NCBI GenBank assembly: GCA_963682135.1
Contig: OY821645.1
Coordinates: 2,848,001-2,912,000, forward strand
DNA length: 64,000 nt
DNA from: Methanothrix sp.
GTDB taxonomy: Archaea; Halobacteriota; Methanosarcinia; Methanotrichales; Methanotrichaceae
Reading direction: 5' to 3'
Shown: positions 1-64,000 of the stretch, in pieces
Position numbering within the stretch: the stretch's first letter is position 1
Layout of the letters: each line of letters starts with the position of its first letter
Notes under the pieces: generated by a model
What the model saw: only the letters and a program-made list of their open reading frames with translations
The model's database searches: none
Told to the model about the DNA's origin: nothing
Translations under genes and position numbers: made by a program

Positions 1-734
1 GCATCCTGTATAACCATCCCATGTCGCTCGATCAGATTATCCAATGATATGAGGGAAAAGTAGCATAGATGCTCATGGTAGATGGTATCGAACTCGCATT
101 GGTCGATTAGATCCTTGAGGTAGGGAGCTTCTATGATAGCTATCCCATCCTCTTTGAGTAGAAGACTGATACCAGCTACGAAGCCATTGAGATCAGCTAC
201 ATGTGCCAGCACATTGTGTGCATGGATAACATCTGCTTTCTTTCCCTGCAAAGCCAATTTATTCGCCAATTCAATACCGAAAAACTCAGATAATGTGGGA
301 ATGCCTCGCTCTTTCTCTGCCACCTTTGCTATGTTTATTGCTGGCTCAATTCCCAGAACTGGAATCCCTTTCTGCTTATAGTACTGGAGCAAGTATCCAT
401 CATTGCTAGCGATCTCGATGACAAAGTTGCTGCTATCCAAATGGCGAGAATTAATAACTCCTTCAACTAATCCTTGAGCGTGTCTCAACATAGTATCGGA
501 AAAGGAGGAAAAATAGAGATATTCTCTAAATAGCCTTTCAGGCGGCAACGTTTCAGTGATTTGCACCAGCTTGCAGTTAGGGCAGAAGACAAAATCCAGC
601 GGATAGATGGCCTCCAGCCTATCGAGCTCTTCAGCTCTTAGCAAGCCATTAGCCAGTGGGGTTTTTCCTAAGGAGAGGATGGTAATTAGGCCGGTCTCTC
701 CGCATGATCGGCAAAGAGGTTTATCAAGAATCAT
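1..734 (-). CDS. NDP-sugar C-methyltransferase (class I SAM-dependent, zinc-binding N-terminus); truncated by window edge
   Basis: My own translation from the ATG at 734 (ATGA overlap with the upstream stop): [12 protein letters not shown]...LG.TPLAN...[13 protein letters not shown]...[10 protein letters not shown]...GIEPA...[13 protein letters not shown]. Not in the ORF track because it lacks a stop. Confidence 0.9.
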
Positions 735-1708
735 TTATGCCTCAGAAATTTCTCATACCAATTTATTGTTCTACGTAGGCCCTCATCAAGGCTAAAAAGC
801 GGCTGCCATTTCAAGTCGCGCCTTGCTTTAGCGGCGGTTAAGTATTGATGACGTATCTCATTTGTAGCCTCGCTTTGCACTTCAGGGGCATATGTAGAAT
901 TCATAATCTTGAGAATATTCTCAACCAATTCCAATACGGTTACCTGTATCTCGTTTGAAAAATTAAACGCCTGACCAAAAAGGTTCCTATTCTCGCCCAG
1001 CTTTTCCGCCAGTAGCATATACGCTGCTGCACCATCCTCTACATAAAAATAGTCTCTGATGTACTGCCCGTCCGAGCGAATGATTGGTCTATTTCCCCTC
1101 AGAACGGACCTGATAGTTCCCGGCACAACGCGGTTCCAGTTTAGGTCTCCGCCACCATAAAAATTTCCGCAGCGAGTAATTGCGAGCGGAAGGTCATAAG
1201 TTGCAACATAGGCCTGGGCAATTAGATCGGCGCAGGATTTGCTTACGTCGTAAGGATGGCGACCTTGCAGAGGTGTCTCCTCATCATAAGGCAGAGACTC
1301 GTGATCCCCATAGGCTTTGTCCGATGATGCCAGAACAATTTGTTTCACAGTGGGACTTCGCCTGCATGCTTCCAACATGGCCCAGGTTCCGCCTATATTC
1401 GTGTCAAAGGTGGAAATAGGATTGCGGTTAGCTATTGTCACAATGGTCTGAGCCGCTAGATGGATGACTGTTGAGATTTCATACTCGCCTAGTGTCTGCT
1501 CAAGCAATCCCTGATCTCGTACATCGCCCCGCACAACCTTGACGTTCTCGATCAATCTGGCCCGAACCAGCTCGCTCTGAGGCACCCAGTCTCGAACCAA
1601 ACAGACCACATCAGCTCCAGCTTCAACCAATCGACGCACCAGCCAGCCACCCACGAGACCGGTTGCCCCTGTAATAAATGTAGGCCGATCAAGCCAAAAA
1701 TGGCTCAT
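731..1708 (-). CDS. NAD-dependent sugar epimerase/dehydratase (CDP-glucose 4,6-dehydratase-like)
   Basis: ITGATGLVG Rossmann motif, SSDKAYG, YDVSK catalytic motif. Start placed at MSHF (1708), overlapping the rfbF stop. Confidence 0.88.
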
Positions 1709-2478
1709 TCCCATGCCTTCCAGGGTGCATGGCCTTCGTTCCATAGATTTTCAAGGAGCCGCTTGTCTCGCAGAGTGTCCATGCACTGCCAAAACCCGTT
1801 ATGCTTAAAAGCGGCCAACTGATGATCAGCAGCTAGTTGTTCAAGAGCATCTGATTCTAGACTGCATTGATCGCCATCCAGATAATCAAAGATACCGGGC
1901 TCAAAGACCAGAAATCCTCCATTGATCCATCCCTCTCCAATCTGAGGCTTTTCTGTAAAATCGGATATAAGGTCACCATCGAATATCAGGCCACCGAATC
2001 TGGCAGGCGGTCTCACCGCAGTAACCGTGGCAATGCGACCTTGAGAACGATGGAATCTCATCAGATCCTGTAGATCTACGTTACACACGCCATCACCATA
2101 TGTTACAAGAAAAGTATCATCCTTCAGCCATGGCTCCAATCTCTTTACCCGCCCCCCTGTATTTGTTTGTATGCCGGTATCTATCAAATTCAAAAGCCAG
2201 TCTTCACAATCTTTGTTTTGCATCTCTACTTTACCGTTGGAAAAATTGATCTGCATATTGCCGTTCAATGTGTAATAGTCAAGAAAATAGCGCTTGATAA
2301 ACTCGCTCTTGTAACCAAGGGCAATGAAGAAATCTCTAAAACTATAATGGGAATAATGTTTCATGATATGCCAGAGAATCGGCTTTCCTCCAATTTCTAC
2401 CATTGGCTTGGGTCTCACCTCAGTTTCTTCAGCCAAGCGTGTGCCAAGTCCTCCTGCAAGAATTGCGACCTTCGTCAT
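1705..2478 (-). CDS. rfbF: Glucose-1-phosphate cytidylyltransferase
   Basis: [58 protein letters not shown]. Confidence 0.95.
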
Positions 2479-3770
2479 GTCTTACCTCTATCAATTGAAT
2501 CGAACTTCGTGGTCCAGCGAAGGAGGGGCCTTACTACGCCAGGCAAATTACCAGAATAATCCCCTCGGGCCGAATCACCATTTTGGCTATCAATAACTTG
2601 GAAAGAGATTGCGTCACGCTCATAAAAAAGAGATATTCCGGCTTTAAAATTGCTAATAACAGCATCAACAATCATAGATCCTTCTGACAACATATTGCCT
2701 GGTATCCATGCTGTACTCAAATAATGTCCTGGAGTACGAGGATGCCGATTCCATACGGGGTCTTGGTCAATTGTAACAAAGGCATTTACTCCTTCTTCTG
2801 TAATAAGATGATAATTTGGGGCCAGAATGTATCCGGGTTTTAGCACCTTAAACTCCATCTCGATTCCCACTGGCTTTCGGATATCCACTGCATCGGCAAT
2901 CTCTCCTTCTTCCGTTCGCACCCTTACCGCCAGCAGTCGCACAATGTCATTTCCCGGAGCTTTATTAATATCCGTCCATTCTCTTGCCGCCGTAGTGCCT
3001 ATGCCGGACCGCAAATATGTACTTACCACCTGCGAAGAAGGGCCATCGTGCTGGACGCTCCCTGCATCCAGTAGGATCGTACGCGGACAGAGGCGGGTTA
3101 TGGCCGGCATATTATGAGATACAAATAGAACCGTTCTCCCTTCTTCGCCCACGCTTTGCATCTTATTCAAGCATTTTTTCTGGAAGGATGAATCCCCCAC
3201 CGCCAGCACCTCATCCACCAGCAGAACCTCCGGCTCCAAATGAGCGGCCACAGCAAAGGCCAATCGCACATACATGCCGCTGGAGTAGCGCTTGGCCGGA
3301 GTATCCAAAAACTTCTCCACCTCAGCAAACTTGACAATATCGTCGAACTTCTTATCGATCTCTCGCTGTTTCATACCCAATATGGAGCCACTAAGATAGA
3401 TATTCTCCCGCCCGGTAAGCTCGGGATGAAAGCCCGTGCCCACCTCCAGGAGAGAGCTGACCCGCCCATGCAGCTCCACAGATCCAGTTGTTGGCGAGGT
3501 GATCTGAGATAGAATTTTGAGAAGGGTGCTCTTGCCGGTTCCATTTCTGCCAATGATGCCGACTACCTCTCCCGACTCGATTTCGAAAGAGACATCCTTC
3601 AATGCCCAGAAGTATTCGTCTCCGTAGCTTGTTTTCGACTTTTGCATTAGTCGTCGAAGCGGGGTGGTTGCGATAGCAGTAAGGGCGTCTCTGAATGTCT
3701 TGTAGGATTCTCGCTTGCCTATGCAGTAGCGTTTGCCCAGGTGCTTGACACGTATTGCAGTCTTTGTCAT
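2475..3770 (-). CDS. wzt: Polysaccharide ABC transporter ATP-binding protein with C-terminal Wzt carbohydrate-binding domain
   Basis: FWALKDVSF, GRNGTGKST Walker A, YSSGMYVRLAFAVAAHL, DEVLAVGD; extra ~180-aa C-terminal domain. Confidence 0.93.
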   Translation of the reverse strand: MTKTAIRVKHLGKRYCIGKRESYKTFRDALTAIATTPLRRLMQKSKTSYGDEYFWALKDVSFEIESGEVVGIIGRNGTGKSTLLKILSQITSPTTGSVELHGRVSSLLEVGTGFHPELTGRENIYLSGSILGMKQREIDKKFDDIVKFAEVEKFLDTPAKRYSSGMYVRLAFAVAAHLEPEVLLVDEVLAVGDSSFQKKCLNKMQSVGEEGRTVLFVSHNMPAITRLCPRTILLDAGSVQHDGPSSQVVSTYLRSGIGTTAAREWTDINKAPGNDIVRLLAVRVRTEEGEIADAVDIRKPVGIEMEFKVLKPGYILAPNYHLITEEGVNAFVTIDQDPVWNRHPRTPGHYLSTAWIPGNMLSEGSMIVDAVISNFKAGISLFYERDAISFQVIDSQNGDSARGDYSGNLPGVVRPLLRWTTKFDSIDRGKT

Positions 3771-3773
3771 CTT

Positions 3774-4631
3774 TCACACCACATCGGCAAAGGTCTTTTC
3801 CATGCGTTTAAAGTAATAGGCACCCGAGACGAGTAACACTATTACTATCACGAATGAGAATGCGATCATTGTGCTGGGTGGATTCGTACCCAACAGTGCC
3901 CAGCGAAAACCTTCTATGACTCCTGCCATGGGGTTCAAGCCGTATATCCATCTGTACGACCCTGGCAAGATTGTGCTTGGATAGACCACGGGCGATGCAA
4001 ACAGCCAGAGCTGGATTAGGAACGGCAGAGTATATTGGAAGTCTCGATATTGCACATTAAATGCTGAGAGCCATAGTCCGACGCCCATTGAAGTCATCAG
4101 AGCCAGCAAAATGAATAGCGGAAGCCATATGATGTTAATAGTAGGAATGAAGCCATAGTATAACATCATGACGATAAGTATAGCGAAGGCGATCATAAAA
4201 TCTATTAGCGGTGATAGGATGCCTGAGATGGGCATGACCAGACGGGGAAAGTAAACCTTGGTCATGATATTAGCATTGGTGATCATGCTATTCGTCGATC
4301 GAGTGATGCCCTCGGAGAACAGAGTCCAGGGCAGGAGTGCAGCATAGCTGAATAGTGGATAGGGGATTCCTTCCGAAGGGATCTTGGCCAGCTTGCCGAA
4401 GAAGATGGTAAAAACAACCATCATCATGAATGGTTGAATGACTGCCCAGGCGGCGCCGAGAGCCGTTTGTTTATATCTGACTTTTATATCCCGCTTGGCA
4501 AAGGTATAAATCAACTCTCTGTACTCCCAGAGCTCTCTCAGGTCTATGGGCAGCCATCCGTCCAGTGGGCGGATGATTCTTACCGGAGCTTCAAAATGGT
4601 CCGCTTTACTCTTATTCAATGTGTCGTTCAT
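3774..4631 (-). CDS. wzm: Polysaccharide ABC transporter permease
   Basis: RDIKVRYKQTALGAAWA, KVYFPR, LNPMAGVIEGFRWALL, FKRMEKTFADVV; multiple TM helices. Confidence 0.93.
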   Translation of the reverse strand: MNDTLNKSKADHFEAPVRIIRPLDGWLPIDLRELWEYRELIYTFAKRDIKVRYKQTALGAAWAVIQPFMMMVVFTIFFGKLAKIPSEGIPYPLFSYAALLPWTLFSEGITRSTNSMITNANIMTKVYFPRLVMPISGILSPLIDFMIAFAILIVMMLYYGFIPTINIIWLPLFILLALMTSMGVGLWLSAFNVQYRDFQYTLPFLIQLWLFASPVVYPSTILPGSYRWIYGLNPMAGVIEGFRWALLGTNPPSTMIAFSFVIVIVLLVSGAYYFKRMEKTFADVV

Positions 4632-4711
4632 AATTATTCTTCGTCACTATTCACCTGTTGATATGATATCCAATGAGAGTCATTGTCAATGAAACACATG
4701 CACGTAGTATT

Positions 4712-5860
4712 CCTGGGTCGTGTACTTGATTTACTGAAAAGGTATCTTGAATCCCATCAACTCCTTGATAGTCCATACATGATCAGTCATTCCTTCTGCC
4801 ATTGCAGGTGTTCTTTGCATCCACTTTTTCCTTTCTTGATCAATCCTTTTCCGAAGTGACTTATGTGGCTTGACGAAGTTGTACCAAGCCTGGAAAAAGT
4901 CCAAAGCATGAGTATGCCTCCCCAAGATCTTGCTGCAATTCATACTCTTGCGCACAAATCGCGCCAATGAATTGCGAATTGTGAGATTCAACCGCTCAAT
5001 ATATGCCGTATTGATCTTTCCACCAGAATCGGCACCGAGTAAACTCATTACCTCTTTTGGATCACCATAAACAACACACTGTATTACCTCAACGATTCGT
5101 CCCTCCTCCCTTTTTTTGCATACCTTTGCATACTTCAGATTGGGATAAGGAACCAGTACTGGCTCAGGCTTTCTTCCGATTCCGCAGTAATGGGGAGTCT
5201 CAAGAAAACCATAAACATTGAGAAGCCCTTCCTCGAATGGATCCCAGTTACAGGAATTGACGAATCAATTGCTCGACGTTTTTCAATATCGCCAAAAAAT
5301 TCGACACAATCATCGGCAGTTCTTTTTCCTTCATGATGGCTCAAAAAAAGTCGAGTGTCAGGTTTTATTGCAGTCAGGCTGTAGACATCGCCGTATTCTT
5401 TCGAATCGCTGGCAGCGACGTTTTTCTCCTTTTTTTATATATGACCAGATCTCATCAACTTGCACGCGGTCCAAGCGAAGTTCTCTCAGAAAATAATCCG
5501 TAACTTCTTTGCAGTGCTCGCCGGCAAGATAGACCCACTTGCATATTGTGCTCTTATCATGGCCCGACATCCGTGCAGCTCCGCGAATGCTTCCTTTCTC
5601 TGGAATCATTGCCAGTGTTCGGCAGACCTCATCAATTGAAGTGTTAAGGCCAAAGAACGGCGTTCCGTGAGTTTCGCTGAAACAATGGCCGCATGTTCTG
5701 CATTTAAGGAGCGCCCGGTTATCCTTACCATATCTCTCCTTCAAAACTATGTTTCCTGCACCCTTTTTCCCGTAATCAGTACAATCTTTCTGCCAGCACC
5801 AAAAATTTGGCAAATCAAGACTTAACTCCATCGCTACCCCTTATCAATTATACAATGAGG
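4712..5860 (-). mobile_element. IS1-family insertion sequence (methanogen type), probably defective
   Basis: ORF 5358-5831 has a zinc-finger (CWQKDC...CRTCG), an HTH and QVDEIWSYIKK ending at an A7 slippery site. Downstream frames give a DDE domain (INTAYIERLNLTIRN...YNFVKPHKSL...RTPAMAEG). Imperfect IRs CCT..TGTA..TTGAT; (G)TAGTATT directly repeated on both flanks. Confidence 0.85.
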
Positions 5861-5865
5861 TAGTA

Positions 5866-6393
5866 TTAAAATATTTCAGTAAAAGAAGTATACAACCCAA
5901 AGTTGGATGGCGGTACTTTCGGCTTCTCTACCAGCCTCTTAACACCTCCATGCTCATCAAACTCCGCCACACCAAAACGCTGCGGATCATCTACCTCTGT
6001 TAGAAGAACGAGTGCATCAGGATCTAATTTTCGAAACTTCTCAGCATGCTTGGCGATCCCGCCTTTTATGATGTTGTCTCCCAGATACATGATGAACTCA
6101 TCATCGCCTAAAGAATCCTCGGAGATAAGAATGGTATGGGCCAGGCCCCTTGTCTCCCCCTGGTAGATGAACTCGATGTTGGCATCCCATTCTACGGAAT
6201 TTACGGTCTCGATTACCTGATCCTTGTTAGGCCCCAGAATTATGCCGATATCTTTGGCTCCGGCTTCGATAACGTCTTCGATTGGGTAGAAATGAATGGG
6301 CTTGTTGGCTACGGGGATGAACTGCTTCTGCTGGGAATGGGTTATGGGCCGCAGCCTGGTGCCATGGCCATCCGAAAGGATAAGGGCCTTCAT
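5866..6393 (-). pseudogene. rmlA: Glucose-1-phosphate thymidylyltransferase, truncated
   Basis: ILSDGHGTRLRP (G->D in the GGxGTRL motif), MYLGDN, RFGVAE, LVEKP; ends at 175 aa just before the IS. Confidence 0.82.
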
Positions 6394-6437
6394 TTTTTAC
6401 CTCGCGTTTTCTATGCTTCAGTTTTGAAGCTTTTAGA

Positions 6438-7349
6438 TCATTTAATTTTTCTCATCCAGAAACTTCCAGGCCAAACGTTACTCCTGTTGTAGGAATGGAA
6501 TGCCTTCTCTAATTTATCAGGATGCTTTAGGTGCATAAAGCTGCCTCCCCATAATACTTCAAAGGAATCATTAAATAAAAGAAATGCGTGTAATAGGTAC
6601 TGCTCATTTAAGAACCTATGACTATCGATCCATTCTTTCTTATATTCCGCTGGTAAGAATATATCGTGTATATGAACAATAACTCCTTTATTGAGTCTTG
6701 GTAACAGCTCCAGATATTCAAGCTGAACATCGGAGCCTATCCTCAGGACGTGAGAGGAATCTATAAAGAGAATATCATTATCATCTAACTTGCTGAATTC
6801 AGATAAATTAACATCTTGAAGTTTGATTGATATTAACTTAGACAATCCGGGAAAACCTTTCCGAAGCGTCTTATTTGGATATGGCTCGATTACAATTAAT
6901 TCTGTATCATTGCCAAATTCCTCTTTATTCTTTTTTATGGCCTGTGCAGCCAAGTAAGTAGAATTACCAGCTCCAATTTCAATAATTTTCCTGGGTTTAA
7001 AGTGCCTGATCATGCAATAGTATATCTCGGCATCTACGGACTCAAAGGACCCATTCTTAATGTAATATTGATCGGGAATACATGTTTTAGTTCTAGGAAA
7101 TCTTTCATATTCCTGTATATATTTATTCAAAAATAATTCCAATATATTAATCATAAACTGGCTATTGATATTTAAACCCGGAAGTTCTGAATCTTTATCC
7201 CATAACGCATCGCCTAAATATCTAGTATCCGGAATGGGTGATTCAAAATAGTTCCTTGTAATATGAAATCCAAAAAACTCCCATAAAACGAATGTTCTAT
7301 TTAAAATATATTCCATAAAATAATAATATATTTTTTGAATCTTCTCCAT
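6438..7349 (-). CDS. Class I SAM-dependent methyltransferase (Methyltransf_24-like), glycan modification
   Basis: IIEIGAGNST, ILFIDSSHV, VHIHDIFLP, NEQYLL; markedly AT-rich DNA. Confidence 0.85.
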   Translation of the reverse strand: MEKIQKIYYYFMEYILNRTFVLWEFFGFHITRNYFESPIPDTRYLGDALWDKDSELPGLNINSQFMINILELFLNKYIQEYERFPRTKTCIPDQYYIKNGSFESVDAEIYYCMIRHFKPRKIIEIGAGNSTYLAAQAIKKNKEEFGNDTELIVIEPYPNKTLRKGFPGLSKLISIKLQDVNLSEFSKLDDNDILFIDSSHVLRIGSDVQLEYLELLPRLNKGVIVHIHDIFLPAEYKKEWIDSHRFLNEQYLLHAFLLFNDSFEVLWGGSFMHLKHPDKLEKAFHSYNRSNVWPGSFWMRKIK

Positions 7350-7397
7350 TTATCCACCCGATACAAGTCAATTCTTTATTCTTTAGGTTTTTTCGTT

Positions 7398-7414
7398 CTC
7401 TGTGCCTCCGTGGT
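7398..7414. repeat. REP-like motif CTCTGTGCCTCCGTGGT
   Basis: 14/17 identical to the arm of the perfect inverted repeat at 38182-38262. Confidence 0.45.
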
Positions 7415-7454
7415 TCGCTATTTGCTGAGAACCCTTACACTTCGTCCTACCACG

Positions 7455-8514
7455 TCAGCTTCCATGGAGTGGCGCTCGGAGTCTTTTCGTCTGCCAGGGC
7501 CTTCCACCAACCTTCATTCTTCGCATACCACTGGACGGTGTCCTCAATCTCCTGCTCGAAACTATGCAGAGGCTCCTTCCCAGATCTCGGCGAATCTTTG
7601 AGGAATCAAGGCTGTAGCGCAGGTCATGGCCCGCTCGGTCTTCTACATACTCCTGGGAGCCGTCATCTTTAACAAGACTATTGAGAATTGATCTGACGAT
7701 CTCCAGATTATTACATCGGGAACACGGAGGGCCACGAATACCCTGACTTTCAGGTTGGGTTGACCGCACGCAGTTTGATTTTTCTCAGCTCCCGAAGAGA
7801 TGTTGTATATCTCACCCGGCTTGCCTGACTTCATGACGCTCTCCACTGCCCGGCAGTGATCCTCGACATGAATCCAATCCCGGATGTTCATGCCTGAGCC
7901 GCAGATGGGGATCTTCAGGCCCAGTGAGGCTCTGATAATGGTCTTGGGAATATGCTTCTCAGGAAATTGGTGAGGCCCATAATTGTTAGTGCATCTGGTT
8001 ATCGAGGCATTGAGGTCATAGGTTCTCGCATACCCCAGCACGAAGACGTCAGAGGCGGCCTTGCTAGCGGAATAGGGAGACGAAGGCCGCAGAGCATCGC
8101 TCTCTTTGAAGGAGCCTTCTAGAATATCTCCATAAACCTCATCTGTGGAGATGTGAACCAGCCGCACGGAGGGATTCACCTTTAGTAGAGCCTTAAAGAA
8201 TGGTTTACACACCTAAAGCATTGCTCTGCAGAAATGCTTCCGGAGCGGAGATGTTCCTGTCCACGTGAGTCTCGGCAGCGAAGTTTACTATTACGTCTAT
8301 GTCTCAATGAGTTTTGAAACCTGGGATAAATTGGTGATGTCGCCCTTAAAAAGGAGTATCTGCTGTCATTTTCCAGGTCGGATAGATTGGCGGGATTAGA
8401 TCCATACTTCAGGTCATCCAGGTTTATAACGGTGATATTGCTAATATTATCTAAAATGTACCTCATAAAGTTGGACCCAATGAATCCGGCACCTCCTATG
8501 TCCAGTACTTTCAT
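7455..8514 (-). pseudogene. rmlB: dTDP-glucose 4,6-dehydratase, multiple frameshifts
   Basis: Three ORF fragments: GGAGFIGSNF; HISTDEVYG..PSSPYSASKA..RCTNNYGPHQFPEK; YVEDRAGHDLRYSLDSSKI. Confidence 0.88.
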
Positions 8515-8659
8515 GAAAAGACTCCTATTATTATCTTATTGTTGCATAATTTTTGGAATCATACTTTTTGCGGATAAATCTCAGAGTTGCTGGAAGCGCA
8601 TGAAGGACGAACCCAGAGTCTTTAATATATACTCAAATAAGAAATCAGGACTATTTGGC

Positions 8660-11600
8660 CTAGCCTTTGTAGCCTAGCTCACGGGCCCTAGCTAAGGCTG
8701 CGTCTGATTCAGAAGAACGACTAAGAAAATAAAGAGCGTCGCTTTTTCCTTTCCAGGCATCTACATGTTTGGGATTCAGTTCAATTGCTTTCTCGAACGC
8801 CTCGATCGAATCATTATATTTTCGCTGGCTATTTAGAGCTCTGCCTTTTGCCGCCCAGTTGTTCGCGTCCCTTGGATTGAGTTCGATAGCCCTGTCATAT
8901 GCTTGAATCGATTCGTTCTTCCGTCCCAGGCTTGCTAGAGGATCTGCCTTGCTGATCCAGTAGCTCGTCTCTTTTGGATTCAGTTCAATCGCTTTCTCAA
9001 AAGCGTCGAGCGATTCGTTATATTTTCGCTGGCTATTTAGAGCTCTTCCTTTTGCCGCCCAGTTGTTCGCGTCCCTTGGATTGAGTTCGATAGCCCTGTC
9101 ATATGCTTGAATCGATTCGTTCTTCCGTCCCAGGCTTGCTAGAGGATCTGCTTTGCTGATCCAGTAGCTCGGTTCTTTTGGATTCAGCTCGATAGCTTTC
9201 TCGAATGCCTCGATCGACTCATTATATTTTCGTTGAGTATTGAGAGCTCTCCCTTTGGCTGCCCAGTTGTTAGCGTCCTTTGGATTGAGTTCGATAGCTC
9301 TGTCATATGCTTGAAGCGACTCGTTCTTCTGTCCCAGGCTTGCGAGGGGATCTGCCTTGCTGATCCAGTAGCTCGTCTCTTTTGGATTCAGTTCAATCGC
9401 TTTCTCAAAAGCGTCGAGCGATTCGTTATATTTTCGCTGGCTATTTAGAGCTCTTCCTTTTGCCGCCCAGTTGTTCGCGTCCCTTGGATTGAGTTCGATA
9501 GCCCTGTCATATGCTTGAATCGATTCGTTCTTCCGTCCCAGGCTTGCTAGAGGATCTGCTTTGCTGATCCAGTAGCTCGGTTCTTTTGGATTCAGCTCGA
9601 TAGCTTTCTCGAATGCCTCGATCGACTCATTATATTTTCGTTGAGTATTGAGAGCTCTCCCTTTGGCTGCCCAGTTGTTAGCGTCCTTTGGATTGAGTTC
9701 GATAGCTCTGTCATATGCTTGAATCGATTCGTTCTTCCGTCCCAGGCTTGCTAGAGGATCTGCTTTGCTGATCCAGTAGCTCGGTTCTTTTGGATTCAGC
9801 TCGATAGCTTTCTCGAATGCCTCGATCGACTCATTATATTTTCGTTGAGTATTGAGAGCTCTCCCTTTGGCTGCCCAGTTGTTAGCGTCCTTTGGATTGA
9901 GTTCGATAGCTCTGTCATATGCTTGAAGCGACTCGTTCTTCTGTCCCAGGCTTGCGAGGGGATCTGCTTTGCTGATCCAGTAGCTCTGTTCTTTTGGATT
10001 CAGCTCGATAGCTTTCTCGAATGCCTCGATCGACTCATTATATTTTCGTTGAGTATTGAGAGCTCTCCCTTTGGCTGCCCAGTTGTTAGCGTCCTTTGGA
10101 TTGAGTTCGATAGCTCTGTCATATGCTTGAAGCGACTCGTTCTTCTGTCCCAGGCTTGCGAGGGGATCTGCTTTGCTGATCCAGTAGCTCTGTTCTTTTG
10201 GATTCAGCTCGATAGCTTTCTCGAATGCCTCGATCGACTCATTATATTTTCGTTGAGTATTGAGAGCTCTCCCTTTGGCTGCCCAGTTGTTAGCGTCCTT
10301 TGGATTGAGTTCGATAGCTCTGTCATATGCTTGAAGCGACTCGTTCTTCTGTCCCAGGCTTGCGAGGGGATCTGCTTTGCTGATCCAGTAGCTCTGTTCT
10401 TTTGGATTCAGCTCGATAGCTTTCTCGAATGCCTCGATCGACTCATTATATTTTCGTTGAGTATTGAGAGCTCTCCCTTTGGCTGCCCAGTTGTTAGCGT
10501 CCTTTGGATTGAGTTCGATAGCTCTGTCATATGCTTGAAGCGACTCGTTCTTCTGTCCCAGGCTTGCGAGGGGATCTGCTTTGCTGATCCAGTAGCTCTG
10601 TTCTTTTGGATTCAGCTCGATAGCTTTCTCAAAGGCGTCGATCGATTCATTATATTTAGCTTGACGATTTAGAGCACTTCCTTTTGCGGCCCAGTTGTTA
10701 GCGTCTCTTGGATTGAGTTCGATAGCTCTGTCATATGCTTGAAGCGACTCGTTCTTCTGTCCCAGGCTTGCGAGGGGATCTGCTTTGCTGATCCAGTAGC
10801 TCTGTTCTTTTGGATTCAGCTCGATAGCTTTCTCAAAGGCGTCGATCGACTCATTATATTTTCGTTGAGTATTGAGAGCTCTCCCTTTGGCTGCCCAGTT
10901 GTTAGCGTCCTTTGGATTGAGTTCGATAGCTCTGTCATATGCTTGAAGCGACTCGTTCTTCTGTCCCAGGCTTGCGAGGGGATCTGCTTTGCTGATCCAG
11001 TAGCTCTGTTCTTTTGGATTCAGCTCGATAGCTTTCTCAAAAGCGTCGATCGATTCATTATATTTAGCTTGACGATTTAGAGCACTTCCTTTTGCGGCCC
11101 AGTTGTTAGCGTCTCTTGGATTGAGTTCGATAGCTCTGTCATATGCTTGAAGCGACTCGTTCTTTCGTCCCAGGCTTGCGAGGGGATCTGCTTTGCTGAT
11201 CCAGTAGCTCTGTTCTTTTGGATTCAGCTCGATAGCTTTCTCAAAGGCGTCGATCGACTCATTATATTTTCGTTGAGTATTGAGAGCTCTCCCTTTGGCT
11301 GCCCAGTTGTTAGCGTCCTTTGGATTGAGTTCGATAGCTCTGTCATATGCTTGAAGCGACTCGTTCTTCTGTCCCAGGCTTGCGAGGGGATCTGCTTTTC
11401 TGATCCAGTAGCTCTGTTCTTTTGGATTCAGCTCGATAGCTTTCTCAAAAGCGTCGATCGATTCATTATATTTAGCTTGACGATTTAGAGCACTTCCTTT
11501 TGCGGCCCAGTTGTTAGCGTCTCTTGGATTGAGTTCGATAGCTCTGTCATATGCTTGAAGCGACTCGTTCTTTCGTCCCAGGCTTGCGAGGGGATCTGCT

Positions 11601-14317
11601 TTGCTGATCCAGTAGCTCTGTTCTTTTGGATTCAGCTCGATAGCTTTCTCAAAGGCGTCGATCGACTCATTATATTTTCGTTGAGTATTGAGAGCTCTCC
11701 CTTTGGCTGCCCAGTTGTTAGCGTCCTTTGGATTGAGTTCGATAGCTCTGTCATATGCTTGAAGCGACTCGTTCTTCTGTCCCAGGCTTGCGAGGGGATC
11801 TGCCTTGCTGATCCAGTAGCTCGTCTCTTTTGGATTCAGTTCAATCGCTTTCTCAAAAGCGTCGAGCGATTCGTTATATTTTCGCTGGCTATTTAGAGCT
11901 CTTCCTTTGGCTGCCCAGTTGTTAGCGTCCCTTGGATTGAGTTCGATAGCCCTGTCATATGCTTGAATCGATTCGTTCTTCCGTCCCAGGCTTGCTAGAG
12001 GATCTGCCTTGCTGATCCAGTAGCTCGTCTCTTTTGGATTCAGTTCAATCGCTTTCTCAAAAGCGTCGATCGATTCGTTATATTTTCGCTGGCTATTTAG
12101 AGCTCTTCCTTTTGCGGCCCAGTTGTTCGCGTCCTTTGGATTGAGTTCGGTAGCTTTGTCATATGCTTGAAGCGACTCGTTCTTCTGTCCCAGGCTTGCG
12201 AGGGGATCTGCTTTGCTGATCCAGTAGCTCTGTTCTTTTGGATTCAGCTCGATAGCTTTCTCGAATGCCTCGATCGACTCATTATATTTTCGTTGAGTAT
12301 TGAGAGCTCTCCCTTTGGCTGCCCAGTTGTTAGCGTCCTTTGGATTGAGTTCGATAGCTCTGTCATATGCTTGAAGCGACTCGTTCTTCTGTCCCAGGCC
12401 TGCGAGGGGATCTGCTTTGCTGATCCAGTAGCTCTGTTCTTTTGGATTCAGCTCGATAGCTTTCTCAAAGGCGTCGATCGACTCATTATATTTTCGTTGA
12501 GTATTGAGAGCTCTCCCTTTGGCTGCCCAGTTGTTAGCGTCCTTTGGATTGAGTTCGATAGCTCTGTCATATGCTTGAAGCGACTCGTTCTTTCGTCCCA
12601 GGCCTGCGAGGGGATCTGCTTTGCTGATCCAGTAGCTCTGTTCTTTTGGATTCAGCTCGATAGCTTTCTCGAATGCCTCGATCGACTCATTATATTTAGC
12701 TTGACGATTTAGAGCACTTCCTTTTGCGGCCCAGTTGTTAGCGTCTCTTGGATTGAGTTCGATTGCGTTGTTATAAGCCTGAAGTGATTCGTTCTTCTTT
12801 CCCAGACTGGATAAGACGCCCGCCTTTGCACTCCAGTAGCTCGGTTCCCTGGGATTAAGCTTGATGGCTTTCTCGAAAGCATTGAGCGATTCATTATATT
12901 TTCTTTGACTATTGAGAACTCTACCTTTGCCCGCCCAATTATTTCCGTCTCTTGGATTGAGTTCGATTGCCCTGTCATAGGCCTTGAGTGACTCGTTGAT
13001 CTTCCTCTGGTTGAAAAGAGTCTGCCCTTTCGTAGACCAGGCATTGGGATCTGTTGGGTCTGTGGTATACTTTGGATTGCTTGCATAATCTGGATTTATC
13101 TTGATGGCTCTGTTATAAGCATCAATTGATTCACTGTAATTGCCCAGGTCTTCCAGAATTTCGCCCTTCTTGATCCATATGCTTGCATCCGTTGGATCTA
13201 ATTCGAAGGCTCTATCATACGCTGCGAATGATTCATTGTATCTGCCCAGCAAATAGCGGATATTTCCCGCATTTTTCCAAGCCGTTATATATTCCGGATT
13301 AATCTCGAGCGCATTTTCATAGTTCTCACTGGCCTCTTCCTTATTTCCCAGCATGCCAAGCATATCGCCCTTCTTATTCCAGGCCAGCGCATTTTTTGCG
13401 TCTATTTCTATTGAATGGTTGTAAGATTCGAGGGACTTATTATAATCACCCGTTCTTTCATAATTAAGGCCCTTGATGACCCATGCATTCGCATCTTTCG
13501 GATTATTAATATTATCTTTGTGCCCCGGATATTTTGCAGAAACCATTGTAGCTTTATCATATGCACTGGCCGCATCAGCATGCTTTTCTTGCAAGCTTTT
13601 CACATTGCCTTTGCCAATCCATGCCAGTGCCAGTTCCCGTTCCAGCCGGATGGCTTTCTCATAAGCTTGCAGGGATTCATTATGCATTCCTATGCTTTCT
13701 AGCGCGTTGCCTTTGCCATACCAGGCCATCGCCAATCTCGGATCTAACTCAATAGCTTTATCGTAAGCCTTAATCGAATCATTCTGCTTTTCCAGGGTTT
13801 CAAGCACATTGCCTTTGCCGTTCCAGGCCTGGGCAAATGTTGGATTCAATTCGATGGCCTTGTCATAGGCTCTGGCGGATTCGGCAAAGGATCCCAAATT
13901 TTGCAGTGCATCTCCCAGGCTGTTCCATGCATTCGCAGAATCCGCCTCCAGTTCAATAGCTTTGTTATAAGCATTGATGGAATCATCATACAAACCAAAC
14001 TCCAAGAACGCATTGCCCAGGTCACTCCATGCAGTTGCAGAATCCGGTTCCAGCTCGATAGCTTTTTCATAAGCTCTAATGGAATCATTATACAATCCTA
14101 TTTCCAGGAGCACATAACCTCTGTCGCTCCATGCCGCTGAAAGATTCGGATCTAACTCGATTGATTTATTATAAGCTTTGATGGCTTGGTCATAGGATCT
14201 TATCTTGGCAAAATCGTCTCCTATTTTAAGCCAATCACTGGATGAATATCCCTGAGCGGCCATCAAGGGACAAAGCGCGATTAGTGATATCAAAACCATG
14301 ATAAATATATACTTCAT
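8660..14317 (-). CDS. Giant secreted tetratricopeptide-repeat protein (1885 aa)
   Basis: Signal peptide MKYIFIMVLISLIALCPLMAA; 34-aa TPR units (W..KG..L....Y.ES..AY.KAIELNP) throughout. Confidence 0.93.
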   Translation of the reverse strand: MKYIFIMVLISLIALCPLMAAQGYSSSDWLKIGDDFAKIRSYDQAIKAYNKSIELDPNLSAAWSDRGYVLLEIGLYNDSIRAYEKAIELEPDSATAWSDLGNAFLEFGLYDDSINAYNKAIELEADSANAWNSLGDALQNLGSFAESARAYDKAIELNPTFAQAWNGKGNVLETLEKQNDSIKAYDKAIELDPRLAMAWYGKGNALESIGMHNESLQAYEKAIRLERELALAWIGKGNVKSLQEKHADAASAYDKATMVSAKYPGHKDNINNPKDANAWVIKGLNYERTGDYNKSLESYNHSIEIDAKNALAWNKKGDMLGMLGNKEEASENYENALEINPEYITAWKNAGNIRYLLGRYNESFAAYDRAFELDPTDASIWIKKGEILEDLGNYSESIDAYNRAIKINPDYASNPKYTTDPTDPNAWSTKGQTLFNQRKINESLKAYDRAIELNPRDGNNWAGKGRVLNSQRKYNESLNAFEKAIKLNPREPSYWSAKAGVLSSLGKKNESLQAYNNAIELNPRDANNWAAKGSALNRQAKYNESIEAFEKAIELNPKEQSYWISKADPLAGLGRKNESLQAYDRAIELNPKDANNWAAKGRALNTQRKYNESIDAFEKAIELNPKEQSYWISKADPLAGLGQKNESLQAYDRAIELNPKDANNWAAKGRALNTQRKYNESIEAFEKAIELNPKEQSYWISKADPLASLGQKNESLQAYDKATELNPKDANNWAAKGRALNSQRKYNESIDAFEKAIELNPKETSYWISKADPLASLGRKNESIQAYDRAIELNPRDANNWAAKGRALNSQRKYNESLDAFEKAIELNPKETSYWISKADPLASLGQKNESLQAYDRAIELNPKDANNWAAKGRALNTQRKYNESIDAFEKAIELNPKEQSYWISKADPLASLGRKNESLQAYDRAIELNPRDANNWAAKGSALNRQAKYNESIDAFEKAIELNPKEQSYWIRKADPLASLGQKNESLQAYDRAIELNPKDANNWAAKGRALNTQRKYNESIDAFEKAIELNPKEQSYWISKADPLASLGRKNESLQAYDRAIELNPRDANNWAAKGSALNRQAKYNESIDAFEKAIELNPKEQSYWISKADPLASLGQKNESLQAYDRAIELNPKDANNWAAKGRALNTQRKYNESIDAFEKAIELNPKEQSYWISKADPLASLGQKNESLQAYDRAIELNPRDANNWAAKGSALNRQAKYNESIDAFEKAIELNPKEQSYWISKADPLASLGQKNESLQAYDRAIELNPKDANNWAAKGRALNTQRKYNESIEAFEKAIELNPKEQSYWISKADPLASLGQKNESLQAYDRAIELNPKDANNWAAKGRALNTQRKYNESIEAFEKAIELNPKEQSYWISKADPLASLGQKNESLQAYDRAIELNPKDANNWAAKGRALNTQRKYNESIEAFEKAIELNPKEQSYWISKADPLASLGQKNESLQAYDRAIELNPKDANNWAAKGRALNTQRKYNESIEAFEKAIELNPKEPSYWISKADPLASLGRKNESIQAYDRAIELNPKDANNWAAKGRALNTQRKYNESIEAFEKAIELNPKEPSYWISKADPLASLGRKNESIQAYDRAIELNPRDANNWAAKGRALNSQRKYNESLDAFEKAIELNPKETSYWISKADPLASLGQKNESLQAYDRAIELNPKDANNWAAKGRALNTQRKYNESIEAFEKAIELNPKEPSYWISKADPLASLGRKNESIQAYDRAIELNPRDANNWAAKGRALNSQRKYNESLDAFEKAIELNPKETSYWISKADPLASLGRKNESIQAYDRAIELNPRDANNWAAKGRALNSQRKYNDSIEAFEKAIELNPKHVDAWKGKSDALYFLSRSSESDAALARARELGYKG
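8800..12990. repeat. Intragenic tandem array of ~204-bp (two-TPR) units, about 20 copies, many near-identical
   Basis: Repeated DNA such as ...GCTGATCCAGTAGCTC...TTTTGGATTCAG... and CCCAGTTGTTAGCGTCC at 204-bp period. Confidence 0.95.
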
Positions 14318-14404
14318 ATCGCACCTTAGGACTGGTACTCATCTTCACATCATGTTATCTGTGGTTGATAATAATAGCTATATAATAATTAACCGCTAAA
14401 ACTT

Positions 14405-14769
14405 CGGCTATCCAGTCATCCCTCTTATCATGGCCTCAATTCAGACGATGACCGATATAGCCGTCAATTGCAATTGTTTTCCTAGCTACTTTCTCAACGC
14501 ATGACTTTCCATGGCAAGCACCAGTCCTGCTTATCTCATCCTGAGAATTCTGCAGAATAAACGATTGACGGCCTTGGCCGGTCGCGGCCTTGAGCGACGC
14601 CCGAGGCATTGCGCGGGAGGCCAGCAGGCCGACTCGCGGCACCCCGGAAACAGATGCGCTGTAAATGTCTATATCAAATAGTCATATTAAAAACAGATGT
14701 CTAAAGCCCCGGCTATCCAGTCATCCCCTCTTATCATGGCCTCAATTCAGACGATGACCGATATGGCAG
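14405..14769. repeat. Two ~58-bp direct repeats (14405-14463, 14710-14769), each a stem-loop
   Basis: CGGCTATCCAGTCATCCC(C)TCTTATCATGGCCTCAATTCAGACGATGACCGATAT; internal IRs CGGCTAT/ATAGCCG and GTCATC/GATGAC. Confidence 0.85.
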
Positions 14770-14972
14770 TCAAGATCAACCGTTCTTCTTACCTGCTTTC
14801 CTATTTTCGGTAGTGAAATAAAAGGCTTTCGTCTCGCATGCACGATCCTGGAGATTTCGGACAGGTGCACAATTTTTTAGCATTCGCATATTCCGCCTTC
14901 ACATCACCCAGCTTGCCTTATCATGCTGTGCATTCGCCATTGTTTTATATTTACAGTATCAACAACTGGTGT

Positions 14973-16415
14973 ATGACCGGAAGGGCAAGAAATCATCTCA
15001 TTAAAAATGCATATTTTAAAGAAAATAAGGGCATTAAAATTCTGCATCTGAAGGGCAGTCCCTACGAGATCGGCTATCAGCACGGCTTTCTCTTAGCCGC
15101 CAAGATTGAGCTGATGATCAAGAGAACCCTTCTGGCAACCATAGCTTACGTCGCCCAGCAGACCGGCTCGGATCTCAAGCGGGCAGAGGAAATGATATGG
15201 ATCGGCCAGCAAAAGGCAGAACCCCTCATCCCCCAGGAATCTAAGGATGAGATGAGGGGAATTGCCGATGGTGCAAAAGACGCCGGAGCGGATGTGACCA
15301 TGCAGGATATCCTGCTCTGGAATACTAATTATGATCAATGGTGCATCTACGCTCATCCTCATTACTGGCAATGTGACGCCGGATCAAACACAAATGGCAA
15401 GACCATTCCTGATGCCAATTCTCCGATGCCTGTTCCCTCCGGCGGCTGCAGCAGCTTTTGTGCCTGGGATGAATGGGCTGGAGGAGACGGAAGGCTGATC
15501 TTCGGCAAGAATGAAGACAATTTCAATATGCCTGAGCAGTTGGATAACCGCATGATGGTCATAGCCGACCCTGATGACGGATTCGGCCATGCATTCATGA
15601 CCTATCCCGGCATGATCGGGCTTGATGGCGGCCTGAACGAGGACGGATTTGAGATGATGACCCAGCTGAATTCCATGCAAGATGAAAGCATGCAAGGCTG
15701 CGGCATAGCCATATTCACTCGATATCTTCTGACCCATGCCGGCACGATAGACGATGCCGTCAAGATCTTCCGGGAGACGCCGCGCTCTGCCGGCATTGCC
15801 TATCATGTAGCAGACGGCAAAGCCAAAAAGGCCGCCGTAGTAGAAACGTCCTCCAAGATGGTCTCTGTCCGCTATCCAATGGAAAATGTCAAAGCCTTGT
15901 GGCAGACCAATCATTCCAACTGCTATCCCGGCTGGATGGGCTATTCGGGTTACAACATGGTAGCCGATCAGCAGCCGGTTAATGAGCTCAAGGATATATC
16001 CACAATTGAGAGTTGGCAGAATAGCCTCAAGGACCCTTACAACTTTTATGTTCAGGCTCCCAGCCGCTTCGAAAGATACGGCCAGCTGATACATCAGTAC
16101 TACGGTCGAATAAATGTAGAAAATGCCATAAAAATATTAGGTGATCGCTACGATCCTTACACCCGGGTAACCCGTCCGGTCAATTTCGCCTCCTGGACAA
16201 ACAACATCCTCTGCTCAATATGCGCCCTATATCCTGATTTTGCCTATCAGGCCAGGGAGCCGGTGGGCAAGTTCAAAGCCCATATCGCCAATATGTGGAG
16301 CTTTATTGCTTATCCGGAAACGGGCGATCTCTGGCTGGCAATAAGAGATTTTCCTGCCCAGTACGGCGGATACGAATATTTCAACTTGCAGGAGCTGCTG
16401 GGTTCTTTGCGTTAA
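14973..16415 (+). CDS. C45-family (Ntn-hydrolase) peptidase/acyltransferase
   Basis: LKGSPYEIGYQHG, EMRGIADGA, GGCSSF autocleavage Cys, GKNED, QTNH. Start moved to MTGRAR, 30 bp after TTTTATATTT. Confidence 0.8.
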   Translation: MTGRARNHLIKNAYFKENKGIKILHLKGSPYEIGYQHGFLLAAKIELMIKRTLLATIAYVAQQTGSDLKRAEEMIWIGQQKAEPLIPQESKDEMRGIADGAKDAGADVTMQDILLWNTNYDQWCIYAHPHYWQCDAGSNTNGKTIPDANSPMPVPSGGCSSFCAWDEWAGGDGRLIFGKNEDNFNMPEQLDNRMMVIADPDDGFGHAFMTYPGMIGLDGGLNEDGFEMMTQLNSMQDESMQGCGIAIFTRYLLTHAGTIDDAVKIFRETPRSAGIAYHVADGKAKKAAVVETSSKMVSVRYPMENVKALWQTNHSNCYPGWMGYSGYNMVADQQPVNELKDISTIESWQNSLKDPYNFYVQAPSRFERYGQLIHQYYGRINVENAIKILGDRYDPYTRVTRPVNFASWTNNILCSICALYPDFAYQAREPVGKFKAHIANMWSFIAYPETGDLWLAIRDFPAQYGGYEYFNLQELLGSLR

Positions 16416-16455
16416 TTTGATTGCCAAGGACGAAGCGGGAAGTCCTCTCGCGCCA

Positions 16456-16818
16456 CTATTTCGCTGTTGGGTCCATCTCCCAGATACCAAAGGGGTTGTT
16501 TTCAGTATCCATACAGACTATAAAATATCCCATTCCGGGAACGGCTTTCTTGGGGACGATTATCTTTCCGCCCAGCTTTTCTATTTTCGCTGCGTAATCA
16601 TCCACGGATGGCACTCCTATGTAGTTTATAATTTGTTGGTCGGGGTGCATTCTCTTCATCATACCCCCACCGGGAGCGCCATAGACATCGATCATCATAT
16701 AATCCATGCCTGGCATGCCTGCTATATTCCATCCGAATAGGTTGGAATAGAATGTTTTTGCCCTCTGCATATCATCAGCAGGTATCTCAAAGTGTACTAT
16801 GCTTGCCATTTTCTTCAT
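16456..16818 (-). CDS. VOC/glyoxalase family protein
   Basis: IVHFEIPADD..RAKTFYSNLFGW, GGKIIVPKKAVPGMGYF..DTENNPFGIWE. Confidence 0.92.
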   Translation of the reverse strand: MKKMASIVHFEIPADDMQRAKTFYSNLFGWNIAGMPGMDYMMIDVYGAPGGGMMKRMHPDQQIINYIGVPSVDDYAAKIEKLGGKIIVPKKAVPGMGYFIVCMDTENNPFGIWEMDPTAK

Positions 16819-16851
16819 TCCTCCATTGTTCCTTATGACTATTTCTTGATC

Positions 16852-17060
16852 ATTTCATCCCTGAATTGAATATGCCTTCACGATCTTCAACTGTCTGGAA
16901 TAAATCTGTGACCCTCCGCTTCGTCTTGCCCTCGAACTCATCGAATCTCGACGTCTCAAGTAATACATGTTCCGGCGTACCAGCAAATTCAAACGTTATG
17001 GAAAGCATACTTATTTCCATCCTGGTCGCGCTGGATGAATCGCCAGACTCCTCTAATGGA
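16852..17060 (-). pseudogene. SRPBCC/AHSA1-family remnant
   Basis: My translation of two frames: GVWRFIQRDQDGNKYAFH / TFEFAGTPEHVLLETSRFDEFEGKTK...DLFQTVEDREG..NSGM; internal deletion, no N-terminus. Confidence 0.65.
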
Positions 17061-17133
17061 AACGTTACTGTTTATCCTGAGCCAATGGCAAATCCTTAAT
17101 TATCAGGCCGATAAGAAACCGACGGTGAAAAAC

Positions 17134-17568
17134 ATGTCAAGAAGCTGCAAGCTTGTGCTCTTATTCCTCGCAGTATCGATTCTATCGATCTCGGCTCAGG
17201 CAGAGAGCAATTACAGTGTGAACCTTACGTCAGACAAGTTTCTAGGCTACTATCTGGTGAACCAGAGCGGTTTTGCTCTTTATTACTTCTCAGATGACGG
17301 CAGCGCAGGCGGCATTAGCGCCTGTTACGACGATTGTGCTTCCAAATGGCCCCCCTTCTATGCCGAGACAATAACTGTGCCGGACAGTCTGAGAACCGCT
17401 GACTTTGCCGCCATAACCAGAACCGATGGATCAAAGCAGACCACATTCAAGGGCTGGCCGCTCTACCTCTATTCCCTGGACCAAGCCCCCGGAGATCTCT
17501 TTGGAAACGGAAGGGAAGATAATCTCTGGCATATAGTCGACCCTCAGGATCAGCCTCAGCTCTTCTAG
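17134..17568 (+). CDS. Secreted protein with Lipoprotein_15 (COG4315) repeats
   Basis: Signal peptide; GFALYYFSDD..CYDDCASKWPP; R.DG.KQTTFKGWPLY.Y..D..PGD..G. Confidence 0.85.
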   Translation: MSRSCKLVLLFLAVSILSISAQAESNYSVNLTSDKFLGYYLVNQSGFALYYFSDDGSAGGISACYDDCASKWPPFYAETITVPDSLRTADFAAITRTDGSKQTTFKGWPLYLYSLDQAPGDLFGNGREDNLWHIVDPQDQPQLF

Positions 17569-17967
17569 AGTCCAACCATTATAAAGGATGGATAGCCGGG
17601 GGCAGAGGCACGAGCTGCCATCCTTTTTAGGATCAGAGGAAATCTTTGGTCAGCAAACTAACCCTGCCTTCAGGTACAGCCAAATGCTGCGACTGAGGCG
17701 AAGTGCTCAGGTCATGGATGGCGGGAGCAGCATGCCGCTGCATAGCTTCTTTGCCGGCTTGAGGATTTCGTCCGGGAGAGCCCCTCGCGCACACCCCGCG
17801 ATATTGAGCTTTATATCATTTTCACCGTGGGAAGGGCTCTTGATGATGCGAGGCTAATAGACCTGCTCGCCTATGATTAGCGCCTGGCGCGTTCCGCCAG
17901 TTGTGGTCTGATTTTCTCACCAAAAGACCAAAAGAATGAAATGGATTGAAAAACAGTTGCAATAGCA

Positions 17968-18606
17968 ATGCGCGCAGAATTAATCCTGGTCCTGGTGCTA
18001 AGCCTTGCGGCGCCGGCATTTGCAGCTTATGAATCCGGACCGGTTGGACCATATAATGTATCTTTTGATATGAATACTACAAAGGATTACAGAGTCATCG
18101 TTGAAGCGCCCACTCACGGTGTCACCTCTTTGGGAGTGAACTTTCAGAGATACAACCTAACCGTAGATAGCGCTGATAACCTTGCCTGGCTGGTCCTGAC
18201 TCGTTATGAAGAGCCAATGGTCGCCAATATCACTGCTAACGAATATATTGTGTACAGCGCTCTCATAAGTGCCGGCGCGGATAAGCCCAATCTCTACCAG
18301 CCGGTAATCGACGGAAAGCCGGGTGTGCTGGGCAATTTCAGATTTGAGAGACAATTCTTAGGCCAGGGACAATATCAGGAAGGCGATCTCATCGTCGCGG
18401 CCAGCTACTCTCCGGATGCAAGAATTGACGAGGATGGAGTCTACTGGGGAAGGACCGACTGCCGCATCATATCCACCTTCCCCTGGGAGATCATCAGGGA
18501 CCTGCTTTACACCCTGCATGTTGAGGTGCCCGAAGAAGAAGGCGCGCCCCTCAACCCAGCTAACCCATCCCCTTCCGCAAACCAGACCTCTCTCACTAAC
18601 CAATAA
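17968..18606 (+). CDS. Hypothetical secreted protein
   Basis: Signal peptide MRAELILVLVLSLAAPAFAA; GPYNVSFD motif; 212 aa. Confidence 0.75.
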   Translation: MRAELILVLVLSLAAPAFAAYESGPVGPYNVSFDMNTTKDYRVIVEAPTHGVTSLGVNFQRYNLTVDSADNLAWLVLTRYEEPMVANITANEYIVYSALISAGADKPNLYQPVIDGKPGVLGNFRFERQFLGQGQYQEGDLIVAASYSPDARIDEDGVYWGRTDCRIISTFPWEIIRDLLYTLHVEVPEEEGAPLNPANPSPSANQTSLTNQ

Positions 18607-18708
18607 AAGGCAAACATATCGCGTTCTCATGGGATTGACAGACATCCGGTCCATCACTCAAAGCCTGGAAAAAGGCGTTTTTGGTATGCACAGCTGCATA
18701 TAGGGTTC

Positions 18709-18734
18709 ATGTAGACATTAGGTGATGTCTACAT
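18709..18734. promoter_or_regulatory. Perfect 10-bp inverted repeat (operator-like) upstream of a TATA box
   Basis: ATGTAGACAT-N6-ATGTCTACAT, followed by CTTTTAATATT ~10 bp later. Confidence 0.55.
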
Positions 18735-18805
18735 AAAAATCACCTTTTAATATTAAGCTAATAAACAGGGTATTTGGAGGAATCTAAATCTACTCAATAA
18801 AACTG

Positions 18806-19243
18806 ATGTTGTCAATCCTGGCGCTGGGAATGCTAGCTACAGTGGGCGCTGCCTTGGATGGTATGGGCGATTTCGAATCTGCACCCCGTGATGGCGGACC
18901 TGACGGTTTCGGTGGTCACGGTGGTCATGACGGTTTCGATGGTCGTGGTGATAATCATGATTTCGGCAGCCATAGATATAACGATTGGCTGAATCCCGGT
19001 GGTTATTCGTATACCTATAGCTGGGGATATCCATCTTATTACCCAAATTACTGGTATCCAACATATACTTACACCTATCCGACCTACTACACAACGCCGG
19101 TAGTCTATCCAACATATAATTACTACTACGACCCGGTAGTCTATGACCCCTGGTATGCAACCAATGTCTATGGATGGGGTGGAGCGAGCTACTACTATTC
19201 CAGTAGCTGGTCCTGGTCTAATCATGGCGGATACTTTTTCTAA
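18806..19243 (+). CDS. Secreted Tyr/Trp/Pro-rich low-complexity protein
   Basis: Hydrophobic N-terminus, Gly/Asp/His linker, then ~90 aa with 26 Tyr and 7 Trp. Confidence 0.75.
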   Translation: MLSILALGMLATVGAALDGMGDFESAPRDGGPDGFGGHGGHDGFDGRGDNHDFGSHRYNDWLNPGGYSYTYSWGYPSYYPNYWYPTYTYTYPTYYTTPVVYPTYNYYYDPVVYDPWYATNVYGWGGASYYYSSSWSWSNHGGYFF

Positions 19244-19321
19244 AGATCCAGCCTACGAGTAACGCAGCGTCAGCTTTGGGGAAAGATCGGAAAAACGATC
19301 GAGAAAAACGGTTTCAAACAC

Positions 19322-19370
19322 TGCTGCCGGAAAGGGATTCTGGCGGCAGCCAATCATGTGTTTTTTTTTG
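19322..19370. terminator. Hairpin plus T-run between convergent genes
   Basis: GCTGCCGGAA...TTCTGGCGGC followed by T9. Confidence 0.5.
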
Positions 19371-19396
19371 TCAAAAAAGAAAAATCAACTGTTCTC

Positions 19397-20152
19397 TCAA
19401 GCCGCTGTCTTATCCTCAGAATTCGGCTCTTGCGATCCAGTTGCATCTTCTGCAGGCTCTTTTGCCGGTGGCGAGATGAGCTCTGATGTAACGCGCTCAC
19501 CAGTATGCTTCTCGACATAGTCTACCTCTTTCAGCCCCAGATGATGGATAATCATATCCGCCAGGCCGCGCCTGATCATGAGCCACTCTTTGTAATAGGA
19601 GAGCTCCCAAGGAACGGTAATTATAGCCACATCATCCTTTATTTCCGCTTCGAGATCCATACGGGAAAAGGTCTTGATGAGGGCTTTGAGCTTCTCTTGC
19701 AGATCCTCGATGAACTCATTGATCCTGTATTCATAGACTATGGTCCTGTCGGCCAGAGGATGGTTGAAGTCAACGCTTACCTTTCGCCCGAATATTCTGG
19801 TGACGGTTCCAACCTTATTCTCAACGCCTACGCGCATGCCGGGAACTGGCTTTTTATCCTTAAATTTGTTTATGGGGACGATCTCAACTTTCTTGGGGTC
19901 CCGCAGTCCGAAGGCGCCCTCGGGTGGTATCTCCACCTTGCCACTGTAACCGACCTCTTTTCCGATCAGATCTTCTTCGAAGCCCTTCACGAGTTGGCCT
20001 GCGCCAATTACTATGAGGTGTGGCCCGTACTGGGCCTCTTCGTCAAATATTCCCTTTTCTGTCGCAATGTCCTTATCCGTGGCAGCAATTACCTGCCCTT
20101 CAACGCTCTCCGTGTAATCAATTCTGATGAAATCGCCATTTTTCACAGTCAT
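19397..20152 (-). CDS. Archaeal long-type FKBP peptidyl-prolyl isomerase (SlyD-like)
   Basis: GDFIRIDYT, GQLVKGFEEDL, IPPEGAFG, VDFNHPLA. Confidence 0.93.
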   Translation of the reverse strand: MTVKNGDFIRIDYTESVEGQVIAATDKDIATEKGIFDEEAQYGPHLIVIGAGQLVKGFEEDLIGKEVGYSGKVEIPPEGAFGLRDPKKVEIVPINKFKDKKPVPGMRVGVENKVGTVTRIFGRKVSVDFNHPLADRTIVYEYRINEFIEDLQEKLKALIKTFSRMDLEAEIKDDVAIITVPWELSYYKEWLMIRRGLADMIIHHLGLKEVDYVEKHTGERVTSELISPPAKEPAEDATGSQEPNSEDKTAA

Positions 20153-20237
20153 CTTTTACTCCATCCTAAGCTTAAATGAACTTCAACTAATCCGGGGCAA
20201 GACATGCCTTAAACCTGATTTATACTTTCGCATTCGT

Positions 20238-20717
20238 TCAGATCAAGTATTCCGCGATTCTGTCGGTGAGAGGCTGCTCACAATAGAGGCAGCGCAGCAA
20301 GACCGGGTTCTTGGTCTTGACAAGCATCCTGGATTTTATGGGCTCGAGGGTATTGGAGATGCAGTTGGGATTCTGGCAGCGCACCACCCCTACAATCTCA
20401 TCGGGCAGATCCACAGTTCGCTTTTCAATGACTTTGCCGTCCCGTATGATATTGATAGATGCGGCCGGGGCAATTAAAGCGATCCTGTTCACCTCTTCCT
20501 CGAACAGCTCGCGGTCCTCCACCTTGACGATGTCTTTTTTGCCCAGTTTCCTGCTTTCCACGTTCATGACCACGGAGACTGTGGCGTCTGTTGTGCCGGC
20601 TATTCCCAGGATCTTGAGAACATTCAGCGCCTGGCCTCCGGCGATGTGGTCAATCACCGTTCCATTGTTGATGGGCTTTACCCGCAATCCCTTTGGCACA
20701 TCTTTAATCTCTGACAT
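20238..20717 (-). CDS. pyrI: Aspartate carbamoyltransferase regulatory subunit
   Basis: NGTVIDHI, KKDIVKVE, C.NPNCIS and CLYCE zinc ligands; start at MSEIKD. Confidence 0.96.
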   Translation of the reverse strand: MSEIKDVPKGLRVKPINNGTVIDHIAGGQALNVLKILGIAGTTDATVSVVMNVESRKLGKKDIVKVEDRELFEEEVNRIALIAPAASINIIRDGKVIEKRTVDLPDEIVGVVRCQNPNCISNTLEPIKSRMLVKTKNPVLLRCLYCEQPLTDRIAEYLI

Positions 20718-20718
20718 T

Positions 20719-21639
20719 TTAGCTACCCCCGCCAATAAGCATTTTGAGAAGAGCCATGCGAACGGGAACGCCATAGAAGGACTGCTGGAAGTAGCGAGCG
20801 TGCGGCGTCCCATCCACGGATGGGGCAATCTCGTCCACGCGCGGCAAAGGATGCATGACAATGAGCCCCTCTCTTGCCCCGGCCATGAACTCGGGCGTGA
20901 TCCTGTAGCAACTGGCCACTTTATTATACTCTACCGGGTCTGGGAACCTCTCGCGCTGAATGCGTGTCATGTAAAGCACATCCACGTTGTTGATCACATC
21001 TCCCAGGTCATAGGTCTCGCGAACGCGAGTACCCTTGCTGGAGAGGTCTGCCTTAATGGGATCAGGCATTCTCAGGCTGGCGGGAGAGACCAGAGTTATA
21101 TCGGCTCCGAAGAGCGAGAGGGCATAAGCCAGAGAGTGAACCGTGCGGCCATATTTCAGATCGCCGACAAGGGCAATGCTCAGATTTTCCAGATGGCTCT
21201 CTTTCTTGATGGTGTAAAGGTCCAGAAGTGTCTGAGTGGGATGATGCCCGGCACCGTCCCCGGCGTTGAGCACGGGCACAGGTGAGAACTGGGAGGCGAG
21301 GCGGGCCGAGCCTTCTTTGGGATGACGGATGACCAGGGCATCGGCATAGCCGCCAATGACACGCACTGTGTCCGCCAGCGACTCGCCTTTGGAGATGGAG
21401 GACCCCTCTGCCGGCCCCAGGTTGATGACGCCTCCGCCCAGCCTTTTCATGGCCGTCTCAAATGACATGCGCGTTCTGGTGGAGGGCTCAAAGAAAAGCA
21501 GAGCCAGGATTTTGCCTGCCATCATATTGCTCTTCTGTCCTCGCGCATAAGGCTCCAGGGACGCGGCCAGATCGAGGACTGAGTCGATCTCCTCTCTGGA
21601 GAACTCTCGCATGGTGAGCACATGTCTCTTCATGAACAT
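20719..21639 (-). CDS. pyrB: Aspartate carbamoyltransferase catalytic subunit
   Basis: FFEPSTRTRMSF, NAGDG..HPTQTLLD, GDLKYGRTVHSL, MHPLPRVDEI. Confidence 0.97.
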   Translation of the reverse strand: MFMKRHVLTMREFSREEIDSVLDLAASLEPYARGQKSNMMAGKILALLFFEPSTRTRMSFETAMKRLGGGVINLGPAEGSSISKGESLADTVRVIGGYADALVIRHPKEGSARLASQFSPVPVLNAGDGAGHHPTQTLLDLYTIKKESHLENLSIALVGDLKYGRTVHSLAYALSLFGADITLVSPASLRMPDPIKADLSSKGTRVRETYDLGDVINNVDVLYMTRIQRERFPDPVEYNKVASCYRITPEFMAGAREGLIVMHPLPRVDEIAPSVDGTPHARYFQQSFYGVPVRMALLKMLIGGGS

Positions 21640-21764
21640 GGCTTACCATCTCAATTTATGAGATAATAAGGCTTCCATGGAGAGGCAGAAAGTCGCTGGA
21701 GACTCATTCATCTATTATGCAACGGTTGTATAAGAGTTGACACCAGACAAATGAGGTAAAGCCC

Positions 21765-22853
21765 ATGAAGAACGAAAGAACGGTTTCATCACAACAATAT
21801 TCGCCGACTATGACCGAGGATTACAGCCGGATCTCAGATACGGCCCGGGCAGTGAATGCAGAGGTACTGCCCAGGATGGCGTCCTACATCCGGCGCATCT
21901 CGGCGCAGATCGCTGCCATGAGCGCCGATGAGGCGTTTGTGATCGCCGATTATGGAGCCGCAGACGGCGTGAATTCCAGCGAGTTGTTTGAAGAGGTCAT
22001 CCGTCTGATTCACGAGGTGAATCCTATCCTGGCCATCAAATTGGTCTATATCGATCTGGCGGATCCGGCGAATTTTCTGGCGTTCTGGGCCGCCTCGGCT
22101 CTGGCGAAGTTGGAGCACGTAGAGGCCCGGTACATCCAGCGGTCCTTTTATGAACCATTTCCTGAGATAAAAGGCAGACTTCAGATCGGTTTTTCCTCAA
22201 CTGCATTGCACTGGATGAATGCCCAAACGGTTGGAGCTGATTTTTTCCGCCATCCTCTCTGCATACAGCCCAACCAGCTCAATGATGGTCAGCGCAGAAA
22301 ATTTGCGGAAAAGTGGAAAGATGATTTTCGGACGTTTCTGCAAGAATGCTCGACATCGCTGGTTAAGGGAGGAGCCCTGTTTCTTGCCAACCTTGCCAAT
22401 CTAGGAGACGACCAGTGGCCGGCTTCGCCCGGATATAACAACCTACGGGATATTTGCCAGGAATTGTATGTGGAGAAGAAGCTTTCCAGGGCGGAGCTTG
22501 AGGCCATTTTTATACCGGATTACTTTGCGACGCCTCATGAAATGTCCGGCTTGCTGGATGAAGACGATCTCAGGGCTTGTTTTGCGATCAATGCCGTTGA
22601 TCCTTTGACTGTCCCGTGCGCCTATTTCTGCAAAGCGCAGGACAGGCTGGATGACCCAGAGAAAAGGTCCGAGCTTGCGGCTACCCTGGCCCGTGTAGTC
22701 AGGGCCTGGAGTGAATCCTCGATGCAAATCGGACTCAATCCGGATAACAAAGAGCTGATTGAAGACATCTATCGACGGCTGCAAGAGAAGTTCTATGAGA
22801 AACCAGAAGGCTTGCCCTATCAATATTGTCTGCTCGAACTGGAAAAAAGATGA
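21765..22853 (+). CDS. SABATH-like (Methyltransf_7) SAM-dependent carboxyl methyltransferase
   Basis: IADYGAADGVNS (cf. IADLGCSSGPNT), RSFYEPFP, GFSSTALHWM, W..DF..FL. Confidence 0.72.
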   Translation: MKNERTVSSQQYSPTMTEDYSRISDTARAVNAEVLPRMASYIRRISAQIAAMSADEAFVIADYGAADGVNSSELFEEVIRLIHEVNPILAIKLVYIDLADPANFLAFWAASALAKLEHVEARYIQRSFYEPFPEIKGRLQIGFSSTALHWMNAQTVGADFFRHPLCIQPNQLNDGQRRKFAEKWKDDFRTFLQECSTSLVKGGALFLANLANLGDDQWPASPGYNNLRDICQELYVEKKLSRAELEAIFIPDYFATPHEMSGLLDEDDLRACFAINAVDPLTVPCAYFCKAQDRLDDPEKRSELAATLARVVRAWSESSMQIGLNPDNKELIEDIYRRLQEKFYEKPEGLPYQYCLLELEKR

Positions 22854-22967
22854 AGGTTAATGCCTTCATCCATAGTAATCTATATCTGTGTGTTGCCGGT
22901 AACTTGCGTTGCTGGATGATACAATAATTTGCGTGCCACCAAAAGCTGTGGTAGTCGTTTTGAATTT

Positions 22968-23819
22968 TTATCTTTTTTCGGGGACTTTATGACTATCCAC
23001 CATTGACTTAGCAACTTTAAACGCAATGCTGCTTCCAGGCAGTAATAGATTGGCAGCATCTGCTCCTACATCGAAAATGAGATCGCGAGTGATCATCTTC
23101 TCGAACTGCTGTCGCAATGTTACACCCCCGGAAGTCATGACTCCCGTGAGACCATCGAATTCGACTACCGTTGTCTTGCCCTTTGGCTCCCATTTATATT
23201 CGAACGCGTAGACAGGTCTAAAGTATAGGTCCACAATGTGGATATTTGCTTTTTCCTCATGAATTGTGTCTGCCTGGATCGGTCGCAGCATAGATGCCAA
23301 TACCTGACGTACTGCGGCGCTTGCATGCATTTCTGGCATCACAACAATGCATCCCTCGCTTGACAGTTTTTCAATATCGATTACTGTCTCCTTGTCAAAG
23401 CGTAAGTATTTTTCCCACTGTTGTTCTTTTCCACGCACGGCGTCAAAGATAATTTCAGTACTGCATTCTTCCATGCAGTGTTCGGTTCCGGTAATTGCAA
23501 ACTGCCGTGGTTCTGCCCCAATTGTATAATCTTTTCCATCTACAGTTACACGTTTTACCTCTGGAGCAATTACAGGGACGTTATAGGAACGTGTGCGGTC
23601 GTATTCGTAGTGCACATTGCAGGCTATATGCCAGAACGGCTCATAACGAAACTCGTTGTATGTGATTTTGACGTCCTCAGACTTAGGACGAGAGAAAAGC
23701 CCTGTAAGACCGCTACCAAAGACTGTGGTTTTTTTATCCCATGCTTTCTCCCGTGCTTCATCCATGCTAAGTGTGGGCAGCAGGCGGAAAATTTGTTCTT
23801 CACCAAATCTGATATCCAT
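22968..23819 (-). CDS. Hypothetical protein (283 aa)
   Basis: Long ORF directly downstream of the MFS gene; no recognised motif. Confidence 0.7.
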   Translation of the reverse strand: MDIRFGEEQIFRLLPTLSMDEAREKAWDKKTTVFGSGLTGLFSRPKSEDVKITYNEFRYEPFWHIACNVHYEYDRTRSYNVPVIAPEVKRVTVDGKDYTIGAEPRQFAITGTEHCMEECSTEIIFDAVRGKEQQWEKYLRFDKETVIDIEKLSSEGCIVVMPEMHASAAVRQVLASMLRPIQADTIHEEKANIHIVDLYFRPVYAFEYKWEPKGKTTVVEFDGLTGVMTSGGVTLRQQFEKMITRDLIFDVGADAANLLLPGSSIAFKVAKSMVDSHKVPEKR

Positions 23820-23860
23820 ACTACACCCTCAGATTCGATTCCATGAATAGGTCCCATAGG

Positions 23861-25147
23861 TTATTTGCTATTATAAACGTTTTGAGTTGTCTGGGAGGAT
23901 GGCTTGTTTTCAGGAATCTGCTTTATAAACGGCTTTTGGGAAAGCATTAGCCACAAGGCAAGACATGTCACACCGGCCAGGATATTCATCGTTCCCAGAA
24001 CCTGAATGGTATTGCTCCAGGGCAGAGAGATTATGGTCATACCGACGCTGCCCATAAAGATGCCAAAGCAGCTCATGAGAGCCGAAGCTGAGCCGGTATC
24101 TTCTTCCTGCTGCTCTAACATCAGATTGGCTCCGGGAGTGCGCACACAACTGGCCATAAGCGTAGCAGGCAGCAGCACCAGGGCAAATATTATGGGTTTG
24201 ATGCTTCCTAGAAGAAGGATCAATAGTCCGCTGGCCGAGATGACAGCAAAGCAGGTTATGATAATTGATCGGCGCAAAAAACGTCGGGCCAGCCGCAGAT
24301 ATAACACGGGCCCAGTGATCATTCCCAGAGCATTGAAGGCAAAATAGTAGCTGTAAACCTGCTCGCTCAGGCCGAATCCATTTATGTAAATATACGAGGA
24401 TGCCGCTATAAATGCCATGCTGGATACGCTGAGCAATGAAAAGATCAGGAGCAAGGAGGCAAAGCCAGGATTTTTTGCCACTTTGCCCAGCCTCCCCCAG
24501 GCCTGCCCTGCCGTTCCAGTATAGCGTTTCTCGGTCGTCTCCTGTAAAGCTATGCTTCCCGCCAGCGCCAGCAGGCCGATTCCTCCCAGAATCAGGAACA
24601 CTCCTCTCCAAGAGGTAATGCGAAGCAAGAGGGCGCCTAAGACGGGTGCGGCCATGGGAGATATGAGTACCATGGACTGAACCAGAGCTAAAATCGTCTC
24701 CCTGTTTTTTCTGTCGTAGACATCCTTTATTATGGCGGTGGCTACGGCAAAAGCCCCACTTCCACCCAGGGCTTGCAGGATCCGGAATAGTATTAGTTGG
24801 TAGATATCCACTGAACCCGCGCACAGGAAGCCGGCCACAGAATAGATGGACAGAGCAATCAGCAGTACCGGTCTGCGTCCGTATTTGTCGCTTTGCGGAC
24901 CCCAAAAGAGAGTTCCTGCTGCGAAAAAGACAAAAAACAGGATTAAAGTGAGATTGGCCAGGTCGGTTGATACCCCGAAAAATTTGGCCATCCCGGGCAA
25001 TGCGGGAAGATAAAGGTCAGTGGATAGCGGAACGAAGGCGCTCAGGAATGCTATGAGTCCGATTAGGCCCTTTTCACCCAGATACCTTTGTCTCAATCTC
25101 CGCCCCAGCAGCTCTTCTTCTTCTCCGTTCTCTCCAGAAGATCGCAT
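23861..25147 (-). CDS. Bcr/CflA-family MFS efflux transporter
   Basis: PLSTDLYLPALP, GPQSDKYGRRPVL, RILQALGG; 12 TM pattern (true start may be a little downstream). Confidence 0.92.
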   Translation of the reverse strand: MRSSGENGEEEELLGRRLRQRYLGEKGLIGLIAFLSAFVPLSTDLYLPALPGMAKFFGVSTDLANLTLILFFVFFAAGTLFWGPQSDKYGRRPVLLIALSIYSVAGFLCAGSVDIYQLILFRILQALGGSGAFAVATAIIKDVYDRKNRETILALVQSMVLISPMAAPVLGALLLRITSWRGVFLILGGIGLLALAGSIALQETTEKRYTGTAGQAWGRLGKVAKNPGFASLLLIFSLLSVSSMAFIAASSYIYINGFGLSEQVYSYYFAFNALGMITGPVLYLRLARRFLRRSIIITCFAVISASGLLILLLGSIKPIIFALVLLPATLMASCVRTPGANLMLEQQEEDTGSASALMSCFGIFMGSVGMTIISLPWSNTIQVLGTMNILAGVTCLALWLMLSQKPFIKQIPENKPSSQTTQNVYNSK

Positions 25148-25680
25148 AGCTTGTTGGCGCTCGCGACGACCGTCTTTCTGCCGATGCGATCCTCAGCCGC
25201 AGGCCGAACGGCAATGCCTCCGAAGTGGGCATCATCGCCAACTACTATCATGCCGTGGATGTGCATCCAGGCGTGCACCGTATCCAGCGCCTTCTCCTGG
25301 CCGCCGTTTCTGGCTCCACCAACGCTGAGGGCGCAGCCGACCTTATCCTTGAGACGAAAGCCCTGCCTGCGTAGCGGGATAGTCCTGTCGAAGATTGCTT
25401 TAAGCTGAGCAGTCACGCTTCCAAAGTAGACCGGCGTGGCGATGATGATACCGTCTGCTCTTTCCAGCGAGGAGAGGAGTTGCATCATATCGTCCCCTTT
25501 AGGACAGGATTTTCCTTTGCTGCAATCCCCGCAGTCATTACAGAAATCTACACACATCTCTGATGCGAGATGCCTTTCAGTCTCAAAGCCCCTCTCTTTG
25601 GCCACAGACAGGGCTTCATTTAAGAGGAACTCTGTATTTCCGGCCTTTCGGGGACTGCCGCATATGCCAACTACTATCAC
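25093..25680 (-). CDS. Iron-sulfur flavoprotein (flavodoxin family)
   Basis: GSPRKAGNT, CxxCxxC..C, ATPVYFG, GGARNGGQE. Confidence 0.92.
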   Translation of the reverse strand: MIVVGICGSPRKAGNTEFLLNEALSVAKERGFETERHLASEMCVDFCNDCGDCSKGKSCPKGDDMMQLLSSLERADGIIIATPVYFGSVTAQLKAIFDRTIPLRRQGFRLKDKVGCALSVGGARNGGQEKALDTVHAWMHIHGMIVVGDDAHFGGIAVRPAAEDRIGRKTVVASANKLCDLLERTEKKKSCWGGD

Positions 25681-25874
25681 CTTTTGCTACCTCCTCCAAA
25701 GGACCCGGCAAAAGAAGATGTTCTTTTCATATTCCATGCATTCTTTCTTTTCTGTATTATAGATCTACCTGTCACGATTGAATATTCTGAGGCAGTAGCG
25801 GCTTGGGCCTGGTTTCGGGTTTACCACATATTTTTATGCCATGAGACCAAAAACAGCGGATGTAGGTCCAGACG

Positions 25875-26396
25875 ATGCGGGTCGAAAAGATGTGCAAACA
25901 ATGGATTCTTCCGGCTTTGATCGCCATCTTCACGGTGCTTTGTCTGTGCGGGGGTGGGGTCGTATGGCAATATGTGGACAGCTACAGCGATGATTCTCAT
26001 AATTCCCTGTCCTCTTTATCGGTAGCTGCATCGTCATCGGATGTCAAGGGCAAGGTGCTTTCTTTAGATCGCTCATTCGCGATTGATGGCAGTCTCTGGA
26101 GCTGGGGAGGATCTCCAAGGGGATTTTCTGTTAACAATGGGACGCTTAAATATCCGGATGACTACTATACGTCTCATTTTAACCTGGGATATAATAAAAG
26201 TGAGCCTTCTTACGGGCAGAATAAGCTTCAGAATTTAAGCCAATACTCCACTGGATTTGCCACGGGATTTAGCACGGATTATCCCGGATATAATATCTAT
26301 AGTCTTCTTTCTGATGGAAAGTCCAGCTACGATCCCTGGAATAACTATCCCGGATATGATCCGAATTATCCAGTCATTTTTCCAGAGCAAAGTTAA
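25875..26396 (+). CDS. Hypothetical secreted Tyr-rich protein (LWSWG motif)
   Basis: N-terminal hydrophobic segment; SLWSWGGSPRG..V.NG.L; YPGY repeats. Confidence 0.7.
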   Translation: MRVEKMCKQWILPALIAIFTVLCLCGGGVVWQYVDSYSDDSHNSLSSLSVAASSSDVKGKVLSLDRSFAIDGSLWSWGGSPRGFSVNNGTLKYPDDYYTSHFNLGYNKSEPSYGQNKLQNLSQYSTGFATGFSTDYPGYNIYSLLSDGKSSYDPWNNYPGYDPNYPVIFPEQS

Positions 26397-26430
26397 TATC
26401 CGATACACGAATTTTATTATGGGATTTTGG

Positions 26431-26691
26431 ATGAATGTAGAGATCACATCGCTCCTGGACCAGGATGTCTATACTCAAAAGGGCATCTTTGTGGGCAGGG
26501 TAGAAGATGCCGTGCTTGACCCTGAGAACGGCGTGGTGAGCGGCCTGGCTCTGGGAGACGTGAACCGGGAGCTATTTGATCAAAAGGGTAAGGGGATTGT
26601 AATACCTTATCGCTGGGTTACTGCAGTGGGCGATATTGTCATTATCCGGCACCTGACTCGCAATGCAAAGGATCAGCGCAAAGTCGACTAG
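26431..26691 (+). CDS. PRC-barrel domain protein
   Basis: MNVEITSLLD.DVYT.KG..VG.VED..LD, IPYRWV.AVGDIVII. Confidence 0.9.
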   Translation: MNVEITSLLDQDVYTQKGIFVGRVEDAVLDPENGVVSGLALGDVNRELFDQKGKGIVIPYRWVTAVGDIVIIRHLTRNAKDQRKVD

Positions 26692-27358
26692 CTGGGAGAT
26701 CTATTCCGGCCTATGTGCTCGCGCGCCACTGGTAGTAAGAGCGGACGGAAGAGGTTTTAAAAAGGTGCTGGAGGAAAGCTCAAAGCCCTACGACATCAAT
26801 TTTGCCGGATCGATGGTAGCCGCTGTGGAGAAATTCTTACTGGATTTTGGGCCCACTCCCGCTCTGGCCTTCACATTCTCTGATGAGATCAGCCTGGTCT
26901 TTCTTGATGCGCCCTTTGCCGGTAGAGTGGAAAAGATCGATTCGCTGGTCGCAGGTTTTCTCTCGGCGGCGCTATCTCTGGAACTTCACAGGCTCGTTTC
27001 CATGGATTGTCGCACGATTCCTCTTTGTCAGGAGGAGATATGCAGCTACCTTGTGGAGCGGCAGAATGAAACCTGGAGAAATCATGTCTTTTCTTACGGC
27101 TTTTACCTGTTGCGAGAGGAGGGTCTCAATGAGACCCGGTCAATGGAAAAGCTGCGTGGGTTAAGGGAGCCGGAGATTCATGAGCTTGTCTTCCAGAAGG
27201 GCATAAATCTGGCCAAGACCCCTGCCTGGGAGAGGCGAGGCGTGATGGTCTACCGCAAAGAAGGGCAGGTGGCAGTGGATTGGGATATCCCGCTCTTCTC
27301 GACAAAAGAAGGAAAAGCGCTTTTAATGGAGATAATTAGCCATGCAAAGTCTGGATAA
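26663..27358 (+). CDS. tRNA(His) guanylyltransferase Thg1-like protein
   Basis: VVRADGRGF, FSDEISL, F.GRVEKIDS, MDCR, RQ.ETWRNH, PAWERRG. Confidence 0.9.
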   Translation: MQRISAKSTSWEIYSGLCARAPLVVRADGRGFKKVLEESSKPYDINFAGSMVAAVEKFLLDFGPTPALAFTFSDEISLVFLDAPFAGRVEKIDSLVAGFLSAALSLELHRLVSMDCRTIPLCQEEICSYLVERQNETWRNHVFSYGFYLLREEGLNETRSMEKLRGLREPEIHELVFQKGINLAKTPAWERRGVMVYRKEGQVAVDWDIPLFSTKEGKALLMEIISHAKSG

Positions 27359-27403
27359 AAGAGGTACCATCAGATAACCGAGGAAACGATAATCTGGTAA
27401 CTA

Positions 27404-28237
27404 TCATCTATCGCTTTGGGAAAGAATCGTGAAGTATCTCTTGATTATATCTTTGTTTTCGGGGGGAAGGCTCTCGATATAGAGCTCAGATGAAACTGCG
27501 GTTGCGTCTCCTGCTTGGGATTGCGAGAAGACGCGTTCCACCGGCTCTGTGTTTCTGGCCAGAGATCCTGCTCCTATTCCCGGATAGAGCATAATTTCCA
27601 TCTTGTTCTCATTTAAGATAGCCAGAGAGGGATTGCCGAAAAGGTTTCCTGTGAGGTTAATTTCCTGGTTTGCGCTTTGCGCAGGAATTTCATTCTCAAA
27701 AGCAGAAAGGGCTCTGTCCCTTAAATCGGCAAGGGACTGAAAATCCGATGGATTGATAATATCGCTCTGCGCCAAGAGAATGGCCGCACCTGATATAATT
27801 ACGATAATAAGTGCCCTGCTGCTGATCCGTCGTGAATTGAGGATATCTGAAGGCTTGATTCTATTCAGGCTTGCTTTGATCTCTCTGGCAAGGTCTTGCA
27901 TGGGCAGAGAATCAGCATCGCGATTGTCGTAAGCGGTTTTGGCTTTCTCGGAGAGCTGGGGTCCCAGGAGCGGAAATATGTCTGCCTTTTTCCGCCTCTT
28001 GATGAGCGCGGCTGCGGCCAAGCCGATGATTATGGAGAGAACTGCGGGTAAAGCTGCGAGGAGAGAGTCATCCTGATAATAGAAGCTCATAAAGCCGGGA
28101 AGGCCGATAACCTCTGCCAGGGCGTATACTGTAATGGAAATTATTGCAGCATTCATTGCCCATATGGTTCTTTCAAAGCGGAGGTAAGCCTGGGTCAGCC
28201 TGCTCAGGGGTTGGAGAAATTCATAGGGCCCTTTCAC
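27404..28237 (-). CDS. Hypothetical membrane protein
   Basis: Three hydrophobic segments; C-terminal LPPENKDIIKRYF. Confidence 0.7.
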   Translation of the reverse strand: MKGPYEFLQPLSRLTQAYLRFERTIWAMNAAIISITVYALAEVIGLPGFMSFYYQDDSLLAALPAVLSIIIGLAAAALIKRRKKADIFPLLGPQLSEKAKTAYDNRDADSLPMQDLAREIKASLNRIKPSDILNSRRISSRALIIVIISGAAILLAQSDIINPSDFQSLADLRDRALSAFENEIPAQSANQEINLTGNLFGNPSLAILNENKMEIMLYPGIGAGSLARNTEPVERVFSQSQAGDATAVSSELYIESLPPENKDIIKRYFTILSQSDR

Positions 28238-28270
28238 AATATTTATTCCTATGGTGCCAATAAATAGTTT

Positions 28271-30370
28271 TTGCAGGGAATGCTGAAAAGAGTTTATATT
28301 ACCTGGTCAATGGAATATAAAATGGCTGGCATCGATGGATTAAGAGAAAGGCTCCTGCTTGTTCTGCTAGCTTTTGCTCTGCTGCCTATGGTAGTTCTAG
28401 GGATCATATCTTTAGTGGAGATGAACCATGCGTCAGTGGATGTTCAAAGTAATATCTCTAGCCTTAGCAAATCCTTGAATCGTTCCGCATTGGAGGTCGG
28501 TCAAGGCGGTGCCGATCAGGTGCAGCTAGCTGTCGCGAAGTCTCGTCAGTATGATGAGTTCTTCGGGCGCATTGCTTCTGAGAACGAGCTGGTTGCCGAT
28601 TATTTGGCAGCCGGATCCACAAATGAGAGCTGTACCCCGGCAGGAATATGGGTTGCCCCGATAGATTCCAATCAGACAATTTCCGATATAAGAGATGCCA
28701 CCATAAGGTCACTATGTGCTCCTGCCAAGATTATGCAGGCACTTCACAAGACCAAATCATCACAGTATCTATCATATATCGGAACCGAGGATGGGGTGCT
28801 GGCTGTATGGCCTTATAGTAACAAGACTCTCAGTAACACGGCGCCCTTCGGTTACAAGGATATGCCGTATTATGATCAGGCCAGGCAAAAGAAGAAGACT
28901 ATCTGGACCGGGCCATACACGAGTGATAAGGGAGATTATGCAATTACCATTACAACTCCATTCTATAGAAAAGACGTGTTTGCAGGCATTGCGGGAATGG
29001 ATGTCTCTTTATATCCGATTTACAGCGATCTGTCATCCCTGCGGGGTAGGGGCTATCCCTTCATTATGGATTCGTCCGGCTTGATAATATATCGATCAAA
29101 AAATAAGCCGGAAAATGATCTGAAAGAGCTCTTCGTAACGGATAATCTATTTGAATCCAACAACCCCGAAGTTAGGGCTCTGGGCAAAAACATGATAAAA
29201 GAAAGCTCCGGCTCCAGTGTGATCGGGCTGGAGGATGGGGACGGCTATGTGGCTTTCTCGCGCATAGCAACACTCGGCTGGATCGTTTGCATTGCCTATC
29301 CTGCTGAAGAGATGAGCCTGCCAGCTCGATACATAGATTCCGGTGTTAAGGATGTTGCTATGAGCGCAACTGCCGGCTTGAATGAGGCTTCGCGAAGGGT
29401 TTGGGAATACGCGCTGACCATCTTTGTTCTCACCGTTTTTTCCGTATTGGGGGCCGGATGGTGGATGAGCAGAAGAATCGATGGCCAGATCGAATCGCTT
29501 TCCAATGCAGCTGCAAAAATTTCCCGTGGCGAGTTTGATGTTATCGCTGGGACTTCTGGTGAACTGGCTCCTCTGGCAGTATCATTCAATAAAATGGTGC
29601 AGGGTCTGAAGGGATACGTGGGAAGGCAAGAAGCTGAAGCGGTTTTGCGGGGCGGCTCAGGCAAGGAAATGGCCTTTCTAGAAGGGGTAAAGCGTAACCT
29701 CGTTCCCACGACTGTGCCCCAGGAAGAAGAATATGATATTCAGACGCTTTACTGGCCATCGGATATGGATGGTTTTGATCTCTACGATATTACCCGAGCT
29801 GATGATAAGATAGCCTTCGCTATGGCGGGTGTAGGTGGGGATGGTGTCCAGGCAGCTATGCTTGCCATCATGTCGCGAACGCTCATCCGTGCTTCGCCTG
29901 ATAAATTGGATCCGGCGAAAGCAATCAGCGAACTGAATTCGCAGATAAATCAGTATGGTCATGGAACAAATCTGGCATGCTTTTATGCGCTGTTGGATCC
30001 AGTAAACCATACCTTAGAGTATGTGAATGCTGGCTTCAATCCGCCTTTCATTGTCGATCCGGGTGGAATGGTGGACACATTGGGTGGTGGCGGTATCGCT
30101 CTTGGTATGCTGGATAGAATGGAGCTTGAAAGGACGCTCATACCCATTCAGCCAGGTGATGTGATGGTCATGTATTCCGATGGCGTTGTCGATCTGGAGA
30201 ATGGCTCCAGAGATCATTTCGGTATAGAGCGGCTGATAGATCTGATCATAAACAACAGACATCGTCCTGCTTCTGAGATATTGATGGTCGCGGAGAAGAG
30301 TCTTATGGATTATTCCAAGTCAAAGATTTCTTCTTCAGACGTAACCCTAATAATTCTCAAGCGAAGTTAA
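28271..30370 (+). CDS. Membrane sensor with Cache + HAMP + SpoIIE/PP2C-type domain
   Basis: TM-Cache (IWTGPY, GIAGMDVSL)-TM-HAMP (ELAPLAVSFNKM)-SpoIIE (YVNAGFNPP, GIALG, PGD...YSDGV, FGIERL). Confidence 0.88.
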   Translation: MQGMLKRVYITWSMEYKMAGIDGLRERLLLVLLAFALLPMVVLGIISLVEMNHASVDVQSNISSLSKSLNRSALEVGQGGADQVQLAVAKSRQYDEFFGRIASENELVADYLAAGSTNESCTPAGIWVAPIDSNQTISDIRDATIRSLCAPAKIMQALHKTKSSQYLSYIGTEDGVLAVWPYSNKTLSNTAPFGYKDMPYYDQARQKKKTIWTGPYTSDKGDYAITITTPFYRKDVFAGIAGMDVSLYPIYSDLSSLRGRGYPFIMDSSGLIIYRSKNKPENDLKELFVTDNLFESNNPEVRALGKNMIKESSGSSVIGLEDGDGYVAFSRIATLGWIVCIAYPAEEMSLPARYIDSGVKDVAMSATAGLNEASRRVWEYALTIFVLTVFSVLGAGWWMSRRIDGQIESLSNAAAKISRGEFDVIAGTSGELAPLAVSFNKMVQGLKGYVGRQEAEAVLRGGSGKEMAFLEGVKRNLVPTTVPQEEEYDIQTLYWPSDMDGFDLYDITRADDKIAFAMAGVGGDGVQAAMLAIMSRTLIRASPDKLDPAKAISELNSQINQYGHGTNLACFYALLDPVNHTLEYVNAGFNPPFIVDPGGMVDTLGGGGIALGMLDRMELERTLIPIQPGDVMVMYSDGVVDLENGSRDHFGIERLIDLIINNRHRPASEILMVAEKSLMDYSKSKISSSDVTLIILKRS

Positions 30371-30978
30371 TTATCTATTTTAGCCTTTTTTTGTGATAGG
30401 TAGGCATTAATGATCGAATTGATTTATTACGAATATTATTATATAAAATTTCTTACTCCAATTGCCTGATTCTTCGATGCGCTACCTATAAATACGGGTC
30501 CTCCGTTAGGTGAGAAGGCCGATGCGATGGGCTCGCAGGATCCGCTTCGTTCTCCAGATGCAAACCTGGGGATCAGATGGGGCGAAATCCTTAAGTACGA
30601 GTTTCGATCACAATGGCTGCCGAAAAGAGTTCATGTTTTCGTGTCTCCTTCGCGACTTCTCCTCATGGTCAAGTCCAAGTGACTCGAAAGCTATAAATAG
30701 TACGAACTCCTTTTGTGCTGGTCCAATAATCGACGCTAAAGAGGTCTGCTGAAAGGCAACCTTTAAATAGTAGTGATGCGTACAGAATTGGGCCGATGAG
30801 GCGTCGCACCTGAAAATCCAGGGTCCAGCATTAGATGGCTGAACCTGCTTCGAAGCTGCGATTAAAACAAATGGAGACGCGAGATTTTTCGTGTCTGACA
30901 TTGGTCTTGGCGACTCAGCCAATTCCGACTGGTTTCGGAATAACATGATTGAGTTTAAAACTTCCTAGAAGGATATGA

Positions 30979-32449
<1,471 letters not shown>

Positions 32450-32575
32450 AACGTTATTGGGTATGCGAAACTGCATACCCGTCCCCTTAACCAGTTGGAA
32501 GCTGAAAATGTCGACCGAGACCAAACAAGAGAAATTAGCCAGCTATTCTGATTATTAGCTGGGCAATGATAACCC

Positions 32576-32648
32576 GGGCTTGTAGCTCAGCTGGTAGAGC
32601 GCCGCCTTTGCAAGGCGGAGGCCCTGGGTTCGAATCCCAGCAAGTCCA
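32576..32648 (+). tRNA. tRNA-Ala(UGC)
   Basis: GGGCTTGTAGCTCAGCTGGTAGAGC...TTTGCAA...GGTTCGAATCC...CAAGTCCA. Confidence 0.97.
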
Positions 32649-32781
32649 AATTCATATGCACACATTGAGGCAGACTCGATGTGGAAGGGCAGAGGTCCGT
32701 TCATTGACGGGACGGTCCTGTGAAGCCGTGCACAAGCTTTGCGACCAGACGCTCACTGAGTTTAGTGGGGCATAAGCTGCT

Positions 32782-35662
<2,881 letters not shown>

Positions 35663-35719
35663 GCAGCGCCCCGCTAAACTCGGGCGAAATCTGGTCGCAA
35701 AGCATAAATTGTGCATTAC

Positions 35720-35777
35720 TCCACGGTAAGCTTCCAACGGGGAAGCAATTACTGCCGGTTCGAATCCGGACCATGGA
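35720..35777 (+). ncRNA. tRNA-like element (t-element) in the 5S rRNA leader
   Basis: Acceptor-like stem TCCACGGT/ACCATGGA, hairpin GCTTCC/GGAAGC, T-arm CCGG-TTCGAAT-CCGG; ends 3 nt before 5S. Confidence 0.7.
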
Positions 35778-35780
35778 TTC

Positions 35781-35907
35781 GAGCATAGCGGCCAGAGCGA
35801 CAGGGAGACTCCTGAACCCATTCCGAACTCAGAAGATAAGCCTGCCCACGTTCTGCACTGTACTCAGATGCGCGAGCTCTCGGGAAATGCAGATCGCTGC
35901 TATGCTC
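35781..35907 (+). rRNA. rrf: 5S rRNA
   Basis: GAGCATAGCGGC...GAACCCATTCCGAACTCAGAAGATAAG...GCTGCTATGCTC terminal helix. Confidence 0.95.
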
Positions 35908-36333
35908 ACCTAAATTTTCTATTTTCAAGGAGATCTGATTTTATCAAAACATATCTCTTGTATACTAATTTGATGAATGGATTAGATTCTAAACTGCATG
36001 TAGGTAGCTATAATGTGTGAGAGTGCCTTCCTATAAAGAAAGGCGACATAATTTAGCTTCCTCTTTCTCACATTCGAGAGATTGATTTTGAAGGGAATGG
36101 CTGCATTTGATAAAACCGGTTTGTTGTTTGATTCCATAATCAGAGTAAATTGGATGATGACGGTCAAGCGAATTCTTGTTGACAGAAAGATCGGGGAAGC
36201 GGATGAAGATTTGCGAGCATGGGTAAATCAGGTCGTTCCCAAATGGCTTGCCATATAGTCAAGAAAAAGAGCAATAGGGAAAAGCTATAATTACCCGAAA
36301 ACCCCCTCCCGAAAGTGAGAGAAGGAGAGAATA

Positions 36334-37290
36334 ATGTCGGAGGATCAGAAAGCAGTCTACAGCCGCGCACCAGAGATGTTCAAAAGGCTCCGGCGCGAGA
36401 TCGACAAAGTCATGGTCGGCCAGAATGTGGCTATCGAGCAGCTCCTTGTTGCCATTCTGGCTGGAGGCCACGCCCTCCTGGAGAGCAATCCGGGTCTCGC
36501 CAAAACGCTGCTGGTGAAGACCACTGCTTCCTGTCTGGGTCTTGATTTCAGCAGGATTCAATGCACTCCGGACCTTATGCCCGCGGATATCACCGGAACG
36601 ACCATCATTGACGAGATCGATAAGAGCAAAAAGTTCCGCTTCGAGGCAGGTCCCGTCTTCTCCAATATCGTTTTAGCCGACGAGATCAACCGGGCATCTC
36701 CCAAGACGCAGAGCGCTCTCTTAGAAGCCATGCAGGAAAAGCAGGTGACGGTAGGAAACAAGACCTATCTTCTCGATAAACCCTTCTTTATCCTGGCCAC
36801 GCAAAATCCTATTGAGATGGAAGGCACCTTCCCTCTTCCCGAGGCACAGCTGGATCGGTTCTTGCTCAAGATTTTCATGGAATATCCATCCAAGGAAGAG
36901 GAAATGGAGATCCTGGAGAGATACACCATTCGCGGTGAGCCCAACGTGGAGCCGGTGGTCAGCAAGGATGAGGTGATCGCACTGCAGCAGCTCTGCCGCG
37001 ATATGCCTGTCTCCGATGATCTGAAGGCTGCGACAGTGAATCTCGTGCTGGCCACACGCAAGTGGGAGGGCGTCGCCTACGGAGCCAGCCCCAGGGCCAC
37101 CATCGGCCTCATTCTATCAGCCAAGGCCAGAGCATTCCTGCAGGGCAGAAACTATGTTTCCAAAGACGATCTGCATGTCATGGCCTATCCTGTCTTGAGG
37201 CACAGAATTATCCTGGGCTTTGAGGCGGAGCGAAAGGGTCTCACCCGCGACCAGGTGGTAACGGACATTTTAAAGAGTCAGTCTCTTTAA
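36334..37290 (+). CDS. moxR: MoxR-family AAA+ ATPase
   Basis: PGLAKT, RIQCTPDLMPADITG, LADEINRASPKTQSALLEAMQE, ATQNPIE.EGTFPLPEAQLDRF. Confidence 0.96.
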   Translation: MSEDQKAVYSRAPEMFKRLRREIDKVMVGQNVAIEQLLVAILAGGHALLESNPGLAKTLLVKTTASCLGLDFSRIQCTPDLMPADITGTTIIDEIDKSKKFRFEAGPVFSNIVLADEINRASPKTQSALLEAMQEKQVTVGNKTYLLDKPFFILATQNPIEMEGTFPLPEAQLDRFLLKIFMEYPSKEEEMEILERYTIRGEPNVEPVVSKDEVIALQQLCRDMPVSDDLKAATVNLVLATRKWEGVAYGASPRATIGLILSAKARAFLQGRNYVSKDDLHVMAYPVLRHRIILGFEAERKGLTRDQVVTDILKSQSL

Positions 37291-37318
37291 GGTCTTCAAG
37301 GAGAGATCAGGAAAGATT

Positions 37319-38176
37319 ATGGATACAGAGTTCTTCAAGGAGCTGGAGAAGTTCTCACTGCTTGTCAGGAAGCGAGTATCGACCGCCTACAGCGGAGGCA
37401 GAAAGTCCCTGCGCTTTGGACACGGCATCAGTCCGGTCGGCTATCGGGAGTACCGCAAAGGAGACGACTTCAAGCTGGTAGACTGGAAGGTCTACGGTCG
37501 AACTGAGAAGCTCTATATCCGGGAGCATGAGGAGGAGAGAAGCCTGGTGGTGCACATCCTTCTGGACGGCAGCGCCAGCATGGGCTATGAGGGAAAGTTC
37601 GGCTATGCATCTCGCCTGGCAGCCGGCTTTGCCTATCTGGCTACCCAGGAAAATGAGAAGTATGCCATATCGCTCTTTTGCAAGAAGCTTTATCCAGGCG
37701 AGCCCAAGCGGGGAAGAAGAAATCTCTTTCAATCTATTGAGGCGTTGGACAGGACCACTCCCCGAGGGGGTACGGGATTGCTTGCCATCGCTGATCAGGT
37801 GGAATCGCTTCTCAAGACCACCAGCCTGGTGGTCCTGATATCCGACCTGTTGGGAGAGACCGAGGATGTCCTATCCAGCATCTACCGGCTATCCGGGCAT
37901 GAGCTGGTGGTAATTCAAGTGCTGGCACCGCAAGAAACGGAGCTTCGATTCGGAGGCGATGTCAAGTTCGTGGACATGGAGAGCGGCCTGCCACTCATCA
38001 CCCGTGTTACTGAGGATGAGCGAAAGGAGTATTTGAGACGCTTGGCGGAGCATAATAATCGAATCAGGGCGGCATGCAGTCAGGTTGGAGCTGATTATTT
38101 CCTTGTGAAAACGGACCGGCCTATCTTCGAGGCCTTTTCCGAGATGCTCAGCCGCGCTGTGATCTGGAAGACATAA
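37319..38176 (+). CDS. DUF58 / vWA-type MoxR partner
   Basis: YREYRKGDDF..VDWKVYGRT, LLDGSASM, ISDL. Confidence 0.93.
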   Translation: MDTEFFKELEKFSLLVRKRVSTAYSGGRKSLRFGHGISPVGYREYRKGDDFKLVDWKVYGRTEKLYIREHEEERSLVVHILLDGSASMGYEGKFGYASRLAAGFAYLATQENEKYAISLFCKKLYPGEPKRGRRNLFQSIEALDRTTPRGGTGLLAIADQVESLLKTTSLVVLISDLLGETEDVLSSIYRLSGHELVVIQVLAPQETELRFGGDVKFVDMESGLPLITRVTEDERKEYLRRLAEHNNRIRAACSQVGADYFLVKTDRPIFEAFSEMLSRAVIWKT

Positions 38177-38181
38177 GTCGT

Positions 38182-38270
38182 CTTTGTGCCTTTGTGGTGA
38201 GCGTGGTAGTAATCACTTGTCTCTCATCCCTACCGAGAAAACCAAACCACAAAGGCACAAAGCCACAAAG
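38182..38270. repeat. REP/MITE-like element with a perfect 17-bp inverted repeat
   Basis: CTTTGTGCCTTTGTGGT (38182-38198) / ACCACAAAGGCACAAAG (38246-38262) plus an extra CCACAAAG. Confidence 0.75.
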
Positions 38271-38292
38271 AACGCTCAAGAGACGAACTAAT

Positions 38293-39525
38293 ATGTTTAT
38301 GAATTCAAATAACAGCAAGATCAAGCTTGGTTATGGTCAAGGGTGCCTCGATCTGATGTTGGCTGAAGGGGCAGAGGTAGTGCTGGCAGAGGAGCTTGCC
38401 GGCGCGCCTGCTGGTGAGATTGATAGATCAATAGATCATGCCCGTGGAAAGAGTCTCGATGATTTTGCCGGCTCTAAATCAGCCAGCATTCTGGTGAGCG
38501 ATATCACCCGTCCTGCTCCCAGTCATCTCATGCTTCCTCCTCTCATCCGCCGGCTTAAGGATCTGGACATTAGCGATCTGAAAATTGTCTTTGCTCTGGG
38601 CACGCACCGCAGGATGACGGTGGAAGAAGAGCGCTTGCTATTGCGCAGCTGCACCAGCCTGCCTTACATGCAGCATGACCCCAAGAACTGCGTATGTTTG
38701 GGCGAGACAGGGCGGGGCACGCCAGTGGAGATCCTGGAGACGGTCGCCTCATCTGATCTGATCGTGGCCACAGGAAATATCGAGTATCACTATTATGCCG
38801 GCTACAGCGGCGGAGCCAAAGCCGTCTTGCCCGGAATAAGCTCGGAGCGTTCTGTGATCAAAAACCATGCGTTGATGAGAGATCCGCTCGCCATCACGGG
38901 AAGGCTGGATAGCCCGGTGCGCCAGGACATGGAGGACGCGGCTGGAATAGCGGGGCTGGACTTCATCTTGAATGTCGTTCTGAACGGCAAAAAAGAGATC
39001 GTGCAGTCGGTTGCAGGCGACTTTATCTCCGCTCACCGCATTGGGGCTGCTACCGTGGATCGCATGTACCGACGAGCCGTTAAGCCGGTGGAGATTGTTG
39101 TGACCTGTGCCGGGGGCAGGCCCAAAGACCTCAATCTCTTCCAGGCGCAAAAGGCTCTTGACAATGCCAAGAATGCCGCCCTGCCGGGAGGAAGCATCAT
39201 CCTGGTGGCGGAGTGCTGCGAGGGGCTGGGCCATCCCGTCTTCGAACGATGGGCAAGGGAAGCGACATCTGCCGAGGATTGCTGGGAGCGCTTCGGTCGG
39301 GAGTATGAGTTTGGCGGGCACAAGGCTGCTTTTCTGGCCAAGGAGTCCATGCAGCATCATCTGATCCTGGTCTCGGCTCTGCCGAGGGATAAGGCGGAGA
39401 TGTGCTTCTTTCAGCCGGCGGCAACCCTTGAGCAGGCTCTGGAGCTGGCCAGAGCCAGGCAGGGCAAAGATGCGCGCATGCTGGTCATGCCGCACGGCAA
39501 TCTGACCCTGGCTGTGGCGAAATGA
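38293..39525 (+). CDS. larA: Nickel-dependent lactate racemase family protein
   Basis: VSDITRP, ALGTHR, HYYAGYSGGAK, DLNLFQAQKAL, AECCEGLG. Confidence 0.9.
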   Translation: MFMNSNNSKIKLGYGQGCLDLMLAEGAEVVLAEELAGAPAGEIDRSIDHARGKSLDDFAGSKSASILVSDITRPAPSHLMLPPLIRRLKDLDISDLKIVFALGTHRRMTVEEERLLLRSCTSLPYMQHDPKNCVCLGETGRGTPVEILETVASSDLIVATGNIEYHYYAGYSGGAKAVLPGISSERSVIKNHALMRDPLAITGRLDSPVRQDMEDAAGIAGLDFILNVVLNGKKEIVQSVAGDFISAHRIGAATVDRMYRRAVKPVEIVVTCAGGRPKDLNLFQAQKALDNAKNAALPGGSIILVAECCEGLGHPVFERWAREATSAEDCWERFGREYEFGGHKAAFLAKESMQHHLILVSALPRDKAEMCFFQPAATLEQALELARARQGKDARMLVMPHGNLTLAVAK

Positions 39526-39585
39526 TTTTATTCCCATTTCAACCGAAAACTGTATTATCTATAACGATCAAATAGATAGTTCGCT

Positions 39586-39897
39586 GCGAGATAAGGCTGA
39601 AGCTGATTAAGCTCCAGGAAATGGGCACCTCGCTTAATTGCGAAGTCTTCGGTGAATGCGAGAATCTATCGGACCTCGTTTCAGTTCTTGTATGAGCGCG
39701 GCAAGGATCGAAATGTGTGCAGGCGAAGCGGGAGCAGGCTCTTCATCTCTGATGATGTGTCCCCGTAAGAAGGGCGCTGTGTCAAAATCCAGTGCTGCCT
39801 CGCTGTTGCCTGTGTGATGGCGCAGGGCGGGCTCAAGGCCGCCACTACGGTGGTTGGTCCCTTTGAGAAGGGCATTGTGGCTCGATGCTTGGCTCGC
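39586..39897 (+). ncRNA. Candidate ~312-nt structured non-coding RNA, family unassigned
   Basis: BRE/TATA-like GAAAACTGTATTATCTATAA ~25 nt upstream; 5'/3' ends pair (GCGAG.TAAG / CTTG.CTCGC); hairpins CCAC-TACG-GTGG, CCCTT-TGAG-AAGGG, CCTGTGT-GATG-GCGCAGG; lies between convergent genes with no credible ORF. Confidence 0.6.
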
Positions 39898-39929
39898 CTA
39901 AAACATCACTGTGTTAATTCAAAAAAATT

Positions 39930-42800
39930 TTATTCCGACTTTTCTGCCATTTGCAGAGCCGCCTTCAGCTCCTCCATCTTCACCGGCTTGCTGATGTATC
40001 CATCCATTCCGGCGGCAAGGCATCTCTCCCTGTCTCCTTGCAGGGTATAGGCGGTCATAGCGATTATCCTGGGCTGTTTTGCAGCAGGCAGGCTGCTGCG
40101 AATGAATCTGGTGGCCTCCAGTCCGTCCATCTCCGGCATTTGAATGTCCATGAGGATCACGTCATAAGATTTTTGCTCCAAGCTTTTCAGCAATTCCTTG
40201 CCGTTGAAGGCCACATCAGCTTTATACCCCAGATGCTTGAGCATGGCCAATGCCACTTTTTGGTTGATCGGATTGTCTTCGGCCAGAAGAATGCGAAGAT
40301 CTTGATTTGTGGCGGGAGGCAAAGTAGCATCTCTTCGCGGCTTTACAGCCTTCTCTTCTCCCCCAAGAATGCGCAGCAATGCAATGCCTAGCTGGGCTTC
40401 TCTGACCGGCTTGGTTAAGAAGGCGCGGGTCTTGGCCTGCGAGGTTGCTTTCTCTCCCAAAAAGCCGATCTCTATCACCGGCAATGATTGCAGCTCTTGC
40501 TTGCTCAGTCTTTCTGCCAGCAAGGGCCATTTTGCGATATCGCTATCAACAATAATTGCATCGTACCTCTCCCTGTCCAAGAGCTGGCAGGCTTCCCAGT
40601 CCGAGCCTGGCTTTGCAGCAGAGACTGCAAAGGAGTGAAGATGATTGGCCAGCATCTTTCGGCTCGCTTCTTTATCGACTGCAATCAGGGCTTTCTTACC
40701 TTTTAGTCTGGAGTAATCTCCTGCATATTGATTCCTGGCAGCTTCGCAAGTCCCTGTCCCTTTTTCGGGCAACAGAAAATGGAATTGGGATCCTACTCCT
40801 GCTTTGCTCTCTGCCCAGATTCGACCGCCCATCAGCTCCACCAACCGGCTGCTGATGGCTAGCCCAAGGCCAGTTCCGTCATACCGGCGGGCAAGTGATG
40901 AGTCCACCTGGCTAAAGGGGAGAAAGAGCCGGGACATGCGATCCTCCGGGATGCCTATCCCCGTATCTCTCACTATGAAATGATATGCCTTTTCTTCTTT
41001 ATCTCTGCAGACTAAGACCGTTACCTCTCCTGATTGTGTGAATTTGACGGCATTGCTGGCAAGGTTACCAAGAACCTGCCCCAGACGCAAGGCGTCGCCC
41101 ACCATTCTCCGTGGCACATCGCCGGCCAGAACATAAGCCAGTTCCAGGCGCCTCTCGGCGGCATGGGCCGCAACCTGGTCGAGAGAGGTCTCGATAACCT
41201 CCTGCAAATCGAATGGCAGGTCCACAATATCCATTTTTCTGGCATCGATCTTGGAGAAATCCAGTATCTCGTTGATGATGCAAAGCAGTGAGAGGCCGCT
41301 AATGCGAATGGTCTTCACATAATCCCGTTCCACAGGACCAAGATCGCTTTCTAAGAGCAGGTCAGTCATGCCTATGACAGCATTAAGCGGCGTTCTTATC
41401 TCATGGCTCACATTGGCGGTGAACTCCGCTTTCGCTCTGGCTGAAGCCTCGGCAGCGTCCCTGGCCCGGACCAGCTCTTCTTCCATCTTCTTCTGCTCGG
41501 TTATGTCTATGCAAACGCCCAGGGCCGCATAAAACTCGCCGGATTCGTCAAGCAGGGGATATATGGAGTACATTGCCGGAAACTTCTCCTGGCTCTTTCT
41601 TAAAAGAGTCCTAAATCCGGAGAACGTCGTCTCTTTTCTCATGCGGCGAGCCGCTTCAGCCAATTTATCGCGATCCTCGGAAACAAGCAGCATAGAGACC
41701 GGTTTTCCTAAGACCTCTGCACGACTGTAGCCGAAACATTTCTCAGATCCTGGAGAGAATTCCAGGATGAGAGGCTCCTCACTCCTGGCATCAGCAATGA
41801 TAAAGGAGACATTCTTAGCCGCTTCAAAGATGGCTTTCAAATGCCTCTCCCTCTCATGCAAAGCTTTTTCCGCCTTTTTTCGCTCTGTCAGCTCATTATT
41901 CAAATCAGCGGTTTTCTCTATTACCATCTTGCCTAGAAAGTCCTGTCTGCTGGCCACCAGGTAAAACAGGCCGACAAGAAGTCCCAGAATTATCAGGCCT
42001 GCCATTTGGACGATTCTCAGCGGCACCTGCACTGCGTCAATCCATCCGCCGGCAGGCACTCCTGCCAGCTCCCAGTAGCCGTCGGGCAGCTCTATTCTGT
42101 AGATCACCGGAGCGGACTGGAATACTCTGCTTTCCCCATAAAACACCTGTCCGCTGCTGTCTCTCAATGCCATATCCAGGCTACTGGAGCTGTTGTCCAA
42201 TCCTGCAGCTTGCAACATCTGTGGAATATGGATGGTTATGGAAATGAATCCCCAGAACGTCTCATTTTCATAGACGGCTTTCCTGGCCACCATGCCCAGG
42301 CCGCCTCTTTTCATCTCATGAGGATTGGTGATAACCAGATGATGTGTGTCAATGGCTTTTTGCATATCTTCCCGGAAGGCGGGAGAAAGGTCCTGGAAGA
42401 GGCTGCGTCCTCTCATGGCTTCATAATCCGTTGCCGGATATACATACTGAAAGACTCCATTGGGCGCTATGGCAAGATTGCGAATTCCGTCGGTGCTGGA
42501 ATAGATATGCTCTGAGTAGATCACAAACTCATCATTTAATGCGGGTTTAGGCGAGCTGATCTCAGCCTGAACAAAGGCATCCAGGCCTTCGAGCAGTTCC
42601 AGGCGCTGAGAAATAGCCATAGCTAAAGAATTTCCCTGCGAATCAAGCTGGCCGGCAATGCGGGCCTGCTCATCAGTTATGAGCTGGGATTGATACCAAA
42701 GGCCTGCCTGCCACCAGATCAATAATAAAGCAATAGCAATCAGAGCAGTCTGCAGTTGAGTCTTTCTCATTGGCCTTCCTTTTATAGGCAGATGTTCCAT
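39930..42800 (-). CDS. Hybrid sensor histidine kinase (CHASE-PAS-HisKA-HATPase-REC-REC)
   Basis: NVSHEIRTPLNAVIG, NAVKFT, DTGIGI, GTGLGL, LAEDN..MDIQMPEMDG. Confidence 0.95.
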   Translation of the reverse strand: MEHLPIKGRPMRKTQLQTALIAIALLLIWWQAGLWYQSQLITDEQARIAGQLDSQGNSLAMAISQRLELLEGLDAFVQAEISSPKPALNDEFVIYSEHIYSSTDGIRNLAIAPNGVFQYVYPATDYEAMRGRSLFQDLSPAFREDMQKAIDTHHLVITNPHEMKRGGLGMVARKAVYENETFWGFISITIHIPQMLQAAGLDNSSSSLDMALRDSSGQVFYGESRVFQSAPVIYRIELPDGYWELAGVPAGGWIDAVQVPLRIVQMAGLIILGLLVGLFYLVASRQDFLGKMVIEKTADLNNELTERKKAEKALHERERHLKAIFEAAKNVSFIIADARSEEPLILEFSPGSEKCFGYSRAEVLGKPVSMLLVSEDRDKLAEAARRMRKETTFSGFRTLLRKSQEKFPAMYSIYPLLDESGEFYAALGVCIDITEQKKMEEELVRARDAAEASARAKAEFTANVSHEIRTPLNAVIGMTDLLLESDLGPVERDYVKTIRISGLSLLCIINEILDFSKIDARKMDIVDLPFDLQEVIETSLDQVAAHAAERRLELAYVLAGDVPRRMVGDALRLGQVLGNLASNAVKFTQSGEVTVLVCRDKEEKAYHFIVRDTGIGIPEDRMSRLFLPFSQVDSSLARRYDGTGLGLAISSRLVELMGGRIWAESKAGVGSQFHFLLPEKGTGTCEAARNQYAGDYSRLKGKKALIAVDKEASRKMLANHLHSFAVSAAKPGSDWEACQLLDRERYDAIIVDSDIAKWPLLAERLSKQELQSLPVIEIGFLGEKATSQAKTRAFLTKPVREAQLGIALLRILGGEEKAVKPRRDATLPPATNQDLRILLAEDNPINQKVALAMLKHLGYKADVAFNGKELLKSLEQKSYDVILMDIQMPEMDGLEATRFIRSSLPAAKQPRIIAMTAYTLQGDRERCLAAGMDGYISKPVKMEELKAALQMAEKSE

Positions 42801-42869
42801 TCTCCTTTCAACCTTCTCTAACGGTTGTCTGATAAACTATTTCCGCTCATAAATATTGGGTACTAAGCA

Positions 42870-43370
42870 ATGTGGCCTGAGGAACAGACTCGCGGTCGGC
42901 TAATGGATGGAATGGATACGGCATTCTTCAATAACCCCGTGGTGGTAAGGAGGTTTATGCCTGGCGACCTGGAGGCAGCCTTAGAGATCGATAGGGAGGT
43001 CTTCGGCGGATATGATCCTGCCATCTTCACAGCCTTTTATGAATACCACGGCGGCAGCTCTCTTGTCGCAGAGGTTAGTGGAATTGTGGCAGGCTTTGTC
43101 CTGGGATTTCGGCATACTCCTTTCGAAGGCAGGGTATTCTGGCTGGCCGTGAGGCCGCTCTTTCAGAGTCGCAACATTGGCATGAGGCTTATGCTGGAGG
43201 TTTTGCATGCCTTCCGGCAGATGGGAGCACGCAGTGCCACCCTGGAGGTACGAGTGAGCAATAAAAAGGCCCAGTCGCTTTATTCCATGTTGGGCTTTCG
43301 CATGATAGGCATCAGTCCTGCTTACTACAGCGACGGTGAGGCGGCCATTATCATGAAGATGCGACTGTAA
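42870..43370 (+). CDS. RimI-like GNAT N-acetyltransferase (start probably 42903 or 42912)
   Basis: LAVRP.FQ.R.IG, LEVRVSNKKAQSLY..LGF, YYSDGEAA. Confidence 0.9.
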   Translation: MWPEEQTRGRLMDGMDTAFFNNPVVVRRFMPGDLEAALEIDREVFGGYDPAIFTAFYEYHGGSSLVAEVSGIVAGFVLGFRHTPFEGRVFWLAVRPLFQSRNIGMRLMLEVLHAFRQMGARSATLEVRVSNKKAQSLYSMLGFRMIGISPAYYSDGEAAIIMKMRL

Positions 43371-43408
43371 GCACTATAACGGTGAATAAAATATTTTTTA
43401 ATTGTTTG

Positions 43409-44074
43409 TTACTCCACCCCGCGAGCGGTCAGGCGGAAGTCTGCCATGATGCCCTCCGGGGAAGAGCGGTGTTTCATGATCCGGGCGCTGCGCATCCCCT
43501 CACCTTTCTTCTCCAAAAAGATGATTGCTTTGCAGATATGTTCCAGTCCCGTGCCTCCAATAGGCCGCAGCGAGTTGTTCTCTATGTCCATGTAGACTTG
43601 ATTGGTTATTACTGCGGGAATCCTGTGCCTGCGAGCAATCTCCTGCAGCTCGGAGAGCTGGACTGTTAATGTTCGGCGAACAGAACGGTTATCATCTGCT
43701 TCCAGAAGCACACGGTAAAGGGATGTTGCCGAATCCAGAATTACCAGACCTAAATTTTGGCCGGCGATCTTGGATGCCTCGCGTATGGCTATTGCCTGCT
43801 GCTCCAGGCTCATGGGTTCAAAGATCATGATCTTGGCAGCCATCTCTTCTGCGCCGGGGCCGGCGATCTGTTTGAACCTCTCCGCGGAAAAGCCTTCCGT
43901 ATCTACGAATATGACGCGTAGACCGCGGGCTACGGCCTGTACTGCCAGTTGCATGACAATATTGCTTTTTCCCGTGCCTGCTTCTCCGTAAAGCTGGGTT
44001 ATTATGCCTGACTCAAATCCTCCACTCAAGAGAAGATCCAGGCTCTGGCAGCCGGAAGGCAAACGGTCGAGCAT
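43409..44074 (-). CDS. radB: DNA repair and recombination protein RadB
   Basis: LD.LLSGGFESG.ITQLYGEAGTGKS, DTEGFS.ERF, TNQVY, KHRS. Confidence 0.95.
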   Translation of the reverse strand: MLDRLPSGCQSLDLLLSGGFESGIITQLYGEAGTGKSNIVMQLAVQAVARGLRVIFVDTEGFSAERFKQIAGPGAEEMAAKIMIFEPMSLEQQAIAIREASKIAGQNLGLVILDSATSLYRVLLEADDNRSVRRTLTVQLSELQEIARRHRIPAVITNQVYMDIENNSLRPIGGTGLEHICKAIIFLEKKGEGMRSARIMKHRSSPEGIMADFRLTARGVE

Positions 44075-44090
44075 GGGCTATCACAGACAA

Positions 44091-44684
44091 CTATCTAACA
44101 TGAGTAAATTTATCTATCCTATCCATGAGTCGGTCCATGGCCTCTTGTTCCCTGGGACCGCCACAGCGATTGATGATGCGCTGCATCTTCATCAGCTCAT
44201 CGAAATAGCATTCTGTGCGAAGAGCCAGATATCGGGTGGCAGCAACAGCCGCTTCAATCACCAAATTTGCTCCACGGTTGCAGGCGCGAAAATCCTTTCG
44301 CAAGACCTCACCCTTAACCAGCTGTACATTGGCGATGATAATATCCGAGGCAAAGGTCTCGCATTTAAAGAGCCCCCAGGCTTCTGCTTCTTTTAATACG
44401 GGCAAATCATCCCGGCGCGTGAAATATTCCGAATCAAGGTCTTCTATTGCCGTCTCTGCGAAGAGCCAGGCATCATGGCTGATATTGGCCACAAACCATC
44501 CTTTGGTCAGGACGTTTTCGTAGGTATGAGTACCGAGGAAAAGCCGCACATAAAGCCTATCTCCATCTCTTATGATGCCTAGTGGCGCGGCATTGATCCG
44601 GCCCGACATCTCTGTAGTTGCGATTACCTCGTTTATGCCGCCCTGTATTCCCAGTTCATCTAAAGCGTCATTTCCATAAAGCAT
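44091..44684 (-). CDS. DUF447 family protein
   Basis: EVIATT, NAAPLGI, THTYEN, NRGANLVIEAAVAATR. Confidence 0.85.
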   Translation of the reverse strand: MLYGNDALDELGIQGGINEVIATTEMSGRINAAPLGIIRDGDRLYVRLFLGTHTYENVLTKGWFVANISHDAWLFAETAIEDLDSEYFTRRDDLPVLKEAEAWGLFKCETFASDIIIANVQLVKGEVLRKDFRACNRGANLVIEAAVAATRYLALRTECYFDELMKMQRIINRCGGPREQEAMDRLMDRIDKFTHVR

Positions 44685-44699
44685 TATTAAAACCTCAAA

Positions 44700-45542
44700 T
44701 TAAGACCTAAAACCTCCCAGAAGGGAGATAAATAAAGATGATGCAATCAGGTCCGCAGTCGACCCAGGATTTATGTCCTGTGCCAGAAGATCTTTGTCCA
44801 GCTCACGGGCCTTGCCAAGGGTGTCATCCAAGAGAGCCTCTCCGGCTCGCTCTGATACCTTGCGGGCCAGGTTTTCGCCAAATTTAGCGCAAATCAGGCT
44901 GTCGGGTACATCTGCCAGTGCCTCCAGGAAGGTTCTGACTATGCCTTCGTTTTGGCCCCATCGGCTGATTTGCTCATCTAATCTCTTCGCGAGCAAAAAT
45001 GAGCGCTCATAATTGGTGGCCCATTCGCGAGCAACAATGTCGTGCTTGGAGGAGAGCCTCATCAACTCTAACAGAGTCTTGCCGCTCTCGCGAACGGCTT
45101 CTTGCCAGTTCTTGTCATTCAGGCTGAGATAGTCCACTTCGACAACTCTCGCTTTGGCCTCCTCAAAGGCACTGTAAAAGTCGATGGCATCGGTTACCGT
45201 GGTTTCTTCCAGGACATTTGCGAGATCCTCATGCAATTCGTCGTGCTTTCCAGCAGCGATTGCTATGGGAATCATGAGAACCAGAGAGCCAAAGTGAGTG
45301 TTGCTGCTCAAATTCCAGGTCTTCCAGGCCTGCACACCCTCGAGAATAAGCGATCCCACGCCAACATGACCGTTGGCAGCTTTGCGAAAGATGGGATAAG
45401 CGGATACTGCGCTTATCAAGAACTGATTGAAGCCGATATCGGCGAAGTCGTGGCAGCGATCCACATTGCCGGGCTTGGGGCTGGAGGAGAGCTCAAAGAG
45501 CATAGCCAGCACTGCGCACTGGGCCACGCGTTCGGAATTCAT
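44700..45542 (-). CDS. citG: Triphosphoribosyl-dephospho-CoA synthase family
   Basis: PKPGNVDR, NTHFG, PDSLI..KFG, INPGSTADL. Confidence 0.9.
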   Translation of the reverse strand: MNSERVAQCAVLAMLFELSSSPKPGNVDRCHDFADIGFNQFLISAVSAYPIFRKAANGHVGVGSLILEGVQAWKTWNLSSNTHFGSLVLMIPIAIAAGKHDELHEDLANVLEETTVTDAIDFYSAFEEAKARVVEVDYLSLNDKNWQEAVRESGKTLLELMRLSSKHDIVAREWATNYERSFLLAKRLDEQISRWGQNEGIVRTFLEALADVPDSLICAKFGENLARKVSERAGEALLDDTLGKARELDKDLLAQDINPGSTADLIASSLFISLLGGFRS

Positions 45543-45545
45543 AAT

Positions 45546-46529
45546 TTATGAGGAGGATTTGGAGAGAAGCTCTTCCGCCAGCTTCTTTTTCAGCTCCATG
45601 TACTCCTTTGCCGAAAGCCCGATTCTGGCTAGCGCAGCGTCACGCAAATAGCACATCTTGCTCTTCTTGCAGCACCACACGAGACTTCCAAAGCAGGTTC
45701 CATCGCCCTTCTCCAAGGGAGTTCCCTTGGCAAATGCGAGCTTCTTTTGCACAAACTCTTCCGGCGTCATACCTGCCTTCTTCAAGGCCCCATGGACCGG
45801 GCAGCTTTTGACAGGTGGACAGCAGAAGGCCAGGCCGCGCAGGTCGCCGCCCGCGCAGATATGTTTGGGTGCATTGCACCATCCGCTCAGAGAGTCATAC
45901 TCCTGCATGGCTCCTGAGAGCCATTGGGCAAATTCCGGGTCAGCTCCTCGCAAAGATACGACATCTGCGCCCATGGCAAGCAGATTCCTGGCGTCTTCAA
46001 ATTCGCCGATGTCGGCCAGAGCCATGATTACCGGACCTCTACTATCTTTTGCCTTTTTGACCATTTTTGGTCCGGCTCCGTTCAGGCCGCGCAGGTCGAG
46101 GTGGATTATGTCCAACTCGCTCTCATTCAGCTTCTCCAAAAGGGCATTGGATAGGTCTTCCGGCCTGATCCTCAGGGAGAGTGTGACGCCGCAGCGCTTC
46201 AGGCGTGGAATGAGTTCCAGAAGGCGGATGGGGTCGGTGATCTTGGAAAGCCGCAGGTCGAGCAGGCAGAGATTTCTGCTTGCCAGCCGGGCCGCCTCCA
46301 GGAGGGGCTCATCTTGGGAGCAGGTGGCGGACAGTCCAAAGGCTCCTGTTCCTTTCCTGGCATTCCGGCTGATTGTCTCTAAACTGGCCTGCATCTCCTC
46401 GAGAGGAACCTCATCCAGATCGAAGCCCTCCAGCAAGAGCAATCCCGCCGCATCATTAAAGTCGGGCTGGTTATGTGAAGATATAACGGCAATGGGATTG
46501 TCGATATGCAGATATCCTACTTCAAGCAT
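45546..46529 (-). CDS. Methanogenesis marker 9 domain protein (TIM-barrel N-terminus)
   Basis: NAPKHIC.GGDLRGLAFCCPPVK.CP, TCFGSLVWCCK.SK.C..RD. Confidence 0.88.
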   Translation of the reverse strand: MLEVGYLHIDNPIAVISSHNQPDFNDAAGLLLLEGFDLDEVPLEEMQASLETISRNARKGTGAFGLSATCSQDEPLLEAARLASRNLCLLDLRLSKITDPIRLLELIPRLKRCGVTLSLRIRPEDLSNALLEKLNESELDIIHLDLRGLNGAGPKMVKKAKDSRGPVIMALADIGEFEDARNLLAMGADVVSLRGADPEFAQWLSGAMQEYDSLSGWCNAPKHICAGGDLRGLAFCCPPVKSCPVHGALKKAGMTPEEFVQKKLAFAKGTPLEKGDGTCFGSLVWCCKKSKMCYLRDAALARIGLSAKEYMELKKKLAEELLSKSSS

Positions 46530-46676
46530 CGGGATGTAATTTCGTGCATGAAGATATCAGCCTTTCGCTGCTATTATTTTAATCATATTTTATTTATTTG
46601 GTGATTATTATGGCTACTGCCTGGTACTCTGCCATTCTTTATATGCAAGAAAATCCTAAGGCTTTACGATGATATC

Positions 46677-47117
46677 ATGGTGACCTTTAAAGTAGATGCA
46701 GATGCGCGGGCAAAGATCCAGGGATCTGAGGACCTGGAGAAGCACCCCATAGTTGCCAAGGTTAAAGGAACGGGAAAGGATGGGGCTTTGAGCGTGCAGG
46801 TCTCTGGGGAGGATAGCAGTCCCATATCGGCACGGATATCAGGCGATTCCAGGAATCCGGTTGCCGTGGGGCCAATAGAGATTGCACCCATTACCATAGT
46901 TCCAAATCTAGAATCAGTAGCAAAGACCATTGATCTTGGTGCTCTGATCGGCGCATTCACAAAATTGTCTCAGGGGATCAAGGTGGAAGTGGCAAATTCC
47001 GGTGCACCCCTGTCTATCGCTCTCGGTAAAATCCCAGTAGACTTGACGATCTCCGTTTCTTCTCCTGCCTCGGAGATGGTCTTCAAGGTGGAAATCAAAG
47101 GGACTGTAGGTGAATAG
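46677..47117 (+). CDS. Hypothetical protein
   Basis: 146-aa ORF with an upstream TATA (TTTATATGC); beta-rich composition. Confidence 0.65.
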   Translation: MVTFKVDADARAKIQGSEDLEKHPIVAKVKGTGKDGALSVQVSGEDSSPISARISGDSRNPVAVGPIEIAPITIVPNLESVAKTIDLGALIGAFTKLSQGIKVEVANSGAPLSIALGKIPVDLTISVSSPASEMVFKVEIKGTVGE

Positions 47118-47194
47118 AATTATTTTTATATATAATCATGCAGACGCCGCCATGAGGGGCCTATGAGGGGTCTTTTATTCTCCCTGACTGGCTG

Positions 47195-47638
47195 ATGACT
47201 CTGGTGGCGGCCGCCCTTCCCGTCTCCGAGGTTCGAGGTGCCATACCTCTGGCCATAGGCGTCTACGGATACGCGCCCTGGCAAGCCTATCTCTTATCAG
47301 TTTTCGGAAACCTCCTGCCTATAATTCCCCTGCTACTCTTTCTGGGGCCGGTCTCAGATTACATGAGGCGTTTTAGCTGGGGTGACCGTTTCTTTTCCTG
47401 GCTCTTTGCCCGTACTCGCAGAAAATATATCCAGGACCATGAGAATTTTGGGCTGACAGCCCTGGCTATATTCGTGGCCATACCTCTGCCCATGACCGGG
47501 GCCTGGTCGGGATGTGCGGTTGCCTTTTTGCTGGGATTTCGTTTCTGGCCGGCGTTCGCGGCCATCGCGTCAGGTGTTCTCCTCGCCGGAGTCATAGTAA
47601 CCACCGCTGTTGTTGGCGTGCAATTCCTGGTACTCTGA
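47195..47638 (+). CDS. Small multidrug export protein family (COG2426)
   Basis: LP.SEVRGAIP, GNLLP, FVAIPLPMTGAWSG. Confidence 0.9.
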   Translation: MTLVAAALPVSEVRGAIPLAIGVYGYAPWQAYLLSVFGNLLPIIPLLLFLGPVSDYMRRFSWGDRFFSWLFARTRRKYIQDHENFGLTALAIFVAIPLPMTGAWSGCAVAFLLGFRFWPAFAAIASGVLLAGVIVTTAVVGVQFLVL

Positions 47639-47816
47639 GTTGGGCCATTTGGCATCTCTATCTTGATGCAATGTGAACTTGTACGGTTCTCTTATCTGTC
47701 AAAAAATACACAATTACTTATTAAATATCCTCAAAACTTATAATGTATCTAGCATAGCTTATCCAGTATATACTACCAAAAAATATAAATATTATTGACT
47801 CAGACAGTATCTTATA

Positions 47817-48245
47817 ATGAAGACTGTATGGGGTGAGATAATCAAGAAAATTGGCATTATTATGGTGCTGGCTGTGGCTATGCTCTCGGTTCATGTAATG
47901 GCGCAGGGCATCGCCGGCAACGGTGGCGTGGATATCCTTGGAAAAGACGGAGGGATATTTGAGACGGAAGGAACTGCTTTCAAGTTCCCGGAGGCGCAGG
48001 ATACAAACATCGATAACTTGATTGTTGGTGATGATAAGGCTCTGGCTATTGGGAACATCTGGAATAAGAAACCACTCGCTACTGCAACCAACAATCTGGA
48101 GATAAAGAAGAATCAGGATACTGGGAATTGCAGTCCCTGCACCAAAGTCAACATAGATATGATCAAGGCAGGCAATAGGAAGGCTATGGCTATTGGACCG
48201 GCAGATGCAGCCAACTATATCAAGATAGTAACCAATCAGCAGTAG
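47817..48245 (+). CDS. Hypothetical secreted protein
   Basis: Signal peptide; internal repeat NID.L.VG.DKALAIG / NIDMIKAGNRKAMAIG. Confidence 0.7.
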   Translation: MKTVWGEIIKKIGIIMVLAVAMLSVHVMAQGIAGNGGVDILGKDGGIFETEGTAFKFPEAQDTNIDNLIVGDDKALAIGNIWNKKPLATATNNLEIKKNQDTGNCSPCTKVNIDMIKAGNRKAMAIGPADAANYIKIVTNQQ

Positions 48246-48469
48246 TATCATGATTGCTTATCTGATGTGGTTTGGGATCTGACAAAAATAAACCCACCGA
48301 CAGGGTGTTGGTGGGCCCCTCCTAATTTTATGAATCTATTGTGTTGATGACACGGTTCATATACCGCTCAATGGTCGTGCCGGGAATAGTTCTGAAGGAA
48401 TCGAGTTCGTCTGAAACGGCAATCGCTTTGAGTAGTTCATCTTTTCTAATTTTAGCGAATAAGAAAACG

Positions 48470-48541
48470 TGCGGCTGCCGGGATTCGAACCCGGGTTACA
48501 GGCTTGGGAAGCCTATGTCATAACCACTGGACCACAGCCGC
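48470..48541 (-). tRNA. tRNA-Gly(CCC)
   Basis: GCGGCTGTGGTCCAGTGGTTATGACATAGGC-TTCCCAA-GCCTGTAACCCGGGTTCGAATCCCGGCAGCCGCA. Confidence 0.97.
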
Positions 48542-48652
48542 TCCATGACAATGAGATCTTGGTGCTTGGGATATCTGGATTTTGACAGTCTCTCAATCCC
48601 TACAGGCGCAGCTTTGAGCCATTGCGATATTTAAGCCTTTCCGCAACAATAA

Positions 48653-49177
48653 TCATGATCCTGCAGGCTGCAAATATCCTGTTGGCAGGTAATCTGTTGA
48701 GTAGTAGGGAGGGACGTTGTTGTTGTAAGGGAAGCCATAAGATGGGTAAGCATTCGTGTAGACTGGTCTTCTCGTCTTAGGGTCCAGATAATAGTAGATT
48801 GGCATTCCCGTGTAGGGATTTATGTAACCATAGACAGGATATCCTGTATTGGGATCAACGTAGACTCTTCCCAGCCAGCCACTGGTGTAGTTGAGGGACT
48901 TCCAAATGTAATAGGGGTCCGGCAATAAATTTCCATTGACAACTATGCTTCCTTTAGGAGAACTGCCCCACGACCAGAGGTCGTTCTTGAGATTTGTCTC
49001 CGCTGGCTGAGGATTTTGGGCTTTGAAGCTGTTAATCCAGTTCCTGCCAAAATCTCCACCAACGCTTTGCGGGTAACTCATGCTTTGGGCATAGCAGCCC
49101 GCTGCTAATAGGCAAATCGTCAGCGAGATGATTGCTGCAAATGCAGTTCTCATTTCAAATCCCCTTGCTATCAACAA
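48653..49177 (-). CDS. Hypothetical secreted Tyr/Pro-rich protein (LWSWG motif)
   Basis: Signal peptide; DLWSWGSSPKG..V.NG.L; Y.DP.TG.P.Y repeats. Confidence 0.72.
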   Translation of the reverse strand: MLIARGFEMRTAFAAIISLTICLLAAGCYAQSMSYPQSVGGDFGRNWINSFKAQNPQPAETNLKNDLWSWGSSPKGSIVVNGNLLPDPYYIWKSLNYTSGWLGRVYVDPNTGYPVYGYINPYTGMPIYYYLDPKTRRPVYTNAYPSYGFPYNNNVPPYYSTDYLPTGYLQPAGS

Positions 49178-49402
49178 GAACGCAAGCGATAAAAGGCTTT
49201 TGATTAGTCCTATTTGAGCTAAATCCTCTCAGCTTTATGAAAATAGAAAAGATGGGGCGATATCAAGCATCTGGGAGGGATATCCGACTATCGCCCCTAG
49301 TAGGTTCGACGTTCAACGATATATACTATTCGCTTGAGGGCTGGATAGGATTACAAACTGTTATCCCGCTTAACTCTAATTCAGGGTGGCTAAAGGCCAA
49401 TA

Positions 49403-49816
49403 TCATGCCTTTATCCGATGAAGCCTATCAATTTCCGCATTTCCTTTTTTCCCATCCTGCAAATATATCAGCTCAATCTCATCCTCGGAAATGATAGTCC
49501 CAATGTCGTAACCCTCTCTAAATTCAGCGATGTAGAGCTTTTTATTATCCCAATCAATGGCTCCGGCAAAACCTTCAACAACTTCTGTTCCATTCTTATC
49601 CAAGTAGGTCAAATTTCCTGCAAAGAGGTGATCCTTCTGCTCATCGATAGTAGCATTAACGCTCACGGTTTCTGTCCACTTGACAGTTCCGTTTTCGTTA
49701 TACGAACCATTTCCTAAACCCGTCCAGCTCCCTAATAGGTTTGGAACTTCAGCAGTACACATTGCCATGGTCCAGAAGACAAGGATCAACAATGAAAAAC
49801 TCCAAATCTTTTTCAT
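49403..49816 (-). CDS. Hypothetical secreted protein
   Basis: Signal peptide; VPNLLGSWTG; 137 aa. Confidence 0.72.
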   Translation of the reverse strand: MKKIWSFSLLILVFWTMAMCTAEVPNLLGSWTGLGNGSYNENGTVKWTETVSVNATIDEQKDHLFAGNLTYLDKNGTEVVEGFAGAIDWDNKKLYIAEFREGYDIGTIISEDEIELIYLQDGKKGNAEIDRLHRIKA

Positions 49817-49937
49817 GCATGTTTATTAGTGCTCTTCTATTATAAATATTTCCAATGATTTGCAGAAAAGGATTAATATTTTGAGAACCCCACGATTCAA
49901 TGTTTTCTATCACATTTCTCTTACCACCTGAGATTGC

Positions 49938-50258
49938 CTATACCTGAGGAATAGCTGGTGAAATATCGCATAACCCCGGCTTATCGCCATTTGGGACGAG
50001 TTTGTATATCGCTCCATTCAAATCCAGTTCTACGTAGTCACCCATGGGCTTCGCATCGAAGTTGTGAGTCAAGAGAAAGAATGCCAGGTCTTGGGCAGTA
50101 ATTCTTGGATCATCAAATGAGAATATGCGCTCTCTCAACTCTAAGATGTCATTTCCTGATGCAGAGGCTGTATGGAGTAGCCCTGCGAGAATGATGGTCA
50201 GGATAGCGAATATTATCCTCATCTTTGGCTTTATCATTTGTGCCATGCAACTCCCCAT
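49938..50258 (-). CDS. Hypothetical secreted protein
   Basis: Signal peptide; DLAFFLLTH.FDA.P...YV. Confidence 0.65.
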   Translation of the reverse strand: MGSCMAQMIKPKMRIIFAILTIILAGLLHTASASGNDILELRERIFSFDDPRITAQDLAFFLLTHNFDAKPMGDYVELDLNGAIYKLVPNGDKPGLCDISPAIPQV

Positions 50259-50266
50259 AGCCCCAT

Positions 50267-52042
50267 TTACATTGCTCGCATGCTCTCCAAATCGTTCTTT
50301 AAGTCTTCATTCATCCTGGTTTTGTTTAGCCTGCAATTTAGAATATTCTGCAAGCTGAATTTGTCATATTTTATGCCTTCCAGATTAGCGTTACTCAAAT
50401 CAACATTCATCATCATGATCATCGTGAGATTGGCTCTTCTGAGATCTGCACCTCTTAAATTTACATTCTTTAACAGTATCAGTTCCAGCCTGGCATTCCT
50501 TAGATTAGCCGTGCTCAAATTCACATCTTGGATAAGCATAGGACCTTGAAGCATAGCACCTTCTAATTTTGTTGCAGAGAAATTGGAGCCTATTAGATTC
50601 AAACCCTGTAAATTAGCTGAAACCAGAGTTGCTCCGTTCAAGTCAGCACCATTTAGAGCAGTACCGTAAATATTTGCCGAATTTAGATTTGCATCTTTAA
50701 GGGTGGCATTATTGAGGTCGCTATAAGATAGATCCGCATGCCTCAGATCTGAACCGGTCAGATTTGCTCGCATCATATAAGCCCTGGTTAGATCTGCTTC
50801 GCTCAGATCAGAGTTGCTCAGGTTGGTACCGTAGAACTCCACCCTTGATAGCTGGCTTGCAGATAAACGGCTATCACTCAGGTCTGCCCAGCTCATCTTT
50901 GCACTCATGGCAATTGCCCGGTGCATGTTCAGTCCCTTCATATTGCAGCTTACCAGATTGGTTTCAACGAGCCTCATTCCAGTCAGGTCTGCGCCCCTCA
51001 GGTCTGAGTTCTCCATGCATGCACCAGTTGCATCTGCCTCGATGAGCTTTGCATCAACAAGTTTGACCTTGTGCATCTTGCAGTCATTGAGATTAGCATT
51101 GGAAAGATCTGCTCTGCTAAGATTTGCATCTTCCATGCAAACACCGGAGGCATTTACCCGATTCAGTTTGGCTCCCGTGAGGATGGATTCATGCATCTCG
51201 GCATCGGAAAGATCGGCATCTGAAAGATTGGCATATGATAGGTCCGAATGCGAAAAAGAAGATCCCTTGAGGACGGAACCGGAAAGGTCTGCCCCGCTAA
51301 GGTTAGTGCCGGTCAGGTTTGCAAAGATTATATTTGACTTAGAAATATTAGAGTTGATTAATTTTGCTCCATAGAGCCGCGCCTCAGAGATATCTGCGCC
51401 TCTAAGGTCTGCTTCAAATAAATCTGCATTAATCAAGTTAGCTCCAACAAGACTTGCGCCAGAAAGGTCGGCTTTTACCAATGAAGCGTTTCGGAGCATA
51501 GCGCGCCTTGCATATGCATTAACCAGGCTGGCATCTGTCAGATTTGAACCGTTCAGGTCAGAAGCCATCAGATTTGCATTGTCCAACTTTGAGCCTATGA
51601 GATTCGCGTGACTTACAATTGCTTGCTGCAGGTCTGCCCATGTAAGATCTGCATCATTTAAGTTTGTGCCGAAAAGATCGGACAAGACGAGATTGGCTCC
51701 GGTCAGATCTGCCAGAGAGAGATCCGATTCATGAAGACAAATTTCTTCCATGCTGGCTCCGGTCAGATTGGCCTTTTTGAGAGAAGCGCTGCTCATCTCC
51801 GCTCCCATCAAATAAGCTCCACTGAGATTCGCACCATCTAGAACACATCGCTTCATATCGGAACGATTAAGATGAACGGCGGACAGATTCTGATCGCTGA
51901 GCTTTAGGTCGGCCAGCATAGATCCGTCCTGATATGACTGGTGGGGTGATTCGTAATTTCCTATAACTGCAGAGGAAATCGAAAAATAAAAAACAATGAA
52001 CAAACAAATTCCTAGGGCGGATCTCATTACAGGACTATCCAT
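50267..52042 (-). CDS. Secreted pentapeptide-repeat protein
   Basis: ~500 aa of A(N/D)LxX repeats after a hydrophobic N-terminal segment; start moved to MDSPVM. Confidence 0.92.
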   Translation of the reverse strand: MDSPVMRSALGICLFIVFYFSISSAVIGNYESPHQSYQDGSMLADLKLSDQNLSAVHLNRSDMKRCVLDGANLSGAYLMGAEMSSASLKKANLTGASMEEICLHESDLSLADLTGANLVLSDLFGTNLNDADLTWADLQQAIVSHANLIGSKLDNANLMASDLNGSNLTDASLVNAYARRAMLRNASLVKADLSGASLVGANLINADLFEADLRGADISEARLYGAKLINSNISKSNIIFANLTGTNLSGADLSGSVLKGSSFSHSDLSYANLSDADLSDAEMHESILTGAKLNRVNASGVCMEDANLSRADLSNANLNDCKMHKVKLVDAKLIEADATGACMENSDLRGADLTGMRLVETNLVSCNMKGLNMHRAIAMSAKMSWADLSDSRLSASQLSRVEFYGTNLSNSDLSEADLTRAYMMRANLTGSDLRHADLSYSDLNNATLKDANLNSANIYGTALNGADLNGATLVSANLQGLNLIGSNFSATKLEGAMLQGPMLIQDVNLSTANLRNARLELILLKNVNLRGADLRRANLTMIMMMNVDLSNANLEGIKYDKFSLQNILNCRLNKTRMNEDLKNDLESMRAM

Positions 52043-52216
52043 AGCCTTTAATATCTCACAATTCCATAAATAATTGTTGATCCTGTGCAAGTCCCCTGGG
52101 AGAGGCTCGTCCGGCAGTGGCTCCGGGCAAAGCTCACTGCCAGGCAATCAGGCCTTCCGGAAGAACGAGAGGATGCCCGCAGGCGTGGGCAGGCGGGCCC
52201 GGAGGCGTCTAAGGTT

Positions 52217-52489
52217 TCAGTGCTTCTCCTTAAGCTTTATCTCAATCTCAAGCTCATCTTCCTCGTATTCTACTTCAAGCTTGATGGGGGATCGGGGATT
52301 GACAGAGAGAGACACGTTGCCATAGGCCACTTCAACCGTACCTCCGGTTTCAATCTCCGAAGCCAGATCTCTGAGAAATGCGGCTACTTCTGAATTGGTC
52401 AAAGAGAATTTTTGTTTGAACTCCTCAATTCCTGTGCCAGAGCAGAATTTCAGGGAAATTTTTCCTGTCTCACCTAATATTTTAGCCAT
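52217..52489 (-). CDS. Amphi-Trp domain family protein
   Basis: EVAAFLRDLA..IE.G, LEVEYEEDELEIEIKL. Confidence 0.75.
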   Translation of the reverse strand: MAKILGETGKISLKFCSGTGIEEFKQKFSLTNSEVAAFLRDLASEIETGGTVEVAYGNVSLSVNPRSPIKLEVEYEEDELEIEIKLKEKH

Positions 52490-52854
52490 GCTAATCGCGG
52501 AATATGTTTGAGCTTAGTACATAATGAGTTTTGGCCCATGATCATTTTATCTTGGTGGCATGCGTACCGCAATTAGGTTTAAGAACAATACCATCTGATC
52601 TATTGCCAATGGATGAATTAGCGCAGCGGGCGGATATGCAGCTAAACGTAATTGAAAATGCATACTCGATCAGGATTCAAAATAAAGAGGAAATTGTCAG
52701 CCTCCTTTCTAAAAGGCTTCAGGATAAAAGGCAGATCTTACTGGTTTGCACATCTATTAGCTCCTGGATTGCAGGCAGCAACATCAGAGGAGATACAGTC
52801 GTTCCCATCAATATTGTTATGCATTTAATTGAAGCCGCATCTCATTCATCTTAA

Positions 52855-53028
52855 CAGCATTTGCAGAATGAGTGCTTGGGCAGCCCAAAGGCCGGTAGCG
52901 GGAGATATCGCCCGCTTTCAGCCTCGGCTCAGGATCGACGGGGTGCAGATCATTCCGGCAGGAGGGCTCGCCGGGCAGAGGTGCCAGGACATCTTCCTTT
53001 TGCAGGTCGTATTCCTTGGCGATCTCTT
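52855..53028 (-). pseudogene. Fused remnant: Fe-S gene internal fragment (52855-52988) joined to a DUF433 fragment (52983-53028)
   Basis: CAGCCCAAAGGCCGGTAGCGG matches 60892 and 62079; GCCAGGACATCTTC.TTTTGCAGGTC.TATTCCTTG.CGATCTCTT matches 57360. Confidence 0.85.
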
Positions 53029-53168
53029 GATAATGTTAATATAATTTTGATAATCACTCCGTTAACCGAGCTTTGTGATTAATTAATATATGCACACAAA
53101 AATTTTTAAATTGGCAAAATTTAAATTCAAAGAAGTTCTAATAGAATTAGAGGCATAAAGGAGGAAAT

Positions 53169-53384
53169 ATGACAAATGAGACTTTAGAGAAGGCAAAGAC
53201 TGAGATCGAGAAGAAGCTCTCTTATGCAAAGGCCGATGCAGAGAAAGGATTTGCCGATGTAAAGGCTGAAGTGGAGAAGGCGAAAGCTGAGGTAGGCAAG
53301 AGGATGGCCCATGCAAAAGCTGATGTGGATAAGGCGAGAGCTGATGCAAAAGCTGAAGAAAGAACTAAGCAATCGCAAAAATGA
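53169..53384 (+). CDS. Small Ala/Lys/Glu-rich helical repeat protein (LEA-like composition)
   Basis: GGAGG RBS; AKA(D/E)(V/A)(E/D)K repeats. Confidence 0.7.
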   Translation: MTNETLEKAKTEIEKKLSYAKADAEKGFADVKAEVEKAKAEVGKRMAHAKADVDKARADAKAEERTKQSQK

Positions 53385-53699
53385 ATCCGGTAGGAATGGA
53401 TGAGAAGAAATGAATCGGTCAAGGACCCAAATAACTTATTCTCATCTATTCCGATTTTTTGATGCAGTAAAATGAGCAAACCGTGGATGAGAGTGAAATC
53501 GCTTAGCAAAGAATGGCATTATTGACGTGCTGGGTGGCAATTATTAAAAATGTATGCAGTCACTCGACAGCAAATTTATTATCTCTTTTGCTTCCGGCCC
53601 TACTTCGGTCGCCGGGCGTGCGCACGCAGGCGGGCCCGGGAGCGGCAATGCCCGTGCCCAAGGGCGCTTTGCTCACTGCGGGGTTTTTTATGCCATTGC

Positions 53700-54131
53700 G
53701 TGTCTCATGTTTTATGCGAGGGGTTCTATTCCCAGGTAATCATAATATCCGCGCTTGAAGGATTCAAACTCTTTTATGGTCTCATAGGCTTTGTCGTACA
53801 TAAAGGGCGTTTCATCTGCGTAAAGGATCTTGCCCTTCAAGACCTGCATGCGCAAAGGAAGGGGAAGCTGCTGGAAGATCTAATGTCATAGACATCATCA
53901 AAGATCTGATAAGACTTTGAGGCGGAATTCAGGGGCATCGGCATCATCGTAGTATACACAGATATCAATGTCCGAATCCTCCTTCATCCTGCCGACTGAG
54001 GATGAGCCGTAGAGGATGATGAATCTGACTTTGTCGCCACAGAGCGATTTAATTTTCTGGACGGCTCGATCAATTTTCGCATGCATTACCATTGGTTCTC
54101 CTGGGCTCATTGGCTGGTTATCCGCGTTCAA
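53700..54131 (-). pseudogene. Minimal nucleotidyltransferase (MNT antitoxin-type), frameshifted
   Basis: IILYGSS..G....DSDIDICV, then in shifted frames IFQQLPLPLRMQVLKGKILY...YETIKEFESFKRGYYDYLG. Confidence 0.8.
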
Positions 54132-54213
54132 AGGGGAAAAGCTTTTCTGAGAAGTGCATTGGCCAGGTAAAGTTTTAATCTTTAGTGAGATGCTCTCATG
54201 TTGGTGAGCCCAA

Positions 54214-56409
54214 TTGTCTAGCCAGGCTGAGATTCATGAAATGATCTCAAGCACAAAGGCCGAGGATCGGAAAGATGCGGCTTCTGCCCTGGTTTCAGCC
54301 TTAGCCCTTCTGCCCGATAAAACCCAAGGCTGGCAGGATCTCCTGAGGCTCACTCAAGACCAGGATAGCGACGTGCGAATGATTGCAGCCCGTGCCCTGG
54401 GCTTCGCCTTTTCCCTTCAGCCCGACAAAGACCAACGATGGCAAGATCTCATCAGGTTGTCCTACGATGATAAGAGCATAGGTCAATCGGAGGCAATCGA
54501 GGTTCTAGGAACTGTTTTCGGTTTCGTTCCAAATAAAGACCAGGCATGGAGGGACCTCTTCAATTTGGCTAATGATGACAATAGGCAGAGCTTCATTCAA
54601 ATGACTGCAGTAATTGCAATGGGTAAGGCATTCATCCAAATTCCAGACGAAAGAAAGGATAATGCTTGGCACGATCTCCATAATTTAACAAATCACCAGG
54701 AGAAGGGTGGCGTCCGATGGGGTGCCGCACTGGCCATTGGGACTGCTTTCTGCCATCTTTCTGAAAAATATCGTCATGAAGCTTTAGAGGATCTGCATAG
54801 GCTTGCTGATCCTAATGAAAAAACTGGAGTTAAATGGGGTGTAGCTGAAGCTTTGGGAGTGGTGTTTAGTCATATTACGGATGAAGAAAGGAGTGAAGCT
54901 CTGAGGGATTTGCTGAGCTTTACCAGGGATGTTGATAGCAGCGTGAGAATGCAAGCCTATTATTCCCTGGGAAGAGCTTCCTTTTTCAATGCTCAAGCAT
55001 GGCAAATGCTTCATAGACTAACTCAAGATAGAGACGACGTATTACGACGGGATGTAGTGCGACGGGAAGTGGCAAAAGCTCTGGGGTCAATTTTCAGCCA
55101 AGTTGCTGATCGGGATCAAGCTTGGCAAGATCTTTATGAGCTAACTCAAGATGGAGACAGAGACTTACGAATGTATGCCTATCACTCTTTAGGAAGGGCT
55201 TCCGTTTTCAAGGCCACAGAAGCGCATGATAATGATACTTTGAATAAGGAACTAAAAGCCGCTGTAGCTTTTTTTAAAAAATCGTCTCAAGAGGCAAAGT
55301 GCAGCCCTGCAAATTTCTGCTATTTATTCTATCGATCGTATCTAGCGCTGGCTTTTCAGGGAGCGTCAGAATCAGAGGTGAAAAAGTACCTTGCAGAGGC
55401 CAAAGAAGCTGTTGGTGGCTCAGAAAATAAAAAAAAGCTGCTTAGCGCTGTGGAAAATCTGGCAAAAGCTCTGGAAGAGAGCCAAAAGCTCAAGGAAAAA
55501 TCCATCAAGGATATTCAGTGCGATCTTCAAGCCTACCGATGGTATTGCGACCGGGCAGCCGAGCATATGGCAGCGGTGGAAGAAAAGGCTCCGGGTGCAG
55601 TCGGATTGCTGAGAAAATGCAACCCCATTATTGAAGAGAGGATCGAGGCCACGATCGCCGGCATCCAGAAGGCGGCCAGGGAAATCTGTCAGGTGACCCG
55701 AGGATCGGGCAAGAAATATGAGGAGCCCGGCGCTCAGATAAATCGAGAGGCAAAGAGCCTCTCTTCGGAAGATCCGATAAAAGCATTCAAGAGCAGCACA
55801 AGGATTGCCTCGATTCTCAGAGTGTTTTGCGGGCTTTTGCCCAGGGACAAAAGGGGGCATGCCTGCGAGATCGTGGATGAGATTGAAACAGAGCAGGATC
55901 TATCCGGCAGGCTCTCCAAGATCGAGTTGGCACTGACCTATCTCCAACCAAATATCGATATGGCAGCTCATGAATCAGCTACTGTCAATAAGCTGGAGGA
56001 GATGCACATCGACATAAAATCGATGGATAAGAAGCTAAATACCATCATACTCGATCTATCAAAGATCAAGATCAGCTCAGGGGATATCTCTGCCAATCTG
56101 TGTTCCGTGAGAACTGCACTCTACAAAATAGAGGAGATGGAAAGAGCCTCGGCAAAGGATCAAAAAGGCGTTCTTACGCCTCCCGTGCATCCAAGTGAGA
56201 GCCAAATTGAACTCGGTAATCTCATCGAAGCCAGAGTATCGGAGCTGGAAGAGATCCTGAAGTGCAAAGCGACGAAGGAGGATATTCAGGCCATCCTGAA
56301 TAAGTTAGAGAGCCTGAAGCCGTCAGCAGGATTTGAATGGCTGGGCAGAATTGCCGACTTGATTGCAGTCTTTGATGCGTCGATTAAGGTCTTTTCATTT
56401 CTCATGTAG
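54214..56409 (+). CDS. HEAT-repeat protein (8 divergent repeats) with conserved helical C-terminal region
   Basis: QxWQDL..LTQD....VR..AA.ALG repeats; TTG start; paralogous to 57767-60577. Confidence 0.88.
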   Translation: MSSQAEIHEMISSTKAEDRKDAASALVSALALLPDKTQGWQDLLRLTQDQDSDVRMIAARALGFAFSLQPDKDQRWQDLIRLSYDDKSIGQSEAIEVLGTVFGFVPNKDQAWRDLFNLANDDNRQSFIQMTAVIAMGKAFIQIPDERKDNAWHDLHNLTNHQEKGGVRWGAALAIGTAFCHLSEKYRHEALEDLHRLADPNEKTGVKWGVAEALGVVFSHITDEERSEALRDLLSFTRDVDSSVRMQAYYSLGRASFFNAQAWQMLHRLTQDRDDVLRRDVVRREVAKALGSIFSQVADRDQAWQDLYELTQDGDRDLRMYAYHSLGRASVFKATEAHDNDTLNKELKAAVAFFKKSSQEAKCSPANFCYLFYRSYLALAFQGASESEVKKYLAEAKEAVGGSENKKKLLSAVENLAKALEESQKLKEKSIKDIQCDLQAYRWYCDRAAEHMAAVEEKAPGAVGLLRKCNPIIEERIEATIAGIQKAAREICQVTRGSGKKYEEPGAQINREAKSLSSEDPIKAFKSSTRIASILRVFCGLLPRDKRGHACEIVDEIETEQDLSGRLSKIELALTYLQPNIDMAAHESATVNKLEEMHIDIKSMDKKLNTIILDLSKIKISSGDISANLCSVRTALYKIEEMERASAKDQKGVLTPPVHPSESQIELGNLIEARVSELEEILKCKATKEDIQAILNKLESLKPSAGFEWLGRIADLIAVFDASIKVFSFLM

Positions 56410-56454
56410 TAAAGAGTTCACTTTCTTGGTTCGGTTTTTCGGTTTGTTATCCAC

Positions 56455-56890
56455 CTACCACACCTTCAAATCTATCCCCTCGATCCTCACCATCGCTCCT
56501 TCGGAGTGCACCACCACTCCGGAGTGCACCTTCTGCATCATGGAGTAGCTCCGGCAGAAATCGCACCGTCTCGCCCACTTCCGGCCTCCTGCCCCGGCTC
56601 ACCGTACCCTCGAAGGCGGCCACCATGCAGATGCCGATATCCTCAGGTGCGGGAAGCCCTTGCAGCAGATGCACCGGCCCGACCAGATGCACAGTGACGA
56701 TTCCCCTGCTTATTCTTTAGCACTTCTGCAAAATGAGTGATGGGACAGCCCAAAGGCCGGTAGCGGAAGACGTCGCCCTCCTTGAGGCGCGCCTCAGAAT
56801 TGAAGGGATGCAGATCCTCCCGGCAGGATGGCTCACCCGGCAGCGGAGCCAGGGCGAAGTCGGCCCTCAGGCCGTCCAGAACGCCGATGA
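56455..56890 (-). pseudogene. Pseudo-copy 2 of the 3' segment of the Fe-S protein gene
   Basis: Aligns to 61790-62223 from IGVLDG to the stop; frameshift after FLPE. Confidence 0.92.
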
Positions 56891-56940
56891 GGTCGCTTAA
56901 TTGCGCCAGTAAATCTTCACAAGAATCGATTACGATCTTG

Positions 56941-57333
56941 TCAAGCTCTTAAGGGTCGTCTTCTGTACCTGCCCAATTCAACAATTATAATGGCTTGTTG
57001 TAGTACATCGTTTTTGGCGGAGCTTAAGAACTTCAAGAGTGCCTCGTTTACTTCACTGGCAACAAATCCTGTGGGCAATCTCAAAATTATTGCACCAGGA
57101 TGCTGTGGATATCTGATAATTTCGCCATAATCAAGGTCTCTGGTTATTACTACTCTGTCAGCATTGAGGGCGTAGTCTATTATCTCTTGATCTCTTGCAT
57201 ATCTCATGCCCAAATCTCTAACTTCCTGCACATCAAAGCCCAGGGAGTGAACAACAGCAGCGCTCGATCTGGGCATGTCGGCATCCATCAGAAATTTAGG
57301 CTTGGGCATAGGCAGTGATCTCTTCGCCGGCAA
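56941..57333 (-). CDS. DUF5615 PIN-like toxin
   Basis: [16 protein letters not shown]...[20 protein letters not shown]. Confidence 0.9.
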
Positions 57334-57523
57334 TTATCCGAGCCGCATATGCCAGAGCCGCCAGGACATCTTCTTTTTGCAGGTCATATTCCTTGACGAT
57401 CTCTTCGACCTCCATACCGCCGGCCAGTGAGCCGATAATTATCTCCAAAGGAACACGGGTGCCCTTTATGATCGGTTTACCATGCCGAACTGCCGGATCG
57501 ATTACTATTCTCTCCTCGTACAT
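57296..57523 (-). CDS. DUF433 antitoxin
   Basis: RIVIDP.VRHGKPIIKGTRVP, L..G....EI..EY.L..EDV.AAL.YA. Confidence 0.93.
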   Translation of the reverse strand: MYEERIVIDPAVRHGKPIIKGTRVPLEIIIGSLAGGMEVEEIVKEYDLQKEDVLAALAYAARIIAGEEITAYAQA

Positions 57524-57766
57524 TTTATGTCCCCAGATAGGTTACTTCTGTGGCCTTCTAAGCATAAATCCTTTTGTGGAGCGTACGAAGATTAGCCATT
57601 CAATAAAATCCATTTGGAAAGATCACCTGCATGAAGATGCGCCTATCTCGGGAAAGAGCTCAAGTGCACCGGCGGACGTGCACGTGGGCGTGAGCGGGTG
57701 CATCCCACCTGGTGTAAAGCAAAGTTTTTTGATCTTTGAGGGATGACCTCGTCTCTGTGAGCCCAA

Positions 57767-60577
57767 TTGATTAATCAGGTCGAGATACATGAAAGGGTCT
57801 CAAGCAAAGAGGTTGAGGATAGAAAATGGGCGGCCAAAGCTATTGGTTCAGCATTTGCCCATTTGCTCGACAGGACTCAGGGCTGGCAGGATCTGCACCA
57901 ACTCGCTCAAGATCCGGAGAGCGAAGTGCGGCGGAATGCAGCCGATGCCCTAGGTTCAGCCTTTAACCATTTGGATGACAAAGATCAAGGCTGGTGGGAT
58001 CTGCACCAGCTCACCCAAGATCCGGAAAGCGAAGTGAGATGGGTTGCAGCCGATTCCCTGGGTTTAGCCTTTGCTATCCTGCCCGACAAGAATCAAGGAT
58101 GGCAGGATCTTCTTAGGCTCACTCAAGACCCTGAAATCGAAGTGCGATGGCGTGCAACTGACGCCCTCGGTTTAATCTTTGTTCATTTTCCAGACAAAGA
58201 CCAAGGATGGAAGGATCTTCTCAGGCTCACTCAACTATCGAAGAGCGATATGCATTGGGATGCAGCCTATTCTCTAGGTTTGGCCTTTGCCATTCTTCCC
58301 AATAAAATCCAAGGATGGCAGGATCTACATCGGCTCACTCAAGACTCGGAAAGCAAAGTGCGACAGAGTGCTGCCGATATTCTTGGTTTAGCCTTTGCCC
58401 ATTTGCCTGACAAGACCCTGGGTTGGCAAGATCTGCACCAGCTCGCATTAGATCTAGAGAGCGAAGTGCGACAAAATGCCGCCAATGCCCTGGGTTTAGC
58501 TTTTGCCCATTTGCCCGACAAGAGCCTGGGCTGGCAAGATCTGCACCAACTCACTCTAGATCCAGAGAGCGAAGTGCGACAGAGTGCTGCTGATTCTCTA
58601 AGTTCAGCTTTTGTCCATTTGCCAGAAAAAGACAAAGGCTGGCAGGATCTTCTTAGGTTATCTCAAGACCCAGAGGACGAGATGCTAGGGAGTGCAGCCT
58701 ATGCCTTGGGTTTAGCCTTCCTCCATTTGCCAGACAAGCTCCAAGGATGGCAGGATCTGCACCAGCTTATTCAAGCTACAGAAAGCGAAGTGCGAAGGAG
58801 TGCAGCCGATTCGCTGGGCTTGGCTTTTGTCCATTTGCCAGACAAAGATCAAGGATGGCAGGATCTGCACCAGCTCATTCAAGATGCAGAAAGCGAAGTT
58901 AGACGGAGTGCAGCCGATTCGCTGGGCTTGGCCTTTGCCCTTCTGCCCGACAAAATGCAAGGCTGGCTAGATCTGCACCGACTCATTCAAGACCAGTATA
59001 GCTCCGTGCGACGAAGCGCAGCCGATTCCCTGGGCTTGGCTTTTATCCATTTGCCAGATAAAGATCAAGGTTGGCAGGATCTGTACCAGCTCACTCAAGA
59101 CAAGGGTAGTTACGTGCGACTGAGCGCAGCCAAAGCCCTAATTTTAGCATTTGCCCTTCTGCCCGACAAAGTGCAAGGCTGGCAGGATCTGCACCAACTC
59201 ACTCAGGACACAGAAAGCGAAATGCGGCGGACCTCAGCCAAAGCCTTGGGCTCAACCTTTGCCCATTTGCCCAATAAAATTCAAGGCTGGCAGGATCTTT
59301 GCATGCTAACACAAGACATAGATAGCGACGTTCGAATGTATGCATACCACTCCCTGGGAAGAGTATCGGTTCATAAAGCCTCAGAGTCTATCGATAAGAA
59401 TACCATTAGAGCAGAGTTGGAAGCAGCAGTCGAATATTTTGAGAAATCATACCAAGAGGAGCCCAGCTTCAATCCAGCAAGTTTTTGTCGTCCCTTTTAT
59501 CGATCATACCTTGCTCTAGCTTTCCAAAATGCATCTGATGAAGAAGTCCAGAGGTATCTTGCCGAAGCAAAAAAAGCTGTAGGCAGCAATAAAAATAGAA
59601 AAGAGTTATTTAGCGCCATAGAAAATCTGGCCAAGGCTTTAGAAGAGACCCAAAAACTCAAGGAAAAAACGATAAAGAACATTCAAAGCGATATAAAAGC
59701 ATACCAGTGGTACTGTGATAGAGCATCTGAACACATGGTCGCAGCAGAAGGTAAAGCACCCGGTACGGTCAAGCTGCTGAGAAAATGCAATCCAATTATT
59801 GAAGAAAGAATAACGGCCACGATCGCCGGGATCCAGAATACTGCCAGGGAAATCTGTCTGGTGACCCGCGGATCTGGCACGAAATATGAAGAGGCTGGCG
59901 CCCAGATAAATCGAGAGGCAAAGAGCCTCTCTCCAGATGATCCGATAAAAGCATTCAAGAGCAGCACCAGGATGGCCTCGATTCTCAGAGAGTTCTGCGG
60001 GCTTCTGCCCAGGGACAAAAGGGGGCATGGCTGCGAGATCGTGGATGAGATTGAAGATGAACAGGATCTAATCGGCAGGTTCTGTAAGATGGAGCTGTCA
60101 CTGACATTTCTTCTGCCGAATATTACTCTAGCAGCATACGAATCTGCAACCAATAGCAAGCTGGAAGAGATTCATAGTGACGTAATAAAAATGGATGAAA
60201 AGCTAAACACGATAATATTCGACCTCTCAAAGATAAAAATTGGGTCTGGAAATATATTCGCCAATCTATGTGCGGTAAGAACTGAACTGAACAAGATAGC
60301 CGAGATTGAAAGGGGCTCAGTTTTGGATAACCAAAGGGTTTCAAAGAATCCATCCCATTCAAATGAGACTCAAATTGAACTCGGCAAGCTTATTGAATCC
60401 AAAGCCTTTGAACTGGAAGAAATCCTGAAGACGAAAGCGACGAAAGATGATGTCCAGGCAGTCCTGAATAAGCTAGAGAGCCTGAAGCAGTCAGATGGAT
60501 TTGAATGGCTTGGCAGAATTGCCGACGTGATAGCAGTCTTCGATGCATCGATAAAGGTTCTTGCATTCCTCACTTAA
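57767..60577 (+). CDS. HEAT-repeat protein (14 regular 36-aa repeats) with conserved helical C-terminal region
   Basis: KDQGWQDLHQL.QD.ESEVR.SAADSLGLAF.HLPD x14; TTG start. Confidence 0.9.
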   Translation: MINQVEIHERVSSKEVEDRKWAAKAIGSAFAHLLDRTQGWQDLHQLAQDPESEVRRNAADALGSAFNHLDDKDQGWWDLHQLTQDPESEVRWVAADSLGLAFAILPDKNQGWQDLLRLTQDPEIEVRWRATDALGLIFVHFPDKDQGWKDLLRLTQLSKSDMHWDAAYSLGLAFAILPNKIQGWQDLHRLTQDSESKVRQSAADILGLAFAHLPDKTLGWQDLHQLALDLESEVRQNAANALGLAFAHLPDKSLGWQDLHQLTLDPESEVRQSAADSLSSAFVHLPEKDKGWQDLLRLSQDPEDEMLGSAAYALGLAFLHLPDKLQGWQDLHQLIQATESEVRRSAADSLGLAFVHLPDKDQGWQDLHQLIQDAESEVRRSAADSLGLAFALLPDKMQGWLDLHRLIQDQYSSVRRSAADSLGLAFIHLPDKDQGWQDLYQLTQDKGSYVRLSAAKALILAFALLPDKVQGWQDLHQLTQDTESEMRRTSAKALGSTFAHLPNKIQGWQDLCMLTQDIDSDVRMYAYHSLGRVSVHKASESIDKNTIRAELEAAVEYFEKSYQEEPSFNPASFCRPFYRSYLALAFQNASDEEVQRYLAEAKKAVGSNKNRKELFSAIENLAKALEETQKLKEKTIKNIQSDIKAYQWYCDRASEHMVAAEGKAPGTVKLLRKCNPIIEERITATIAGIQNTAREICLVTRGSGTKYEEAGAQINREAKSLSPDDPIKAFKSSTRMASILREFCGLLPRDKRGHGCEIVDEIEDEQDLIGRFCKMELSLTFLLPNITLAAYESATNSKLEEIHSDVIKMDEKLNTIIFDLSKIKIGSGNIFANLCAVRTELNKIAEIERGSVLDNQRVSKNPSHSNETQIELGKLIESKAFELEEILKTKATKDDVQAVLNKLESLKQSDGFEWLGRIADVIAVFDASIKVLAFLT

Positions 60578-60597
60578 CTAAAGAACTCACGTTCCTT

Positions 60598-61035
60598 CTA
60601 CCACACCTTCAGATCGATCCCCTCGATCCTCACCATCGCCCCTTCTGAGTGCACCACAACTCCCGAGTGCACCTTTTGCATCATGGAGTAGCTCCGGCAG
60701 AAATCGCACTGTCTCCCCCACCTCCGGCCTCCTGCCCCGGCTCACCGTCCCATCGAAGGCGGCCTACCCGTGCAGATGCCGATGTCCCCCTGGCGCTGGC
60801 AGGCCATGCAGCAGATGCACCGGCCCCACCAGGTGCACGGTGACGATTCCCCTGTCATTCTTGAGCACTTTTGCAAAATGAGTGATTGGGCAGCCCAAAG
60901 GCCGGTAGCGGAAGACATCGTCCTCCTTGTGGCGCGCCTCTGGATTAAAAGGATGCAGATCTTCCCGGCAGGATGGCTCGCCGGGCAGCTGTGCCAGGGC
61001 AAAGTCGGCCCGCAGGCCGTCCAGCACACCGATGA
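60598..61035 (-). pseudogene. Pseudo-copy 1 of the 3' segment of the Fe-S protein gene
   Basis: Aligns to 61790-62223 from IGVLDG to the stop; several frameshifts. Confidence 0.92.
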
Positions 61036-61163
61036 AATCCCAATCAGAAAAGGACCATTCTTGCCAAATTTATCCACTACCGCCAAGCTGAGCAGAAGAG
61101 AATCCGGTCATGAAACCGAATCAAAAGATAACTGTTAAATCCCATCGAGTAGTAGAATAAGTC

Positions 61164-61415
61164 ATGTTCTCGGAATATATCGCGGCGGCTTTGAGGCGGG
61201 CGAAGTACGAATCCCTGGAGAATGGCTCTTACATGGCCACTGTGGAAGGTCTTCGTGGCGTGATAGCCACCGGTGAGACTATTGAAAAATGCCGGGAAGA
61301 TCTAATCGAAGTTATTGAGGAATGGATTGCCATTCGGTTGCAGAGAGGCTTTGCCATTCCGTCCCTTGAGGGTCATGCAATAAGCGTCTCCCAGGAGCCG
61401 ATGGCCATTGTGTAG
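61164..61415 (+). CDS. hicB: HicB-family antitoxin (short form)
   Basis: YMATVEGLRGVIATGETIEKCREDL.EVIEEWI. Confidence 0.88.
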   Translation: MFSEYIAAALRRAKYESLENGSYMATVEGLRGVIATGETIEKCREDLIEVIEEWIAIRLQRGFAIPSLEGHAISVSQEPMAIV

Positions 61416-61629
61416 AATAATTCCCGTTCCTTATCGCGTCCTAATCAAGAAGCTGAAGAAGCTGGGATTAGAGGGACCACACCATGGCAGCAAGCACCCT
61501 TACATGGTCATTGGCGACACAGTTATCATCCTACCAAATCCGCATCAAGGCGAGGACGTAGATGTAAGTCTCATTAAGACCATTTTAAGAGATGCCGGTA
61601 TCTCCCGCGAGGAATGGATTTCAGCATAA
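61408..61629 (+). CDS. hicA: HicA-family toxin
   Basis: LIKKLKKLG..G...GSKH.YM, LPNPH..DV...L.K.IL..AGISREEW. Confidence 0.88.
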   Translation: MCRIIPVPYRVLIKKLKKLGLEGPHHGSKHPYMVIGDTVIILPNPHQGEDVDVSLIKTILRDAGISREEWISA

Positions 61630-61789
61630 CATGCTCGCCTCGCTCAAGGAGGGGGCCCGGGAGGGGATTATACTGGGCTTTGGCGCGGTTTCTCGTGGCT
61701 CCTGATCATTCTGGAATACAAGTAAAAGACTTATGGTCGCATGCGGGGCGAGCCTAAAAGCAGTGAAGCTGATTGCTTTGAAATTACTC

Positions 61790-62416
61790 TTACCAAACCT
61801 TCAGATCTATCCCCTCGATCCTCACCATCGCCCCTTCTGAGTGCACCACCACTCCGGAGTGCACCTTTTGCATCATGCAGTGCTCCGGCAAAAAGCGCAC
61901 CGTCTCGCCCACCTCCGGCCTCCTGCCCCTGCTGACAGTCCCTTCGAAGGCTGCCACCAGGCAGATGCCGATGTCCTCGGGCGCTGGCAGGCCATGCAGC
62001 AGGTGCACCGGCCCCACCAGGTGCACGGTAATGATCCCCTGTTTGTTCTTGAGCACTTTGGCAAAATGAGTGATTGGACAGCCCAAAGGCCGGTAGCGGA
62101 AGATCTCCCCCTCTTTAGGCCGCGCCTCAGGATTGAAGGGATGCAGGTCCTCCCGGCAGGATGGCTCGCCACCCAGCGGGGCAAGCGCGAAATCAGCCCG
62201 CAAGCCGTCCAGAACGCCGATGATTTCCTCCGTCTTCTCTGAGCAGACAAAGAGCTTGGCGATCTCCTCAGCACGCCCTTTGAATCTCTCCTGCTTGAGC
62301 ACGGGGCAGCGCTCCAGCCCGGCCACGTCCACCAGCTTGGCGGCAAACTCCCGGCAACTGGAAAGGCCGCACTCCCCGCAGTTGTATCCCGGCAAGAGCT
62401 TCTCGATCTGCTGCAT
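61790..62416 (-). CDS. (Fe-S)-binding protein (N-terminal FeS domain, Cys-rich C-terminal domain)
   Basis: LLPGYNCGECG..SC..FA...CP; [31 protein letters not shown]. Confidence 0.9.
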   Translation of the reverse strand: MQQIEKLLPGYNCGECGLSSCREFAAKLVDVAGLERCPVLKQERFKGRAEEIAKLFVCSEKTEEIIGVLDGLRADFALAPLGGEPSCREDLHPFNPEARPKEGEIFRYRPLGCPITHFAKVLKNKQGIITVHLVGPVHLLHGLPAPEDIGICLVAAFEGTVSRGRRPEVGETVRFLPEHCMMQKVHSGVVVHSEGAMVRIEGIDLKVW

Positions 62417-62424
62417 GTTTTACC

Positions 62425-63123
62425 TCACTCTCCGGTGTACTCCATGAAACCGTCCAAATGCCTCAGCACGCCCCGGTGATGCTCCTTGGCGATACGTAGC
62501 TCCCCCGTGCACAGAGTGCAGATGGCCAGAGGCGGATTGTGCCGCAAGACCATCTCACCAGAGATGTCCGGCCAGCCGGCCATGAGCTGTGCCAGCTCTG
62601 CCGAGCCCTTGCCGGAAAGCCCGTTAGCCTCAATGATCCGGCAGCCGGGATTAGCCTCCAGGATGCGTTCCCGGAAGACCTCCCTCTCCGCCTGGGATAC
62701 GAGGTCGCCTTTGGTCATGACCGCAGCATCGGCAGTGGTGAGCAGCGGCCCCACCTTGAGGGGGCTGTTGGGACCGGTGGTAACGTCGATCACGCAGATG
62801 GCCAGAGCCTTATCCGGATAAGGAGCACAGCGCAGGCACAGCCCGGCAGTCTCATTGAGCATGATGTCGGCCCCCTGGGCCGCAGCCCACTCCAGCATCT
62901 CGTCAAAATTGTAGATGGCGTAGTGGTCCGGGCACATATCCTTGGCCAGGCCCACGGCCACCGGCACCCCCAGCCGCTTAAATCGGGCGTCGTCCTCCGT
63001 CCACATGCAGTCGATCTTGACCACAGCGGGAGTGTGTCCGGCCCGCAGCAAGTCCTTCACAGCATGCATGAGCACCGAGGTCTTGCCCGAGCCCGGCGTT
63101 CCGGCCACCACTACCATCTTCAA
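62425..63123 (-). CDS. HypB/UreG/CobW-like GTP-binding protein
   Basis: [31 protein letters not shown]. Confidence 0.9.
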
Positions 63124-63905
63124 GCTACTACCTCGCCCTGGCGAATGGTCTCCCGCAGAGCCGTGAGCCAGCCGTCCAGCCGTTCCACATCCCGAAAGAC
63201 CTTCTGCTCATCCTCGTTGGTGCTGATCACCTTGATCATGCCTCCGTTCTTCATGACTATGCGACGGGAGGCCATGAGAGCCAGCATGGGATCATGAGTT
63301 ACCACTACTACGATCTTTCCTTCTCCGGCCAAAAGGCGAAGCGCCTCCTGCTTTTTTATGCCGGCATTCTCAATCTCATCGATGAGCACTATTGGAGAGT
63401 CGCTGATGACGGCAATATCTGCAACCATAAGAGCCCTGGACTGGCCGCCACTGAGAATGGTTAGCTGAAAAGCGGGATTAACCGGCTCTCCAGTCAGGGT
63501 GTTGGCCAGAGCTATTACCCTGTCTGCCAGCCTCGGGTCCTTGCCCCGCGATTTGGCATGCATTCTCAAAAACTCATCCACAGACATGTCTGCCAGAAAG
63601 TGCATATTCTGGGAGAGCTGGGCCACCAGCTTCTTGCGGGGGTTGCTGCGCATCTCCGCCGCAGGCGCCTGGTTATTTATGAGAATGCTTCTGCCTGATG
63701 GCGTGTCTCCATAGGCGAACTGCTCAATGTCGGCAATAAGAGTGCTCTTGCCTGATCCGGTGGGCCCTACTATTCCTATTATCTCACCGGGTGCTATCTC
63801 GATCTCGGATACGCCATCGGGACGGCCTTCTTTATCCACGCCGCCTTTAATTGTTAAGGTCAGGGGCATAATTTCGCAATTAATGTGACTGATTGCCTGG
63901 CTCAT
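63120..63905 (-). CDS. ABC-type ATP-binding protein
   Basis: [31 protein letters not shown]. Confidence 0.92.
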
Positions 63906-64000
63906 TTTTTGCTCTCCAGAAATGAAACTGCTTGCTCCCAGTGGGAGAGGGTGATTTGCGGCTTGAGCATTTGCAGGGTATGATCCTCTTTGATCCTGGC
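63902..64000 (-). CDS. C-terminal end of an upstream gene (truncated by window edge)
   Basis: Open frame [32 protein letters not shown] with ATGA overlap onto the ABC gene. Confidence 0.55.

Follow-up and report, generated by a model that had tools for sequence, protein, structure and literature searches.

A multi-copy family of structured RNA genes with tandem four-way-junction modules in Methanotrichaceae

The window (the whole stretch of 64,000 nucleotides that was analysed) belongs to the complete, 3.04-Mb genome of an archaeon, a Methanothrix species (99.87% complete). Between a LarA-family gene and a convergent histidine-kinase gene it carries an RNA gene of ~328 nt, here called P1. We are close to certain that P1 belongs to a real, expressed and structured non-coding RNA (ncRNA) family which is not in Rfam. 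Taken as a whole, the explanation that we favour, with slightly better than even confidence, is that P1 is an abundant ncRNA of an uncatalogued multigene family of Methanotrichaceae, which would act in trans as a scaffold or a sponge; the scaffold or sponge mechanism, considered by itself, is put forward tentatively.

Methanotrichaceae dominate the acetoclastic methanogens of wetlands, rice soils and digesters, and Methanothrix ranks among the world's most important producers of methane. To our knowledge, no genetic system exists for Methanothrix, and hardly any of its regulatory RNA biology has been described. A structured RNA family with a very high contig depth in environmental RNA libraries would offer a new handle on the physiology of these organisms, and it gives a ready metatranscriptomic marker. 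Its promoter element is dedicated and its modular fold is new, and it is an archaeal addition to the short list of large, ornate ncRNAs without an assigned function.

The earlier note on this DNA, made from the letters alone, had described a GC-rich, highly structured, ORF-poor block between the stop codons of larA and of a histidine kinase, and this description was confirmed in part: the hairpins and the TATA-like element were found and long ORFs were lacking, while the folding energy, the GC content and the pairing of the two ends were not as described. The flanking genes were found on either side of the block, as described (Table 1). The GC content of the block was 0.42-0.63, compared with 0.55-0.66 in the coding flanks, so that it is not GC-richer than these; AT-rich sequence is confined to the spacers that border it. 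In Rfam 15, the content of the window amounts to one rRNA operon and two tRNAs, and nothing else.

Table 1. Features of the RNA locus and its neighbours (positions are those of the window)
Feature	Position	Strand	Basis
LarA-family protein gene, upstream neighbour, outside the RNA gene	38194-39525	+	Pfam Lar_N (E 8.6e-45) and LarA_C
Family-specific promoter motif, ~50 nt, ending at the predicted transcription start	39537-39587	+	nhmmer promoter profile, E 1.8e-13
TATA-like element TATCTATAA	39556-39564	+	Read from sequence
8-nt inverted repeat (arms 39556-39563 / 39571-39578, 7-nt spacer, 7/8 match here)	39556-39578	+	Read from sequence
ncRNA itself (paralogue P1), ~328 nt	39583-39910	+	Sharp conservation limits and contigs of four RNA libraries
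5' domain, closed by GCUGC (39583-39587) / GCGGC (39698-39702)	39583-39702	+	RNAalifold
Conserved single-stranded linker, 5' domain to first module	39703-39718	+	Unpaired in both consensus folds
Module M, four-way junction: outer stem and hairpins A', B', C'	~39719-39816 (39722-39816 in model match)	+	RNAalifold; R1 and R2 matches
Direct repeat, 23 nt, 78% identical, 98 nt apart	Copy 1 39759-39781 (hairpin B' and start of C'); copy 2 39857-39879	+	Repeat search
Predicted clamp helix GUGAUG / CAUCAC	39814-39819 / 39904-39909	+	Consensus fold, 21 sequences
3' module, four-way junction: outer stem and hairpins A, B, C	39821-39910	+	R1, 103.9 bits, E 2.3e-27 (sequence in the R1 seed, a match by construction)
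Hairpin A, UACG loop (GCCAC-UACG-GUGGU)	39841-39854	+	Covarying stem
T-run TTTTATT, downstream of the RNA, overlapping the kinase stop codon	39928-39934	+	Read from sequence
CHASE-PAS hybrid histidine kinase gene, convergent neighbour	39930-42800	-	Pfam

A BLAST search with positions 39526-39929 matched 18 of the 24 genomes examined from the same genus and none of the 16 from two other families. At nine places, in seven of the 24 genus genomes, the match was near full-length (at least 360 of the 404 nt, 76-97% identity). The limits of the conserved unit are sharp: similarity sets in near 39543 and breaks off past ...CAUCAC(UG), near 39911, and the flanks were unalignable even in a copy with 97% identity. 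Downstream of the conserved end, orthologues have T-rich stretches within ~5-20 nt, and the T-run listed in Table 1 could, by its letters, serve as an archaeal termination signal.

In the same genome, a profile of the orthologues matched further loci at 1.963 Mb (P2, E 7e-21), 3.041 Mb (P3, 7e-9) and 1.217 Mb (P4, 2e-6), with a weak match at 2.126 Mb (P5). All four lie within ORF-poor gaps, and what the copies have in common is the 3' domain. At least five paralogues are therefore present, and all five were recovered at E 1e-12 to 2e-27 with R1, a covariance model of the 3' module built from the alignment described below. R1 also gave a weak match to the segment directly upstream of the 3' module, with E 0.0085 for P2 and E 0.5, genome-wide, for module M of P1. 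With R2, another 3'-module model, whose training set included orthologous M modules, module M of P1 scored 38.9 bits (E 2.5e-9), and when filters were switched off two tandem modules were recognised in P1-P4 and one in P5. A full member of the family is thus composed of a promoter motif of ~50 nt, a variable 5' domain and two tandem four-way-junction modules of ~90 nt, and P1 carries the 3' module recognised by R1, the second module upstream of it and the promoter motif shared by the family. The 23-nt direct repeat is a trace of the module duplication. This multi-copy, lineage-restricted family of tandem modules had been overlooked in the earlier note, which dealt with the single locus.

The distribution of the family was examined in genome samples, so that each absence below holds for the genomes searched and is no proof that the RNA is missing elsewhere. 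R1 matched 47 of 151 genomes of the class. Among Methanotrichaceae it matched 46 of 74 genomes, which carry between 1 and 11 copies and represent 9 of 15 genera; in the window's genus, 32 of 34 genomes were matched. In the four other families of the class that were sampled, R1 matched none of 76 genomes, and R2 matched none of 150 other genomes over 26 families of the phylum. To judge from these searches, the family appears to be restricted to Methanotrichaceae, having been found only there among the genomes searched. It was not detected in 28 of the 74 Methanotrichaceae genomes, including all seven of one genus (91-99% complete), and is therefore not essential to the lineage. As for carriage by viruses, the 19-nt hairpin-C pattern occurred in two contigs and was taken as chance in both, one occurrence lying inside a coding ORF of a high-GC phage and the other reaching 12 bits.

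The promoter motif is a property of the family. Its profile gave exactly four significant matches in the 3.04-Mb genome, upstream of P1, P2, P3 and P4, the next best match having an E of 0.3; the same search of the genome found no motif at P5. In other genomes the motif recurs ~390-500 nt upstream of 3' modules that belong to other paralogue types. In P1, TATCTATAA is centred ~23 nt upstream of 39583, the first base covered by RNA contigs, and this spacing fits the geometry of an archaeal TATA box. The TATA-like element at the right distance, as reported before, is thus upheld, and it is found to be part of a conserved promoter motif. It sits inside the 8-nt inverted repeat, whose arms are kept in all paralogue types of the alignment, and this palindrome is a candidate operator.

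Evidence of expression came from environmental RNA. Fourteen runs labelled as RNA, drawn from many studies, contained 12-16% of the words sampled over 901 nt with the RNA at the centre. Positions 39583-39910 are covered by Logan contigs from four metatranscriptomes, one from each of four studies. In library X3, 46 of 157 contigs were at least 99% identical to the window, and the summed word depth peaked at ~8.6e4. One 330-nt contig of library X11 spans 39592-39892; in library X9, two contigs start at 39583 and one ends at 39910. Such contigs give no strand, true ends or expression level, and DNA carry-over in RNA libraries is possible, so their ends are hints and not mapped termini; they agree with the promoter and with the boundaries of conservation. 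In the flanks, RNA-library contigs covered none of larA and only traces of the kinase. Bare flanks are to be expected, since in most relatives the RNA lies in another context, and they were not counted as evidence. Library X3 also contained a back-joint from 39879 to 39788 and a loose end after 39759 running into sequence that resembles the 5' end. These joints were not read as a circular RNA; they most likely reflect paralogue contigs or chimeras between two similar modules.

The structure of the 3' module was assessed on a structure-blind MAFFT alignment of 15 sequences (11 orthologues and four paralogues). In this alignment, 90.8% of the cells were paired, compared with 35-51% when the partners were slid, and 11 of 30 pairs showed compensatory changes, a result reached by none of 500 shuffles. 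R1, built from this alignment, gave 65 matches over 48 fetched loci. In the R1 alignment of these matches, 92.9% of the cells were paired, 25 of 30 pairs were compensatory and 164 compensatory cells were counted against 41 expected; since this alignment was fitted to the model and includes related sequences, these counts overstate independence and the MAFFT result weighs more. The covariation among homologues that the earlier note had proposed to look for is thus present. Family-wide, it is strong in the outer stem of this module, where 9 of the 11 pairs show it.

Many of the covarying positions often hold G-U pairs, in agreement with the remark that such pairs favour the + strand. As such pairs would be A-C mismatches on the other strand, they indicate, together with the orientation of the promoter, that the + strand is the right one. 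By contrast, the claim of a highly structured RNA was not sustained by the folding of the single sequence: against dinucleotide shuffles, the minimum free energy had a z-score of +0.17 on the + strand and -0.13 on the - strand, which is uninformative either way. The structure is shown by covariation and not by single-sequence energy.

The consensus fold obtained with RNAalifold for 21 full-length orthologues contains 89 pairs. The closing stem of the 5' domain was 98.1% paired in these 21 sequences. The 5' domain, which is variable in the family (~120 nt in P1, longer in other paralogues), holds a hairpin of the GCUCC...GGAGC type, where divergent orthologues have an insertion of 18-21 nt. The clamp helix is consistent with the data as a predicted element; five of its six pairs are invariant in the 21 sequences, so that covariation can say little about it. 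In the 3' module, the UACG tetraloop hairpin seen earlier is present, with a stem that covaries across the family. The most conserved element of the family is hairpin C (GCRCU-GUGGAUC-RGYGC), preceded by hairpin B, which is short and has an A-rich loop. At P1 hairpin C reads GCAUU-GUGGCUC-GAUGC, with the loop GUGGCUC where the family consensus is GUGGAUC, so that the loop is not invariant.

A different outcome was obtained for the stem that had been proposed to join the two ends of the RNA. The strands GCGAGAUAAG and CUUGGCUCGC are complementary in P1 only as letters. Over the 21 orthologues, 85.2% of the cells of this stem were paired. One of its pairs is broken in 8 of these sequences and another is open in 20, and as many as 228 of 500 shuffles did equally well. 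Local alternatives for both terminal strands were 98.2% paired, a value matched by none of 500 shuffles.

For the function of the RNA, the model that we prefer, tentatively as regards mechanism, is that it works in trans as a scaffold or sponge for a protein. Duplicated modules multiplied by 1-11 paralogues per genome would present many binding sites for one protein on the same hairpin surfaces, and the shared palindromic promoter element would place all paralogues under one dedicated DNA-binding regulator. The model was chosen because the hairpins are duplicated and multiplied, the palindromic promoter is shared, the contig depth is high and the genes are free-standing. It is possible, though we would not count on it, that the 1-11 paralogous RNAs form a regulon which titrates or scaffolds a lineage-specific protein, or which forms RNA-only particles, and which controls one central aspect of physiology. 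The hypothesis is testable through its repeated binding modules and its shared operator, both of which are predicted. In either case the family would be a regulatory or structural RNA system that had gone unrecognised; if the scaffold reading were true, it would be an archaeal functional analogue of Csr/Rsm.

No partner protein was identified among the neighbours scanned. The gene neighbourhoods of the copies are heterogeneous (hydrolases, thioredoxin, DapB, TPR proteins, Hsp20 and others), and two kinds of neighbour were considered further. A hybrid kinase adjoins RNA copies in three contexts; the adjacent kinases are paralogues, only ~40% identical, of an abundant protein type, and the linkage is too weak to be of use. 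DUF1699 is the one recurrent neighbour, placed upstream of P4-type copies in 7 of 37 loci and divergently beside another RNA copy in a different genus. It was rejected as the partner since 148 of the 151 class genomes have it, RNA-less ones included, and only one of its six copies here is RNA-linked. A fold search with DUF1699 gave only sub-threshold similarities, and among the titles and abstracts searched for it only unrelated cancer or enamel papers were found. DUF1699 is therefore kept as a lead only.

The most serious rival to the protein scaffold is a function carried by the RNA alone, to which we give roughly a one-in-six chance in informal terms: the module would be a ligand-binding, catalytic or self-assembling fold, such as a sensor acting in trans, a ribozyme or a homo-oligomeric particle. 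Homo-oligomeric RNA particles have recently been described for some large bacterial ncRNAs. The perfect four-way junctions, the strongly conserved loop and junction nucleotides, the tandem duplication of the domain and the very high contig depth would all suit such a function, as would a self-complementary GAUC in the consensus loop of hairpin C and the failure to find a linked protein gene among the neighbours scanned. However, the GAUC is lost in P1 (GGCUC) and in some orthologues, no Rfam ribozyme or riboswitch model matched even at E up to 10, and joints of the cleavage type were not seen in the contigs. Control in cis of the riboswitch kind is unlikely because the copies are free-standing genes.

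A minor rival reading takes the unit for a non-autonomous element, mobile now or in the past (SINE-like, MITE-like or a transposon-guide type of RNA), with copies scattered by a transposase or a retroelement and an RNA that serves the element and not the cell. This would account for multiple copies with sharp boundaries and for P1-type orthologues of 88-92% identity in unrelated contexts, with only one relative syntenic with the window on both sides of the RNA. Orthologues of window positions 42870-44090 directly follow larA in three of the five genus genomes examined; the RNA gene and the kinase gene are therefore a ~3.3-kb indel block, missing between the same neighbours in these three genomes. 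DDE transposase genes adjoin 2 of the 18 loci scanned for neighbours. On the other hand, a scan of neighbouring genes revealed no linked gene for a transposase, TnpB, IscB or a reverse transcriptase, and a repeat search found no terminal inverted repeats at the RNA unit. The paralogues are old and divergent, with base pairs kept by compensatory change, the copy number is low (1-11), the P4-type copy keeps the same neighbour in seven loci, and the family has its own conserved promoter.

It is improbable that the RNA is a cis element, whether of larA (as its 3' UTR or a 3' fragment processed from it) or of the convergent kinase (as an antisense or a terminator element). The RNA begins 58 nt past the larA stop on the same strand, and the recurrence of hybrid kinases beside the copies could be read in this way. 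Against this, none of the larA orthologues in the five other genus genomes examined is followed by the RNA, its promoter motif is common to unlinked paralogues, the neighbours of the other copies are unrelated, and the kinases that adjoin it are only distant paralogues of one another.

A small protein is more improbable still. A 53-aa ORF on the + strand (39656-39817) and a 64-aa ORF on the - strand (39681-39875) are present in the window and in its nearest relatives, but neither is conserved across the 21 orthologues, in line with the ORF-poor block described before: the former is intact in 6 of 21, and the latter is interrupted by stops or frameshifts in six or more of the 21, for the most part the divergent ones. 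Furthermore, single-nucleotide indels sit within conserved blocks of the orthologues, and substitutions track base-pairing rather than codons.

That the RNA is a much-diverged paralogue of RNase P RNA or SRP RNA, an idea which the earlier note had kept open on account of a similar length and short letter matches, is the weakest reading and can practically be set aside: neither RNaseP_arch (RF00373) nor Archaea_SRP (RF01857) matched at E up to 10, the canonical genes are encoded elsewhere in the genome (2973124-2973427 on the - strand, 216.2 bits, and 1929548-1929862 on the + strand, 193.5 bits, respectively), and the tandem four-way junctions fit neither architecture. The resemblances to both RNAs are thus letters that are present but meaningless. 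What the P1 locus shares with archaeal RNase P RNA and SRP RNA is a size of ~300 nt, stability and free-standing genes with their own promoters. Of the two identities that had been proposed for a stable independent ncRNA, the housekeeping paralogue thus falls and the new family stands, with full-length orthologues, covariation, its own promoter, metatranscriptome contigs and the lack of an Rfam match.

That lack was established at two levels. At the gathering score, Rfam 15 gave no match in the RNA region, the paralogue loci or the DUF1699 loci beyond rRNA and tRNA; when values of E up to 10 were allowed, 39450-40000 gave four noise matches only (E 4.4-8.3). The covariance-model scan proposed with the first description therefore leaves the novelty in place. 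In the literature, no account of this RNA was found among the titles and abstracts of papers on Methanothrix or Methanosaeta in journals open without subscription. The RNA family is previously uncatalogued, being absent from Rfam 15 and from the literature searched.

Membership of other known classes was also considered. ARAGORN found no tRNA or tmRNA gene in 39400-40050, and the Rfam tRNA matches of the window lie elsewhere. Each module is a four-helix junction of about the size of a tRNA, as in tRNA and tRNA-like cloverleaf domains, including Y RNA modules, but the arm lengths and loops of those domains are not those of the modules here. A Y RNA in a Ro RNP was discarded, as the TROVE domain (PF05731) had no match in the 99.87%-complete genome while controls were detected. 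H/ACA or C/D box guides were likewise rejected, their Rfam matches (E 4.4-8.3) being far under the gathering scores. Complementarity to 16S, 23S and 5S rRNA reached at most 9 nt, compared with 10-12 nt in the top shuffles, and a genome-wide search with 14-mers returned the RNA locus itself and a few scattered words only. The archaeal guides resemble the present family in being multi-copy, with shared motifs and variable segments, and differ from it in size and fold.

CsrB and RsmX-Y-Z are bacterial sponge RNAs under the control of GacS/GacA. Like the present family, they consist of several abundant paralogues per genome with a shared palindromic upstream element, and of repeated hairpin units which show one loop motif. 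The logic of the scaffold model may accordingly be likened to that of the bacterial Gac/Rsm (Csr) system, a likeness of logic only and one that would imply no homology of sequence or fold, given that the host is archaeal and the units here are of 90 nt. Membership of the CsrB/Rsm group itself was rejected: CsrA (PF02599) had no match in the genome, and the repeated unit is a four-way junction and not a GGA hairpin.

Finally, OLE, GOLLD, ROOL, raiA and IMES are large structured ncRNAs whose functions are unknown or have recently begun to emerge. The present family is like them in its length, its elaborate fold, its restriction to a lineage, its discovery by comparative or metatranscriptomic means and its high apparent abundance in the environment. 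It differs from them in matching none of their Rfam models and in being archaeal and multi-copy, with tandem modules and a dedicated promoter motif.

Between larA and the next genes, neither the RNA gene nor its neighbour, the hybrid histidine kinase gene, was present in three of the five genomes of the genus examined (G024, G020 and G022). The 3.3-kb region 39540-42830 of the window, which carries the two genes, has thus been inserted or deleted as a block. The complete archaeal rRNA operon of the window is located some 4 kb upstream from the RNA gene (P1).

Two further matches were recorded elsewhere in the same genome (see the table). Because the fifth paralogue, P5, consists of a single module and is devoid of the promoter motif, it may have undergone decay or truncation. 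The second match was a weak candidate module, scored with the two covariance models R1 and R2.

In other genomes, RNA genes of the family were sometimes grouped, 1-15 kb apart (contigs G011:C28, G056:C90, G054:C31, G130:C1 and G081:C38). In addition, some RNA copies adjoined genes of the DUF1699 family (PF08004), which were placed upstream in the same orientation or pointed away from the RNA gene; in G011 and G056, P1-type and P4-type copies lie on either side of a DUF1699 gene. DUF1699 itself was present in 148 of the 151 genomes of the class, in 2-21 copies. Its AlphaFold model (pLDDT 84.8) predicted an alpha/beta domain followed by a C-terminal three-helix bundle. In this model, the bundle weakly resembles homeodomain or transposase HTH DNA-binding domains (Z about 5.3, rmsd 1.8-1.9 Å over 47 residues), at a level below that which would exclude a common arrangement. 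The three-copy cluster of G054:C31 also contained a gene for the TATA-binding protein (TBP; locus L089, 11686-12327), with ParA-like and MazF-like genes close by; the presence of the TBP gene may be a coincidence.

At the Methanosarcinaceae loci L063-L072, ORF-free gaps of about 420-610 nt flanked the DUF1699 genes in several other genera. No Rfam family was detected in these gaps, and a quick BLAST search indicated conservation within genera only.

Features located in the genome of the window (G000) and at other loci
Feature	Sequence	Position	Strand	Remarks
DUF1699 gene adjoining RNA copy	G000	1215776-1216165		L079 1474-1905
DUF1699 gene adjoining RNA copy	L090	2613-3017
DUF1699 gene adjoining RNA copy	L091	14384-14833
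P5	G000	2126150-2126239	-
Weak candidate module	G000	334902-334992	+	E 0.22 (R1), 0.018 (R2)
rRNA operon	window	30979-35905		16S, spacer tRNA, 23S, 5S
Second tRNA	window	48470-48541	-

Finally, the contigs of the metatranscriptome run X3 showed a single back-joint, from 39879 to 39788, in the stretch 39759-39879 of the window, together with a loose end after 39759 that ran on into 5'-end-like sequence. Both are probably due to paralogue or chimeric contigs, the alternative being circular or rearranged forms of the RNA.
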